Shown in pieces: positions 1 to 61,217 of a stretch of 61,217 bases of DNA (position 1 is the first letter of the stretch; every line of letters starts with the position of its first letter). The translations under genes and the position numbers were made by a program. The notes below the pieces were generated by a model, which made no database searches, was not told where the DNA came from, and was given only the letters and a program-made list of their open reading frames with translations. Where the stretch lies: positions 1 through 61,217 of IMG/VR virus record IMGVR_UViG_3300035128_000109; one strand, written 5' to 3'. Source of the DNA: a virus (lineage: Duplodnaviria; Caudoviricetes).

Positions 1-20
1 AATTTGCAATAGGGTCCCAT
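1..20 (-). CDS. 5' end of cassette-3 gene (MGPYCK...), truncated by window edge
   Basis: AGAAAGGA ribosome-binding site followed by ATG GGA CCC TAT TGC AAA, just downstream of the cassette-3 leader. Confidence 0.5.
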
Positions 21-55
21 TTGAAAATCCTTTCTACTGAGAGTAAGCAGCCGGG

Positions 56-125
56 CTTGCGAATTGATCCGCTGCGCCGTTCGGCTGCCAAGACCCCTGC
101 ACTTGGGGTCGCAGCGCAGCCGAAC
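56..125 (-). other. Cassette-3 5' leader: core site GTTCGGC, hairpin, and anti-attC segment
   Basis: 67-81 is the exact reverse complement of 61093-61107 (15/15). 56-64 is the exact reverse complement of 61204-61212 (9/9). Internal hairpin GACCCC/GGGGTC. Confidence 0.8.
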
Positions 126-245
126 GGCCTGCGTTACTGGCAGGCGGATTATGACGGATCCGGCTCATTGCCAGAACTAGACGATTTGACGGTGTGATCT
201 TCGGGCGGCTGTAATGCCGCCTGTCCAGTGCACGCTTTGTTAGCC
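119..245 (-). other. attC: attC site (cassette 2)
   Basis: Minus strand GGCTAAC-AAAGC-GTGCACTG-GACAGGCGG...CCGCCTG-CCAGTAAC-GCAGGCC-GTTCGGC: R''/L''/L'/R' layout with extra-helical bases. R'' side is complementary to the cassette start at 782-793. Confidence 0.9.
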
Positions 246-367
246 GCCATCACGACGAACAGGGCAAGCTGGCTGCCGCGCCCGCGAGATACGCGGAAGC
301 CGCACTTGATAGCGGCCTCCACGATTTGCCGATATGCTTCATCTGTGAGATAGATCGATTTAGGCAT
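149..367 (-). CDS. Small hypothetical protein, possibly DNA-binding (cassette 2, gene 2); C-terminus encoded inside attC
   Basis: Likely start MPKSIYL at 367, overlapping the stop of the upstream ORF. Confidence 0.6.
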   Translation of the reverse strand: MPKSIYLTDEAYRQIVEAAIKCGFRVSRGRGSQLALFVVMAANKACTGQAALQPPEDHTVKSSSSGNEPDPS

Positions 368-704
368 TACTTGCCTTTTCGTAAGCATTCCAAGCTGCCA
401 AATACTCTTTTGGAACCCTGGAAATATCTTTCACATCCTCCCATGCTTGAGTTCCGTCCGGCAGCGTCTTCGATAGACATTGCCAAGTATAGTCAAATGG
501 TCGGAGCGGATGAGTCCACTCCCTATACTTGGCCTCCATCTTGCGGAGTTCTTTTGTAATTTCTAAGAACTCCCGATATCTTTTTTCTCGCTCACGCTTA
601 TCTTCTATGGCGTTCACGAGAGATTGCCTTGCGATTTCTGGATTTATTTCTTTCAAAATTGCAAAACCTTCAAGCTCTTGTTTGTTTCTAAAAATGCCGT
701 TCAT
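360..704 (-). CDS. Hypothetical protein (cassette 2, gene 1)
   Basis: 114-aa ORF with AAGGAG RBS, directly downstream of a consensus promoter. Confidence 0.75.
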   Translation of the reverse strand: MNGIFRNKQELEGFAILKEINPEIARQSLVNAIEDKREREKRYREFLEITKELRKMEAKYREWTHPLRPFDYTWQCLSKTLPDGTQAWEDVKDISRVPKEYLAAWNAYEKASNA

Positions 705-735
705 TTTTTATCTCCTTTTGTTTATCTATAGTTAT

Positions 736-763
736 ATTATACTCATATTCTATAGATTGTCAA
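736..763 (-). promoter_or_regulatory. Sigma70-type promoter inside cassette 2
   Basis: TTGACA-N16-TATAAT, both hexamers perfect. Confidence 0.8.
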
Positions 764-786
764 GAGGCAATTTCTAGTAAAGTGGC

Positions 787-915
787 GGCTAATGGCTTGC
801 GTTAGCGGCTCGCCGATTCGTCCTGACAACCATGCGGACACATATAACGATAACCGTGCAGGCACAATTCTGGCGGGGGCGGTACAGGCGAGTCCGCCTG
901 CACGCTTTGTTGGGC
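787..915 (-). other. attC: attC site (cassette 1) with degenerate R' core (ATTAGCC)
   Basis: GCCCAAC-AAAGC-GTGCAGGC-GGACTCGCC...GGCGAG-CCGCTAAC-GCAAGCC-ATTAGCC. R'' matches GTTGGGC at 1062-1068. Confidence 0.85.
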
Positions 916-1038
916 GGCTTCTTTGAGAACAGTGTTTTCGTTTTGCACCTGACGCAACTTTGCAAGAGTTACATTTAGTGCATCTCGACAATTGCCATGC
1001 AAGGCAATCAACTCATCCAATTCAGTTGTTATGCTCAT
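802..1038 (-). CDS. Hypothetical protein (cassette 1); C-terminal half encoded within attC
   Basis: 78-aa ORF with AAAGGAAG RBS immediately after the cassette core site. Confidence 0.65.
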   Translation of the reverse strand: MSITTELDELIALHGNCRDALNVTLAKLRQVQNENTVLKEAAQQSVQADSPVPPPPELCLHGYRYMCPHGCQDESASR

Positions 1039-1061
1039 GACTTCCTTTCGGCGGAGTGTCC

Positions 1062-1085
1062 GCCCAACTTATGATTCTACTATCA
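1062..1085 (-). other. attI: Putative attI site abutting the intI stop codon
   Basis: ...GTAGAATCATAA-GTTGGGC: GTTRRRY core directly after the integrase TAA, complementary to R'' of the first attC, with no attC stem upstream. Confidence 0.7.
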
Positions 1086-2064
1086 CCTTCTGCATAACAG
1101 GAAGTGCTTTCATGTAATCCAACGGCGAACTAACCGACGCAGCCCTCAAGTGGTGCGTGTAAATCATTGTTGTTTCAAGTTTTTTGTGACCTAACAGTTC
1201 CTGCACAGTCCTAATATCTGTGCCATGTTGAAGCAAATGGGTTGCAAAACAATGACGAAAAATGTGTGGATAACACCGCTTTGCTATGCCGGCTTTCTCG
1301 CCCGCCCTTCTAACTGCACGTTGAATACTGGACTCATGAATGTGATGCCGGCCAACGCGCTCACTTCGAGGATCTTTTGATAACTGCGAAGATGGAAAAA
1401 CATACTGCCATTTCCATTGAAAAGCAGCATTCGGATATTTTCTCCTCAACGCATAAGGCAATTCTACTTCTCCATAACCGTTAGCGAGATCTGCCTGATG
1501 TTGTGCTTTTACAATATTCAAATGCAATTGCAGAGCTGGAATAACAACCAAGGGAAGGCAAGTGGTTCGGTCTGCATTCCCCTTCGTATCGCGGAGGACG
1601 ATCACGTGATTATAAAAGTCTATTTCTTTCACCCGTAACTTCAAGCATTCATTCAAGCGCAGTCCTGCACCATACATCAACTGCGCCATGATCTTGTAAA
1701 CTCCATCCATATTTTCAACGACACAATGAATCTCGCCCTCTGTCAAAACCTCCGGAATCCGATTATCACGCTTAGCTCGAAATAGCTCTATGTTTTCAAT
1801 CCGAATACCATAAAGTTTGTATAAAAACAAAACAGCCGCCAGCGCCTGACCTTGGGTGGTTGGGCTTAGATTCTTGACGACAGACAAATGAGTAATGTAT
1901 CGCTTCACGCCAAACGACCTTGCTTCCCGGGGATGCTCGCCGGCTAAGAACCGGATATACCGACGAATCCAGCCCACATAAGTCTTTTCTGTTCTCGCAG
2001 ATCGACCTTTCCGTCGCAAAGCATTCTTATATTCAGCAATCAGTGTGTTTTCTGTCATTTTCAT
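1069..2064 (-). CDS. intI: Integron integrase (IntI-type tyrosine recombinase)
   Basis: GLRLNE, TKG, HIFRH, LLGH and TMIY catalytic motifs plus the IntI-specific insert [30 protein letters not shown]. Confidence 0.95.
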
Positions 2065-2296
2065 TCACTCTCGATTTGTCAGACAACTCCGCCGGCGGGG
2101 GTGGGGAAGAAGTCTGATCGCCAATCCACAAAATGAAACTTGCTAAACTATCAGAGCAAGGAACAACAATATGCCAACGTCCAATACGCCAACGGAACTT
2201 GTATACGCCATTTTGATTGATAGAAAGTCCGAAATTTTTCCTAACCTTGATAGCTTTCACGTTTTCTCCTACAGACGTATAATCTATAAGGTACAT
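2033..2296 (-). CDS. Hypothetical protein
   Basis: 87-aa ORF overlapping the intI start. Confidence 0.45.
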
Positions 2297-2370
2297 TACA
2301 GATTATACAACCATTTTGCCAGCCTGACTAGGGTCTCTGCATTACCAACTATTCTGTATTAGTTGGTGAA

Positions 2371-3249
2371 CTACAACTTCGCAGTTAATTCTTTTAGTTT
2401 AGACAGGTTTTTTTCTTGCATTGCTTTTGCTTCATTCCAAAAACCTTCATCAATGTGCAACTCTATTTCTTCTCTTACCAAATCGGCCAAGTCATTAGCC
2501 CTGATTGCATCCAACTCCCACGAGAAGCGACCAAACTCGGACACATAACCCGGAGCCCTGGAATCTGTCATCTTGGCCGGGTTGGGCGGAAGCGACCATA
2601 AATCAACTTGATCCCTGAGCAGCGCAATGCGCGTTATTTCAATATCAAATTCACCCTCCAAAAGTAGCCTTGTCCGTTCTGCAATGTCCCTATCCATGTC
2701 GAGACCGGAGGCGTCGTGGTCGCCCAAATAAATTATATGGAGTTCTTTCATATCGTCGCCCTGCTTTATAAACCTGTCCGCAACATCTTTCAACAATGAA
2801 GCGGAAGCGTAGCCGCGATTGGCTGTAAAGCCTACGCCTAATTCGTTGCACACAGGTTCTATGATGTTTGAGACTGCATCTTTTTCACACATGACTTCGA
2901 TGTAGCACGGCTGAAGCAGCCACAAATCTTCCCTGTATGAGTTCAGCACAGAACGCATGATTGACCTTGGGCTTCCCCAGGTTGATGGCCTTTCGGTGGA
3001 GCGCCCACGATCTTCGATAGCATCCCAATCCACAAGCCCAGACCAACGCGCATCGTTGATTATAGAAGCTAGGCGCTTATACGTTTTCAGGTTGTTGGGT
3101 ATCAGGTCGGCAGATACCATCTGGTAGTAAAGTTGTCTCAATGTCATTCGATACCCCATATCAAAATACGCTTCGATGATTGAGTTTGCTTGCTCGATTA
3201 GTTCAAGGCTTGATTTCTGAAAATTCTTTTCAATATATGCGTACTTCAC
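2371..3249 (-). CDS. Topoisomerase VI-A/TOPRIM-like domain protein
   Basis: TLRQLYYQ helix, EVMCEKDA and YLGDHDASG (TOPRIM E and DxD) motifs. Confidence 0.7.
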   Translation of the reverse strand: MKYAYIEKNFQKSSLELIEQANSIIEAYFDMGYRMTLRQLYYQMVSADLIPNNLKTYKRLASIINDARWSGLVDWDAIEDRGRSTERPSTWGSPRSIMRSVLNSYREDLWLLQPCYIEVMCEKDAVSNIIEPVCNELGVGFTANRGYASASLLKDVADRFIKQGDDMKELHIIYLGDHDASGLDMDRDIAERTRLLLEGEFDIEITRIALLRDQVDLWSLPPNPAKMTDSRAPGYVSEFGRFSWELDAIRANDLADLVREEIELHIDEGFWNEAKAMQEKNLSKLKELTAKL

Positions 3250-3743
3250 CTCGTTACTCCTCGCTCCGCTTTCAAAGCATACACCCGCCGAATAGCCCGA
3301 TCACAGACCTCCAACAGATCATCTCTGTCTGACATTCTTTCATAGACCATGGTAGCCGTGATCCCCTCACGCCCCAACGACTCCCGCAACCGTTCCATAA
3401 AAGCCTCCGGATCCGTTCGAACCAGGAACACAACCTCATCCCCAGAGGCATAATTCGCCTTGAGGAGCAGGTCATCATGTCGAAAGTCAAACGCCCTCCG
3501 TATCATATCATTGACAGGCTCTTGGGAACCGTGTCGGTCATTCAACTGGTGGAGGTAATCAATATCGATCATGACTACATACCTCTCACCTTTCAGCCGG
3601 CGATTCTCGATCTCCAGCGCCTGGCGCGTGAGGGTCCCGTAATTGGGATTCACGCGCAGGGCTTTGTTTTCCTGCTCGAGCTCGGCAATGCGCCGCAATA
3701 AAGCGGCACGACTCAGGTTATTCATTGCGCCCTCCAATGTCAA
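3246..3743 (-). CDS. Stand-alone GGDEF-like (diguanylate cyclase-like) protein
   Basis: TLTRQ, MIDIDYLHQLNDRHG and SGDEV motifs, with a short N-terminal coiled coil. Confidence 0.75.
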   Translation of the reverse strand: MTLEGAMNNLSRAALLRRIAELEQENKALRVNPNYGTLTRQALEIENRRLKGERYVVMIDIDYLHQLNDRHGSQEPVNDMIRRAFDFRHDDLLLKANYASGDEVVFLVRTDPEAFMERLRESLGREGITATMVYERMSDRDDLLEVCDRAIRRVYALKAERGVTR

Positions 3744-3939
3744 TTTTACTCAAAGATTCAACCGGGAACGTCCAGTAGGATACAAACGTGTCCACGCTCG
3801 TGTCTCCATCTCCAGGGAAACACATAGACATCTGGTGATTCAGATAAACTACCTTGTCTTTACGGCTGACTTTTTCCACCCGGGCGATTCCCTGGCATCG
3901 ATCAACTCGCACGAAGTCACCCTTCTTGATTGTCGGCAT
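3718..3939 (-). CDS. Hypothetical protein
   Basis: Coupled ORF within the operon. Confidence 0.55.
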   Translation of the reverse strand: MPTIKKGDFVRVDRCQGIARVEKVSRKDKVVYLNHQMSMCFPGDGDTSVDTFVSYWTFPVESLSKIDIGGRNE

Positions 3940-4198
3940 CGTCCACCTCCTCCGCCGGAACCCGACCGGTCCCCTTGCAGGTCTCGCAGTGTTTTATAAG
4001 AGGATAAACAGAAATGGTTTGTGGAATCCATTTATGACCAGACCCATCGCACCCAGGACATTTCTCCCAGGCATTAGGATTCCTTGGGCATCCGGGAGTT
4101 TGGCACTCATACGATACCGGCCCCCAGCGTAGCCTGGCATACCCCTCGTTCACATCCACCAGGTCATACCCGCACTCAGGGCAAATAGGACTACCCAC
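3917..4198 (-). CDS. Cys-rich zinc-finger protein
   Basis: CPECG, CPGCDGSG and CETCKGTG (DnaJ-like CxxCxGxG) motifs. Confidence 0.65.
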   Translation of the reverse strand: MGSPICPECGYDLVDVNEGYARLRWGPVSYECQTPGCPRNPNAWEKCPGCDGSGHKWIPQTISVYPLIKHCETCKGTGRVPAEEVDDADNQEG

Positions 4199-4403
4199 GA
4201 TTCACATCCTGTCTGGCAACCTCCAGCCAGGACTCCGTATCGACCAAGTCGCCAGTGGTCAGACAACGGCCAACCTGCTCGCCTTTCACCTCGGCCAACT
4301 TAGCCCGGAATGTCTCGGCAAACCACTTCGTAAACTCAGGCTCCCCCATGAGATCACTAAGGGCCCTATACAATTCTATTCTCAATTTCATCAACTCACC
4401 CAC
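4191..4403 (-). CDS. Hypothetical protein
   Basis: Start and stop overlap the neighbouring ORFs. Confidence 0.55.
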   Translation of the reverse strand: MGELMKLRIELYRALSDLMGEPEFTKWFAETFRAKLAEVKGEQVGRCLTTGDLVDTESWLEVARQDVNRG

Positions 4404-4680
4404 TGGACTCTCCCTTCAACTCAGCAATCCTGGCCTGAATGAGCTCGATCCGCTCAGAGACAGGACCGAACGCCGGCACATTACGGTCATCGGCATACCA
4501 ATCATGCGCTCCATCAGGATCCAGCTCCAGCAACATAGAAAACACGTTTCGCTCTTCCTCCAGCTTGCGCTCGAGTCGATCCTTGCGCTCGGCCTCCCAG
4601 GCCTCTTCCTGCCAGGCCTGCACACGCTCACGATAGGATTGATTTACATGATAATTGCCATTCGATAAACCAGTAGGCAT
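4396..4680 (-). CDS. Hypothetical protein
   Basis: Coupled ORF. Confidence 0.6.
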   Translation of the reverse strand: MPTGLSNGNYHVNQSYRERVQAWQEEAWEAERKDRLERKLEEERNVFSMLLELDPDGAHDWYADDRNVPAFGPVSERIELIQARIAELKGESSG

Positions 4681-5030
4681 TATCTAAACTCCCAAGGCCG
4701 GCGAGGAGAAAGTTTCCGCAAATTGACAGGTTTCGCCTCGTGCCCAATAAATCTCGCGTTATCCTCTTCATCCGTTGACTCCCCCATCCAGATGTTGCGG
4801 GTTACGATGGTACGACCGTCAAAGGTCTCAATCACGAACTTACGGCCGGCAAACCCCTTCGAAGGCCGAACCCAACGCTGGCCATAGGAATTTCCGGCCA
4901 GGACTTTGCCAGTAACATCCGGTTCCACGGTGTACCGGATACCACCGATCACAAAGCACTCAGCCTCCACCAGGCGCTCTGCCGGCGAAGTCGAAACTAT
5001 AACTTGAAACTTTTCCTGAATTTCAGACAT
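4680..5030 (-). CDS. Hypothetical protein
   Basis: AGGAG RBS; first gene after the promoter at 5067-5095. Confidence 0.7.
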   Translation of the reverse strand: MSEIQEKFQVIVSTSPAERLVEAECFVIGGIRYTVEPDVTGKVLAGNSYGQRWVRPSKGFAGRKFVIETFDGRTIVTRNIWMGESTDEEDNARFIGHEAKPVNLRKLSPRRPWEFR

Positions 5031-5066
5031 ACTAACTCCTAGACTTTGGATGGTTACTACGTTACA

Positions 5067-5095
5067 AGTATAAGCGATAAACTATTATTTGTCAA
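5067..5095 (-). promoter_or_regulatory. Sigma70-type promoter of the early operon leading toward intI
   Basis: TTGACA-N17-TATACT. Confidence 0.75.
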
Positions 5096-5103
5096 TGGTT
5101 TTA

Positions 5104-5928
5104 TTATAACAACTTCATTTGATCGGCTCCCCCGTCCGCAGCCGGCCCGGTATAGCTCGGGAACTCCCGGATCCACAACCTATCAGGGATTCTTCCCCGG
5201 TTCCCAGGCCGAAGCCCGGAGTCCTGTTTGACAAAAACACTCACCCCATAGTTCCGGCACTCATCAATATTGAATTGCAACCCATCCAGATCAAGAGGCG
5301 TATACCCAGGCCCCGACTCACCCCCAAATATCGCCATTGAGATCCAGTTCTCAACCGACAGATGCCGCGATAGGTACGCCGGCCCCAGCATCGGCTCGAA
5401 ACTCACGAAGATCGGATGGGCATCCAACTCACGCAAAAGCGGAAGCCGCGTCCGAGCCGTGGTCTCGTTTGTGATCGATACTCCAGGCCAGATGTTCTCA
5501 GGCACCCGCCCCAGCTTCTCGAAAAATCTCAGCATCCGCTTGACCCGCTTGGTCAAGATCATGTAAATGTGAGGAGTGGACTCCAGAGCCGGAACGAACT
5601 CAACCAGCCAATCTAGCGGGAGTCCCTTGGTGAACGTATCGCCCATATCATTCAGGAAAATCAACCGGGGCATTTCGGGCGGGATCCAGGGTTTATCCGG
5701 TCTTGGCTTCCCCCGCAGGTCTGACCAGGACAGAGCATATTTGATGCGCTCGGGGAAGATCGCCGGCTGGTCGAACGAGGCCGGCCAGCCCTTCGAACCT
5801 GCGTACTTCTCGGTCATACGCCCGGCGTAGCAGGATCGGTTTTTTGTATTCCACAATTCGCATCCCTGGCAGCCCATCTGCAAATTCAGTGTTGAGTCGC
5901 ACCAGGCGATATCAGTCTTGATCGCCAT
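5104..5928 (-). CDS. DUF5131 / phage Gp37Gp68 family protein
   Basis: Start MAIKTDIAWCD; GCxGC...CYA, IFLNDMGD, ILTKR, SFEPMLG, GGESGP and VFVKQ motifs. Confidence 0.85.
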   Translation of the reverse strand: MAIKTDIAWCDSTLNLQMGCQGCELWNTKNRSCYAGRMTEKYAGSKGWPASFDQPAIFPERIKYALSWSDLRGKPRPDKPWIPPEMPRLIFLNDMGDTFTKGLPLDWLVEFVPALESTPHIYMILTKRVKRMLRFFEKLGRVPENIWPGVSITNETTARTRLPLLRELDAHPIFVSFEPMLGPAYLSRHLSVENWISMAIFGGESGPGYTPLDLDGLQFNIDECRNYGVSVFVKQDSGLRPGNRGRIPDRLWIREFPSYTGPAADGGADQMKLL

Positions 5929-6058
5929 TGCCGACAGCCTCTTCGAATAACTCCACAATAAACCTTGCAGGAGGATCCTCGTCAAACTCTGCCGCTATCC
6001 CAAGAAAAAGACCAGCAATAGCAACAAAGAAAGCTGAAAAAAGTTTTTTGAAGTTCAT
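5912..6058 (-). CDS. Small membrane or secreted protein
   Basis: MNFKKLFSAFFVAIAGLFLGIAA hydrophobic N-terminus. Confidence 0.45.
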   Translation of the reverse strand: MNFKKLFSAFFVAIAGLFLGIAAEFDEDPPARFIVELFEEAVGNGDQD

Positions 6059-6141
6059 ATTTTTTATTCTCTCAAAATCGCCGGCCCGATCCACTGGCAG
6101 TCAGGCTGCTCGGGAACCAGGCCGGCGAGAACCCCTACACT

Positions 6142-7017
6142 TTAGAACGGAATATCGTCATCGTCGTACACTTCCATAGGCGGTTCTTCTGGCATAGGTG
6201 GTTCGTGATACTCGTTCCCACCCCCGGCCCCATTTTTGGGAGCCTGCATATTATCGAACACATGCAACCACTCATGAGCCTGGTCGGCCAAATCGTTCAT
6301 CCACTCAGCAATCTCACGACCGACGTAACGCCGTTCAATGTTGGACGCATTCAAGTCATCCGGGACAAGACAGGTTATGGGCGTGATCGGCTGTTTTTTA
6401 TTTTTCCCGACCATCTCCTGCTTGCGCTCCTGGCCAAACGTGCCGATCTGCATCCAAAAGTACGGGAACGCGCTGGCTGCCACGCCGGCCTTTTTCAACA
6501 CCGGAGCAAGTGCAGCCTTCCAGGTAGAGATCGCCTTCTGCACATGGTTGACCTGATAACCCTTCGGGGATAACAGCACCGGAGCCCAGGGATATACAGT
6601 CTTATCACTCACAAACCCGAGCAAGCCCAGGACCTGCAAACCAGGCCGGGCCCCAGGAGTAAAGGGAGCAACTCGACGATCATATCCATTTATCTCCATG
6701 GTCGAGTATTGGCGTATCCCCATCGGGCAGATCAACAACGAACGGGAGGTGTACACAGGCAAAGTCCCCTGAGCAATATCCACCTCGGTCTCTTCAAACC
6801 CAGGAATTGGGAACGTCATATTGTCCGATTCCCAGAAGTCCATGGGGGCCTGCAATTTTTCAGACGAACAAGCCCAGCCACCGAAGTAGTGCGCGCCTCC
6901 CACCTGTTTCAGCGCAGCATTCCCATTCATAACCCAGAACGCCGGCGTCGGGAACGGAAGTTCTGTCGAACCCCCGGTATCAAGATCAATTTGGCTTTCA
7001 GGTAAATCTAATGGCAT
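6142..7017 (-). CDS. Putative single-stranded DNA-binding / recombination protein
   Basis: SSB-type acidic tail DDDDIPF; lies in the replication region. Confidence 0.5.
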   Translation of the reverse strand: MPLDLPESQIDLDTGGSTELPFPTPAFWVMNGNAALKQVGGAHYFGGWACSSEKLQAPMDFWESDNMTFPIPGFEETEVDIAQGTLPVYTSRSLLICPMGIRQYSTMEINGYDRRVAPFTPGARPGLQVLGLLGFVSDKTVYPWAPVLLSPKGYQVNHVQKAISTWKAALAPVLKKAGVAASAFPYFWMQIGTFGQERKQEMVGKNKKQPITPITCLVPDDLNASNIERRYVGREIAEWMNDLADQAHEWLHVFDNMQAPKNGAGGGNEYHEPPMPEEPPMEVYDDDDIPF

Positions 7018-7019
7018 TT

Positions 7020-7280
7020 CTAACTCCCTTCTTTCTCTTCATCATTATTGCCCCCACTCATCTCTTCGGCCAGACGTTCGCCCTGCTCTCGCTGGTACTG
7101 CTGATAGTGCGATCGCAGGAACGAGATAGCCTCACTCATAGCCCAGGACAGGTTCCCATCAATTTTCCTGGTCTGGGGATTAGTGCGCATGTGCCCGGTC
7201 ACCCGCGCCAAGCGCACCAGCCAATCCCGATCATTCACAGGGATGACAACAGTTGTTGAGATTTTCAATTCTTTTGGCAT
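7020..7280 (-). CDS. Small hypothetical protein, possibly DNA-binding
   Basis: 86-aa ORF after an AT-rich intergenic region. Confidence 0.55.
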   Translation of the reverse strand: MPKELKISTTVVIPVNDRDWLVRLARVTGHMRTNPQTRKIDGNLSWAMSEAISFLRSHYQQYQREQGERLAEEMSGGNNDEEKEGS

Positions 7281-7343
7281 AAAAATTCCGTTTCTCCTAG
7301 ATGATGGTTGTAGAACAAGTATACCATGAAAAACTATTATAAA

Positions 7344-8783
7344 TCAAGGGTTTTTTACCATGCAATATACGGTTTCCCAATCTATTCGAGGACTCCCCTT
7401 TTTTTCAGCTAATCTTCTAAAAAACGACTTCGACTCAGTTTTTATTTCTACGGGCTCTCCAAATAAAGTCTCTTGTGTACCTTTGTGATGCACCAGCATA
7501 GCGCGATGTTCGTGCAGGGTTTCAAAGCCGACGGCCTCGCACAACTGCCGCCACTGGTGCGAGAACGGCACCCGCTCTTTATTCTTGACAAAATCCTTGA
7601 CCACCCAGACAGCATGGGCACCTGGGGCAAGCAGTGCATAGGTCTGCTCGACGATCACTCGGGCGGCGGCCCAGAAGTCAGATTGGTCAGATTGTGCCGC
7701 TTTAGACGGCATCGCGCCGAGTTGGCCAGAAGTAACTCCATAATCGCTACCGGGGTGAAACACATTTCCACCTTGGATATGCTCTGGATTTGGGTCTTTT
7801 CCGCCCGTGTGCTGCGCTCCATCCGCGTACGGAGGGCTCGAAATACAGGCCTTCATCGCGCCGAGTTGGCCGGGAGTAGAACCATAATTCTGTTTTTTTC
7901 TGGCCACCCCCGCCGGCCCTCCGACATTCTCTTTTTTGTCAACGTCAATGCCGGCCTTACGCATACGCTCGATCCGGGCTTCGGTATCGTTGGCGCCCTC
8001 CGATTGATTCATCGATCCCGTGTACGGCGGAGAGCTCACTGCCCCATGGAAACCTTGCTCACTCCCACGCATATTCCCGAGTTGCCCCTCTTCCCCACCG
8101 TACCCTTCGGCGGCTGAATTGCCGGCGGAATGGCGCTTGTAAAGCGATTTGTCAATCGGGCCACCCTCTTTCGGTTCGGGAGTGCCGCCCTCCGACTGTA
8201 GGAATGGCGGGGAGGTGATGGAGGCCTGAAATCCTTCGTCGGTCATGGGCATTCCCTCAAGCTGACCGTCAGAATTTCCATATTTTACAAAGGCTCCATC
8301 TTCGCTAGGGGTAGTCCCCCTCCGGCCACCCCGACTGCCATTATGATCTTGCGACATAGGTAGGTTGTAAGGTGGGGAGCTTACCGATCCGTCGCACGCC
8401 TCATCAACGACTCTCACAAGCTCCCGACTATCACCCTGTAATAAAACCGCATTGGGATTCCAACCGGGCATTTGGGAGTAGGTCTCATTCCACAGCTCGA
8501 TATTTTCTCCGCCCAGTTCCACAAACTTCGGCTCCAATTCCACACCGATCCAATTCATCCCTAGATGCATGGCGTTGATCGCTCCCAGGGCCACACCGCC
8601 AAAGGGATCCAGGACAGTATCCCCAGGCTTGACCCATCCCTCCTCGATCAAGTGAGCGTAAATCCTCTTTACTAATTTAGATGAGAATTTAGCCGGATGT
8701 TCGAAGGCCCTATCTATGATAACTCCCTTCCACTGTGAAGGGTAACAATTTTTCCATCGATCAACTTTCATCACATACTCCAA
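7344..8783 (-). CDS. N4-C/N6-A DNA methyltransferase with four repeated SPP(Y/F) units
   Basis: HPAKF, VLDPFGG, GVELE and GDSREL motifs; SSPPY, TSPPF, SSPPY, SSPPY. Confidence 0.8.
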   Translation of the reverse strand: MEYVMKVDRWKNCYPSQWKGVIIDRAFEHPAKFSSKLVKRIYAHLIEEGWVKPGDTVLDPFGGVALGAINAMHLGMNWIGVELEPKFVELGGENIELWNETYSQMPGWNPNAVLLQGDSRELVRVVDEACDGSVSSPPYNLPMSQDHNGSRGGRRGTTPSEDGAFVKYGNSDGQLEGMPMTDEGFQASITSPPFLQSEGGTPEPKEGGPIDKSLYKRHSAGNSAAEGYGGEEGQLGNMRGSEQGFHGAVSSPPYTGSMNQSEGANDTEARIERMRKAGIDVDKKENVGGPAGVARKKQNYGSTPGQLGAMKACISSPPYADGAQHTGGKDPNPEHIQGGNVFHPGSDYGVTSGQLGAMPSKAAQSDQSDFWAAARVIVEQTYALLAPGAHAVWVVKDFVKNKERVPFSHQWRQLCEAVGFETLHEHRAMLVHHKGTQETLFGEPVEIKTESKSFFRRLAEKKGSPRIDWETVYCMVKNP

Positions 8784-9543
8784 ACGTCACAGCCCAGACC
8801 CAGGGATTCCCGTACACGTACCACGGTTTTCCCCGATATTCCTTGGTCTCCCTGCCTTCATACCATGGGAACGACTCATAATAGGCTATTTTCTTTTTCC
8901 CGTTCTCAGTGACATAGCGAGGCCGGGGTTTCGCGTTGATCGAATCCCATAAATCCATAAATCGAGTTAAACACAATTCATAAAAACTCTGTTTATTGGG
9001 AGATAACGGTCGCTCTATCCCCTCCGCAAGGGCATCCTCAGCGCTGATCTCCTGGATCCGCTGAACGCGAATATTCAGCACATCCAGATCCAGCCGGCTT
9101 GTTGCCCTGGGCATGAAGATAGATGGGGTGTACTTGTATCCCAAATCCTTCCTGGCCTTTTCGATCTCTTTGAAGCCAGGCCCCAGGGTATCGGCTTTAT
9201 ATCCATACTTCGGAGGCCAATGAGATCGGTCGAACTTTACAAACGTTTCCTTTACCCACAGCCGGCCCCCAGGCATCCCATAAGGGCACCGGACTCCCCA
9301 TTCCCCATCTTCCGTGTATACGCCATATACCTCTTTCCCGGGTTGCTCAATCCCATCCCGGTCAATGACAATCGGCGCGTACATAGCCGGCCCGATAAGC
9401 CGGCTGAACTCTCCGATCGGCTGCGGGTTGATCACGCGCCGGGTTTGTGTCTTTATCCCGTCCAGGATTGCCCGAACCATATGGGGAGAAAACAGGATTG
9501 GAAGCTCACTCGAGGTCATCATGAAGAACCTCCTCGTCGTCAA
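8761..9543 (-). CDS. ASCH-like phage protein
   Basis: PILFS..MVRAILDG.KTQTRR, LWVKET, PSIFMPR, AEG and NPWVW motifs. Confidence 0.75.
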   Translation of the reverse strand: MTTRRFFMMTSSELPILFSPHMVRAILDGIKTQTRRVINPQPIGEFSRLIGPAMYAPIVIDRDGIEQPGKEVYGVYTEDGEWGVRCPYGMPGGRLWVKETFVKFDRSHWPPKYGYKADTLGPGFKEIEKARKDLGYKYTPSIFMPRATSRLDLDVLNIRVQRIQEISAEDALAEGIERPLSPNKQSFYELCLTRFMDLWDSINAKPRPRYVTENGKKKIAYYESFPWYEGRETKEYRGKPWYVYGNPWVWAVTFGVCDES

Positions 9544-9841
9544 TATCGCCCCAATCAGGGCCAGATCGTCCCGATGATAGTTGAGGCAGATTCAGCTTCC
9601 ACACCTCGACCGGTCGCTTTTTCAATCCCTGGACCGCAGACATCATTGTCTCTTCGTCCACGGGCGTGATCGCGTAAATTGCGCCGGCTCCGTAGAACTT
9701 CGTGAACCCGTCCTGGCCTTCGATCGCCGGCACGTCCACGCGCACGAACCCCTGGCCGCCGATCACCTGCTCGGTTACCTCGCCGGCGATCATTTGATGA
9801 CCAAACAACTCCACTATTGCAAACTGCTTGAATTCAGACAT
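9506..9841 (-). CDS. Conserved phage hypothetical protein
   Basis: AIVELFGHQ.IAG.V...FVRVDVP pattern; GGAGG RBS. Confidence 0.7.
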   Translation of the reverse strand: MSEFKQFAIVELFGHQMIAGEVTEQVIGGQGFVRVDVPAIEGQDGFTKFYGAGAIYAITPVDEETMMSAVQGLKKRPVEVWKLNLPQLSSGRSGPDWGDIDDEEVLHDDLE

Positions 9842-10145
9842 TACAAACCTCCTAGATTTTTAGCCATTTGACTGAAAATATCCATTCATACAGCCAAATG
9901 CGAACCAACAAATAATAGCCGGCAAAGTTTCCAAACAATTGCATCTCCAGAAGCGGATTACTCCTGTTGTGTGCACGCCGGCCAACTATCTCCATTTTAC
10001 CCAGACGCATTCTCACCCTCCAATACAGTTATGGTGCCACACAAAAGACACCTGTACTCACCCGAGGCATGGATAAGCCCCTGATCGGTGAAAGTTTTGC
10101 AGGTCTCGCACCAGAGCACCATGGTCTCAGTTTTTATGACTATTA

Positions 10146-11156
10146 TCATACGCGCCTCGCCTGTTTCACGACGGCACGGAACGACTGCTTGTCGAAGCCG
10201 GCTCCCAGGATGTAGTCATCCACTTTCTGGTTGAGTCTAAGGATTTTCAAATCCCGATCTCCATATGTTTCCTTGACATTTTTCAACGCCCAGGGTCTTA
10301 CGTCGGGATCCGGAATATAGCAGATATGAGCGGCATTGATTGACTCGAGCAGATCACGGCTGGGTGACATCGGCAACCCAAACGCCTGGGTGCGAGGATC
10401 ATCGAAGGTCAGCCAAGCGACCGCCGCTTTTTTCTCTCCCTCCACCAAGAAGGCCCAATCCGCGTCATTGCATAGATCAAGGTTGGCGATGAATACCGGC
10501 TCGAACCCGACAGAATATTCCATGCGGTACTTCGTCCCGTCCGGTTGCGGAACGATCAAGCGATGCTTGACATTGACCACGCCCCCATCCAGATTCCGCT
10601 CTGCAATCGTGGCTGTGGGAGTGACGTGCTTCGCCCACCCATCACCAGAGTCGTAATAGAACTCATGCTCACGATCCCAACCTAACCCCCACTCAATCCA
10701 CTTCTCCGCAATATCTATGCCGGCATCAGACCAGTACCTCGCGCCGGCATCCTCAAAAAATAGCGCATCCGTATAGAGCTCCCATTTTTTCTCGTCGCGT
10801 AGCAACTGTAGAGCCTTCTCAGCCTCGGCCTTGCGCCGCTCCTCCTCAACAATCCGTTCCTGTTTCCACTGTTCTAGCTTTTCAGGATCCGGCTTGAACT
10901 CTTTGTCGGGCAGCCACTTGAACCCACAGACCCGGCACCAGCCAATAGTGACTCCGGTCTTACTGTGAGCCTGGGGAAACATCCGGAACCGGTCAGGCCA
11001 CTCCCCGCTCGAGTGTGGAGCACCTCCGCACTCCGGGCAGGTACTGGACCATTCCTTCCCCCGGATCCGTTCGACAATATATTGAACATGACCTTGCAAT
11101 TCGTAAAATTCAGGGTGCAGTGATGACTCACGCATTGGCTTCCTCCAGACTGTCAT
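10146..11156 (-). CDS. DNA primase (Zn finger + TOPRIM)
   Basis: CPECGG...CRVCG, LVEGEKKA and PDPD motifs; follows the helicase. Confidence 0.75.
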   Translation of the reverse strand: MTVWRKPMRESSLHPEFYELQGHVQYIVERIRGKEWSSTCPECGGAPHSSGEWPDRFRMFPQAHSKTGVTIGWCRVCGFKWLPDKEFKPDPEKLEQWKQERIVEEERRKAEAEKALQLLRDEKKWELYTDALFFEDAGARYWSDAGIDIAEKWIEWGLGWDREHEFYYDSGDGWAKHVTPTATIAERNLDGGVVNVKHRLIVPQPDGTKYRMEYSVGFEPVFIANLDLCNDADWAFLVEGEKKAAVAWLTFDDPRTQAFGLPMSPSRDLLESINAAHICYIPDPDVRPWALKNVKETYGDRDLKILRLNQKVDDYILGAGFDKQSFRAVVKQARRV

Positions 11157-12177
11157 TATCTCTTTCAGGATCGTAATATTTCATCTCCCCCTGGACCAGG
11201 TAATTGTATTCCGGTTCAAACTTTACAAACTTCTTGAAATTCTCAGGTCCCTTCTTTCTCTTCAAAACCGAAACGATCATATCGTTATGGTCTTTCACAT
11301 ATAGCAGCGGAGCATCCTTTTTTCCAAACCCTGGCGGCGTTTTATCGTCAGGCGTAACGTAGTGACTCGGACGAACTACAGACAACACTCCATCAGAGAA
11401 CTGCTCCACAGTCGAGGTCCACTGGCCGTCATCCATCATGGGGATCGGAACCTGACGGGTATCGACCTCGCGCTTGGCCTGGCAGCCCAGGACCATGCGC
11501 GTGTTGAAGTCCTCCGCCAGGTTCTTCAACCCATTGACCAGATCCCCATAGAACTCCACCCAAGCGCTTCCTCGAGGCCGGAACCGCTGTAGGTAGTCGA
11601 TGAAGATAGAGTCGATCTCCTGCACGACCTGATTCCCCTGCCACTCTTCCACGTTCCCCATGGCATCCCTCAAAGTGGTCTCGGTGATCTCAGTCTTATC
11701 GCGCCGGCGCTGTTTGCTCTTCCCGATAAACCACAACGGGCTGGTCATCATGTGAGGGCTCGCCAGATGGGTCTGCACACGACCCCAATCTTTCGGCTCC
11801 AGCTTGCCGGCGGCCATGTCTGTGATAGATATCCGGAGCTCGGCAGCCACATGGAAGAGGCGCAATTCCTCGACCAACTGCTCCGCCGTCATATAAAGCA
11901 CGATCTTATTGTCGACTCCCATGTGTTTGAGATGGCCGGCACGCATCCGGGCCCACCTCATCAAGAGGCTCGACTTCCCGCTCCCGGGCCGGCCTAAGAC
12001 CGTGATCAACTCCCCGGGCACCACGGGCAGGAATCCCTTCCCGGACTCCGGGTCATAATCCATGCCGTTGATATAGATCGGCATTCCCTGGTCGCCGCCC
12101 TTGCGAATGTGGTCCACGTACTCGGTTGTAGCATTCGAGGCCTCGACCGCAGTAAAGACAAGCGTTGAACTGGTCAT
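11128..12177 (-). CDS. DnaB-like replicative helicase
   Basis: Walker A GRPGSGKS, IFIDYLQ, CQAKRE and EQFSD motifs. Confidence 0.85.
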   Translation of the reverse strand: MTSSTLVFTAVEASNATTEYVDHIRKGGDQGMPIYINGMDYDPESGKGFLPVVPGELITVLGRPGSGKSSLLMRWARMRAGHLKHMGVDNKIVLYMTAEQLVEELRLFHVAAELRISITDMAAGKLEPKDWGRVQTHLASPHMMTSPLWFIGKSKQRRRDKTEITETTLRDAMGNVEEWQGNQVVQEIDSIFIDYLQRFRPRGSAWVEFYGDLVNGLKNLAEDFNTRMVLGCQAKREVDTRQVPIPMMDDGQWTSTVEQFSDGVLSVVRPSHYVTPDDKTPPGFGKKDAPLLYVKDHNDMIVSVLKRKKGPENFKKFVKFEPEYNYLVQGEMKYYDPERDNDSLEEANA

Positions 12178-13082
12178 AGCGTCTCCAATCTGTCAGAAGG
12201 CTCAGATTCAGCATCTGAATCATCATCAACAAAAGCTAATCCCCAGGTATCTTTGAGCAAACTAAGTTTTTGAGCAATCTGGAAAAACTTCGGCATGTTA
12301 TATGGGTCATCTTTGCAGGCTTTAGCAAAAGTCTCAATCGTCTCTCCGTGCTCATCTTTTTCCAAAAGGAAATCCATTACCCGCTCCCGATACCAACGGT
12401 CACTGACGGTCAGGCCAGTAGACTTATAAATCCTGTCCTCCATTTCGTTGTAACGTTGCTCTTTATCACTAGAGAGCTTGCCCCACTCAACCAAAATGTC
12501 AGTTGATTCCCGCAGAGCATCCGCTTTTGCCTTGCGTTTTTTAGCTTCTTCAATTCCTTTAGCACGGTCGTAAGGTTTCGAATTTTCGTTGTTGTTATTT
12601 CCTTTTTTTTCTTCTTTTTCTTTCTTCTTTGTTTCATGTGGTGACCCACCTCCTTCACATGTTGGGACACCTTCTTCATCTCGTGAAGACTTCATCTCGT
12701 GAAGGCTCTTTTTGAACTCAATCCTTGACTTTATGGATAGGTGGTTCTCCGCCCATTTTATATTTTTTGACCATAGGTCGGGAATAGTCAGGTGCCAAAC
12801 CGGTTGAGGATAACCGGCATCCCGCCTAATCTCCCCATCGAGAAAACCTAACTCAATCCAGTATTTCCGGCACTCTGAAACCTTACCAGCAGACATACCA
12901 CTAAGAGCCGCCAAATCTTCGGTAGACAAATAACACTCACTGGAATCGCCGGCAACCTCTTTGACCGTATCCCAGAGAGCATAATCGTATGGGGAGCGAC
13001 TGTAATATTTCACAATGCGAGGATTGATCGTGAAGTATTTTGCGTCTCGGCTTTTATCAACAGCTTTGTGCATTTCACTCAT
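12174..13082 (-). CDS. Putative replication initiator (N-terminal HTH)
   Basis: CYLSTEDLAALSGMSAGKV HTH, low-complexity linker, position upstream of the helicase. Confidence 0.65.
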   Translation of the reverse strand: MSEMHKAVDKSRDAKYFTINPRIVKYYSRSPYDYALWDTVKEVAGDSSECYLSTEDLAALSGMSAGKVSECRKYWIELGFLDGEIRRDAGYPQPVWHLTIPDLWSKNIKWAENHLSIKSRIEFKKSLHEMKSSRDEEGVPTCEGGGSPHETKKKEKEEKKGNNNNENSKPYDRAKGIEEAKKRKAKADALRESTDILVEWGKLSSDKEQRYNEMEDRIYKSTGLTVSDRWYRERVMDFLLEKDEHGETIETFAKACKDDPYNMPKFFQIAQKLSLLKDTWGLAFVDDDSDAESEPSDRLETL

Positions 13083-13786
13083 GAAATTACCCTCCAGTCA
13101 ATCCCAATATTTAACAACTTATCCAATTCATCTTTAGACAAATCAAACCACTCTCGATGGGTTTGATTTTTGCAAAAAGCCACGTGTAACGATATTTCTA
13201 CTTCGCTATAATCTTCCACAAACGCACAGGCCAACATACGAAAAGAAGGATTGGTGCTCTGAATCTCCCTCTCTCTTTTTCTCACGTGAACAGTTTTCCC
13301 AATTTTATATCCCTTATTAGAATTGTCTTGACCTATATAAACATACCCTCTCATGACTCCCTCTCCCTTTTTTGCCAACTCATCCAACGCCGGCCACTCA
13401 ACGGCCTCAATCTCCCCAACGCGCTGCTCTGGATGATATCCGAGTGTATAGGCCATAATACGCATCCGGCACGAATTACACCGTTTGCACAATTCCCGCC
13501 GGCTCTCCTCACGATCCACCTTCGCAAAAACCTGATCGTGAGATAGATATGATAAATCCGGCAAGGAATACGGACTCTGGTGCTTGTATCCTCGCCGGAC
13601 CATTTCAGCAGCCAGGTCATTATGCCGGCGCTCCATCTCGATAGGCTCGATCTGCACGACCGGAGAGAGCCGGCCATCAATCGAGTGCTGCTTGACAAAG
13701 TTATGCCTGAACTTGTGAATCTCAGCGTGCTCCCCGAGCAAGTGCTGCCGGCATAACAACATTGGGTCAATCATCCACATTCTCAT
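13079..13786 (-). CDS. Pyrimidine-dimer glycosylase (T4 EndoV-like) domain fused to a GIY-YIG/T5orf172-like domain
   Basis: MRMW...LCRQHLLGEH.EIH...EMVRRGYKH at the N-terminus; GYVYI...YKIGKT...E..LH...REWF at the C-terminus. Confidence 0.7.
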   Translation of the reverse strand: MRMWMIDPMLLCRQHLLGEHAEIHKFRHNFVKQHSIDGRLSPVVQIEPIEMERRHNDLAAEMVRRGYKHQSPYSLPDLSYLSHDQVFAKVDREESRRELCKRCNSCRMRIMAYTLGYHPEQRVGEIEAVEWPALDELAKKGEGVMRGYVYIGQDNSNKGYKIGKTVHVRKREREIQSTNPSFRMLACAFVEDYSEVEISLHVAFCKNQTHREWFDLSKDELDKLLNIGIDWRVIS

Positions 13787-14019
13787 GACTCCCCATCCTG
13801 GTTCACCTGCCGGGCCTGCTCGTTCATCGCCTCAGCTTCCGGGTGCCCACAGTGACCATACCGCTCCCAGCAGTCGCTGCAAAGCGGCCCCTGGCAATAC
13901 CAGCAAATCTCAGGATCCAGGCCGGCATCCTCGCCGCAGCGCCGGCAGATAAATCTTGTTGCAGGGTGTGAAAACATACGACCTCCTAAATAATTCCTAC
14001 CGCTGATTACCTTACGCAC
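13783..14019 (-). CDS. Cys-rich hypothetical protein
   Basis: Three CxxC pairs. Confidence 0.5.
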   Translation of the reverse strand: MRKVISGRNYLGGRMFSHPATRFICRRCGEDAGLDPEICWYCQGPLCSDCWERYGHCGHPEAEAMNEQARQVNQDGES

Positions 14020-14398
14020 GATTGGGTCTCACAGTCGAGGCCAGCGGCCAACCTCGTTGTGGATAAAAAAATCACCTCTTGGGGGTGCTTCCGTTTCCGC
14101 TGGCAGGTTATAGACCCAAACGCTTCTATGACTTGCGGTACGGAAACACTCCGAAAAGGTGATTCTCGTTTTTGGGTCGCCGGCCTGCCAAACCGGGGGT
14201 GCGCTCACGCGCCTAAGTTGTACTTACATACTAGCACAGACGTACAGGCATGTCAAGGTCGTAGACGTAGAAGTCAAAACGGCCATGGCAGCCAGCCGGC
14301 TACCAAAGAGATCACGAACGCGATCACAAGCACGATGCAGACCACGCCCAGGGATGAGAGAATATCGGCTATCAGACCAGAGAAAAAATCCCAGAGTT

Positions 14399-14662
14399 TC
14401 ATACGATCCAACCTTTCAAATCAGCCAGGTGCCAGCGACCACATTGGCATTTCCAATAATACTTATTGCTATAAGGGCCAACCAACTTATGCAGCCGTTC
14501 CTTATCGCAATGATTACAATACATCGTTTCCATAGCCCCTTTCGAAACTTTTATAGCCTCTTGAGTTTCCTCAGCTTCCCGGCATTCAGGGCATTTCGTC
14601 ATCGAGGTATTGGCCTGCCTGAACTTTTTTCCGCAAGCACAATAACGCAATCCATAAGTCAT
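14399..14662 (-). CDS. Zinc-ribbon hypothetical protein
   Basis: CACG, CPEC, CNHC and CQCG motifs. Confidence 0.6.
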   Translation of the reverse strand: MTYGLRYCACGKKFRQANTSMTKCPECREAEETQEAIKVSKGAMETMYCNHCDKERLHKLVGPYSNKYYWKCQCGRWHLADLKGWIV

Positions 14663-14934
14663 CAGATTTCCTCGACCTTGTAATCTTTATGATTTCCTCG
14701 GCCGGCCTTCTGGATCGTGTGCCATATGGCGCTCTGTGCCTTGTTTTTGGCAAAGAATACAAAATGATTTCCATCTTCCCCGATGAAAAGGACTTTTTTT
14801 TCATCGTCCCAATCCATCAACCTGTCAAAGGGCAGGAAACGTACCACAGACGGCTTGGCCGGCTCGGGTGGAGTCTTTGGTTTCCGCCACTGCTGACCGC
14901 GATTCTGTTTTGATTTTGGGTGATAATTACTCAT
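14662..14934 (-). CDS. Hypothetical protein
   Basis: AGGAGG RBS before MSNYHPK at 14934. Confidence 0.65.
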   Translation of the reverse strand: MSNYHPKSKQNRGQQWRKPKTPPEPAKPSVVRFLPFDRLMDWDDEKKVLFIGEDGNHFVFFAKNKAQSAIWHTIQKAGRGNHKDYKVEEI

Positions 14935-14946
14935 AGTATCCTCCTG

Positions 14947-15068
14947 AAAAAAAAAGACTGCCGGTCTAGGAGTTACGGGGTGGCCAGGGATACTGGCTGA
15001 TAGCCCGAAAACTTTCCGGCAGTCCTGGGGATACAACGGGAGCAAACCGGCATTGTATCCACCATCCA
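14947..15068 (-). ncRNA. Candidate structured leader or small RNA
   Basis: Downstream of a promoter; stems GGATACAA/TTGTATCC and GACTGCCGG/CCGGCAGTC followed by a T9 run. Confidence 0.4.
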
Positions 15069-15074
15069 CAACCT

Positions 15075-15102
15075 ATTATATAGGAAAAGTCGTAAAAGTC
15101 AA
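15075..15102 (-). promoter_or_regulatory. Sigma70-type promoter
   Basis: TTGACT-N16-TATAAT. Confidence 0.65.
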
Positions 15103-15244
15103 TCATTTCGGCCTGGGTGTGTAGGCCGGCTTTTTCACAACCACGACCCTACGCTTGTCAACTTTATCCAGATTGCGTACCCAGGTCACAGATTCGGACG
15201 GCTTACGATCCGGGTTAGTAGGCTGCTTCGGATATTTCTGATTC

Positions 15245-15556
15245 TTATCGGTCATCTCCATCACCTCCTTTCTGTTTAGAGTGCCAGGCAAGCAGTTCCT
15301 TGCCCAGGTTTGTCACATGCAATGTTCGGGGAGCCATGTGACCGCTTTCCAAAAAGTGGCCATCGATCAGGCCGGCGTCGATCATTGGGGCTAAGGCGTA
15401 ATTTACAACACTGGTCGAAGTGATACCCGTGGCGTCTCCGATCTCTCGCATCTCAGGACAGTATGAATTTTTCCTCTGATACCTGTCCAGGAACTCCAAT
15501 ACCTCCCAGCGTCGGGGATTCATTTTTGCGCGGTTCGCTATATCACTAAAATCCAT
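15245..15556 (-). CDS. LexA-like DNA-binding domain repressor (no peptidase domain)
   Basis: EVLEFL...P..REIGDATGITSTSVVNYAL winged-HTH pattern; divergent from 15654. Confidence 0.75.
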   Translation of the reverse strand: MDFSDIANRAKMNPRRWEVLEFLDRYQRKNSYCPEMREIGDATGITSTSVVNYALAPMIDAGLIDGHFLESGHMAPRTLHVTNLGKELLAWHSKQKGGDGDDR

Positions 15557-15653
15557 AACATTCTCCTAAAATATCTTGTATATAAGACCATTATGGTGTA
15601 GAATGGAAAAACAAGATAGTTTTCATATACTATAATACGAAAGGTTGTGCTAA

Positions 15654-15860
15654 ATGTCAAGAGACAAAACGAAACCCAAAACCTATCGATTGACCGCCGG
15701 CGAGGAAGAAGCGATCCAGGAACTTGCCCTGGCCGGCTGGGTAAAAGACCCGGAGAAATTCAAAAATCGGACAGAAGTAGGAGTTCTTCGCAAGGCGCTA
15801 CGGGATGCCTGGAATTTTTGCCCGGCAACAAAAGACAAGCCCTTCCCAGGGGAGGAGTGA
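15654..15860 (+). CDS. Small putative DNA-binding protein, divergent from the repressor
   Basis: Cro-like position; ribbon-helix-helix-like KTYRLT...IQELA pattern. Confidence 0.55.
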   Translation: MSRDKTKPKTYRLTAGEEEAIQELALAGWVKDPEKFKNRTEVGVLRKALRDAWNFCPATKDKPFPGEE

Positions 15861-15863
15861 TCT

Positions 15864-16097
15864 ATGAAAAATATTCGAAAACGCAACAGCATGAAAGTCG
15901 AGATCATCAATCGGTCAATATATGGTCCAGATGACACCCTTTCAGAGAGGGCATCGGGAACCATAAATGGCCATGAGGTACAGGTTATCCATGATGTTGA
16001 CCCCCCAAGCAGCACGTCCCTGGTCAAAGTAGATGACAGTATAGCCATCATCAGAAATGATGACGTGACCACTCATATAAACTCAAGAACAAGTTAG
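15864..16097 (+). CDS. Hypothetical protein
   Basis: GAGGAG RBS. Confidence 0.55.
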   Translation: MKNIRKRNSMKVEIINRSIYGPDDTLSERASGTINGHEVQVIHDVDPPSSTSLVKVDDSIAIIRNDDVTTHINSRTS

Positions 16098-16109
16098 GAG
16101 GCAAAATAA

Positions 16110-17036
16110 ATGAATGAAAACTTTCTCTTCAACGAAAACGACACCTTGGACGAAGAATTGAACGAATACGTTAGCCGACGCACGCTGGTCAGCAGCATGA
16201 AAGAAACTGCTAACAAGCGAACAGACCTGGACGATATGTCCCTGGAAGCAGAGATCCGCAAAAACGGGTGGTTGTACTTTTTCCTGTTGGTCTCCTCCCT
16301 GTTTACAGCCACGCTCGGATTCATGATGGGAATCGCCCCCGAGCGAACCGAAGCCGGCATTTTCTACCACACCGATGTAGGTCACATCGTCCTGTCGGTG
16401 ATCTATGCAATCGCATTCGTCACGGTCACTGAATTTGCGTTCGGCCTGGCAAAATGGCTGTACTTCCGCCGCGAAGAAAAAAACTCCCGCCAAAAATTTT
16501 CAATGATTACTATGATGGGAATATCTGGGATTTCGATTGTAGCCACAGGTATCGCCGGCGGGATGGTGATCGCCTCCACAATCGCATTCTTGACAGACTT
16601 CCGAGAGATCCCCCACCAGGCGCAACTCTGGGTGATCGTGGCTATCCCCACCTTGATGTTCATTTATGCCCTTTGTGGGACTGTCTACATTCTGTCATCC
16701 GAAGAGGCCGCCGCAAAGAGACTGGTCAGCGAGAAGGAACGCGAGAACGACCTGGATCACAAAACTCGCCAAAAGCTGATCAAACAATGGGGCCGCGAAC
16801 AGGTGCAACGTGAGGAGATCAAGGTCTATATTCACATGATCCAGGAAGGAAAACTGACCGCCGGCGAGGCGAACGCCGCTATCGAAGCCGGTATGACCCT
16901 CGGACAACTCGAAGAACAGCTTGGACGCGACATCAACGAAGATGGTAGGATCGGCTCGAGAGTTCACCAACGTCCTCGCCATCCAGCCTACGCTTCCGAA
17001 GCCCGGGATTTTACCCGCCCGCCGGATCGGAGCTAA
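16110..17036 (+). CDS. Multi-pass membrane protein
   Basis: AGGAGG RBS, about four hydrophobic helices, charged C-terminal domain. Confidence 0.75.
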   Translation: MNENFLFNENDTLDEELNEYVSRRTLVSSMKETANKRTDLDDMSLEAEIRKNGWLYFFLLVSSLFTATLGFMMGIAPERTEAGIFYHTDVGHIVLSVIYAIAFVTVTEFAFGLAKWLYFRREEKNSRQKFSMITMMGISGISIVATGIAGGMVIASTIAFLTDFREIPHQAQLWVIVAIPTLMFIYALCGTVYILSSEEAAAKRLVSEKERENDLDHKTRQKLIKQWGREQVQREEIKVYIHMIQEGKLTAGEANAAIEAGMTLGQLEEQLGRDINEDGRIGSRVHQRPRHPAYASEARDFTRPPDRS

Positions 17037-17067
17037 CCGAGCCGGCGGAGACAGATGACAAGGTAGC

Positions 17068-17623
17068 GCCATTAGAAATGCCGTTAGATTTTGAGCCTGA
17101 GCCATTAGATTCAGACACTCTTGAATCTATGGCTCAGGAGTTTGAAGAAGCTCTGAAATCTAATGGCAGTAACGAGGTAAATCTAACGGCAGCCTACAAT
17201 ATCGAGTTTACAGAAGGAAGGACCAAAAAAAATGGAAAATGGATCAAAACAGGGAAGTTCTATTGGATCTACACCAAATATAAGGATGGGAAAAGACAAC
17301 GCATCAGCCCAACTCAGGTCCACGGAAAAATCCGATTCCTCACCAGACTTGAAAACTGTCCCCACAAAGGAAGGGTCAAGTCCTTCCTTAGAAACAACGA
17401 ACGGGCAGCCATTAGAATTGACACCGAAGATTCTAATGGCTGTGATGATCTTGATCGAGGACTTCAAAGCGTTGAAGGAACTATCTTCGACAAGTCGGCA
17501 AGTCGCAAATAACGGAAAAGTGTATCAAGTTATAGACTTGCCGGGGCACGATCTAATGGCTGTAGATGGAATTCTAATGGTGAACGGTCAGCCATTAGAA
17601 GATTTACTCGAAAATCTAATGGC
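17068..17623. repeat. Cluster of ~11 GCCATTAGA/TCTAATGGC 9-mers in both orientations
   Basis: Copies at 17068, 17080*, 17101, 17159, 17182*, 17408, 17432, 17552, 17573*, 17591 and 17615 (* = one mismatch). Confidence 0.85.
17078..17512 (+). CDS. Hypothetical protein carrying the 9-mer repeats
   Basis: 144-aa ORF; overlaps a second plausible ORF ending at 17642. Confidence 0.5.
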   Translation: MPLDFEPEPLDSDTLESMAQEFEEALKSNGSNEVNLTAAYNIEFTEGRTKKNGKWIKTGKFYWIYTKYKDGKRQRISPTQVHGKIRFLTRLENCPHKGRVKSFLRNNERAAIRIDTEDSNGCDDLDRGLQSVEGTIFDKSASRK

Positions 17624-17644
17624 TAAATCTAAAGAGAGGTAAAG

Positions 17645-17800
17645 ATGAAAAAGAGCTACGCGGCATTTGGATTCTGTATTGGGCTTCTGGTAGCCGGCCT
17701 TGTTTTCCTAGCAGAGCGCACAACTCAACAAATTGCCTGGCTGCTGATTGCATCCTTCCCACTATCCTGGGGATTCGCCGGCTATTTATTCCAACGGTAA
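17645..17800 (+). CDS. Small two-helix membrane protein
   Basis: GAGG RBS, MKKSYAAFGFCIGLLV...YLFQR; below the ORF track cutoff. Confidence 0.55.
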   Translation: MKKSYAAFGFCIGLLVAGLVFLAERTTQQIAWLLIASFPLSWGFAGYLFQR

Positions 17801-17874
17801 CCCATTTTTCGAGCCACTGTCAGAGCTTCTGACACCCACAAGTTCAATCGAAAAGTAAAAACAGGTAATCTGAT

Positions 17875-18171
17875 ATGGATAAGACCAAAAAACTCAGGGA
17901 GACGCTAAAAAAGTTGCATGACCAGGACGGCCTCTCCTGGCGTACAATCGCCGGCCTGCGTAAGTATAAAGGTATTCCAGCTGGCACGCTCTGTTCGATC
18001 TATAACGGAGATCCGGTTCCGGATGTTCACAAGCAGCGACTCGGCATTCCAAAAAAGCCGGCCCCGCCGGCCTGGGTCACTGAAGCCGCCGACAATCTTG
18101 CAAGACTCGAAGCAAAAGCGCTGCCTCAACAAAAGCGGACCTACAATCGCAAAGGAAAACGAGTGACATGA
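17875..18171 (+). CDS. Putative HTH protein
   Basis: GLSWRTIA...GIPAGTLCSIYNG pattern. Confidence 0.55.
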   Translation: MDKTKKLRETLKKLHDQDGLSWRTIAGLRKYKGIPAGTLCSIYNGDPVPDVHKQRLGIPKKPAPPAWVTEAADNLARLEAKALPQQKRTYNRKGKRVT

Positions 18172-18437
18172 AAAAAACATTAAAAGAGATATCAGAAGAT
18201 CTGGACAATAGTATGAGTGAGGAGGAGAAAAAACTTGTACAAGCTAGACAATATCTTATTGAAGCTAAAGAGGCAGAGGAAAAAGCAAAAAGAAATAAAA
18301 GTCATGCTTTGAAGATGTTCTCTGAAGCCGGATACTGCGATTGTCCATATCCTTATTATGCGAAGGATAAAAAAGGAAACTGCACAGTATGCAAAAAACC
18401 ATCCAGAGAATCACTTCTAAAAACATTCTTGCCATAA
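18168..18437 (+). CDS. Hypothetical protein
   Basis: Coupled ORF with CDCP and CTVC. Confidence 0.5.
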   Translation: MKKTLKEISEDLDNSMSEEEKKLVQARQYLIEAKEAEEKAKRNKSHALKMFSEAGYCDCPYPYYAKDKKGNCTVCKKPSRESLLKTFLP

Positions 18438-18766
18438 TAATCTTCCTGGGACTATCCCTGGCCTGCGCACTCCAGGCTGCGCCGGCTATACTTGCAAACC
18501 CCACCCAGGCACCAACTCCCACCGCCACCGTCGTAGACGTAGAAGTTGAACCGGAGCCGACCCCCAAGCTCCGCACCTACACCGTGACCGCATACCGCTT
18601 GTGGGTGCGCGACATGGACATGGAGAGAGTCGGCTACCTGCGCCATGGAGAACCGGTCGAATGTGTGCCAACAGACTCCGGGTGGTGTATGATGGAGGGG
18701 GGTTGGCGAGTATGGGAGGGATGCCTGGAGCCGAACCCAAACGAATTAGGATGTGAGGCGAGGTGA
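18389..18766 (+). CDS. Putative lipoprotein with SH3-like C-terminal domain
   Basis: Signal peptide ending LSLAC, PT-rich linker, LWVR...VGYL..GE.V. Confidence 0.55.
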   Translation: MQKTIQRITSKNILAIIIFLGLSLACALQAAPAILANPTQAPTPTATVVDVEVEPEPTPKLRTYTVTAYRLWVRDMDMERVGYLRHGEPVECVPTDSGWCMMEGGWRVWEGCLEPNPNELGCEAR

Positions 18767-18911
18767 TAAAATTTCTGGCAAGATTAATTTTGAACCTCAT
18801 GGACATGACAGAGACAATGAAAAAAAGAAAAATACACTGTCGAGTCTGTGGATATTACAGAACAGAATGGCCTAGTGGATTGGTTGATCGATGCGGATAA
18901 GGAGAACGGCG

Positions 18912-19109
18912 ATGGAAATCAAAAAAGCTAAACAGGAAGTCGAAAAGTTAGAGGCTGCAATTAATAACCTGATCGGGAATTTCGAAAAACAGACAGGCTT
19001 GCCCGTCGAGGGTATTGACCTTAGAACTATCAACCACGTTGGAGGCGGAAAAGTGATTGGTACACAACATATCGTAAATGTACGCGTTCTTCTTTCGCCA
19101 CACTTGTAG
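18912..19109 (+). CDS. Hypothetical protein
   Basis: AAGGAG RBS before MEIKKAK. Confidence 0.55.
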   Translation: MEIKKAKQEVEKLEAAINNLIGNFEKQTGLPVEGIDLRTINHVGGGKVIGTQHIVNVRVLLSPHL

Positions 19110-19264
19110 GTAAAATATGAAACACAAGATCAAACCCGTCCAACGCTGGGATGAATTCAGCCAACTGAACGAATGGGTGTGCGCCGTATGCCATTTTAGG
19201 CTCATCCGGTTGATCGGTTTCTCGCAGCCATTCTGCCATCATTGGAGAAAGGTAGAGTAGGAAA

Positions 19265-19576
19265 ATGAAAATCATCATTCGACAATATGATATCGAAAAC
19301 ACGTCTGAAATCCCATCTATCAATAAGCCGTCATTGCAACCCAGAATACAAGAGTTTTATTTTGAAAATGCTGAGATAATAATCCACTCAAAAGGCAAAA
19401 GTCAGAATGGCATGGTTTTTGATTCAGAAGGAGTCCTGGTTCTGGATGAAATTGTTGCATATTCAAAAGACGGATCCAGATTGACTCGAGGGTATTCAGT
19501 AAGCGGCACCTTCATGTCGCCGGAATCTGATGTGCATGGATTGATCCTAAAAGACAAAATGGTAGGAAAGAAATGA
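19265..19576 (+). CDS. Hypothetical protein
   Basis: 103-aa ORF coupled to the next gene. Confidence 0.55.
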   Translation: MKIIIRQYDIENTSEIPSINKPSLQPRIQEFYFENAEIIIHSKGKSQNGMVFDSEGVLVLDEIVAYSKDGSRLTRGYSVSGTFMSPESDVHGLILKDKMVGKK

Positions 19577-20049
19577 AATTACAAGCCGCATGGCAATCCA
19601 GCAGGAACAAGAAACTCGGTAACGCCGGCGAAGAGGCCGCTGCCGCAGCCCTGCGCCGGATTGGGGTTTTGATGGTCGAGGAAATCGGGACTCCGTTCGT
19701 GGTGACCAATCGCAAGGGAACCTGGGTCAAAGGGTTCTGGAAAACGAAAGTCTCGGGCGACCTGAGAGGACACACCCGAAAAGGAACCTCTGTCCTGGCA
19801 GAAGTAAAAACCATATTTGACCGCAACCTGCGATGGAGCGACCTGGATGATCACCAGAATAGAGCTCTCGAAGAACACTCCAAATACGCAATCTCTCTCC
19901 TAATCTGGATAAACGAAACTGGCCCCCACGTTATGAATTGGTGGACACTCACCCAAAGCAGTATTCTATTCGAACCAGGAAAATCAATCACTCCAGAGCA
20001 GGCCATTGACCTGGAGTTGCGTGAAATCAATATGGCAGAGGTGCTTTAG
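19573..20049 (+). CDS. RecU-like Holliday junction resolvase (PD-(D/E)xK nuclease)
   Basis: G..GE, GDLRG, LAEVKT and HQ..AL motifs. Confidence 0.7.
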   Translation: MKLQAAWQSSRNKKLGNAGEEAAAAALRRIGVLMVEEIGTPFVVTNRKGTWVKGFWKTKVSGDLRGHTRKGTSVLAEVKTIFDRNLRWSDLDDHQNRALEEHSKYAISLLIWINETGPHVMNWWTLTQSSILFEPGKSITPEQAIDLELREINMAEVL

Positions 20050-20074
20050 CCGGCGCTCTTTCCGCCCTGTACCG

Positions 20075-20105
20075 AAACTCCCCTCAAATTGAGGGGAGTT
20101 TTTTT
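20075..20105. terminator. Rho-independent terminator between convergent operons
   Basis: AAACTCCCCTCAA/TTGAGGGGAGTTT hairpin followed by a T run. Confidence 0.85.
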
Positions 20106-20125
20106 ATTCTATGGATGGAAAACGT

Positions 20126-20491
20126 TTATCCTTTTGCACTTCCCCATAGTTTTTCGCCAATCCCAAACAGGGCCAGGATAGCCAAAACGAATACAATCCC
20201 GGAAATGGCAACACCGCCGAAAGCATCAGGAACCGCATTCTCGATCAGAGAAATGAAATAGGCCGACAGAGTCAATGCAACCTGCATTTCATACTGCTTG
20301 AAATATTCAAGGAATGGCAGCAGCAAAACCACCTTCGTGAATACCCAGCCAACAACGAACACGACCACGGCTGTAATACCGGTCTCGACGCTCTGCGGAA
20401 GATCCACAAAGCCGAGGCCAACGCCGGCCTGTGTAGCCGGCAAAAGCAAAATTGCCAGGCCGATCACAATAGGTGCAATAAACTTTTTCAT
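20126..20491 (-). CDS. Membrane protein, holin candidate
   Basis: 3-4 transmembrane helices; last gene of the late operon. Confidence 0.5.
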   Translation of the reverse strand: MKKFIAPIVIGLAILLLPATQAGVGLGFVDLPQSVETGITAVVVFVVGWVFTKVVLLLPFLEYFKQYEMQVALTLSAYFISLIENAVPDAFGGVAISGIVFVLAILALFGIGEKLWGSAKG

Positions 20492-20545
20492 GAAAATCTC
20501 CTTTTCCCGGAACGCCCGGGAATCACTAGTGATAACCATATTTTA

Positions 20546-21658
20546 CTACAAATACTTTTCAATCTTGGCCAAGAACCGGTCCCGCCGGAAGGGGCTTCCG
20601 ATCATGCGCCGCTTCCAGTCGGTAACCTCTTCATCGTCCCGGACCGCACGCCGGAGCAGGCTGAGAGTCTGCTCCTTGTTCTCGCACTGCATAATGTCAT
20701 AGGGAAACGCGACCAGATGTTCATATTTTTTCCAGCTACGCGCCCACAGGACCGGTCCACGACGGTGCTGGACGTGGGTCGGCATATCCGTTGCCATGGC
20801 TACCGCTGGCGTGCCTCGGGCCACAGCCAGGTACAAGAACGTCTGGTGAGCTACAACCATGTCGGCTCCATCGATCTGGTCATACATATTATTCATGAAA
20901 CCAACCGTGTAGCTGATATTTGGGTGATCGATTTTATCAAGCCCAGACTCTCCCAGGTCTTTGACAAAGCGCACAGTCAGCTTGATATCGTCGTCATAAG
21001 CCAGCCGCGCCAGACGCTCGAACGTCCCCCGATTGACATCCTGATCCACCCCGCTGCATCTTGGATGAATGGGAGCAAATAGCACCTCCCGGGGTTCGTC
21101 TTTGGGCTTGAAATTCCGGATCGGGCACAGGGACCAGCCGACCACTTCCAGCGGGCGCGAATATCCAAAGGCTCTCATAACCTCGATATGCCCCTGGGCG
21201 CTCACAAAATGGGCGCTCGTCCAGGCCCACTCTTTGAAAATATCGTTCACAAGATCGGGCCTGGCAGCATGGGGATAGACAAAAAAAGCCTTCGTCCCGA
21301 CCTTGCGCATTTTTTCAAGTTTATGCTGCCGGCCTCCCATGTCCGTATCGGTCAGGACAAAATGAGTTCTCGGGTAGTTGAAGCCATCTATCAGGTGATA
21401 TTTACCACCATGGTTGAGGGCCTGAATAAATTTATCTGCTTTTCCTTGGTGGTTGAAACATGCAAAAGCGATCTTGTCCGAGGGAACCGAAGAGGGGAGA
21501 AACTGTTTTCGAGGAGGCCGCCTTCGAGGAGGCCGGCCTGTTGAATGTTCCTTAGCGACAAAGGTAGTTTTTCTGCAATCCCGACAAATATATTTATCAA
21601 CATTGGTCATTGACCGGACAAAACGCAGCCTGGGACTATCGCAATGCTGGCATCTCAT
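20546..21658 (-). CDS. Glycosyltransferase-like protein (paralog of 23920-24828) with N-terminal Zn ribbon
   Basis: Shares F.YPH, VM.A.GY, LF.P, ID.AD, AVARG.P and A(F/Y)P blocks with its paralog. Confidence 0.55.
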   Translation of the reverse strand: MRCQHCDSPRLRFVRSMTNVDKYICRDCRKTTFVAKEHSTGRPPRRRPPRKQFLPSSVPSDKIAFACFNHQGKADKFIQALNHGGKYHLIDGFNYPRTHFVLTDTDMGGRQHKLEKMRKVGTKAFFVYPHAARPDLVNDIFKEWAWTSAHFVSAQGHIEVMRAFGYSRPLEVVGWSLCPIRNFKPKDEPREVLFAPIHPRCSGVDQDVNRGTFERLARLAYDDDIKLTVRFVKDLGESGLDKIDHPNISYTVGFMNNMYDQIDGADMVVAHQTFLYLAVARGTPAVAMATDMPTHVQHRRGPVLWARSWKKYEHLVAFPYDIMQCENKEQTLSLLRRAVRDDEEVTDWKRRMIGSPFRRDRFLAKIEKYL

Positions 21659-22265
21659 TTTCTATCCGGTTTTTGTTGGGAATTTTTAGGAACACTCTGG
21701 CCACATAATGCCCGTTAGCGCCTGGCACATGGTAAACCGTATCGATACATTTCATTCCATAGCTCTGGAATATCTTTCGATAGTTGCGGGAAGTATGCAG
21801 AGAACTGCTTTTACTCTTTTCATCCTCGATAGTAACGATCAATTTCCGTGTGCGCTCGGCCATTTTGGCGAAGACCCATTCGCTATTGGGATGGATGTGC
21901 ATCAGCACCGCCACGGTAAAAATAACATGTACCGTCCTGTGGGTGGGCAGTTGTTCTTCAATGGTGCCAACTCTGATTTTGGCTCCAATTTCCGGGTATT
22001 CATTTTGCATCAGGCCAACTGCATCCGGGTTGATCTCGATTCCGTAGAGTCGTTCATAGCCCTCTCGCCTGAGCGCCAATAAATTTCTGCCTACATTACA
22101 CCCTAACTCGAGGATGGTATCGGTATGAAAAACATGGTGTTTTTGAAAGAGTTCCAGTAAGAATTTGCTGCGTTTGTTGGGTCTATTCCCAAGGATGTAC
22201 CGCTCGGGCCCGTTCTCCGCCGGCGGGTTATACCAGTAATCCCAGACATCTTCCCGTTTATTCAT
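21636..22265 (-). CDS. Class I SAM-dependent methyltransferase
   Basis: ILELGCNVGRNL, GIEIN and AVLMHI motifs; likely start MNKREDVW. Confidence 0.8.
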   Translation of the reverse strand: MNKREDVWDYWYNPPAENGPERYILGNRPNKRSKFLLELFQKHHVFHTDTILELGCNVGRNLLALRREGYERLYGIEINPDAVGLMQNEYPEIGAKIRVGTIEEQLPTHRTVHVIFTVAVLMHIHPNSEWVFAKMAERTRKLIVTIEDEKSKSSSLHTSRNYRKIFQSYGMKCIDTVYHVPGANGHYVARVFLKIPNKNRIENEMPALR

Positions 22266-23094
22266 TTGCACACCAGACTCCCATCCTGGACAACATTCCA
22301 TTCGAATGGTCTTTCCAATCCAGGCCGGCTTGTTTGAAAACAGGTTCGATCTCACCGGCAAACTCGGCAGCCTCGACCCAATCCCACTGCGTATCGACTC
22401 CCAGGTAGTTGGTAAACAATTTCTCAACTCGAAACGCATCCGGTTCATAATCGGGCGGACCCTTCCACCAGTGATGACTCGCGTTCCTGCCATCCGGGAA
22501 ACATAGATCGAAGCCGATAGTGTGGACTTTTGAGCAACCCAGGATGCCAGCCCAATGCAAGCACTGGAAAGCGACGCCCCCCACACTCCAATCTGTTCGA
22601 CATCCTATCTCGGCTCGTTTCTTGAATCTGGCACCTAACATCAGTCCTGGTCCATACTCCCGCAAGTTGAAGTCCTTTCCAATCCAAGCCCTGTTGAACC
22701 TGATAATGTTGGGAGAATGGAGGTGGAAGTGAGAAGCTACAGACTCTAGGTCTTTGTGACAGTTCGGCATCCAGTTCTGCCAATTGATAAGCCGGAATTT
22801 AGACGTATTCTTCGCCCGGAACACGTGCAAATATTGATAATCCCTCTCGACGTGCCCTGAGTGGATAAACGCCCTATTTAGATTCTCCCCGACAACCCAA
22901 TACTCCGCCCCTGGGATCGCGGTCGCGCTGTTGCAGGTAATGATGACATCTGGGTCAATTTCCTTCCTAACCCGGTTCCATTGTTTCCCGCTCGGACCGC
23001 CCAGAATAATCAAAGCACGGCTCCCCTCGAATTTCCCTTTGTGTTTATTGATGACAACCGGCTCATCTGGTCGATTGTGTAAAGCGTCAAACAT
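22258..23094 (-). CDS. DUF115/MAF-like sugar-transfer protein (paralog of 26888-27718)
   Basis: ALIILGGPSG, DVIITCN and LGCSKVHTIGFD motifs. Confidence 0.6.
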   Translation of the reverse strand: MFDALHNRPDEPVVINKHKGKFEGSRALIILGGPSGKQWNRVRKEIDPDVIITCNSATAIPGAEYWVVGENLNRAFIHSGHVERDYQYLHVFRAKNTSKFRLINWQNWMPNCHKDLESVASHFHLHSPNIIRFNRAWIGKDFNLREYGPGLMLGARFKKRAEIGCRTDWSVGGVAFQCLHWAGILGCSKVHTIGFDLCFPDGRNASHHWWKGPPDYEPDAFRVEKLFTNYLGVDTQWDWVEAAEFAGEIEPVFKQAGLDWKDHSNGMLSRMGVWCANE

Positions 23095-23920
23095 CTCGAA
23101 GATCCTCGTCCAACACATTTCCCATGTGCCGGCACAGTCTCTCCACGGTGCAAAGCCTAAGTCCTACCTCGTCAAGGGCAACATCAAAGGGCCACTCATC
23201 AGGAGTCAACAATCCATCCACTGCCTCGCCTGCGACCCTGGAAACATTCCTGACAAATCCTACAAATTGGCAATGGTGAGATTGGGCATAGACCTGCTGG
23301 CCCAGGTAGCTGATCCTGTAGTCCAGATCGTCCTTTGTAAGGTTTTTGTATTTTTTCCAACTCCATCCGACAGAGGCGGCGTGTTCTTTCTCCCATTTTT
23401 CAGGGATAAAACGACCCTGTTCCAGTTTTGCATTCTCCCTGGCCCATTCCAGGGTTTTATCAATACCATGTCGGAATTGCGTTCTGATCGGGTATCCGCT
23501 GACCGCGGATACACCAGGGAACAATCTCAATAACCCTAATTGAGGAAAAAACCAATCATCATAATAATAGATATCATCATCCGAATAACAAACAATAGAG
23601 TGGGGAGACAGCATCTTCAACATCAAAGCCCTGGCTACGCCTTTGCCAAGATTGGGGGATTGAATCAGGATGTCCGGTTGAAAATCTTCCTGCAACCATT
23701 CCAATAAAGGCCAGCCGGATCCGTTGTCCCATACAATGAACGTGTGCTCACAATGACCTCCGGCCCGCATCGTCCGTAGACAGGTCTGTATCACCTCGAG
23801 TCTGTTTTTGTGATAATCGGATTCGTCGTTGTCCAGCCAGTGAGTAACGACCAAAAATACGGTTGATTTTATTTCATAGCCAGCCGGCTTTTTGAAGTTT
23901 GGATTACGACCGACTCGCAT
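23087..23920 (-). CDS. Glycosyltransferase, family 2-like
   Basis: IVWDNGS, NLGKG and YSDDD motifs. Confidence 0.8.
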   Translation of the reverse strand: MRVGRNPNFKKPAGYEIKSTVFLVVTHWLDNDESDYHKNRLEVIQTCLRTMRAGGHCEHTFIVWDNGSGWPLLEWLQEDFQPDILIQSPNLGKGVARALMLKMLSPHSIVCYSDDDIYYYDDWFFPQLGLLRLFPGVSAVSGYPIRTQFRHGIDKTLEWARENAKLEQGRFIPEKWEKEHAASVGWSWKKYKNLTKDDLDYRISYLGQQVYAQSHHCQFVGFVRNVSRVAGEAVDGLLTPDEWPFDVALDEVGLRLCTVERLCRHMGNVLDEDLRDV

Positions 23921-24828
23921 TATATATATTCCTTGACGATTTCTAAGAAACGATTTGCATCAAAGTTTCCGCCAATGTGCGCATCTTTCCATTTCTCTAC
24001 CATACTGGCCCCGGATCTGGAAAATCTGAGCACTTCATCAATTGTCATACGCTCCAGGGAAAGGGGATAAGCATAGATATCGCGGTACTGCTCGAAATGC
24101 TTGGCTCGCCGGCCCGTGATCGTCTCGAGCGGTTCATCCTGCCCATACATAATAGTGGGGCATCCCCGGGCAACTCCCAGGGCCGCCGGGGTGGTAACGG
24201 AAATCATAAGGTCGGCCTTGTCGATTCGCTCGATCATTTCATCTGCCGGACTTTTGGAGCTTTTCGGATTGGTCGTGATCACATGCCAACCCAAGTCGCC
24301 ATTGTGTAAATTGGGGAATTGGCCGGCTATTCGGCAAACTATTACACTATCCCAAATATCATGGTAATCGAGAATGAATTTTAGAACTCCCTCGTCTAGT
24401 CGAGCTTGCCGGCCTTTATCTCGCCTGGGCCTGGCCGGGACAAATAACAGGTTTAGTTTTTTGGCCGGCCGGAAGGGCAATACTTCACAACGAGGGAAAC
24501 CACATGACTCCACGCGACTCGCGTATCCGTAAGCCTTCATCACGGCTCGCTGCCCCTCGCCGGCTACGAAATTGCAGGCTACCGGTAAGGGCTCATATAT
24601 CCCATCCCAGATATAACTGGTCAATGGGGTATGCGGGTAGATGAACGCCGGTCCCCGGTTAGCAATAAACTCTGCCTTCATATCTCGACGCCTGAAATGG
24701 TTCTCAATATCGTACAGGATGAAATCGGCTTGATTGATCTTCGTAGCTCGGTCGAAGCTGGCCGACTCCAGGGCCTTCACATAGGCTCGGGAAGAGTCCT
24801 TGTTCTCGAAAACAAAGAATTTTTTCAT
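23920..24828 (-). CDS. Glycosyltransferase-like protein
   Basis: Paralog of 20546-21658; GFPR and ADLMIS GT-B-like blocks. Confidence 0.55.
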   Translation of the reverse strand: MKKFFVFENKDSSRAYVKALESASFDRATKINQADFILYDIENHFRRRDMKAEFIANRGPAFIYPHTPLTSYIWDGIYEPLPVACNFVAGEGQRAVMKAYGYASRVESCGFPRCEVLPFRPAKKLNLLFVPARPRRDKGRQARLDEGVLKFILDYHDIWDSVIVCRIAGQFPNLHNGDLGWHVITTNPKSSKSPADEMIERIDKADLMISVTTPAALGVARGCPTIMYGQDEPLETITGRRAKHFEQYRDIYAYPLSLERMTIDEVLRFSRSGASMVEKWKDAHIGGNFDANRFLEIVKEYI

Positions 24829-25460
24829 CTCATCACCTTCAAGAAATCTACATAAGACTCAAAATTTGCCATATCGAAATAATACTCCATTTTGAAACCA
24901 TGCCATGGTAACTCCTGCATGGCCAGGTTTATCGCGTCTGTATAGGTTTCCAGATGCGCAGCCAGCCACAGGTCACGTACCTCACGACTCCAGCCCAGGA
25001 CTCCCCAAGCTAAACCAGGCTTGCCCATCTGTTTATTGACGATCGCCCCGTTCCTGAGCATCCCGAATCGCTCTGACATATTTGTCTGGTGCAAACCCAG
25101 CGAGATCCCATCCATAGGGAACTCTCCAAAAACGCTTATATCCGGGTAAGTGTCGGGCATCGCAAAATAATAATAGTCGGCATACTCCTCCAGGCCGGCC
25201 AGGATAGATCCCCAGAAATCGAGATCCATCCGCTCGTTAGGCCTAAGTGATACACGCTCGTTGAGATTGCAACGGTCGATATGCCGCACGATTTCTGCTC
25301 CGGTCGCGTCTCCATATACTATAATGGCCTTCTCCGCCGGCATTGTTTTGATAGCCCTATCCAATAACCATTCCCGCTCCCCGCAGGGCAACAGGAACTT
25401 CGGATACCCGCCCCAACGGGATCCAACGCCGGCAGCTGGAATAATCCCTATCTTGCGCAT
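24825..25460 (-). CDS. Sugar-phosphate nucleotidyltransferase
   Basis: GIIPAAGVGSRW..PKFLLP, AMPDT and ERFG motifs. Confidence 0.8.
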   Translation of the reverse strand: MRKIGIIPAAGVGSRWGGYPKFLLPCGEREWLLDRAIKTMPAEKAIIVYGDATGAEIVRHIDRCNLNERVSLRPNERMDLDFWGSILAGLEEYADYYYFAMPDTYPDISVFGEFPMDGISLGLHQTNMSERFGMLRNGAIVNKQMGKPGLAWGVLGWSREVRDLWLAAHLETYTDAINLAMQELPWHGFKMEYYFDMANFESYVDFLKVMR

Positions 25461-26749
25461 TAGTATTCCTTCAATCCCATGGCCCCGACGGCGGATATAC
25501 TAGCCGTCATTGGGGTGATACACAATATAAGCTGGTCCTGGGTACCATCCAGACTCTGTCCCAGGTAAGCCAGTATATTCTCTTCAAAAATCGTCTCCGG
25601 GAATTTGCTCCCATGGATATGATACCCGGAGGCAATGATTGTGCCGGCTGCGGCTACTGTGATGTTTCCATCCCCGTCTGCTTCTCGTAGGGCAGAGTTG
25701 GGAACATTCGAATATGATAACGCCCCAGAGAGAGTCGGGTTGCGTTCGAGGGTCCAAAGCACACGATCATTGATAGAATCAACCAATAGGTCAAGGCCGC
25801 TCAATTTAATAACAATATCACGATAGGCGTTTTGCCGGCTGACCGCCTTGACTGGATATTTTGTGCCCACCAGTGAATAGGTAACATCGACATGCCCGCA
25901 ATCAATCCCATGGCTATGACCGCTCTCCTCGATGGTCCCCTCAGTCGAAACCTGTGCGCAAATGTAGCGGAACGAACCGCTGCCTGAGGACGAGCGGATC
26001 TCGTGCCTAATTGGCTGGTTCGGAGAGAGCATAAAAACGTCTGGCTCTGTGCCGGCCCAAACGAACTGGTGCGCCAGGCGGAATCCTTTACTGGTCATTA
26101 TCGATAAGCGCAGGATTGCGCCTCCCAACCACAGGAAGTCAATTAGAATGACTGTGAAGTTTTTCCAGTTAGACGCCTCTTTATATTCTTCGATCGTCGA
26201 GTATCCGCTCCAATCTTCTAACGCCACATTGAGCGTTTCCGTGCCGGCCCGAGAACAGATCAAACGAATGGTTTCTCCGTCGCTCTCCAGCCATACCCCG
26301 TCCAGAATTGCAGAGTAGGGACTTACAACAGAAGATGAGAAATACCCACAGCGTTTTACAACACCCGACTGTGGTTGAAAATTATCGAAAGTCAATTCAA
26401 CCACCTGGCTCTTGCCGCTAAAATACTGGTGGAACCATCTGGTGGACTTGACAAACCATTGGCCGGCAGTCACGGACATGTTGAATTTATTAGCATCCAC
26501 GGCCCCCGTCCCCGTGCCGGCATTTTCCCACAGGAGTGAATGTTCATAGCCTAAAGATTTGTAATCGCCCAGGGTAGTAAGCTGGCCGACGCGGACTCTC
26601 CCGCCGGCATCGAATTGGATCCCGATTGGAGCCTGGGCAACCGCCTCAGCATGGGTGCCATCCCCCATGTCAACATAGCGTTTGGTTATGTCGATATTGG
26701 CAGAGTCCCCAAAACCGTTGATACGTTCAACGCCAAACTGGTCAGCCAT
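25460..26749 (-). CDS. Putative virion structural protein
   Basis: Beta-rich 429-aa ORF; FDAGGRVRV...YFSGKSQ...WLGG pattern typical of phage structural proteins. Confidence 0.5.
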   Translation of the reverse strand: MADQFGVERINGFGDSANIDITKRYVDMGDGTHAEAVAQAPIGIQFDAGGRVRVGQLTTLGDYKSLGYEHSLLWENAGTGTGAVDANKFNMSVTAGQWFVKSTRWFHQYFSGKSQVVELTFDNFQPQSGVVKRCGYFSSSVVSPYSAILDGVWLESDGETIRLICSRAGTETLNVALEDWSGYSTIEEYKEASNWKNFTVILIDFLWLGGAILRLSIMTSKGFRLAHQFVWAGTEPDVFMLSPNQPIRHEIRSSSGSGSFRYICAQVSTEGTIEESGHSHGIDCGHVDVTYSLVGTKYPVKAVSRQNAYRDIVIKLSGLDLLVDSINDRVLWTLERNPTLSGALSYSNVPNSALREADGDGNITVAAAGTIIASGYHIHGSKFPETIFEENILAYLGQSLDGTQDQLILCITPMTASISAVGAMGLKEY

Positions 26750-26887
26750 TTTTCAAACTCTCTTTGAAATACCCAACATGGGTGGAGCACTTCAACTTAG
26801 CGCCGATCACCTTCGAGCCCAACCCGGACTCGCGGATCAACACCTTGACGTGCTCAGATTTTTGTTTCCCGCAGACTTTGCACATGC

Positions 26888-27718
26888 TCACCTCTCAGCC
26901 GACGCGGTCGTTGACGTAGAAGCGCAAAATAAATCCATCGCATCAAACAGACCATGACTATGATCGACCCACTGCAAGCCATCACGTTCGAACAGCGGTT
27001 CGAGCGTCCCCAGCCACCGCGCCCCCTGCATCCAATCCCATTGGGTCTGCAAGCCGGCAAACTCCGTGAACATCGCTCCAGTCCGGAATCGGTCAGGCTG
27101 GTATTTAGGATATTTATACCAGTGATTCAGGTTACAAAAATCCATTCCGATGGTGTGAACCTCCGCACACCCCAGCACGCCGGCCAGGTGAATGGCCTGC
27201 GTTCCAACGGTCCCCACCCTAAATTTTATGCGGTTGGAACTCAACGCCCCAGGATGGTCGAATAGCGGGCCGGCTAAGAACCCATCCCCATACTCCCTAA
27301 AATTGAACCGTTCCATCTGCGACTCGTAATCATTCCCGAGCTCGCCCATACGCTTGATCTTGACCACATTCTTGATTCGGTCATCAATCAACACCGGCGG
27401 ATTCCAATTCAGGAAAGAGTACATCCGCACCCGAGCATGATGAGAGGGGGAGAGTATCTTCATCATTTGTCGATAACGATCCTCGCCCCGTTTAGCCCGG
27501 CCGGCTGCCATGTGCATGTTTTCTACCACTAGATGGAAGTCCAGGTCATCGATCTCAAAACATACCCCATTGACTCCGATGATCACATCCGGGTCAAGGT
27601 CATCACGCAGTGATTCCCAGGTCCGAGCCGACTCTCCACCCAGGACCACCAGGGCCTGTCCCCCATGATAGGCATCCTTGAATCTCTCTACACCTTTTGG
27701 GTTATCCCTTGTGGTCAT
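26888..27718 (-). CDS. DUF115/MAF-like sugar-transfer protein
   Basis: ALVVLGG.S, DVIIGVN and LGCAEVHTIGMD motifs; clear paralog of 22258-23094. Confidence 0.6.
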   Translation of the reverse strand: MTTRDNPKGVERFKDAYHGGQALVVLGGESARTWESLRDDLDPDVIIGVNGVCFEIDDLDFHLVVENMHMAAGRAKRGEDRYRQMMKILSPSHHARVRMYSFLNWNPPVLIDDRIKNVVKIKRMGELGNDYESQMERFNFREYGDGFLAGPLFDHPGALSSNRIKFRVGTVGTQAIHLAGVLGCAEVHTIGMDFCNLNHWYKYPKYQPDRFRTGAMFTEFAGLQTQWDWMQGARWLGTLEPLFERDGLQWVDHSHGLFDAMDLFCASTSTTASAER

Positions 27719-28224
27719 CTTTTCCCTTCGCCGGTATCTTTCTTCACTTCCTCGACCTCCTTATCAACCTGTACCAGCCGTATTTTCAGATTTTCTATTT
27801 CGGTGTAGGCAACCGACAATCTCTCCTCGGTAATGGATAGCTTTTCGGTCAAGCGATTGACTAATTTTTTCAAATCAACATTTTCAAGACGGTATTTTTC
27901 TTTTTCTTCCTCAACAGCAGTCAGCCGGGTCTCGAGATTTTTTATGCGCTTCATATCACTGTCCATGACGGTTTGAGCGTGTTTTTGATATTCTGAGACT
28001 TTTTTAGTGCATTCGGTTTTGTATACCTCAACCTTTAGGGTTAGTTCAGAAATTTTCTTGGACTGGTTGTCTCTTTCTTCCTGGATCTGGTCCAGAAGTT
28101 TGTCAAGTTCCTCGACCGTAGAGCCTCCCCCACGCCTCTGTAGAACCCACATGAAGTATCCGAGCACGAACACCAAGAGTGGAGGTAAGATCGTGTTGTA
28201 GAAGATGCCGGCTATTTGTTCCAT
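27715..28224 (-). CDS. Membrane-anchored coiled-coil protein (possibly lysis-related)
   Basis: N-terminal transmembrane helix followed by a long coiled coil. Confidence 0.55.
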   Translation of the reverse strand: MEQIAGIFYNTILPPLLVFVLGYFMWVLQRRGGGSTVEELDKLLDQIQEERDNQSKKISELTLKVEVYKTECTKKVSEYQKHAQTVMDSDMKRIKNLETRLTAVEEEKEKYRLENVDLKKLVNRLTEKLSITEERLSVAYTEIENLKIRLVQVDKEVEEVKKDTGEGKR

Positions 28225-28502
28225 TTTTTTCTCAAATCAGATAAAGCCGGCCAGAAAAGGGCGGAAGTCACAAGAGCGGTTTGGATCAATCCCGAATAGG
28301 GGGACGATTCCATCCCAAAATCTCTCATACCCAAAAACAGGATAGGAATATAATAACCACATCCCACGAGGCCAAACAACAGCCATATGGTCAACGACGG
28401 CCTTTTTCTGGGAGTGCAGAAAAAACCGATGACGGCAGAGACAACAACGATAATGTTCAAAAATAGAGTCATATACTGTAGCGCCATTCTCATAATTATC
28501 AT
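28212..28502 (-). CDS. Small membrane protein
   Basis: Three hydrophobic segments. Confidence 0.5.
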   Translation of the reverse strand: MIIMRMALQYMTLFLNIIVVVSAVIGFFCTPRKRPSLTIWLLFGLVGCGYYIPILFLGMRDFGMESSPYSGLIQTALVTSALFWPALSDLRKKWNK

Positions 28503-28511
28503 CCTTCAAAA

Positions 28512-29243
28512 TTAGAGTAGTCCCATCAAATCCAACATTCCATTGGCAACACGGTTCCCAATGATCGTGTGACTTACAGTAACCATATGGATGCCATCGC
28601 TCGTATCAAGGTCTTTACTTACGATCATTCTCATGCCTGGCCTGTTGGCGAGAACAGTTTGTCGTTCATCTCGCAGATAGTCCCAAAACAAATGGGGAGG
28701 CGCGTTGTTATTGCCTTCCGCGATCTGCACATATACCATCGGTAGCTCTTCTTCGAATCCTAAACTGCGGCTGAATTGGCGTCTGAATGAAGCTACTTTC
28801 ATCGGCCATGAAGTTGCCAATTCTTCGGTGTAGGTATCTCGTTCCCCCTGCCAGAGCAAGATGCCAGCGATCTCGCCCTCGTAATTCGCCTGGACGTATT
28901 GAGCGCGCGCCAGGGCCGACCCATACAGGCTGTCACGACTCAAATTATAGGCCCAATCATCCATTCCCGATCCCGTTTTTGCACATGGGATCAAGCCCAC
29001 ATCCCCGCCCGCGGTTTGCCGGAATTTGCGGGCAAATTGCAGCGCAAAGCCAAATTCTGCATTGTCATCTCGTGAGACTTCATCTATCTGATCGATTGGG
29101 TCATCGATTGGCTCGAATGGGCCCTGGATAAGCTGCCAAGCGTTAGAAAAGCAAAACAGCCTGTTATTGGTGTATTGAATTTCAGGTAGTGGGGCAGTAC
29201 CCACTGCCCCACTTTGCCCGATTATAGGGAACCAGCGGAACAT
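28512..29243 (-). CDS. SGNH sialate O-acetylesterase (SASA)-like protein
   Basis: GQS, WQGE.D and DGIH motifs. Confidence 0.8.
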   Translation of the reverse strand: MFRWFPIIGQSGAVGTAPLPEIQYTNNRLFCFSNAWQLIQGPFEPIDDPIDQIDEVSRDDNAEFGFALQFARKFRQTAGGDVGLIPCAKTGSGMDDWAYNLSRDSLYGSALARAQYVQANYEGEIAGILLWQGERDTYTEELATSWPMKVASFRRQFSRSLGFEEELPMVYVQIAEGNNNAPPHLFWDYLRDERQTVLANRPGMRMIVSKDLDTSDGIHMVTVSHTIIGNRVANGMLDLMGLL

Positions 29244-29246
29244 ATA

Positions 29247-29462
29247 CTATACCCACAACAACAGGTCTGGATCGTCAGACCCATCGTGGTTTTCAACAAT
29301 GGTCTTTGCTAATTCTGCATCTTTTTCTTCATTCACCAGATGTATTATCAATCGACCAGACGAGAGCGGACTTATGCCGTTGTGGTCGATTCCGGCGGCG
29401 TCCAGTTCTTTGCCTAGCTTATCCGCGTAAATGTTTTTATCTTTATCAACAGTAATTTTCAT
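29247..29462 (-). CDS. Small tail-fibre-associated protein
   Basis: Directly follows the fibre gene. Confidence 0.45.
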   Translation of the reverse strand: MKITVDKDKNIYADKLGKELDAAGIDHNGISPLSSGRLIIHLVNEEKDAELAKTIVENHDGSDDPDLLLWV

Positions 29463-29465
29463 TGG

Positions 29466-31520
29466 TCACCTTTCGAAAAAATATCCTTTCACATCAATAT
29501 ACAATGCACCAGTAGTTCGCCCTGCCAGAACGAGATACCAAATTTGCTGACTGCCATCCATACTGATATTGGCGAATGCCAATGTGTTGACCGTGCTGCC
29601 GTCTGGCAGGGCAATTGTGGCTTGTCCGCCGCTGCCGACATTGCTGTCTTCACTGACTCGGATAGCTACATCAGAGGTGTTTTGAGTTTTTATATCCGCT
29701 ATCGTTGCGGTTTCTGGAATTGCTCCGGTCAAATCAACAGCCGCTCCGGCTGTCGCAGTGCCACCATTTAGCACTCTGAAAGGAGATGAAGCTAAGGCGA
29801 AATTTTTGTAGGTTACATAGCCCGCTTGCGGCAAGTGGGTGACTTCGATAATGTCCCCACTGCTATCAGTCAATACGCTAAACAGGTAACGCCGGGAAGT
29901 ATCCCCTGTCTTGCTTTTTGCCGTCCCCTTCCAGGCAGTTGGGGCGGTTGTGACAACTTCGGCGGCTGGTGTGCCCGTATCTAAATAGGCATAGACGTGA
30001 TACCAAGTATCACTATCTAAACTACTCAGTCCACTCTTTGTGATGCTGCTGGTCACATCGATTTCATCGCCGTTTTCAGCATAGCAGCGCCCCGTTAGGA
30101 CAGTGATGGACGATGCGCTATCCCACTGTAGGCCAAGACCCTCAATAATAGTGCTGATTCGGCTGTGGCTATGCAGAGTTGTTTCGCTGCCGTCGGTAAG
30201 TTCTTCTAACTCCGCGCCGGTGACATCTGTATCGCCATCGTTGCCAGAAATATCATCGTAATCAGCATCCGCAGGTAAAAACAGAGCCGTTATTTGAGCG
30301 AGCAGATTCACCCAATCGATATATCGCAACAATCCGCTTTGTTCGAACGGGATATTGTCCCCAGATGCGAGCGATGGAGCGGACGATCCACCGCTAATGT
30401 ATCCCGCGACCTTTGTTCCGATATAGGTCGCTACCCTCGACCAGGCGAAACGTACCCAGGCCGAGGCGGATGTATTGTAGATGATTCCCTGATCGCCATC
30501 AGCAATGGCTTCGCCGATGTCAGATGAACTGGTCTCGTCAATATCGGTAATGTCCCCGTCCCATGATCCGCCGCCTCCCTCTGGCAGTGCATCGATCTTC
30601 GTTTCCAGTTCCTCAAGATAGGACTGTAAATCAGTCGACTCGATACATCCATAGGGGTCCACAACGATATTCGATGCGTTGTGGAAATGGAAATCATCCG
30701 CCGGCAAACCTTTGACTAACCCCTCCCACTGAGCTACAGTCAGATGATAAGCCTCCACCACTCCCAGATAGTCTCCGCCCCCGTCAATTTCAGACATATT
30801 GTTGTGGGGAGGGTTTGGGTCGTACAATTGGAATCGCGGATCAACAAAATCATATAGTCCGTTCGGGTCACGGTTGATCTGAGTTTGGGATGCGTACAAA
30901 CGGATAGCACAAAGTGGGTGATCGGTCACGGCGGAAATGTCAGAGAGGGCAAGCGCGTCTTTACTGTAGGCGCTCGTTCCAACCGTGACAGAGATCGTGC
31001 CAGTGTCATCGTACTCGAGCAGGACATACACAGCCCCAGACGCCGGCTGGTAACCGGATAGATCTACCTGTTGGTTTTGCAGGACTCCGAACTCTCCCGC
31101 ACTGGTGATGAACACGCCCCCGAAAACCTGAACAGTAAAACCGCTATAGGGAAGCACAGAAAAGGGTTTGATTTGTTCTTTTGTAATGAAAATCGGGTTT
31201 TCCCCACCGTACCCGTGATCATGCGGACCAACATACGACTCTGACGTTTCCCCAGCGCCGTAGATGTTCCAGAACCCAATAACGTACAACTCACGACCGC
31301 GTTGCTCGACATTGACCAGCCGGCCAGGTACATTCGGAACTGACACGTTCTTAGCAACGAACGTGAAGCCACTAATGATGTCCCGGACATATACATTATT
31401 TCCGCCGGCTGACACGGTGCCATTACGATCCCCCAAACTAGCTATAAAACTCTTGGGCAGGTTCTCAAGTTTCCTTTGTTGAGCTAAGGCCCGTTCGATT
31501 TGGAGTCTGGTCTTTGCCAT
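29466..31520 (-). CDS. Tail fibre / receptor-binding protein
   Basis: Mosaic beta-rich 684-aa ORF; LEELTDGSETTLHSH and TWYHVY motifs; position in the tail module. Confidence 0.7.
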   Translation of the reverse strand: MAKTRLQIERALAQQRKLENLPKSFIASLGDRNGTVSAGGNNVYVRDIISGFTFVAKNVSVPNVPGRLVNVEQRGRELYVIGFWNIYGAGETSESYVGPHDHGYGGENPIFITKEQIKPFSVLPYSGFTVQVFGGVFITSAGEFGVLQNQQVDLSGYQPASGAVYVLLEYDDTGTISVTVGTSAYSKDALALSDISAVTDHPLCAIRLYASQTQINRDPNGLYDFVDPRFQLYDPNPPHNNMSEIDGGGDYLGVVEAYHLTVAQWEGLVKGLPADDFHFHNASNIVVDPYGCIESTDLQSYLEELETKIDALPEGGGGSWDGDITDIDETSSSDIGEAIADGDQGIIYNTSASAWVRFAWSRVATYIGTKVAGYISGGSSAPSLASGDNIPFEQSGLLRYIDWVNLLAQITALFLPADADYDDISGNDGDTDVTGAELEELTDGSETTLHSHSRISTIIEGLGLQWDSASSITVLTGRCYAENGDEIDVTSSITKSGLSSLDSDTWYHVYAYLDTGTPAAEVVTTAPTAWKGTAKSKTGDTSRRYLFSVLTDSSGDIIEVTHLPQAGYVTYKNFALASSPFRVLNGGTATAGAAVDLTGAIPETATIADIKTQNTSDVAIRVSEDSNVGSGGQATIALPDGSTVNTLAFANISMDGSQQIWYLVLAGRTTGALYIDVKGYFFER

Positions 31521-31523
31521 GGG

Positions 31524-34451
31524 TTACCAACTCACAAACTTGACCCACCGGATATCACACAGAGGTGCGACGGAGGGAAGATTCCCGGACTTATCCGTCC
31601 AGGAGGAACCAAAGTCACCGGTGTAGTTCACATCCTGCGTGGTAGCAGCCAACCAGGCATTCGGGCTGGCACAGTTCTCCCAATTGTCATAGCCGACTCC
31701 CAGGGAAACATCAATGTTCGAGAAACTGGCCCCGTAGTCACTGGACTTTTTTCCGATCACAGGATGATACCCGCCCATCAGGTATTGTCCTGTCGGGTCG
31801 CAGGCCAACAACTGCGGAACAGGAAAGCCTAGCCCTCCCAAGTTCGGCATCGTCGTGTCGGATCCATTTATGTCACCGTCGATATACGTTCTCAAATATC
31901 GAGCGTCAGCGTTCCAGCCATACACATAACCACCACCGCCACAAACATGATGCGGATTGGCACTAAAGCCTTGCCCTAATGGAGGGTTGGTCGTGTTGAT
32001 CTGCAAAGTGCCGTCATTATCAAAGCGAGAGGCCGCCTGAGATCCAAAAATATCATCCTCACAGTGTTGCACGATCCACTGTTCTCCACTCTTGGCAATG
32101 CCGGCGCCACGTGGATCCGCGTCAATCCCTGCCGAAACCGAGTCAAACGATTTTGTGGATGGGTTGTAGTACAGCGACTGCATATTCCCGTCAGGCCCCC
32201 CAATGGCAAGCACAGCCTCCTCCGCGTCAGGGTCAACATTGAAGCAGATAATATCCCCGACCTCAGAGTTGTCATACACCTGTTCCCACGGGTATCCGAC
32301 TCCCTCGGCACGCCAAATCTCCTCGCCGGCCTCTAACCCGTTGTCGATCATCAATGCGAATATCGCCCCGTTGGGACAGACGTGCACCTCAAGCACATCG
32401 TTGTACCTGGTTGCATCCAGACCAGCGTTCATCTGTGACCACTCCGGCTCATCCTCGTCGAAGTTGGTCGTATACAAAAACCCAAAGTTACTGGTAGAGA
32501 TCAATACCGTAGATGGACCGACAGACTCATCCCCGACCGTGGTAGGCGTGAGAGTCGTATCAATGGGAGGCAGGGGAGGCAAGGGAGGCAGGGGAGGCAA
32601 GGGAGGAATTACCCCATCATCCACACTGCCGGGAATATCCCCGTTGATAGCCAATCCCTCGAACGTCTCAGGCTCTACGACTAGGAACACATCCAGGATG
32701 CCTGATTGTGGGTTGTGCTTAAACTCCAGCCGGCGGGGAATAGCGCGTCCGCTGTAGCCGACACCCCGAGGATCCTCAGCCGCAGAAACGGTCAGGTTGA
32801 TATACTGCCTGGGCCACAGGTCCAACAGACGAGGCGTGTAAACCAGGTCAATCTCATATTGGAACGCGCCATTCTTCCATCCGAAGTACAACCCGCACAT
32901 CTGATTGCACTGATTCTGGCTCGAAACCAGGTAGTTAGCGCCGGCCTCAGTCGCTCCATAGCGTTTATGGATATGGCCAGGGGAGAGCGAAACGTAAGCA
33001 ACCGGCTTCCCGCTGGCGTTGACTGACACCCCAGACCAATAGAGCATAGACAGAACATCGTGAGTCTCCAGCACCTTGATACTTGACCAGTCGGCCTCGG
33101 TCAGCGTGATCACCTCGGGAATGGATCCGCGTGAGGCTTCCATCTGCGGTTCAACTTCGCAGAAAAAGCGGTTGAAGCGGTCTACCCCAGGACGGGCGTA
33201 GATGGTAGTCAATGCAATCGTGTTGACCTGCTCCCACAACGCACCTGTGATGGTTTTCAAGCCGGCCATATATTTTGAGTCATCTGTCACGTACACATCC
33301 ATGACCCTCGTGGACGTAGTACGCCAATGCAGAAAATGCCACAGCATCCGCCGCACGGTCAATTCGGGCATGTTGGTCCAATCGCCGGCTGTGCCGGCCG
33401 TGATCTCGATCCCGGACAGATAGCCTTCCATGTTTTTGAACCAGTACGCCGCGTTGTGGACCGTGAACTCGACCACGCTCGACTTCTGGTGGAAATCAAT
33501 ATTTTCCTGGCCGATCCAGCCAACTCCTAAGATGTTCTCACTCCCACTGATAGGGCAGGGCGGTGACTCGTTGACGTTATCCAGCGTGTCCTCGGTCACC
33601 AGAATGGCCAACGCCCGTTCACGGATCTCACTCTCGCCGGCTCCGGTATCCATCTCGATATTGTAGGACAGGCCTCCACTCTCATAGTCGTAAGACCAGC
33701 CCCGCAGCCTGGCCTTTTTTAACGGGTTGTCATCATCGTAAATGACGATATAGCGCACCCCTTTGAAGCTCTTTCCGTTGGCAGCCGTGACTGTGCAATA
33801 CGCCAGGTATGTGCCGGCGGAACTAAAGGTAGCGGTAGGGGAGGCGATAGTTGAATTGCTGATAGAGTCGGCCCCATCGATCGACCAGGAATAGGAGGAT
33901 ATGGTGCTATCTTCCACCCAGGACTCTGTGTCACTGGATGGCCCCAACTGGACGGTCACTGTGCCGTCGGATAACTTGCCGACTTTATGACTTCCCAGGA
34001 CCGGGATCGGGTCAAATTCCTCGTGCTGATCGGAGTAATCGACATCGTACTCCATCTTGGCCACACCGCTGACCAGGCGTACTGGACGAGACCAGAGTCC
34101 ATAATCATCCACGACCGTGAGATAAATCGTACCTCCGGCATCCCACTCGATCTCGCTTATTTCACCCACATAGAACGTGCCGGCGATGGGAGCCTTACGG
34201 ATACGGCACATACCCAGATCAAACGCGCCGGCGCTAGTGCCGACGTACAGGGTCATATCAGCCAGGACATCCCCCAGGGTCCCGGATCCGTTGGTAAAAG
34301 CAATCTCCCCTACCTGGTCATTAGAAGATGGAGCCGTGTCAAGCTCGGCAGTATAGATCGTGTGGAATTCAGGGAACGCAACCTGAATGCGTGTGGCGTG
34401 CCCACTCGAACGGAGGGCCGTCAGTTCTCCGGCAGTGTAAGCGCGTGCCAT
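31524..34451 (-). CDS. Large tail tip / baseplate protein
   Basis: 975 aa, follows the distal tail gene; PKD-like segment, Pro-rich linker, propeller-like C-terminus. Confidence 0.7.
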   Translation of the reverse strand: MARAYTAGELTALRSSGHATRIQVAFPEFHTIYTAELDTAPSSNDQVGEIAFTNGSGTLGDVLADMTLYVGTSAGAFDLGMCRIRKAPIAGTFYVGEISEIEWDAGGTIYLTVVDDYGLWSRPVRLVSGVAKMEYDVDYSDQHEEFDPIPVLGSHKVGKLSDGTVTVQLGPSSDTESWVEDSTISSYSWSIDGADSISNSTIASPTATFSSAGTYLAYCTVTAANGKSFKGVRYIVIYDDDNPLKKARLRGWSYDYESGGLSYNIEMDTGAGESEIRERALAILVTEDTLDNVNESPPCPISGSENILGVGWIGQENIDFHQKSSVVEFTVHNAAYWFKNMEGYLSGIEITAGTAGDWTNMPELTVRRMLWHFLHWRTTSTRVMDVYVTDDSKYMAGLKTITGALWEQVNTIALTTIYARPGVDRFNRFFCEVEPQMEASRGSIPEVITLTEADWSSIKVLETHDVLSMLYWSGVSVNASGKPVAYVSLSPGHIHKRYGATEAGANYLVSSQNQCNQMCGLYFGWKNGAFQYEIDLVYTPRLLDLWPRQYINLTVSAAEDPRGVGYSGRAIPRRLEFKHNPQSGILDVFLVVEPETFEGLAINGDIPGSVDDGVIPPLPPLPPLPPLPPIDTTLTPTTVGDESVGPSTVLISTSNFGFLYTTNFDEDEPEWSQMNAGLDATRYNDVLEVHVCPNGAIFALMIDNGLEAGEEIWRAEGVGYPWEQVYDNSEVGDIICFNVDPDAEEAVLAIGGPDGNMQSLYYNPSTKSFDSVSAGIDADPRGAGIAKSGEQWIVQHCEDDIFGSQAASRFDNDGTLQINTTNPPLGQGFSANPHHVCGGGGYVYGWNADARYLRTYIDGDINGSDTTMPNLGGLGFPVPQLLACDPTGQYLMGGYHPVIGKKSSDYGASFSNIDVSLGVGYDNWENCASPNAWLAATTQDVNYTGDFGSSWTDKSGNLPSVAPLCDIRWVKFVSW

Positions 34452-34828
34452 CAGTCAATTTGCTCCAGCACAATGAACCGGATGGAAACCTTCATGGAGT
34501 GATTGTTCTGGATGTCAGGCGACTCCACTGGCCATACCATCCGGCACCGGTAGGTATGCCATGCCAACTCCTCATTCAGGGTGCGAGCATAAACTTCCGC
34601 TGATAGGTCATCGGCGCAAAAGGACTTGATAATATCCCGGTGGGTCTGGGACAGGTAATTCCAGTACCACTCGAACCAGGACCATCCACGTCCGACTACC
34701 GTACCATCCGCAGCCCCCTTACCCTCGCTGTATTTCTGGAAGTGCTGATAGGGAGCCGGCACGCCGTACTCGACCAGGTAATTGACCGGAGTAGAGATTT
34801 CAGATAGTGCAAATTGATAGGGAGTCAT
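34451..34828 (-). CDS. Distal tail protein-like
   Basis: Small gene immediately after the tape measure gene. Confidence 0.55.
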   Translation of the reverse strand: MTPYQFALSEISTPVNYLVEYGVPAPYQHFQKYSEGKGAADGTVVGRGWSWFEWYWNYLSQTHRDIIKSFCADDLSAEVYARTLNEELAWHTYRCRMVWPVESPDIQNNHSMKVSIRFIVLEQID

Positions 34829-37476
34829 TAGATAATCCCGTGAATGTTCTCGAGCAAGTCCTGGGTATCTTCCTGGATCATGCGACGCTCTTCGTTGGAA
34901 ATAGAACCATAGAACCGGCGCTGGTCGTTCAGGGTTACCCCACCACCGCCCCGAGCAACAACCTGAGCAAATGACCGCTGCGTCAGCCGGCCCCCAACCA
35001 ATCCCTCGAGCATCCTGGTCGTTGAGCGGGAAGTCACGAACTCACCGGCTCCCACATACCCAGGCCCATACCCGCCAGCCTGGTGGGTCTCAGTGGGGTA
35101 GCCGGGGAGGTTACTGCCAGCAGCGCCGGCGGTCGACTCCAGGAAATTCATCAAATCCTGCTGCATACGCTCGTAATACTGAGCACGCAAGTTCTTCTCG
35201 TTCAACAGATTGGCATCCAGGTCCCGCAGGATGTCGTAAAAAGCATTACGTCTGGCGATCTGCTCTTCCCTGTATTGCTCTTGCAATTGGCGCAATTTCT
35301 CAGCCGTATTTCTGCGGGCCAGGGCAAGCTCGGCCTCGTGCTCCTCATCCAATTGCTCGAGCCGTTCTTCGAATTGTTCACGGGCCAGTTTTTGTTGGCG
35401 CTCGAATTGTTCTAAAGCCTGCTGCTGTCGGAATTCGAATTCCTGCCGCCGGCGAGCCCGCTCCTGTTGGAACTCTTGTTCTCGTTCCTGCTGCTGGCGC
35501 TGGAAGTCCTGCCGGCGACGCTGGGAATCGGTGCGGTATTCTGACTCGGCATCTTGACGCCGGCGAGCATAATCCCGGTTTTCATCGATGATTCCCAGGG
35601 CATCCCTAGCGATAGCAAGGTCGCGGAGCCGGTCCTGGTGATCTTCGGCCAGTTTTCGCATCTCACGAAGATGATCTTCACGCGACCGTTGTTCGTCGCG
35701 CTGGAACTCTTCCCGCGCCTCGGCGCGTTGCTCGTTGAAATCACGAACCGCCTGCGCCTCAGAGAACGCGAATTGCTCTTCGGCCTGTCTTTGAGAGAAC
35801 TCGAAGTTCGCCACAGCCTGTGCACTCGAGGCTGCGAACTGTTCAATTAGGCGAGTCCGCTGTTTTGTATAGTTGGACTCGATCTGGGCAATCTGCCGTG
35901 CCCCCTGCTCCACGATCTGGGCGCGTTGAGCCATGTACTGCTCTTCGGCCTGTTGTTCCTGTTGGCGGTATTGGATGAAGGCACCAGTGGCTTGGGTCTG
36001 GGTAGCTTCCTGATTGAAATCTCGTAAGCCGGAGTCTATATTTTCAACTGCATTTTCAGCTTCCTCAGCCGATCCTGTCAACTTTTGTAAAGCGTCAAAA
36101 AGTTTCTCAGCATTCGCACCTGCACTGACTAAAGGGCCGGCTGGTCCTAATAGAGGAGCTAAACTTGTAAACAAATCAGCGATTGGGGCTCCGCCTTCAT
36201 TTCGCAAATAATCTGCCAGCTTGAAACTCCCCGCGAATCCAGCAATACCAGCAGCAATGCCGGCTCCACCAGCAACAAGCCCCGCAGCCCCCGCCCCCTT
36301 TACAGCACCGCTAACCCCACCTCCACCGGGCAAAGCAGAGCCGGCTAGAAATTCACGTACTGAATTTTGAAAACGTGTCGTGGCCAGGGAATATTCAGCC
36401 GTAGCAGCCAAGTACTTGAAATCTGCATAGAGCTTGATCCCTTTTGAAACCGCAACTCCAACAGCGCCCAAAGTCGCCACAACCAAACCGGTATTGAGAG
36501 CCGCCTGAACTAAGTCCGGATTCTCCTGCACGAACGCCGCTGCCTTTTCAGCGAGTTCGGCAGCCTTCTCGTAAACGGGGAGTAACACCTCGGCTGAGGC
36601 CTGCCCCAGATTCAATTGAGCGTTTTTGACTCTCTTTGTGGCTGCGATCCAGCGGTCGGCGGTCTCATCTCCCTGGATGCCGGCCTGCTCTACAAAACCA
36701 ACATACTGTTGGGCACTTACCGCAATTCCTCCTACAATGGCAGCGCCGGCACCAGCCAAAATTGCAGATATTTGGCCGATATCTGTGGCGAGCCGATTTA
36801 ATTCAGTAATCTTCGAAATCTGCTCGTTATATTGCTCATTTTCTTGATCTAAAGCGTCTACATACTTAAGTAATTCCTTGCTGGTAGATTCGTATTCAGT
36901 GTCATTCAGGGCATCGGATGCCCGTCTGGTTGATTGTTCAATCTGTTCAGTTTTTGTTGTCGCTTCATCAAGTTTTTTGGAATAGGGTTCTAACTCAATT
37001 CTTGCATCTTCCCACTTTTGATTGAGTTTCTCGTTTTCGGCTGCGAGAGCAGATGTAGACTTTGCAGCACGATCTTGTTCTTTTGCCAGATCCCTTGTAG
37101 TCGAAACGCGCTCAGAGGCCTGTTTTTCTAATTTATAAACAGTCTCTACATTTCTGGCAATGTCGGCAAAAGGACCAGTTTCTCCTGCGAACGCATTATA
37201 GTCCTGGTCTTTACCAGCCAACAAGTCAGAGAATCGGTTGACTTTCTTTGCAACCTCCGCATTGAAAGCTGCTACTGCTGTACCGGCAATGTTAGTGAAC
37301 TGATTTTTTACAGATTCGACTTGTTCGCGTCCGAGAGCCTTGTCAAGCGTTATTTTTTCAGCACTTTTTCCAATACTCTCGATACTATCCCCAATATCAG
37401 AAAGACCGCGCTCGGTCTCTATTTTCGCGGCCTTATCTAATAAAAGCCCTAATAATAAATCTAATCTATCAGCCAT
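34828..37476 (-). CDS. Tail tape measure protein
   Basis: 882 aa, Ala/Gly hydrophobic stretches, long coiled coils, canonical position. Confidence 0.85.
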   Translation of the reverse strand: MADRLDLLLGLLLDKAAKIETERGLSDIGDSIESIGKSAEKITLDKALGREQVESVKNQFTNIAGTAVAAFNAEVAKKVNRFSDLLAGKDQDYNAFAGETGPFADIARNVETVYKLEKQASERVSTTRDLAKEQDRAAKSTSALAAENEKLNQKWEDARIELEPYSKKLDEATTKTEQIEQSTRRASDALNDTEYESTSKELLKYVDALDQENEQYNEQISKITELNRLATDIGQISAILAGAGAAIVGGIAVSAQQYVGFVEQAGIQGDETADRWIAATKRVKNAQLNLGQASAEVLLPVYEKAAELAEKAAAFVQENPDLVQAALNTGLVVATLGAVGVAVSKGIKLYADFKYLAATAEYSLATTRFQNSVREFLAGSALPGGGGVSGAVKGAGAAGLVAGGAGIAAGIAGFAGSFKLADYLRNEGGAPIADLFTSLAPLLGPAGPLVSAGANAEKLFDALQKLTGSAEEAENAVENIDSGLRDFNQEATQTQATGAFIQYRQQEQQAEEQYMAQRAQIVEQGARQIAQIESNYTKQRTRLIEQFAASSAQAVANFEFSQRQAEEQFAFSEAQAVRDFNEQRAEAREEFQRDEQRSREDHLREMRKLAEDHQDRLRDLAIARDALGIIDENRDYARRRQDAESEYRTDSQRRRQDFQRQQQEREQEFQQERARRRQEFEFRQQQALEQFERQQKLAREQFEERLEQLDEEHEAELALARRNTAEKLRQLQEQYREEQIARRNAFYDILRDLDANLLNEKNLRAQYYERMQQDLMNFLESTAGAAGSNLPGYPTETHQAGGYGPGYVGAGEFVTSRSTTRMLEGLVGGRLTQRSFAQVVARGGGGVTLNDQRRFYGSISNEERRMIQEDTQDLLENIHGII

Positions 37477-37764
37477 TGCCTTGTTGCTCTTTGTATCGCT
37501 CCATCACCTGACCAACCATCTTTTCGAAGATCGAGTCCAGATATAGAATGTTACTCATCAGCGGCTCTGGCTGCCGGCGGAGTTCAGTCGGTAAGAAGCG
37601 CCGGTCCGTCGCTCGCCATTTTACCCAAACATCATAAGTTTCCTCGAAGTCCTCAAAGTCTATCTCAAGCTCATCTGGAAGGTAGAAATCGGGATTGTTC
37701 GGATCCCGGGGTACCGACTTCAGGAGTCTTTGATAGATTCTTTGGGTTTCTTCCCTTTTTTTTT
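37469..37764 (-). CDS. -1 frameshift extension of the tail assembly chaperone (GT-type)
   Basis: A9G slippery run at 37755-37764; the -1 frame is open to TGA at 37469-37471. Confidence 0.75.
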
Positions 37765-38217
37765 GTTGTCGGCCTGTTCTCGTTCCCGTCGAGTAATCTG
37801 GGTTTCATACAGCTGGTTCAAACCATCTAACCAGCTAAACTCGTGCCCGAGTTCCTTGGCCGTCTCGACCCAAAAGGCAATATCCGCCTGGGGCATGGCC
37901 AGGAACTGCTCGTAAGTCGGCACCTCGCCCTCAGAGCACACCTTCAAGGGAGCCCAGACCTCCGTGATCATGTTCCTGCGAACCATTCCCTCGTATTCTT
38001 TGGGGATTTCCCCTAGTTCTTTCAAGGTCTCAGTTACTAAAGAACTCAATTTGAAGCGGGAAAAGCCGTCCGCCTCGACTACCGTCACCTTGAACTTGCG
38101 AAGTTGAATCTCGACCGTGACCAGACCAGTGTCCGTTTCACCAACGGAGAGTCGTTGCGGTTTTGGGAGCACGGTCGTAGACGTAGAAGTATTTGAACCG
38201 TTATTTTTGCTAGTCAT
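37720..38217 (-). CDS. Tail assembly chaperone
   Basis: Lies between major tail and tape measure genes; ends in a KKKGKK slippery region. Confidence 0.75.
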   Translation of the reverse strand: MTSKNNGSNTSTSTTVLPKPQRLSVGETDTGLVTVEIQLRKFKVTVVEADGFSRFKLSSLVTETLKELGEIPKEYEGMVRRNMITEVWAPLKVCSEGEVPTYEQFLAMPQADIAFWVETAKELGHEFSWLDGLNQLYETQITRREREQADNKKKGKKPKESIKDS

Positions 38218-38238
38218 GCTAGTCTCCTGAAATTGGGT

Positions 38239-39126
38239 TTACGAATCGGCAATTTGATAGAGCACCAGGATTTCGACGCCGGCTCCATAGGTCGTGACTG
38301 GAGCAGTATCAAACGTGATTGCGGCAGTCGTGGCCGTGTAATCGCCAGCGTCCACAACGACCGGAGTGCCGGTCCCCAGCACAGCCACCACCTCGACATT
38401 GGTCGCGTCGGCGGCCTGCTTGTCAGCGGGGAATGAAAACGCCACTTGGTCGGCCTGGGCAGAGAAGGCCGCTATCCTGGGACGATAAGCGCAGAACCCA
38501 GACCAAATGCCGGCGTTGTCCGCACCCGACTCAGATACGCCTGAGAACGGATCTGACGGATCGGACAGAACAGATAGGTCACCGCCCCACAGGTATTTGT
38601 CAACCGGATCCGGGGCCAGGTCGAAAATCAGATCCACAGGCTCCTGGGCGGCCCCAGGCTCGCGCACGATGGCCTTGGTGTTGGGGATCATGTGGAATCG
38701 CCAACGTTGGGAGCCACTTTGGGCAATAGCGGCCTGGTACATGATCATGCCTACATTCGGCTCCGCGCCTTGCAGGTCAGACATGTGCGGCAATATGCGC
38801 ATCCCGGCCTTGTTGACTATTGTCGCGCCGGTCAGGGCTGCGATAATCTCCAGATTCGTAGCCCCTACGGAAATCTCGCCGGTAGCCGGCTCGATGGGCG
38901 GGAACACCTGTTGTTTCAACAGACGGTCATTGCCGATATGGGCAATACGACGCGCCGGCGGAATGGTCAGGTTGTAGGTCTTGAAGCCGTACAACTCAAG
39001 CCCAGTATAAGCCGCGCCGGCCCCATCGGCCTTGGAGCCATCAGGACGGTTGTTGGCATTGAGCTCGTAGATGATTACTTGCTTCGAGCCAGAAAACACA
39101 TAAGGTTCAACAGTGATATCGGTCAT
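38239..39126 (-). CDS. Major tail protein
   Basis: Size, composition and position upstream of the chaperone. Confidence 0.7.
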   Translation of the reverse strand: MTDITVEPYVFSGSKQVIIYELNANNRPDGSKADGAGAAYTGLELYGFKTYNLTIPPARRIAHIGNDRLLKQQVFPPIEPATGEISVGATNLEIIAALTGATIVNKAGMRILPHMSDLQGAEPNVGMIMYQAAIAQSGSQRWRFHMIPNTKAIVREPGAAQEPVDLIFDLAPDPVDKYLWGGDLSVLSDPSDPFSGVSESGADNAGIWSGFCAYRPRIAAFSAQADQVAFSFPADKQAADATNVEVVAVLGTGTPVVVDAGDYTATTAAITFDTAPVTTYGAGVEILVLYQIADS

Positions 39127-39129
39127 AGG

Positions 39130-39444
39130 TTACTCCTTGTAACTAGGCACTTGGTATTTGAACGGTTTCGCAGTCCTTCGGACTTGCAGAATCGCATCAA
39201 TGATCTCGTCCTTGACCTGTGGTTTCGGAGAGGGAACATCCTCCCACTCTGGGAGTCCCTTCAACTGCGGGACGGTCATGGAGTCCAGCAAGCCGGCCTC
39301 CTGGGCCAGATGGTCATGGCCGGAGGCGCGATACACGATCCGGTCTCCACAACGAGCAATAACCATATCGGGCCGTTCTGGATCAGTCTCTATAGGCAGA
39401 AGGTGGGAATGCCAACGCACAGGACAATTCACATTTTTAGGCAT
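39130..39444 (-). CDS. Hypothetical protein with Rho-N/HeH-like C-terminal motif
   Basis: L..MTV.QLK.LPEW....P.P..KDEI..AIL motif shared with 40855-41160. Confidence 0.6.
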   Translation of the reverse strand: MPKNVNCPVRWHSHLLPIETDPERPDMVIARCGDRIVYRASGHDHLAQEAGLLDSMTVPQLKGLPEWEDVPSPKPQVKDEIIDAILQVRRTAKPFKYQVPSYKE

Positions 39445-39938
39445 TACAACCCTACTCTCGGCACGATCTGCGTAACGGTCACGAGGCAGACCTGCCGGAT
39501 ATGAGAATAAACAACCATGCCTTCCTCTGTGCCGCGCACCGGGATATAGTTGGGCCGGTCCTCAGAACTCAGAATCGCATCACGCACGTAGTTGGTCTTA
39601 TTTAGATTTCGGCCTTTTTGGGTGTGATTTAGCAGATATATCACATCGCCACGATAGGCCTTGAAGCCGTTCTCGTTCCAGGCCTTTGACTCGGATGTTT
39701 TCCAGCGAGTCATCAGATCCAGAAGGATCTCCCAGGAATACTCGATGAAACCAGAAGTCTCTTCGGTCTGGGGAAAGGCACCGGGGTAGGTGATCGCAAA
39801 GTAGTCGTAGCCGGCATCCAGGAACGAATCGTCGGAGGCCGTCACCTGTTTGGTAGAGTCCGTCCAATACGAAGATAGCTCCGTCCGCAGCAGGTTGATC
39901 AATCCGGTCTCGCATAATTTCCAGTAATCAGTAGCCAT
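39444..39938 (-). CDS. Tail completion/terminator-like protein
   Basis: Synteny in the neck module. Confidence 0.55.
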   Translation of the reverse strand: MATDYWKLCETGLINLLRTELSSYWTDSTKQVTASDDSFLDAGYDYFAITYPGAFPQTEETSGFIEYSWEILLDLMTRWKTSESKAWNENGFKAYRGDVIYLLNHTQKGRNLNKTNYVRDAILSSEDRPNYIPVRGTEEGMVVYSHIRQVCLVTVTQIVPRVGL

Positions 39939-40429
39939 TAGTCTTTGACTCCGAAACCTTCCTGACGGGCTATCTCTTTCAGCACCCGCTTGACGGTCTT
40001 AGGTAGTTTCTTGATGACTCTATCTTTCACGACCTTGAACAGATTCCAGCGGCCTTTGTGAATGCGGGACTGCCGGCGGGTAGAACGCGCCGTGCTGCCG
40101 ATGTACTTGGAGTGCGACAGCGGATTGCCGACATCGTACCCGTCCTCGCGTCTGATCACCTGCCAGGCCTTCAAATAGTCACCAGTGCGCCTGGTGGGGA
40201 TTCCACGACCGAAGCCGTCCGAGGCGAAAAATGCCTTGCGCTGTCTGACCGTATCCCACTGGATCGGGTAAACGGGAGGCCGGCCCGGCTCTTTCATTTT
40301 CTTTCGGATCGCAACCGCAGCATCGAACAGGCGCTGACGGCTGACCAGCGGAATCTTCTTCCGCAGTCGCTCGAACCGCCTGGCAACGATGGAAGCCGGC
40401 GGAATGATCTTGATACTCAGGAACGGCAT
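39938..40429 (-). CDS. Neck protein (HK97 gp10-like)
   Basis: Basic protein with RRTGDY..AW and VGN...SKY motifs. Confidence 0.6.
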   Translation of the reverse strand: MPFLSIKIIPPASIVARRFERLRKKIPLVSRQRLFDAAVAIRKKMKEPGRPPVYPIQWDTVRQRKAFFASDGFGRGIPTRRTGDYLKAWQVIRREDGYDVGNPLSHSKYIGSTARSTRRQSRIHKGRWNLFKVVKDRVIKKLPKTVKRVLKEIARQEGFGVKD

Positions 40430-40438
40430 GGTAAGGTA

Positions 40439-40855
40439 CTAAAGCAAGTCAAAACTTGCCACTTTTCGACCAGTATCCGCCTTGGGGACTCCCTGGTTCT
40501 CAAAACCAACAGACTTGCGTTGGACCCAGGCATGAACCTCTTTGTCGATGGTGATGAATGGGCTAAGTCCACGAGTCAGGATATTCTCAGAGAAAAACCG
40601 ACCAGTGCGATGACTTGCATCTACCAGGTCACTCACGATCCCCTCGACCAACAGGTCGAGTTCTTTGACCACCGCAGCAACCGTGACTGGAACCGTGAAG
40701 CCTTCATCAGCCAGCGCCGTATCTACCAGTGCACTGACATGATCCAGCCAGTCGGTCACCTGGGCAGAAGTCGGGGTCGTGGAGGCCGTGAAGCTCCCAC
40801 TGTCCGACCAGAGGGCGTTCATTGCGCCCACGCCGGCGACCGTCCCGTAGGCCAT
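40439..40855 (-). CDS. Head-tail adaptor
   Basis: MAYGT... start and position after the capsid genes. Confidence 0.6.
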   Translation of the reverse strand: MAYGTVAGVGAMNALWSDSGSFTASTTPTSAQVTDWLDHVSALVDTALADEGFTVPVTVAAVVKELDLLVEGIVSDLVDASHRTGRFFSENILTRGLSPFITIDKEVHAWVQRKSVGFENQGVPKADTGRKVASFDLL

Positions 40856-41160
40856 TATTTTGCAGCCTTGACTTCGAGGATAGCCTTGACGATCTCATCC
40901 TTCTTGGTTGGCCGGGGAGGTTCAACCTCGTCCCATTCGGGCAGAGACTTCAACTGCTCAACAGTCAGGGTCTCTAAGTGGGCGGCTTTATCGGGCGGGT
41001 CCTCAGGCGGTTTGTTCTTGCCTTTGACCAGGGCCAGGGTGTCGGGAAAACCCTCCGCCTCAGCAGTCGTCAATTCAATGGTGTCACCGGGACCGTACTC
41101 ATCATACGGCCCCCAGCGACGACCAGGTTTTACAGCGTAAGTGTACTTTTTTTCAGGCAT
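40855..41160 (-). CDS. Capsid-adjacent small protein with Rho-N/HeH-like motif
   Basis: PGDTIELT..EA pattern plus the shared C-terminal motif. Confidence 0.6.
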   Translation of the reverse strand: MPEKKYTYAVKPGRRWGPYDEYGPGDTIELTTAEAEGFPDTLALVKGKNKPPEDPPDKAAHLETLTVEQLKSLPEWDEVEPPRPTKKDEIVKAILEVKAAK

Positions 41161-41214
41161 TGCTTATCTCCTTATACCCCGTGGGGTACGTAAGTCAAAC
41201 CTTGCGTTTAAGAA

Positions 41215-42204
41215 TCAACACCCCGTCGCATGTAATACGCCACAATTGCTGTTGGCGTCGTATTTGATGCGGGGTACCTGTGCGGTCATGATCCTAAAGT
41301 CTGTGATCATGCCCCCCATCTCGGTCCACTGGATTGGGGCCATGCTCATGCCTATAGCCAGGTCGACTACGTTCGAGGTCATCTGGACCATGACCATGTG
41401 GCCGGCGGTCAACTCGTAGGACGGCTTTACATCGATGACTTCTGGGATGTTCTTCTTGACCGTCGAAATTTCACTGTTAGCGTTTGTCGGATCGATCAGG
41501 TTGAGAGTCTCTCCGTATTGGGTCGAGGCCAGATAGATCATGAACGGGCCCTTGAAGCCTTTGGCTCGCAGAGCCGTGAGAGCACCCGTCACCGCTTTGT
41601 ATAAGTTGCCGGCGGTTCCAAAATCTCCCGAACCAAGAGCAGCCGCAGTCGTTTGGATACGATTGGTGGCTGTGGTGTAACCCTGGATGGTATAGCCGGC
41701 CAATTGCTTAGCATGGCCAGAGAAAAGCATGGTCTCCAACGATTCGGTTACCACTCGGGTAGCCGCAGCAATGTGGTCGGTTTCCAACGGGTCACCGCTC
41801 TGGCGAGCGGATTCCAGATCACGGAGATCAAAGGAGAATTCCTTATAGATCACAGGAACCGGAATATTGACCTGCGTATATTCCACGCGATCACGTTCGC
41901 CCTGCACGTCCACAGACATCGTGACGTTGGCGGCTGTCATTTCACCGACCTGTTCGTAGGCGCTGACCTTGGACCCGAGTCCGCCCAATGTCTTGGTCAG
42001 ACCACGGCTCATCAGGTCGGCCACGCCATTGAGCTCAACTTTGGCGGTCTGAAGGACCACGTTGTCGAGTTCGAGCCATTCATCCTTCTGGAGTAGGGCG
42101 TTCTGGTGTAGACCCACATGAGGCCGGATTTTATGCTGCACGGCAGCCACGCCGCCACGGCCAAACAGGGTCATGATGTCACTTGATTTTGCTTTGAAAG
42201 TCAT
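41215..42204 (-). CDS. Major capsid protein (linocin/encapsulin-like HK97 fold)
   Basis: EWLELD..V, GVADL..RGL, PVIYKEF...RDLE..R and PRIK.D motifs. Confidence 0.85.
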   Translation of the reverse strand: MTFKAKSSDIMTLFGRGGVAAVQHKIRPHVGLHQNALLQKDEWLELDNVVLQTAKVELNGVADLMSRGLTKTLGGLGSKVSAYEQVGEMTAANVTMSVDVQGERDRVEYTQVNIPVPVIYKEFSFDLRDLESARQSGDPLETDHIAAATRVVTESLETMLFSGHAKQLAGYTIQGYTTATNRIQTTAAALGSGDFGTAGNLYKAVTGALTALRAKGFKGPFMIYLASTQYGETLNLIDPTNANSEISTVKKNIPEVIDVKPSYELTAGHMVMVQMTSNVVDLAIGMSMAPIQWTEMGGMITDFRIMTAQVPRIKYDANSNCGVLHATGC

Positions 42205-42698
42205 TAGATTACCCTCACTCTCACGCGAGCCGCGCTTGTGCCGGCGGAATTATCCACGGCCTCGGTAGCACGACCAACGATCTTCTCGGGTTTTTGAGCA
42301 GCAGCCGCGTAAGGCATCAGGTAGCCGTCGGAGGCGCTTTGTACCAGGCCTTCGGCAGCCACGCTCTGGCCGGCCCCTAACAGAGCGTACACAATGTCGC
42401 CGGGTCTCGGGAACCATACCTTGACTGCGGCGTTATCATCGTCGTAATCGGTGTCGATATCCCCCAAGGTCTTGGAGTTGGCATCCTCGTTCAAGCCCTC
42501 GATTGCGAACATACGTTCAGCGTCACCACCCTGGGTGGAGTGCGGGCGAACCTCGCCGGCTACGGTCTCGACCAACATACCGGGGGTGATCGCAGTCACA
42601 CCCGAGGCGCTGATGGGAGCCAGCGGGAACTCTTCCTTGCGAGGAGTCCCAGCGCACTTCAGAATGATTGTGCTGGGGTTAGTTTTTGCCATCATCAC
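42204..42698 (-). CDS. Head decoration/cement protein
   Basis: ITPGMLVE...GDIVYALL..G pattern; upstream of the major capsid gene. Confidence 0.7.
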   Translation of the reverse strand: MMMAKTNPSTIILKCAGTPRKEEFPLAPISASGVTAITPGMLVETVAGEVRPHSTQGGDAERMFAIEGLNEDANSKTLGDIDTDYDDDNAAVKVWFPRPGDIVYALLGAGQSVAAEGLVQSASDGYLMPYAAAAQKPEKIVGRATEAVDNSAGTSAARVRVRVI

Positions 42699-43315
42699 TA
42701 ATCCTCCTTCTTGTTGGTGAACAATGCGGAGACATCGGGTAGAGGCGCGATATCGTCTTTATTCGTTTTGGCGGTCTGGGAATTCAGGACACTATAGTCC
42801 ACCGTCACATCATGGCCGCCGTAAGCGCGCGCCATCTTTTTCAAGGTCGGCACGGGTACGTTCTCCAAGTCGGCCTCTTCGAACTGGCCGGCGGAATTGG
42901 CCACAATCTGACTGACCAGGGTGTCACGGTCTGCGTTCTGTCGGGCCTGGAAGTCCTCTACAGCCTCGACTGCATTCAATAGCAGCCCTTTGTAGGCATC
43001 GAACCCGCCGATCTCATCGATCAACGAATTGAGCTTAAAAAGGTTTTGGATATCAGGTTGACTCGCGCCGCGAGTCTGAGCCTGGCGAGCGTTCTGCCTG
43101 GTTTTGGGTGCCGGCTTGACTTCGGGCTCATCGCCCTCAGACGAATTGTCCTTCATCTTGCCGTGCTTTTCTTTCCAGGCCATCTGCTCTTCCTCGCTCA
43201 TCTCGTCCCAATTGTCAGGGTAGTCCATCTCATTGGTAGAGAGCTCCTCAATGGCATCCGCGTTTACATGGAAGCCAAAAAGTTTGGCGAGTTTTTGGAA
43301 GGTTGTTTTTTCCAT
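42698..43315 (-). CDS. Putative scaffolding protein
   Basis: Acidic and helical; lies between DUF2213 and decoration genes. Confidence 0.55.
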   Translation of the reverse strand: MEKTTFQKLAKLFGFHVNADAIEELSTNEMDYPDNWDEMSEEEQMAWKEKHGKMKDNSSEGDEPEVKPAPKTRQNARQAQTRGASQPDIQNLFKLNSLIDEIGGFDAYKGLLLNAVEAVEDFQARQNADRDTLVSQIVANSAGQFEEADLENVPVPTLKKMARAYGGHDVTVDYSVLNSQTAKTNKDDIAPLPDVSALFTNKKED

Positions 43316-43326
43316 CTATCTCTCCT

Positions 43327-44817
43327 TTAACTAGCAGATTCCAATAACAATAGTGCAACAGCAAGACCTTCCAGGTCCTGCTGGTTTTGCTTAGTTGATT
43401 TTTTATGCCACTTGCCGTCTTTATCTTTTTCCCAGCCGGCCTTGCGAACCGCGCCCCATGCGATCTGGGCGGCTCTCTCTTCCCCTTTATCCTTGTTTTC
43501 CTCGTATACAGACTCCCAGAGCGTTTTCCCCTCAGCCGGCAGGGAACCGGTCACGTTCTGGGCCATCTTCTCGATATAGCGCTCTTCTTTGATGACAGGC
43601 ACCCACTCAGACTCATCATCGAAAAAGACCTTCCCGTTTGACTCGTTGTAGGTGTAGCCGACTTTGAATAATTCCGCCCCTTTGCGAGCGATCACATAGG
43701 TATCTTTGGTCCCCTCGATCCAATAATTCGAAACAGGTACATCGGTTTCAGACCCGAGTTCACTGGCGCGTTTATCCCGCAGGCGCATGGTTTCATCAAA
43801 AGCCATTTGGATATCGCTCATGCGTTTCTCATAGGTTCCATCAACCGCATTCTGGTACATCTCATCAGAAAAAATTATTTTCATTACGTTCTCTTTATAA
43901 GAACTTTCTATCTTTTCAATCGGAACCAATAGCTGAAAAGACTGCGGACCTATGTGTTCCAATTCGGCTAAACCACCCTTGGCAATACGCCTTTTGAGCT
44001 TCCCTTCTAGCCTTCTCAAGATTGTTGGGCTGGTAGTTTTTACTATATATCTATAGTGTGTGTCAGTTTTTGTACCTAGAGAAACATCAACACCATGATC
44101 CTCATATGAATTTATTGTTTTTTCGAGATCGCTCAAAAAACGTTTTGACGAGTCAACAGAACCTATTTTTTTCGATGAGCTTCCACCAACCTTCCCAGGC
44201 CGGCCAGAATGTCCGAAATTACCCGATCCTTCTCCTCCATTCCAAACCATCTGGTTATTCCTGTTCATCCCGCACCCATCCGCCAAGGAGCAAGCCCCGG
44301 CCTCCTGGGTAAGCAGAGCAATATGATCTGGATGTATTTTCTGGTCTACATAACTATATTTTCGCCCCTTGAAGTTTCCCGATCTCGGGACAGACTCCGA
44401 CCAGTACCCCGTCGAGGTCTCGACCTCCTGCTTGTTATCAATACGCTCCAAAACCAGGCCGGCATCCTGATTGCCGTCGTTATCTCTCAACGATTCAAGC
44501 AGGGCCTTGTCCAACCAGTATTCTCCAACCAGACGATTCCCGTCCATTTTGGCGTTATAGAACCGACCGACAACAGGAACATCGGGATCCGGGACACGGG
44601 CGGAACCACCATTCCTCTTCGGGTGGGGTAGCACCACCGGAATGTCGTTCCAATCGTTCACAAACGATCCGAATTCATCCGCCGGCACAAAACGCCCATT
44701 CAATACCCCTTCGACCAGGGGAACTCCGTTCACGACAAGCCATTGCTTGCCGGCGCGTTCCACCGTTCGGAAGGTATCAAACAGGCGATTTGAGGCAAAA
44801 GTTAGGGATGTATCCAT
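43327..44817 (-). CDS. DUF2213-like head maturation protein with C-terminal ChaB-like domain
   Basis: EGVLNG, HP, STGY and PDHIALL..E.GACS..DGCG motifs; C-terminal LP..G..LW..VY...A.QIAWGAV...WEK..DGKW. Confidence 0.8.
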   Translation of the reverse strand: MDTSLTFASNRLFDTFRTVERAGKQWLVVNGVPLVEGVLNGRFVPADEFGSFVNDWNDIPVVLPHPKRNGGSARVPDPDVPVVGRFYNAKMDGNRLVGEYWLDKALLESLRDNDGNQDAGLVLERIDNKQEVETSTGYWSESVPRSGNFKGRKYSYVDQKIHPDHIALLTQEAGACSLADGCGMNRNNQMVWNGGEGSGNFGHSGRPGKVGGSSSKKIGSVDSSKRFLSDLEKTINSYEDHGVDVSLGTKTDTHYRYIVKTTSPTILRRLEGKLKRRIAKGGLAELEHIGPQSFQLLVPIEKIESSYKENVMKIIFSDEMYQNAVDGTYEKRMSDIQMAFDETMRLRDKRASELGSETDVPVSNYWIEGTKDTYVIARKGAELFKVGYTYNESNGKVFFDDESEWVPVIKEERYIEKMAQNVTGSLPAEGKTLWESVYEENKDKGEERAAQIAWGAVRKAGWEKDKDGKWHKKSTKQNQQDLEGLAVALLLLESAS

Positions 44818-44932
44818 AAAAAATAGCGCGACTCCGGGTTTTTAATCCGAAGTCACGCTTCTGTATCAGTATCTTAACACAAACGTGTGTAAACTGTCAA
44901 TCTAGGACAGGGGTACTAAACTCCAAAAACCA

Positions 44933-44961
44933 TTGACGTATAGGGGTTTGTGTGTTATATT
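44933..44961 (+). promoter_or_regulatory. Sigma70-type promoter of an AT-rich insert
   Basis: TTGACG-N17-TATATT. Confidence 0.6.
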
Positions 44962-45060
44962 GAGCATATCATCCAATCTAGGAGAGATTATACACTGTCC
45001 AAAAATCGGGACCCATGCACGTCCTTTGAGTTTCTTTTATGCAAACAGAAAGAGTTTGAC

Positions 45061-45354
45061 ATGATAAAAGAATCGGAAAATATAAGCGGGGAAAGTATTT
45101 ATATAGAGAATTTAATCTCTTTTGTTGATTCAAATGAATTATCATTTGACATTTTAGAATCCTTAATTGAAATTGTTGACGGCTATGAATATCATGAATT
45201 CTATTTTCGTGGAAAGTGGATTATAAATTATTGTCCAATTTGTGAAGGGGAAAAAGAATCTACATTTACCGAAGTCCCTGGACATTTAGAAAATTGTCCT
45301 GTTGAAAAGCTCATGAAAACACTACAAAGGAAACTGGAAAATGAAAAAAAATAA
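45061..45354 (+). CDS. AT-rich hypothetical protein
   Basis: YCPIC...H..NCP motif; start uncertain (ORF track starts it at 44950). Confidence 0.55.
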   Translation: MIKESENISGESIYIENLISFVDSNELSFDILESLIEIVDGYEYHEFYFRGKWIINYCPICEGEKESTFTEVPGHLENCPVEKLMKTLQRKLENEKK

Positions 45355-45580
45355 TAGTTTTGACCAAATCATAGACCACTTGGTTAGTCGCTATGGTGTT
45401 CCAAAAAAATTTCCACTAGGACAAGCTAATAATTTACAACTTCACAATAGAACAAGAATTATTTTAGGAAAAAGATTTGCAAAAGTCTATTTTTTTTCAG
45501 TTATTTGGATAATAAGGTGCTTTGCAATAATAATCTCGCATAAAATTAAGCACCTCCTAATAAAGCATGTACGCGGATAG
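45341..45580 (+). CDS. AT-rich hypothetical protein ending in an attC relic
   Basis: Coupled to the previous ORF. Confidence 0.45.
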   Translation: MKKNNSFDQIIDHLVSRYGVPKKFPLGQANNLQLHNRTRIILGKRFAKVYFFSVIWIIRCFAIIISHKIKHLLIKHVRG

Positions 45581-45699
45581 CGGGAGAGTCCCAAAAAGTA
45601 TGCACGTCAACCGCTCCGGCCACTACTGCTAGATTAAATAACCCTGGCAATGGAAATCAACCGTCATAATCCAGCCACTGGTAACGCAGGCTGTTCGGC
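45555..45699 (+). other. attC: Degenerate solo attC site
   Basis: TCCTAAT-AAAGC-ATGTACGC-GGATAGCGG...CTGGCAATG...CCGTCATAATCC...GTAACGCAGGCT-GTTCGGC; shares blocks with attC 119-245. Confidence 0.65.
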
Positions 45700-45705
45700 G
45701 ACAAC

Positions 45706-45739
45706 AAAAAATCTCCCGCTGATAACTGGGAGATTTTTT
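45706..45739. terminator. Bidirectional terminator
   Basis: AAAAAATCTCCC/GGGAGATTTTTT hairpin between convergent genes. Confidence 0.8.
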
Positions 45740-45752
45740 GTTACGGAAGCCT

Positions 45753-48321
45753 TTATTCCCGCGGGCACGTCACGCGGTAATGCAGATAGTTCTCCGTCTC
45801 GTACTCCAGGAACCAATCGCAAACGGGAGCCGGATCGGTTGACACAAGAGTGGGGGTAATGCTTGGCGTCGCCGGCGGCGGAGCCGGCGTCATAGTCCCC
45901 GTGTTCGTGGGTGTGGCGGTTGGCGGAGGCACGGTTGTAGAAGTAGAAGTCGGGGTAAGGATCGGAGGCGTTGGGGTGGAAGTATCTGGAGCCGGCACGG
46001 TAGCCGTCGGAGTTAGCGGCGGAGCCTGTCCACCGTACTCATAAGCGCCGATATCCCAACCGTTCCCTTGTGGCCGCAAGAAACCATCCTTATCTACGTT
46101 ATACGGCTCACCCAGGATCACGCCGGCGTCAATGGCCTCAGACCCAAGGAGTAAGTGCAGGTCGAAGGAATTGTAATTAGCATTTACGAAGCCGGGATTA
46201 CTGGATGTAAACAAATTGTCTGACACGTCACTTCCCGATCCAGCATGATAATAATTAGCATTGTTCAACCGATAGAACAAATTGTTTTTAGCTACTAAGC
46301 GTCCATCCCCACCCATGATCTTTCCATAGCCTATGAATGTGTTTCCGTAAACGATGCCGAGATAATCACCACCGCTGGACTGTTTCAGGCGTATTGCCCA
46401 ATCCAAAGCCTGTGGAGCATCCCTATAGAACACATTGTTGACAAAGCGATGTTCGCCACGACCTGCTTCGGTAAACAGCATTTGCGTGCCAAGAGTCTTG
46501 TCGCTCTTTTGCACCACAATATTGTTTGAGTAGGTAATATCATCCACCCAAAAGGCCTGGATATTGTCAGAATGCACATCCTCGCGCCCGGTGTAGTTGT
46601 TGTCCAGGATAATGTAGTTGTTATCTGCCGTAAAATCTTTTAGATGTTGCACGTAGATTCCATCAGCCTGACCGGTGTAGTTGTCATCATCATCCAGGTA
46701 CGAATTCTTTACCACAAGCCCAAAGTTGCCGGCATCATTCCCGTTCCCCTCGAGAAAAATCCCGGCCCGGTGGAAGTCAAGTACACGAACGTTGTCTATT
46801 GTAATGTTGTGCATCCCTCCGGACTGCTCACCGGTTCCATAAATGCCATAACTCGAAAAGCGTCTCACAGTCAGGTTAGAAATCGTAATGTTTTCACATA
46901 CGGCATTGCTGGATCCACGACAGGTTATCTTGATTCCGCGTGAGTTTTTGAACTCGCCGTCTATCACAACCTCACCGCCGCGCCCCTTTGTTATGGTCAA
47001 GTCATCAATACCAACAGGTAGGTCGAGCGGTGTGAAATAGGTATCACCGTCCAGGAAGATAGTTGCCGGCGTCTCTACCTGATCCCACTCGATCTGGTCA
47101 AGCTCTTTCCAGGCGCTCTCCCACGACAGCCCATCCCGGTTGCTCCCACCCCGTGAAACATAGTAAATATTCCCCACTGGCATCGTCGGTGGAATCTCTG
47201 CTGGCAAAGAAGGGGTATTGGTTGCAATTACAGGAGTAGACGGGGAGTCGACACCATCAACCCAGGCCGGATAGTTGGGCCGGCCAATCCCAGGATAAAC
47301 TTGGTCGGCAATCAGGCTGCCGCAATCAAGGGAGGGTTCTTCGTCGTACAACTTATCGACCTGTACATCGTTGTAATAAATCTCAAGCCGGCAAGGATCG
47401 TCGTTGAAGTCAATAAAATAGAACTCAGGCGCTCCCAGGCCACGAATCGTGTTGTTGAACACCACGGCCAGGTTGCCATCCATCCCGTCCACCTTCAGGA
47501 AGCTGTTCTTTCGACCATTATCCCCGGATGGGTTTTCGGTCACGGTCTGCTGGTTATCGTAGATGTAAACCTGGTCATTGGTTCCAATTGAGACGGCCCG
47601 GTGAGTCTCCGTGAATTGATTGTCATAAACATGGATATCGAAGCCGTCCCCCTCGAGCTCTACCGGATCATCGATCACGTTCTCGAATTCGTTGCCATGG
47701 ATGAAAATATGGTTGTTGTAATCACCAGGGCTGCCCCGATCATCCGTTACATAAATGGAGTTGAAAACGTCGTGGAACTGGTTATTTCGCACCACATCCC
47801 AGCCCAGGGAGCCGCTGGAAAAGTAGACTCCACCCCCTTCCCAGCGCGTATCTTTGAGAGAGTCCCAGGTCGAGCCGGCGGGGAACTCCTGGTAGAACTC
47901 GTTCCCTTCAATCAGGATATTCTCCGCACCATCCTGGAAGTACAAGCCCCGCGTGATGTAATTGATTTTCAACCCACGGAACACAACATACTCGGAGTAA
48001 GTCACTGCAAAAGTTCCCTCTTCGTCACCCTCGATCGTTCCACCTGTGATGACATAGGGGGAGTCGGGCTGGCCATGCAGGTCATTGACCCGCAAATCAT
48101 GAGCAGAATAAGACCCGCTCTGAATATGGATAGTGTCCCCAGGCTCGGCCAGACCCTGGGCCCGCTCAATGCTGGCGCAAGGCTGGGCCAGGGTGCAAGG
48201 ATTACCGTCGTTTCCGTTTGGGGAAACATAATAGGTAAGCCCGCTCAACACATAGCTGGAAACGACTAATAATATAGCAGCAGTCAGGCCGCCGCCAAGA
48301 AGTAAATTTCGTTTGTTCATT
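45753..48321 (-). CDS. Secreted protein with two right-handed beta-helix domains, choice-of-anchor-Q-like motif and PT-rich tail
   Basis: Signal peptide; two YYVS..G starts; parallel beta-helix repeats; S.AIDAG...D.DG..RP....DIGAYE. Confidence 0.8.
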
Positions 48322-48322
48322 T

Positions 48323-49423
48323 TTAAACACTCCTCTGCCATCCACACCGTGGAGCACGATGACCCAGCCGGCCCATCCAGGGCTCGGCGCTCACTATCCC
48401 GTCATCACCTATCCGAGAGACATAACAGCGATAATCGAAGCCTTTGCCGGCATACGGCTCTACAACCGTGACCAGCATTTCTTCGGCCAGATACCATAAG
48501 CCTGTCTCCCAATCCTCCACATACGTTTTTGACCCATAAACCATGACAGCACCCAGGGTAATGGCCAATCCCGGACTCCACTCGGTCAGGTTCCCGTCCT
48601 CGATAAGGGAATTTCTATACACCATCAGCTTTGATCCAAGAGGGGGGTATCGCCCGATTTTATAACGCTCAATGGCCGCCGGCCCGTTTGTAATCGTCGG
48701 CCAGGCCTCATCCCCCTTGGGAACATCTGTCACAGCTACCACCATTTTGTCGGGATCGTCCAGGTGAGTAAGCCAAGTATTTTTTCGGGTATTCCTGCGA
48801 TTCACTCGATTCGTGAACATGTGCGGATATTCTAACTCGTTGTAGGGAATCCCGTTCACGCGCCAAATTCCGTCTGCGCCTTTCACGGGGGGGGTATTGT
48901 AGTCGAAACAGCGAATAACATCGAACCAACCGTTTTGAAAAATACTATCTTCGATGAGTAGGAAAGAACCACCGGTTTTTGCAGCCATGATTTTTATCTC
49001 CGGGCTGGTTGGAGTCGTTCCATCTTCGTCCGTGTCGCAGAACCCATCTTCGGGCTCCACGAACTTGCCGGCATTTCTCTCCCCTATCAGGTCCACGATC
49101 CAGAGCATCCATGAATAAATACCGCTTGTTCCTATGTTGAGAATGATCTTCCCATTTGAAGATACCTGTACTCCAAATAGGTTCATGATAAATCCCACGA
49201 CACCAGTATAGATAGGCCTGAGAGGATGGACGGCATTGGTCTCCCCTAAATTCGTCCCCCTGTCATCCATGCTGGCGTCTTGAAAAACAACCCCGATCTC
49301 ACATTTTTCGGCCATGGAGTAGTCGAAGATAAACCCATTCGGAAGCGTATCGACGGGCACGCCGGCATTCGCCGGCGGAGTCGTATCCGGTTTTTTTACC
49401 TGTACATTTATCGAAACTTTCAT
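48323..49423 (-). CDS. Hypothetical protein
   Basis: 366-aa ORF coupled to its neighbours. Confidence 0.7.
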   Translation of the reverse strand: MKVSINVQVKKPDTTPPANAGVPVDTLPNGFIFDYSMAEKCEIGVVFQDASMDDRGTNLGETNAVHPLRPIYTGVVGFIMNLFGVQVSSNGKIILNIGTSGIYSWMLWIVDLIGERNAGKFVEPEDGFCDTDEDGTTPTSPEIKIMAAKTGGSFLLIEDSIFQNGWFDVIRCFDYNTPPVKGADGIWRVNGIPYNELEYPHMFTNRVNRRNTRKNTWLTHLDDPDKMVVAVTDVPKGDEAWPTITNGPAAIERYKIGRYPPLGSKLMVYRNSLIEDGNLTEWSPGLAITLGAVMVYGSKTYVEDWETGLWYLAEEMLVTVVEPYAGKGFDYRCYVSRIGDDGIVSAEPWMGRLGHRAPRCGWQRSV

Positions 49424-49767
49424 ATTTTTTTCAACGAACCTGTGACTGTCTTGGTGTCCGGTTCATACCCCTCGACCTCAACGGTCAAATCTACGGAATA
49501 TTCAAGATCATCAGGCTCCGGTTCTGGATCTCCTCCGCCTCCACTATCAACCACCTCAAGATACTTAGTGGAAACGGAAAAATTTTTTCCGTTCTTCGGC
49601 CATCTCGGACTCTCGATCACCACCCCATTCGGCAGTTTTCCCGTGCTAACGCCGTCTCCTGTAACAACTGGCACACCTACCAAACCGCCGGGGACGTTGC
49701 CCCATGGTATCGTGCCGGCTTCATTCCATGCCTGAGCACCGGATTTTATATACGTTGCTGTAGTCAT
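49420..49767 (-). CDS. Hypothetical protein
   Basis: GGAGG RBS, 115 aa. Confidence 0.65.
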   Translation of the reverse strand: MTTATYIKSGAQAWNEAGTIPWGNVPGGLVGVPVVTGDGVSTGKLPNGVVIESPRWPKNGKNFSVSTKYLEVVDSGGGGDPEPEPDDLEYSVDLTVEVEGYEPDTKTVTGSLKKI

Positions 49768-49924
49768 TTATCCTCCAATTGAGAAGTGCGGCCACGCTCA
49801 TCCTGAGCGGCTGGGCGATTTACCTGATAACTTTGAGTTTTGGCACAGTGGCCGCGCCTGTGACAAAGGTATTATAATTCATTTCCATCTTGCGGTATTG
49901 TACAATGTGTAGTACAATAATTAC

Positions 49925-50161
49925 ATGAAAAACGATGAAGTTTGGAGACCATTACTTCGTAAACCGTACCTGAGGGTGGCTCTCAAGATTGCTGGCAAAT
50001 TAAACGAAACTGCATTACAAAAATGGAATGTTTTGGATGTGTGCCGGCTTGCATTATATGAGTTATGGAAGAGGGCGTTTCCAGATGAAGAATTTCCAAT
50101 GGATGCAAAAATATTGTTGAAACGTTATGATGCCGACCCAGACATTGTACAATCCGTTTAA
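49925..50161 (+). CDS. Small hypothetical protein, possibly regulatory
   Basis: Divergent ORF with an AT-rich upstream region and a downstream hairpin. Confidence 0.55.
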   Translation: MKNDEVWRPLLRKPYLRVALKIAGKLNETALQKWNVLDVCRLALYELWKRAFPDEEFPMDAKILLKRYDADPDIVQSV

Positions 50162-50291
50162 GTCATAGTTAGACCGCGCGCGGCGAGCGGCAAAGAGCGC
50201 CGCCCTCCTTCGCGGTCTAATGGCGCGAGCACGAATGCCCCATTAGGTGCTAAATGAAAAAGATAATGACTCGCATTTTATTCTTTCAAAA

Positions 50292-51134
50292 TCAAGCCGG
50301 CGCATTTTTCCTCAACTCTCGATAGGCTGCCAAGTTCTCAGGAACCAGCAACAGGATACCAAACCAAACCACAGCCCAGGTATGCAGGGTCACATAGGGA
50401 GCAAAAAACGGGGAGGAGGCGATAGCAAAGCGGATATCCTGCCTCCAGATCGCAATCCCTAACAGTATCAACCCAATCGGAATCCCATAGGGAAATATAC
50501 TACTATCCCACCATACCCCGGCCAAGTTTGGAGATCTCGCCGGCCAAAATCCGAACATGACAAACGACAGGATGACCGCCACGCTTGCCGGAGCAACGAC
50601 TCTCACGACCCGCCGAATCCCGCCCTGGAGACAGGCCTCAACAATCCAAAAGGTTGCCACGCCAATCCCAAACTGCGGTTTACATAAAACAAAAAACAGT
50701 CCAATTTGGGGAGGCAGGATGAAACCAAGCACAACCAAACCTTCCACGTTCCCATTCCAGGAATTGAGCAACACCCCTGAGAATAAAGAGAAAAGGACGA
50801 ACATGATCGCATTCATCCGCATCTTCAAGGCGGAGAAAAAATATCCGTACAGGTTGAGCACGAATATCACCGCCGACCCGAGCGGAGCAGATAACAGTGC
50901 AATCGGGATAAGCGGGAGTAATAGCCATGGGGGATTATAGAACCCCGAGTCCGTATACGGCGAGTGGCCGGCCAGGATGGATAGGGTAGCCGGCCTGAAG
51001 GAATACTTCCAATCGACCCCGATATTAGGCAGGCCGTCGGTGGTCAACTCCATTTGGGAGGGGAGGAAGTTGTACACGTAGTAGACTCCCAGGATGAACA
51101 GGGCGATGAAGAAAAGGACTCGGATGGTTTTCAT
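50292..51134 (-). CDS. Membrane GT-C glycosyltransferase (GT87-like)
   Basis: DW, SPY..FYNPPW, GN and KPQ motifs; multi-pass membrane protein. Confidence 0.75.
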   Translation of the reverse strand: MKTIRVLFFIALFILGVYYVYNFLPSQMELTTDGLPNIGVDWKYSFRPATLSILAGHSPYTDSGFYNPPWLLLPLIPIALLSAPLGSAVIFVLNLYGYFFSALKMRMNAIMFVLFSLFSGVLLNSWNGNVEGLVVLGFILPPQIGLFFVLCKPQFGIGVATFWIVEACLQGGIRRVVRVVAPASVAVILSFVMFGFWPARSPNLAGVWWDSSIFPYGIPIGLILLGIAIWRQDIRFAIASSPFFAPYVTLHTWAVVWFGILLLVPENLAAYRELRKNAPA

Positions 51135-51343
51135 GAGCCGGACTCGACTAAATTCAACTCCAATAACTTGTTGTATTTTTTCACAAAATCATCTTTCAAC
51201 ACGTTCAACTCGGTCCAGAAAGTATCCCACTTTCCAAACTCGGCTTTATAGTCCCCATTAGGGCAAACCACAAAGCCATCTTTCTGGTGCATTTTTTCTT
51301 GACACAAAGGGCATAGGCCGGCTTTATCATCAGTTTCAGGCAT
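51131..51343 (-). CDS. Zinc-ribbon hypothetical protein
   Basis: GGAGG RBS before MPETDD; CPLC...CPNG. Confidence 0.55.
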   Translation of the reverse strand: MPETDDKAGLCPLCQEKMHQKDGFVVCPNGDYKAEFGKWDTFWTELNVLKDDFVKKYNKLLELNLVESGS

Positions 51344-51590
51344 CCTGAACCTCCTCCACAACCGCCACGACCTCATGGGTGGGAGTCGTGGTCAAAAGAT
51401 TGCGCATCCCGGCGGATCGCAATTTATCAGTGTCAATAATACATTTGACCTTACGTTTTCCATCCAGCCGGCGGCCACGAACGGGAACAAGTTCAATAGA
51501 GCGATTCGTAGGGTTGTAGATAAACAACAGATGACCTTCATCGTCCACGACTCTGATCATGCCGTTATGTTTTTCATCGCTCATAGTCAA
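51336..51590 (-). CDS. Hypothetical protein
   Basis: Coupled ORF. Confidence 0.55.
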   Translation of the reverse strand: MTMSDEKHNGMIRVVDDEGHLLFIYNPTNRSIELVPVRGRRLDGKRKVKCIIDTDKLRSAGMRNLLTTTPTHEVVAVVEEVQDA

Positions 51591-51869
51591 CCATTTCCTT
51601 ATATCCGTCGAGATTTCAATTCATTTTGCATGGCGGACTCCATCAATGGATTCAAAACCGCCGACTTAATCTCTGCCGCGCAAGCATGGCACGGAATGAT
51701 GGCCACGGTTCCATTCCCAAAACTATACATATTTCCTGAATTGACGCGATGACCATTATCCATAAAACATGCGTAAACCAGAACCTTTTCCCCGGAGGTT
51801 TAGGATGAAAGCTTTTCTGCAAAATTCCTTGAAACGAAAAATTGGAAGGTACGTTTTTGACAATTTGTT

Positions 51870-52730
51870 TCATCTTCGAAACTCCAGTCCACAAAGACAA
51901 TTACTGAGACATAGCGCCTCTCCCAGAGGAGTCATCTCTGAAATAGACACCCAACCCAGGCCGGCTAATTCAATACATCCGGGCCGGATAGCAGTTCCAC
52001 CTTCATCCGTACAATGCGATTCATTTGGCCCTAGGACTCTCCGGGCCTCCGTGTAGCCGGCTTCCCTTGCAACGCGCATTCTCTCGTTCTCATAAATGGC
52101 ATTGGCAGCCCGAGCATACATGCCTGCACGCACCACCGCGAAGCCGTTCAATCCCTGTTTCCCGGATTCGAGCTCGGCCAGGAAGTTGTTCAGCCAGCGG
52201 TAATGTGGACGCATCCGCCAGCCGAATTTGGAAATCTCAGAGCGATCGTAGTTCTCCAGGCCCCCAATGGAGGCCAGGTACGCCGCCCGGTATTCATGCT
52301 TCATGGTGGCCCGCATTGCATCGTACCATTGCTGCCGGCTGATCTCGCCGTTTACAAGCCGGCCCGTCAGGTCCCGCAGGTCTCTCTGTACAGCATTGGC
52401 AACCCGCTGGACTCCCATCTTGATCCGAAAGTCAGGGACCCGCCGGCCGGCGATCACATAGCGCCAGACTCCGGTTTCTGTGTCGAAAAAGATTTCAGCA
52501 AGCCGGCGAGCCTGTTGTTGCACCTCTGTGATGGGTCGGGTATTCAAAAGCCCCGGAATCCCCGAGTATTTATCCCACAGGTCGACCGTCTCTTGTAGAT
52601 CGTCGGTATCCTCCAGGTAGTCCTGGAGTTCATCCTCGGTCAGAGGCCGGATGTGAACGTTGTCGCCATCCGTGTATCGCCGGCGGGGAGGCAGGCCAGG
52701 AACCTGGGGGAGAGGGTTGGGGAGGGTCAA
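51870..52730 (-). CDS. Head morphogenesis / minor capsid protein (gpF-like)
   Basis: RA.MY, HC...C..LAG.GW and C.SNC.C motifs; follows the portal. Confidence 0.7.
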   Translation of the reverse strand: MTLPNPLPQVPGLPPRRRYTDGDNVHIRPLTEDELQDYLEDTDDLQETVDLWDKYSGIPGLLNTRPITEVQQQARRLAEIFFDTETGVWRYVIAGRRVPDFRIKMGVQRVANAVQRDLRDLTGRLVNGEISRQQWYDAMRATMKHEYRAAYLASIGGLENYDRSEISKFGWRMRPHYRWLNNFLAELESGKQGLNGFAVVRAGMYARAANAIYENERMRVAREAGYTEARRVLGPNESHCTDEGGTAIRPGCIELAGLGWVSISEMTPLGEALCLSNCLCGLEFRR

Positions 52731-52744
52731 TTTGAAGCAGCCTC

Positions 52745-52957
52745 CTATTGCAAGACTGTAGCCTTGAACAGCTTAGAATTCATTTCTCCGATAGTAGAAA
52801 CGTTTTCACAACTAACAGCAACTGTCCGTTTTTTTGTGCGACACTTTATAAGAAAACCGTTTTTTCCGACTTTCAAGCGGTCGCCTTTTTTAACTTTACG
52901 TCCAGGAGGTAATTCAAAATAGCACTCCACTCTTTTCATGATTCTGTACTCCGACAA
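52745..52957 (-). CDS. Hypothetical protein
   Basis: Small ORF in the operon. Confidence 0.4.
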   Translation of the reverse strand: MSEYRIMKRVECYFELPPGRKVKKGDRLKVGKNGFLIKCRTKKRTVAVSCENVSTIGEMNSKLFKATVLQ

Positions 52958-53181
52958 GTCGGCTCAATTACAATCGGCCCCTTATACATTTCTCGAACTT
53001 TATAATCAAGCATCTTCCATTCATTCTGATGTTCAAAGCACGGTTTCAAGTTCAAGTCAAGCCAGAACACCTCACCATATTCCAGCGAAGTCGGCCAGCC
53101 GGCACGCCAGGAAATTGCATAACGCATCAAGGTGGAATGCCACCAAGAAATGAAGTTCAAGTCAATCAAAAGGATATCCAT
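52936..53181 (-). CDS. Hypothetical protein
   Basis: Starts right after the portal stop codon. Confidence 0.45.
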   Translation of the reverse strand: MDILLIDLNFISWWHSTLMRYAISWRAGWPTSLEYGEVFWLDLNLKPCFEHQNEWKMLDYKVREMYKGPIVIEPTCRSTES

Positions 53182-55365
53182 TTATTCACCATCCTTTTCG
53201 GGAGCCGATTCTTCTGATAATTCAGGTTCAGTCACTTCCAGATTGAACCCGCGCCATTCACCGCCATCCACCAGGTACACCTTGGAGAAATTCAATTCCA
53301 TCGGCTCCACGGTATCAATCGGCATCTCATCGCCGGCGTAGATGTACGCCAGAGTCATGTGGGGGATAAAGCCATGATTCTTGTGGTAGGGTATCCCTTG
53401 TTTACCCAGATAGGCGCAAAGTTCCTGTCGGAATTCGGGTAAGTCGGGGGAGTCTATAGTAGCCACAATCGGATCCTCTTCGCCGCCCGAAACGAACCGG
53501 GCAATACCCTGCAAGGTGGTCTTGATCGGGTTCGAAGTCTTAGCAAACTCACTGACAGCTAACGCGGCCTTTTCCATGTCCAGGGTGCGAGAGTCGCCCA
53601 GGAACGCCAGGGTAATATGAAGATTATCCCGCGTCTCATCGCTCATAAATGGGTATTTCTCTTGCAACTCATCCCGTAGAGCCGGCGGAATCCGGAACGC
53701 AACCATGGCCGAATTCTCGTTCTCGTTGTGAATGAGAACCGGGCCGGCGGTCGTGGGATACCAATGGTCACCGGTGGCCATTACTATATGGCCGGCTTGG
53801 ATATTGGACAATTTTATAGAATGTGTATCGGTCTCTAGCGCCTTGCGTATTCTGTTCAACTCGACCGTCACTGGCTTAGAATCTTTCTCACCTCCACCTT
53901 GTGGGGGATTAGAACCGTTCTTGCCCTGGTCGCCGGGTGGATTCATACGATTGCGCTCTTCAAGTTCGGCTTGTTTGCGTTTCTGTTCGGGAGTCCAGAC
54001 GTAATCCATGTAACGGCTGGCAAACTCTTCGAGCGGCATGACGATCTCGGGAGCGTTGCCTGAAGCCGTAGCAATAGCCTGGGCAGCTTTGAGGGCCAAA
54101 TCCATCTTTTGCATGTCATTCAACTCGATGAGAGACGGCCAAAAGACAAAATACTTATCTGGGAGGTCCAGAATACCAAGTTCATCACAACGTTTCATGA
54201 ATGGTCTTAGGATGTAAGGCTCCGCGAAGTTGTGCCGGCGAGCATCAATCAGGTCCATGAAATTATCATCGTCCTGAGAACTGGCCAATTGGCCGCGTTC
54301 GGAGCCCAGGAGTCTCCGCTGGGGGATTCCTTTTGCGCCGGCAATGTACTCTACGATCACATCGAATTGTTCCCTGGAATCTACAGGTTTTCCTCCAAGC
54401 TCTTTCACATTCAATCCTTGAGCCCGAACAACCCGACGGAGATTATGTTCCCATTCATCCCATTCATCTTGCATATCTTCATATTCAGTTGAATCTTTTG
54501 GAGGCGCAGAAAATCCTTCATCTGCTTGTAGAACAACACCCTGATAAATAAGTTTCCAAAACGCCTCAGAGCCGCCCCCCAGCACCTTCTCGAGATCCCA
54601 CAGGCGATTGATAATATTCTTCAACCCCGGAACACCGTACACGCGCCCTAAACCACCAACGCGCTGCCGGCCCTGTTTGATGTGGATTACACGAGAATAA
54701 TGAACTCGCCTGGTAATTTCTCCCTGGTCATCGATGATGATATTGTAATAATTAGGCTGGCCAAACCTTTCAGACTCCGGGTTTTTTTCGATGTTGGCCT
54801 CATCAACGGTAGCAGTGCCTTCATCACAGGCGATCACGTAGGCCAGTTCGCCGGCCTGTCCCTCCACCTTTTCCTCAGGCTTCCCTGGTAGCCCCAGATA
54901 CAGCAAGGAGAACCGGGAGATCCCGAGCATCCGGTCAACCTCCAGGAACTGAGCCCAGAGATCGTGCTGGTCTGCCAATTCCTTAAAACTTTCGTGCAGC
55001 GTGCCAGGGTCGGCTTTATCATCCTCGGCTTTGTCCTCGCTTTCAAACAGTACCGGATGTTTCCGCCAAGTCTCGTCGGCAACAATATCGACGACTCGCG
55101 TCCCCAAGCCGTCACGTTCGTAGATGTTGAGATAATCCACATACTCAGGATCAAGTTTATACCCAAGGGTATCGTAAAGATTACGTTTTCCATCAAAAGA
55201 CTGCCCCAGGGCACGCCCCAGGCCGGCGCGGGTCAGTCGCGAAAGATACGCATTGGCCTGCATAGCATGATCAAGCTCGCGGTGGGCTGCGTTGAGTTTG
55301 TTCTGCAAATCAGCTTTGGTACCGGCCCGGGGTTTCTTGGTATTACTCTTACTCTGAACGGTCAT
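53182..55365 (-). CDS. Portal protein (DUF1073 type) fused to a C-terminal 2H phosphoesterase (Acb1/LigT-like)
   Basis: Follows TerL; VHYSRVIH, GGGSEAFW and IPQRRLLGSERGQLAS motifs; C-terminal LHITL and PHMTL HxT motifs. Confidence 0.85.
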   Translation of the reverse strand: MTVQSKSNTKKPRAGTKADLQNKLNAAHRELDHAMQANAYLSRLTRAGLGRALGQSFDGKRNLYDTLGYKLDPEYVDYLNIYERDGLGTRVVDIVADETWRKHPVLFESEDKAEDDKADPGTLHESFKELADQHDLWAQFLEVDRMLGISRFSLLYLGLPGKPEEKVEGQAGELAYVIACDEGTATVDEANIEKNPESERFGQPNYYNIIIDDQGEITRRVHYSRVIHIKQGRQRVGGLGRVYGVPGLKNIINRLWDLEKVLGGGSEAFWKLIYQGVVLQADEGFSAPPKDSTEYEDMQDEWDEWEHNLRRVVRAQGLNVKELGGKPVDSREQFDVIVEYIAGAKGIPQRRLLGSERGQLASSQDDDNFMDLIDARRHNFAEPYILRPFMKRCDELGILDLPDKYFVFWPSLIELNDMQKMDLALKAAQAIATASGNAPEIVMPLEEFASRYMDYVWTPEQKRKQAELEERNRMNPPGDQGKNGSNPPQGGGEKDSKPVTVELNRIRKALETDTHSIKLSNIQAGHIVMATGDHWYPTTAGPVLIHNENENSAMVAFRIPPALRDELQEKYPFMSDETRDNLHITLAFLGDSRTLDMEKAALAVSEFAKTSNPIKTTLQGIARFVSGGEEDPIVATIDSPDLPEFRQELCAYLGKQGIPYHKNHGFIPHMTLAYIYAGDEMPIDTVEPMELNFSKVYLVDGGEWRGFNLEVTEPELSEESAPEKDGE

Positions 55366-55368
55366 TGA

Positions 55369-56841
55369 TTACCTTCTTCCAAATGTGCCGTAATATTTTT
55401 TCACCGGCTTAGGAGCGAATACCTGTATCACTGTGTCGGCGTAATTGGTAGAACGCCCAATTCTCTTTTTTATATCATCCTTCCCCTCAACCTGGATTTT
55501 ACCACCTGATTGCACCTTCCACTTCGGTGCAACGAGCTCCCCCGTTAATTCATCATCGGGAGGCAGGTCAATCTCATCATACTGCAAAGATTCGCGTATA
55601 TTCCACCAAGCAGCCGACCTCATATTCGCAAAACCCAACTCTCCCGACCTGTCTGTCATTTCTGTTTTTTCGCTTGCGTTGAAGGGGATAACACGCTCCT
55701 TTATCTTCCATCCCTCGGCCTCACGCGCCCGATCATAAACGCCGGCACCGACCCCGATCAGGTCAATAACTGCTCTAGCATCCGTATGCGCTTGAAGTAA
55801 ACCCACCACGACTCCAGTAACGTGCATCACGTCCCGGACATCCAGCCGGCGAAATTCAGTGATCGCGTTTCCGCACCGAATCCCAATTACAGACGGGTCA
55901 CCACCACGACCAACATCGACACCAAAGCCGACAACATCCCCCCAATCCTCAAGCTCTTTCCTGACAAGCCAGCGTTCATTTGAACGCTCAACCCACGAGA
56001 GAGGAATAACACTATCTTCATCACTGGATGCAAAGTCGCCAAGGACGCGGTTTATATAAACGCTTGAGTCTTCTCCCCACTGCCTTTTTCTAGCCTTCGC
56101 CCAATTCTCGTTGATCCTGCCGGCTGTGATTGCCATCTCCAGTGTAACCCGGAACACTTCCCAATCCTCGTATCCGCGCTTTCTTGAGTGTATATCATAG
56201 AACCGACCAATCGGCTCCCCTGGAGTGGAAACAGCCAACCAGAAGCAATCCCCCGTTGACATTGCACCTTCGGCGGCATCCCAGGTATCATCAGGGACGG
56301 CCTTGCTCTCATCGAATAGGTAGAGAATATTATCCGCGTGAGCCCCTTCGATCAGGGCTGCATTGTCTGAGGCGATAGCAAACGCTTCACCAGTATCCAG
56401 TTTTATACTTAACGTGAGCATTTCATTACGAGTGAATGGAAGCCGGCCTATTTTATCCCATTTCAACCGGTAAGACCATTTATGTATTTCTGGCCATAGG
56501 AAGTGAGACAGCTGTCTCCAGGCACTTGCAAGAGTCGGGATCTTCCAATCCTCTCCATCCCTGGTAAGCGCAAACCATAAAATAACAATTGCAGCGAAGG
56601 CCGTTTTTCCCAGGCCATGTGGACCACGCATAGAAAAACGCCGATATTTGACCAGCCGTCGCATTCCTTCAAGTTGGTATTCGGTTATCTCCTCCCCTCT
56701 CCAATCTATACATTCCCGAGCAAACCCCGCCAGATCCGACCAGTACTTTTTCTGGAATAGTTGGTAGGCGCTTTGAGAATCGCCAGTGATCCTCCGCCGG
56801 CGCTCCAGTTCAGCCTTAGCTCTTGTTTGCAAGTACATCAT
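55369..56841 (-). CDS. terL: Terminase large subunit
   Basis: GPHGLGKT, LFDES, STP, GVDVGRGGD and KRIGRSTNYAD motifs. Confidence 0.95.
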   Translation of the reverse strand: MMYLQTRAKAELERRRRITGDSQSAYQLFQKKYWSDLAGFARECIDWRGEEITEYQLEGMRRLVKYRRFSMRGPHGLGKTAFAAIVILWFALTRDGEDWKIPTLASAWRQLSHFLWPEIHKWSYRLKWDKIGRLPFTRNEMLTLSIKLDTGEAFAIASDNAALIEGAHADNILYLFDESKAVPDDTWDAAEGAMSTGDCFWLAVSTPGEPIGRFYDIHSRKRGYEDWEVFRVTLEMAITAGRINENWAKARKRQWGEDSSVYINRVLGDFASSDEDSVIPLSWVERSNERWLVRKELEDWGDVVGFGVDVGRGGDPSVIGIRCGNAITEFRRLDVRDVMHVTGVVVGLLQAHTDARAVIDLIGVGAGVYDRAREAEGWKIKERVIPFNASEKTEMTDRSGELGFANMRSAAWWNIRESLQYDEIDLPPDDELTGELVAPKWKVQSGGKIQVEGKDDIKKRIGRSTNYADTVIQVFAPKPVKKYYGTFGRR

Positions 56842-57385
56842 AGATATTATCGCCTTTGGCTAAACGCTCCAATTGATCGGTTGTAAGGTTGGTCAGGTCC
56901 AGACTTTTTATATTATCCGTGAATAAGGCATGATGCCGGCCCAATTGCACAAGCGCATCTTTCGCATCGTACAACTCAACCTCGACCCACTCATGTTCCC
57001 ATACCTCAGCATCTTTCCCTCTTCCGGAAACCAATCGCTTCCTCTTTGTCTTTATCTTTTTGATGAGATGCAGATAATCTTTTGCATCTGGGTGTGAAAA
57101 ATCGAAAAAAACGAAACCATCCTTGGTTATATTGATAAATGGAACCAAGCTGCCCCTGGCCATATCTGACAGCCGCTTTAGAACTTCATTGGCCGACATG
57201 GCAGCTTCCGATAGGCGTTCTTCGATATATTTTCGGATATGGGGCTTTTGTAGATTTTGGAAACCTATGATCTTGGCTGATTTTTCCGAGTAGCCGGCTT
57301 CCCTGGCAGCCCTGGCAGCGTTCCAGTGAATCAGGTAGTGCTCAACGAATAGTTTTTGTAGATCGGTTAGTTTTTGGGATGACAT
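56816..57385 (-). CDS. terS: Terminase small subunit
   Basis: LTDLQKLFVEHYL..NAARAAREAGYSEKSA...L.KPHI pattern. Confidence 0.9.
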   Translation of the reverse strand: MSSQKLTDLQKLFVEHYLIHWNAARAAREAGYSEKSAKIIGFQNLQKPHIRKYIEERLSEAAMSANEVLKRLSDMARGSLVPFINITKDGFVFFDFSHPDAKDYLHLIKKIKTKRKRLVSGRGKDAEVWEHEWVEVELYDAKDALVQLGRHHALFTDNIKSLDLTNLTTDQLERLAKGDNIYDVLANKS

Positions 57386-57519
57386 ATATCCGTGCTTTTC
57401 AAGAAAGTCATTGGATCAGAAGTAAAGCAAAGTTTAGCAGATGTTTTTATGAATATACAACAAAAAAGAGCCTTTCGCAAGGCTCCTAGTGGTACTAGAG
57501 GTAGATCACCTCCTTTTTT

Positions 57520-58332
57520 TTACTCAGTCAATATACCCGAATCTGCATTGATAACGTTCAATTTTTTCACCAAATCCATGCGCTTGAATTCTAAGTGCAT
57601 GTTCCCGTTTTTGTAAAGTTTGAATTTGAAGTATTCGGTTTCTCCAGCACCTTCGGACTGTTTCGTGGTTTGAATTGCATCTATCAGAGGGGATCTGTTC
57701 GCATCCTCCATTCCGCGCAGGTTTCCGTCAAGTGCATGAAACACCCTGTCGATTGCCATTAGTTTTGTATCGACATATCCCCACCCAACCCTGAAACAAC
57801 CATTGTAACCAAACTCTATGTAGTTCGCCAGAATCACCTTTTGGCCTAGTTCGTATTTGGCGTATTTCTGATTCGTTTTGTATTTTGAAGGCCATCCGCT
57901 TCTGCTTGCCGGCCTCAAAACCTCAAACACCTCGGCGGCGGCTTCTTTCACAAAATCGTCTGCGTTGTTCATCAGAGAATCAAGCATAGATAAGACTTCA
58001 TCCAATGTGATTTCAGGCAGATCGCCATTATGTAACCTCTCACGCATTTGTTCCGCACGCTTCGAAGATAGCATTTTTTCTATCTGGGAAATAGAGATAA
58101 TCCTACGCCAAGCCGAACGTTTCAACTCTTCCAAAACCTTCTCGCGCGCCCTATTTGTGCGTTCGTTTTTAGGCAACACGGTCATGTAGGCTTCACGCCC
58201 AAACGTCGCCTCCAGTTCAGACTCAACACTTTCTAAAATAGCATACGCCTCATTCGTTCGATCAATAGCCTTTCTATACGACTCCACAAGTTGTGTGGCA
58301 GTTTTTTTAGTAGCAAGTTTGTTGTTTTCCAA
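57520..58332 (-). CDS. DUF4942-like protein
   Basis: EVFE.L, YKTN...KVIL and YFKFKLYKNGNMHLEF motifs. Confidence 0.7.
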   Translation of the reverse strand: MENNKLATKKTATQLVESYRKAIDRTNEAYAILESVESELEATFGREAYMTVLPKNERTNRAREKVLEELKRSAWRRIISISQIEKMLSSKRAEQMRERLHNGDLPEITLDEVLSMLDSLMNNADDFVKEAAAEVFEVLRPASRSGWPSKYKTNQKYAKYELGQKVILANYIEFGYNGCFRVGWGYVDTKLMAIDRVFHALDGNLRGMEDANRSPLIDAIQTTKQSEGAGETEYFKFKLYKNGNMHLEFKRMDLVKKLNVINADSGILTE

Positions 58333-58356
58333 TTTTTCCTCCTAAAAATTGGGGAG

Positions 58357-61217: not shown

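Follow-up and report, generated by a model that had tools for sequence, protein, structure and literature searches.

Can a complete integron be part of a tailed phage's own genome? The question is raised by a 61,217-nt stretch of viral DNA (hereafter the window; positions 1 to 61,217 of IMG/VR record IMGVR_UViG_3300035128_000109). Integrons are known chiefly as devices with which bacteria capture genes, and the few phage-borne examples resemble accidental pick-ups. An earlier note on this DNA claimed a complete integron in a tailed phage, with intI co-oriented and the array at the 3′ end of intI, which is borne out by an integron integrase (IntI), matches to an attC model, and terminase, portal, capsid and replication genes. 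Its view of integrons as typically residing in chromosomes, plasmids or transposons is outdated, phage integrons having been published in 2023 (PMC9892861).

With a probability of roughly 0.8, we read the locus as a genuine integron that forms part of a temperate tailed phage genome and whose IntI has its putative attI site at its own 3′ end. Phage-borne integrons are rare and have already been reported in other phages; what is unusual here are the recombination sites.

The integrase, its attI site and the phage genome

The recombinases and the sites next to intI are as follows:

1069–2064, minus strand: intI, integron integrase of 331 aa (TIGR02249 and 2a3v alignment)
1060–1068, minus strand: putative attI-side crossover box GTTGGGCGG, abutting the intI stop (comparison of IntI loci)
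2302–2330, minus strand: promoter-like site upstream of intI (10/12 consensus match only)
58357–59301, minus strand: phage integrase, a further tyrosine recombinase distinct from IntI (phrog_1, 119.5 bits)

In a profile search, the ORF at 1069–2064 scored 376.4 bits with TIGR02249 (cut-off 265), and it aligned with Vibrio cholerae IntI4/VchIntIA (2a3v) over residues 20–316 at 236 bits. By sequence alignment the two proteins share a fold family and the IntI-specific insert; the alignment also covers the R, K, HxxR, H and Y positions, so that every catalytic position of the intact intI ORF is aligned, in agreement with the motifs and insert reported earlier. Because it reaches only 262.9 bits with the equivalog model NF011946 (cut-off 435), the criterion for classes 1–5, the protein is, as judged from profile scores, a distant IntI outside the named classes. 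A blastn search of window positions 1–6000 against 50,697 phage records returned no match.

The TAA stop of intI (1071–1069) is followed immediately by GTTGGGCGG, confirming that GTTGGGC abuts the stop codon. In 10 of the 12 IntI loci compared, the sequence is conserved as GTAGAATCA-T(A/G)A-GTT and unrelated beyond it, conservation stopping exactly at G|TT. Because conservation ends there, the G|TT directly after the intI stop probably marks the attI crossover; attI would then overlap the 3′ end of IntI's own gene, with the crossover right behind the stop codon.

The same molecule carries terminase, portal, major capsid and tail genes. Products recognised on the intI contig include TerL, a portal protein, a head protein, TerS, a DnaB-like helicase and an integrase, with PHROG matches to phrog_2, phrog_146, phrog_771/264 and phrog_51. 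A 19.5-kb Logan contig, possibly from the same sample as the record, runs from position 98 through intI into phage genes. The phage integrase scores only 26 bits with TIGR02249; its start is likely the ATG near 59301, and the longest ORF runs to 59481. The window thus represents an uncultivated temperate tailed phage from a wetland.

The integron lies between the end of the replication/early block and the phage integrase–terminase block. Cassettes inserted at attI are co-oriented with intI and almost every other phage gene, and because of this orientation the array is probably transcribed by read-through from intI. A second promoter-like site, with an 11/12 consensus match, occurs at 5095–5067, 3 kb upstream.

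Cassettes, attC sites and the contig ends

Each cassette is a unit that runs from TT... to ...G and carries an attC. The array continues from position 1 to the far end of the window:

793–1067, minus strand: cassette 1, with a 78-aa ORF at 802–1038 (9-nt start/R″ complement)
784–917, minus strand: attC1 (type 1), with R″ GCCCAAC, spacer AAAGC, L″ GTGCAGG..., L′ ..GCTAAC, spacer GCAAGCC and R′ ATTAGCC (model R1, 56.1 bits, E 6.8e-13)
125–792, minus strand: cassette 2, with two overlapping ORFs at 704–360 (114 aa) and 388–149 (79 aa) (start/R″ complement of 10 nt)
116–247, minus strand: attC2 (type 1), with R′ GTTCGGC at 125–119 (model R1, 52.5 bits, E 5.9e-12)
1–124, minus strand: 5′ part of cassette 3, with a junction hairpin and an ORF start at 20–18, the ORF being cut by the contig end (pairing, fold and comparison with the related contig L068)
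61089–61217, minus strand: 3′ part of cassette 3 with attC3, comprising L″ AATGAAGCTATCACAGGG, L′ CCCTGTGTAGCTTAT and R′ GTTAGGG at 61095–61089 (complement across the contig ends)
60145–61094, minus strand: cassette 4, with a junction hairpin, R″ GTTCGCCCTAAC at 60941–60930, and L′ and R′ at 60184–60139 (12-nt start/R″ complement)
59631–60144, minus strand: cassette 5, with a 121-aa ORF at 60035–59670 and attC5 at 59857–59625 (233 nt), R′ GTTAGGC at 59631–59625 (complementarity)
59325–59560, minus strand: zinc-ribbon ORF (59560–59342) and a degenerate attC-like site (59454–59325; model R1, 20.8 bits, E 0.0012)

Five cassette units were found with the boundaries proposed earlier, the last R′ ending at 59625. 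The claim that each cassette start is complementary to its own R″ over 9–12 nt also stands, with 9, 10, 12 and 12 nt in cassettes 1, 2, 4 and 5 (60145–60134 with 59857–59846 in cassette 5); in cassette 3 the contig end cuts the match off after 6 nt, and there is also a 10-nt proximal copy. This complementarity exceeds chance: between the contig ends there are four perfect inverted 12-mers, whereas 300 shuffles averaged 0.08 and never gave more than 2. Complementarity of a cassette start to its own R″ is a trace of circular cassettes, and it occurs likewise, twice over 11 nt, in G002, a phage contig unrelated to the window phage.

The attC sites were searched with a covariance model, R1, built on 28 sites from other viral or phage contigs, at a detection threshold of E < 1e-10. 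In the 28-site alignment, 83.4% of cells are paired, against at most 42.7% with partner columns slid; compensatory changes occur in 7 of 11 L-box pairs, and the covariation score was reached by none of 500 shuffles. The order is R″–spacer–L″–variable part–L′–spacer–R′, with extra bases on the L″ side and unpaired spacers. R1 picks up two of the five window sites, attC1 (917–784) and attC2 (247–116), and nothing else at E < 1e-3 across the 61 kb on both strands with filters off. The other three sites, missed by R1 and recognised by complementarity only, are longer: attC3 has ≥ 129 nt before the contig end truncates it, attC5 has 233 nt and attC4 ∼800 nt, and the halves of attC4 lie 750 nt apart with a whole gene between them. 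On sequence grounds, attC1 and attC2 fit the canonical R″/R′ and L″/L′ architecture, and attC3–5 are best described as attC-like.

The variable part of the window sites is long and mostly coding; in one case the attC loop contains a whole methyltransferase gene. Folded as free DNA, attC1 and attC2 are no better than shuffles (z −0.3 and −1.2), and attC1 has an A at the crossover, where G is otherwise invariant. The two-half duplexes of attC3 (−37.2 kcal/mol, z −4.9) and attC5 (−41.1 kcal/mol, z −4.5) were also calculated. At part of the junctions, a second near-perfect hairpin spans the crossover point; in that of cassette 3, 128–116 pairs with 88–76 (DNA fold z −4.8). The hairpins at 60–128, 61032–61107 and 60075–60158 might be taken for short attC sites, with ATCCGC/GCGGAT as unusual outer boxes. 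This reading was rejected because their outer halves pair perfectly with the next hairpin (15 and 16 nt) and not with their own, which makes the inner box the crossover GTT. The 15-nt complement (81–67 with 61107–61093) bridges the two contig ends, and the 16-nt one (61047–61032 with 60158–60143) lies in cassette 4.

Cassette 4 encodes a C5 DNA methyltransferase (60799–60185; phrog_363, 91.7 bits; a sub-threshold Pfam match to DNA_methylase) with homologues in five other arrays. Cassette 2 has a promoter of its own at 763–736 (TTGACA-16-TATAAT, a 12/12 consensus match), its 79-aa ORF shares 69% identity with one found in the L114 and L128 arrays, and its gene layout suggests that it may be a toxin–antitoxin pair. 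In a Pfam scan of five unnamed cassette ORFs, three had no match, one had a sub-threshold match to NDUFB11 and the zinc-ribbon ORF had weak matches; in a PHROGs scan of five cassette ORFs only the zinc-ribbon ORF matched, again weakly. The 78-aa ORF of cassette 1 matched no family in either collection. The zinc-ribbon unit adjoining the phage integrase is probably a fossil cassette: the R″ of its degenerate site is not complementary to the start of the unit, and its ORF is 93% conserved in L068.

Both contig ends fall inside cassette 3, each ∼125 nt from a crossover. The attC3 R″ is cut at 61217, where it reads ..CCGAAC and matches the start of cassette 3. The earlier joining of position 1 to position 61217 as contiguous does not hold, as some sequence is missing: only the first 20 nt of an ORF beginning MGPYCKF... 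lie in the window, and in L068 this ORF runs on for 102 aa, at 1860–2165. In sequencing run X1, a 418-nt unitig extends 291 nt past position 1. The IMG/VR annotation gives no end repeat, no suffix of ≥ 8 nt recurs at the window start, and a 30-nt stretch taken from the start of the window had no exact match in metagenome contigs. CheckV estimates completeness at 100%. Most likely the contig represents a genome that is circular or circularly permuted, with an assembly break that fell within cassette 3 on account of its two contexts. The cassette-3 R″ expected beyond the contig end is GCAGCCGAAC.

Probable cassette movement and competing explanations

In run X1, cassette 3 has a depth of 35.1 and two upstream contexts with depths of 16.4 and 18.9, which branch within a shared stretch (98–136) holding the attC2 R′ box (125–119); X1 may be the source sample of the record and is not independent. 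Among relatives, L068 is 93–96% identical to the window from the integrase to the portal gene and yet carries a different cassette array upstream of the phage integrase, in line with the variable cassette content anticipated in the earlier note. Its further proposal that the phage integron captures and shuffles genes is supported indirectly, by this different array, the two contexts of cassette 3 and the divergence after G|TT. We infer from these sequences that IntI is active and that this IntI, rather than a host IntI, moved the cassettes. No read or contig gave an excised circle or a rearranged cassette order within the window, and the contigs placed on it had no joints.

Could the integron instead be real and phage-borne but a decaying relic, its array static and its cassettes fixed accessory genes? 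The A at the attC1 crossover, the poor folding of the type-1 sites, the split of attC4 around a gene and the fossil attC beside the phage integrase are what such decay might leave, and run X2, from another, independent study, has the same order of cassettes 1, 2 and 3. The intact IntI with all catalytic positions aligned speaks against decay, as do the array difference in L068, the branching of cassette 3 contexts at the attC2 R′ box and the perfect 12-nt start/R″ complements in two cassettes, which would erode without selection or recent movement. We regard a relic as unlikely.

A still less likely account takes the window for a chimeric assembly or for a prophage flanked by host DNA, in which a sedentary chromosomal integron merely abuts the phage, as with the Vibrio anguillarum prophages between attC sites. 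Integron parts do stand at both contig ends and adjoin the phage integrase, and Qi et al. describe prophages that have attC sites of a host's integron on either side (PMC9892861). However, IMG/VR classes the record as linear and not provirus, a search for attL/attR between the integrase-side end and the intI side gave no direct repeat of ≥ 11 nt, both contig ends lie within one cassette, and no gene that could be recognised as bacterial was seen at either of them. A metagenome-assembled genome labelled Anaerolineales encodes a 60% identical IntI and has the same attC type on three contigs, which would suit a host integron; but the IntI gene in that contig and in L169 is preceded by DUF5131, and in the former also by an actin-like ALP_N protein, both of them mobile-element-like neighbours.

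Two phage contigs unrelated to the window phage carry both IntI and an array, and they too weigh against host flanks. G002 (TerL, portal, tape measure) has an IntI of 404.7 bits and four attCs, and its last 127 nt equal positions 3–129 of its start, so that the circle closes through its first cassette. G018 has an IntI-like gene, below the family cut-off at 204 versus 265 bits, and seven co-oriented attCs internal to a 42-kb contig. The same attC type gave 123 matches in 28 viral loci, with up to nine model matches per locus, and this sequence family spans 27 IMG/VR records, four of which have terminal repeats and no IntI. Viral contigs L003–L006, with IntIs 47–49% identical, gave one weak attC match and no array; of the 15 metagenome loci with IntI relatives, two had weak attC matches, and most of these contigs end close behind intI.

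Relation to known integrons

Qi et al. found three complete integrons, one In0 and 17 CALINs among 10,705 phage genomes, the complete ones being in Vibrio anguillarum phage Va_90-11-286_p16, E. coli P1 isolate L-II and Shewanella prophage M16-3 (PMC9892861). The locus described here resembles them in having an IntI and an attC array within a phage genome, and its two-gene cassette 2 with its own promoter recalls the toxin–antitoxin cassette of the Vibrio phage. As described there, those cases are fragments of class 1 integrons, or of integrons in host chromosomes, that a prophage or phage-plasmid acquired, whereas here the integron occupies the same position, between replication and packaging blocks, in three unrelated uncultivated phage contigs. 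It also differs in that intI is co-oriented with the array, attI appears to overlap the stop codon and the attC type is common to many phage contigs.

CALINs, clusters of attC sites without an integrase, occur in the virulent phages TJE1, P12002L and PH101 (PMC9892861). They are likewise co-oriented attC cassette arrays in phages, with recurring DNA methyltransferase cassettes; unlike them, the present loci are larger and share one attC sequence family over the 27 records. In layout, the window matches the chromosomal Treponema-type integrons, or inverted integron-integrase group, in which intI is transcribed toward attI (PMC3607928; bioRxiv 10.1101/030866): intI and cassettes have the same orientation and attI lies downstream of intI. 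According to Cury et al., that group is paraphyletic (bioRxiv 10.1101/030866).

Because the integron sits at the same position in unrelated phages, one attC family extends over dozens of viral contigs and cassettes differ between near-identical phages, the data suggest that the integron is a standing module of phages. Such a module would let phages exchange small accessory genes, including the recurrent DNA methyltransferases, with no need for homologous recombination. A more far-reaching version, which we put forward tentatively and think rather less probable than its contrary, is an integron lineage native to phages and not borrowed from hosts, characterised by an attI fused to the intI stop, coding attC loops and junction hairpins; it would serve a cassette-exchange network within one host group, possibly Anaerolineales, with IntI phages acting as engines in co-infection. 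If so, IntI-less phages with arrays of the same attC type would join that network.

Several site variants deserve attention, namely the 233-nt and ∼800-nt attCs, the coding loops and the junction hairpins. Standard attC detectors limit site length to near 200 nt, which both of these sites exceed, and phage integrons may therefore be under-counted.

The phage record and its integrase

The window is an entire IMG/VR virus record of 61,217 bases, classed as linear without end repeats and estimated by CheckV to be 100% complete. The minus strand carries nearly all of its long ORFs, and the first 6 kb had no blastn match among 50,697 deposited phages. PHROG searches of window proteins, which gave matches for 6/10, 7/10 and 3/8 proteins in three sets, named the following genes:

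11128–12177, DnaB-like helicase (PHROG search)
41215–42204, head protein (phrog_771, 107.5 bits; phrog_264, major head, 38.2 bits)
53182–55365, portal (phrog_146, 170.6 bits)
55369–56841, large terminase (phrog_2, 99.8 bits)
56816–57385, small terminase (phrog_51, 107.1 bits)
58357–59481, tyrosine integrase (phrog_1, 119.5 bits)

From these genes, we read the window as a temperate tailed phage. Its integron integrase (IntI), ORF 1069–2064(-), passes the 265-bit cut-off of the integron integrase model TIGR02249 with 376.4 bits and reaches 262.9 bits on the class-type equivalog NF011946, under the cut-off of 435. It aligns to PDB 2a3v (Vibrio cholerae IntI4) over residues 20–316 at 236 bits, an alignment that covers the Arg, Lys, His-x-x-Arg, His and Tyr positions as well as the stretch LPxALxxKYPNA...W.Y.FPS, which is not known from tyrosine recombinases outside IntI. 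An earlier note on this DNA had described an IntI with catalytic motifs and the integron-specific insert, and these matches bear it out. The second recombinase (58357–59481) reaches only 26 bits on TIGR02249 and is an ordinary phage integrase.

Insertion point, recombination sites and cassette units

The window carries an intact IntI, a conserved insertion point at the intI stop codon and structurally supported attC sites (cassette recombination sites), and its cassette units bear the trace of circularisation. As the same note had observed, the intI stop codon abuts a GTTGGGC box, with GTTGGGCGG directly 3' of the TAA. Viral, genome and metagenome collections supplied 12 IntI loci for a comparison of intI 3' ends, and GTAGAATCA-T(A/G)A-GTT was common to 10 of them, namely the window and nine relatives ∼60% identical. 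Eight of these 10 loci extend at least 6 nt past GTT and have unrelated sequences after the first few bases, the next six (GGGCGG) being common to the window and locus L167 only. Conservation that stops exactly at G|TT is what an attI (insertion site) crossover with different first cassettes should look like, and the motif is quoted as G|TTRRRY by Qi et al. (PMC9892861).

A 19-mer spanning R'', spacer and L'' start of cassette 1 was present in 29 stretches of 27 IMG/VR records, in most copies with ..TAAC-GCAAxCC-GTTRRRY ∼100 nt downstream. In an alignment of 28 sites from these records, none from the window, the proposed R and L helices had 83.4% paired cells versus ≤42.7% with partner columns slid. 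Compensatory changes occurred in 7 of 11 L-box pairs, and the covariation score was reached by 0 of 500 shuffles; since selection of the sites fixed the R'' side, the L box alone is informative for covariation. The covariance model built from this alignment, scanned over the whole window on both strands with filters off, gave the following sites and no further match better than E 1:

917–784, minus strand, attC1 (56.1 bits)
247–116, minus strand, attC2 (52.5 bits)
59454–59325, minus strand, attC-like site (20.8 bits, E 0.0012)
45553–45702, plus strand, weak attC-like site (12.7 bits, E 0.15)

Cassette 1 starts with GTTGGGCGG, which is complementary over 9 nt to its R'' box CCGCCCAAC; for cassette 2, the start (A)TTAGCCGCCA and the R'' box TGGCGGCTAA(C) are complementary over 10 nt. 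Counting against these sites, attC1 has A at a position that is G in 28/28 aligned sites, and folding of attC1 and attC2 as free single-stranded DNA does not surpass that of shuffles (z −0.3 and −1.2). The weak plus-strand site, whose 3' half resembles attC2, stands at the end of a pair of plus-strand ORFs (134 and 79 aa), which occupy a low-GC gap within the structural module, itself on the minus strand; this stretch, 44950–45702(+), may represent an isolated cassette inserted away from the array.

Between 61217 and 59625, the covariance model found no sites. By exact complementarity, GTTAGGGCGAAC (61095–61084) pairs with GTTCGCCCTAAC (60941–60930) and GTTCGGCGTCGC (60145–60134) with GCGACGCCGAAC (59857–59846), so that the noted complementarity of cassette starts to their own R'' boxes over 9–12 nt holds for cassettes 1, 2, 4 and 5. 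After the R'' boxes of cassettes 4 and 5 come a 5-nt spacer and AATG(A/G)AG..., the latter forming a duplex, bulged on its L'' side, with CCC(C/T)GTAC..GCT(C/T)AT, which precedes the next GTT box. In cassettes 3, 4 and 5, the duplex energies are −37.2, −41.3 and −41.1 kcal/mol (z −4.9, −3.9 and −4.5), and because cross-pairs between cassettes 4 and 5 are equally good in duplex energy, the L''/L' pairing is family-wide rather than cassette-specific. The R''/start and L''/L' pairings thus delimit two units:

61094–60145, cassette 4 (by complementarity)
60144–59631, cassette 5 (by complementarity)

The last R' box stops exactly at 59625, where the array end had been placed, and attC5 is 233 nt long. 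In cassette 4, ∼750 nt separate the R''/L'' half from the L'/R' half, with a C5 DNA methyltransferase gene (phrog_363, 91.7 bits) in between; either this gene lies within the variable loop or two cassettes have fused. Homologues of the methyltransferase, 41–49% identical, occur in ordinary cassettes of five attC-bearing loci.

Cassettes 3, 4 and 5 have an inverted copy of the crossover box ∼30 nt after that box and, beside it, an inverted copy of the 12–13 nt preceding the crossover at the same cassette's end. A circular form of these cassettes would have a perfect 23–25 bp palindrome across the crossover; within the array, good folding is predicted for the hairpins (z −4.8, −4.0 and −2.1). 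The 334 kb of array-bearing loci contain 12 perfect 9-nt GTT...AAC palindromes of this type (24 over both strands) versus a shuffled mean total of 2.0, and five stand directly after an attC spacer (two in the window, one each in L115, L120 and L129, the last two being copies of the same sequence).

Cassette 3 and the contig ends

The array had been taken to wrap literally from position 1 to 61217, which is wrong: the minus strand stops at position 1, 20 nt inside the ORF MGPYCKF (102 aa further in the related locus L068), the sequence at 61217 does not continue this ORF, and the window ends have no terminal overlap. Their sequences indicate that both ends belong to one cassette, cassette 3. 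AACGGCGCAGCGGAT (81–67) is the perfect complement of ATCCGCTGCGCCGTT (61107–61093), and CCGAAC (61217–61212), followed by a spacer and a family-type L'', complements the cassette 3 start GTTCGG (125–120). Perfect inverted 12-mers between the ends number 4 versus 0.08 expected (maximum 2 in 300 shuffles); no direct repeat of at least 11 nt was found as a possible attL/attR between the two sides.

In sequencing run X1, which may be the source sample of the record, a 418-nt unitig at depth 35.1 covers 1–127 and 291 nt beyond. Two contigs lead into it, the main one (depth 16.4) and a second (depth 18.9), and both have the stretch 98–136, which contains the attC2 R' box (125–119). Cassette 3 therefore has two upstream contexts, which is why the assembly broke off on either side after ∼125 nt of this cassette. 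Run X2, which belongs to a different study, covers 1–2477 in 7 pieces at ≥99% identity with short gaps, and the order of cassettes 1, 2 and 3 is identical.

Relatives, known phage integrons and proposed working

Variable cassette content, which was to be sought in related phages, is seen in L068 (IMG/VR, 14.6 kb). It is 93–96% identical to the window from the phage integrase through the portal gene, its first 2.8 kb hold different small ORFs with attC sites between them (74.2, 70.4 and 30.7 bits), and its contig likewise starts inside the array. Aligned at 2857–3137 with window 59858–59394, L068 is without window 59738–59560, including the attC5 end, a deletion that joins a 121-aa ORF to a zinc-ribbon ORF. 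In the close relative, a strong attC (60.9 bits) lies within the structural region on the opposite strand, at L138 13237–13368(-), in sequence unmatched in the window.

The tailed phage G002 (41.5 kb; TerL, 309 bits; head morphogenesis/portal; tape measure) is unrelated to the window and has only IntI and a tail-gene segment in common with it. Its IntI (404.7 bits) occupies the right end; the left end has four attCs, and there, by our reading, cassette starts complement R'' over 11 nt. The last 127 nt equal its positions 3–129, and the circle therefore closes through cassette 1. The two extra first bases (L157 1–129, L159 end), CC, match the final bases of an attC spacer; two nucleotides are weak evidence, but they hint that this cassette occurs in a circular form or behind an attC as well. 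In G018 (42 kb), seven co-oriented attCs stand mid-contig behind an IntI-like ORF that is under the cut-off (204 bits).

Across 28 loci (L112–L140, 27 IMG/VR records), the covariance model gave 123 matches at E ≤0.001, 28 of them matches by construction, with up to 9 per locus and a single strand in every multi-match locus except L125. IntI is above the cut-off in just 1/27 motif-bearing records, terminal repeats occur without IntI in 4/27 (G003, G012 and G022 have such repeats), and phage contigs that lack IntI have co-oriented arrays of up to 9 attC sites. L114/L128 hold a homologue of the cassette 2 79-aa ORF at 69% identity.

A MAG labelled Anaerolineales has a 60% identical IntI and six attC matches on three contigs. 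DUF5131, formerly phage Gp37/Gp68, precedes IntI in the MAG contig, where an actin-like ALP_N protein precedes it too, and in metagenome locus L169. The gene lies directly upstream of intI at L069 5132–5986 and L169 6273–7175, where IntI is 60–61% identical; the window's phrog_2045 gene (5104–5985) may belong to the same family. Because the MAG contig may itself be a mobile element, the Anaerolineales host call is tentative.

Qi et al. 2023 (PMC9892861) reported three complete integrons, one In0 and 17 CALINs among 10,705 phage genomes, with five of six tested phage attC sites recombining with attI1; the existence of phage-borne integrons is thus known already. So is a co-oriented intI, from Treponema, whose integrons the window resembles in this respect (PMC3607928, 10.1101/030866). 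Four features are new: the module recurs among uncultivated phages that are unrelated, attI and the intI stop codon are fused, attC sites can be long and coding and junctions can carry hairpins, and the phage attC family is large; none of the four is indicated in the titles and abstract openings of the phage-integron papers searched.

By the established mechanism, IntI recombines a folded attC strand with attI at G|TT (PMC9892861). New cassettes would then enter directly behind intI, and since everything is co-oriented, transcription continuing from intI or the early operon probably covers them; that phage DNA replication supplies the single strands is speculation. Candidate promoters are:

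2330–2302, promoter-like site (10/12 consensus match)
5095–5067, promoter-like site (11/12 consensus match)
763–736, predicted own promoter of cassette 2 (12/12 consensus match)

The first precedes an 87-aa ORF without family match, 2033–2296(-), that overlaps the intI start by 31 nt. Cassette 2 has two overlapping ORFs, neither with a family match, and its promoter is enclosed by an 18-nt inverted repeat (714–767(-), 78% complementary) that looks like an operator.
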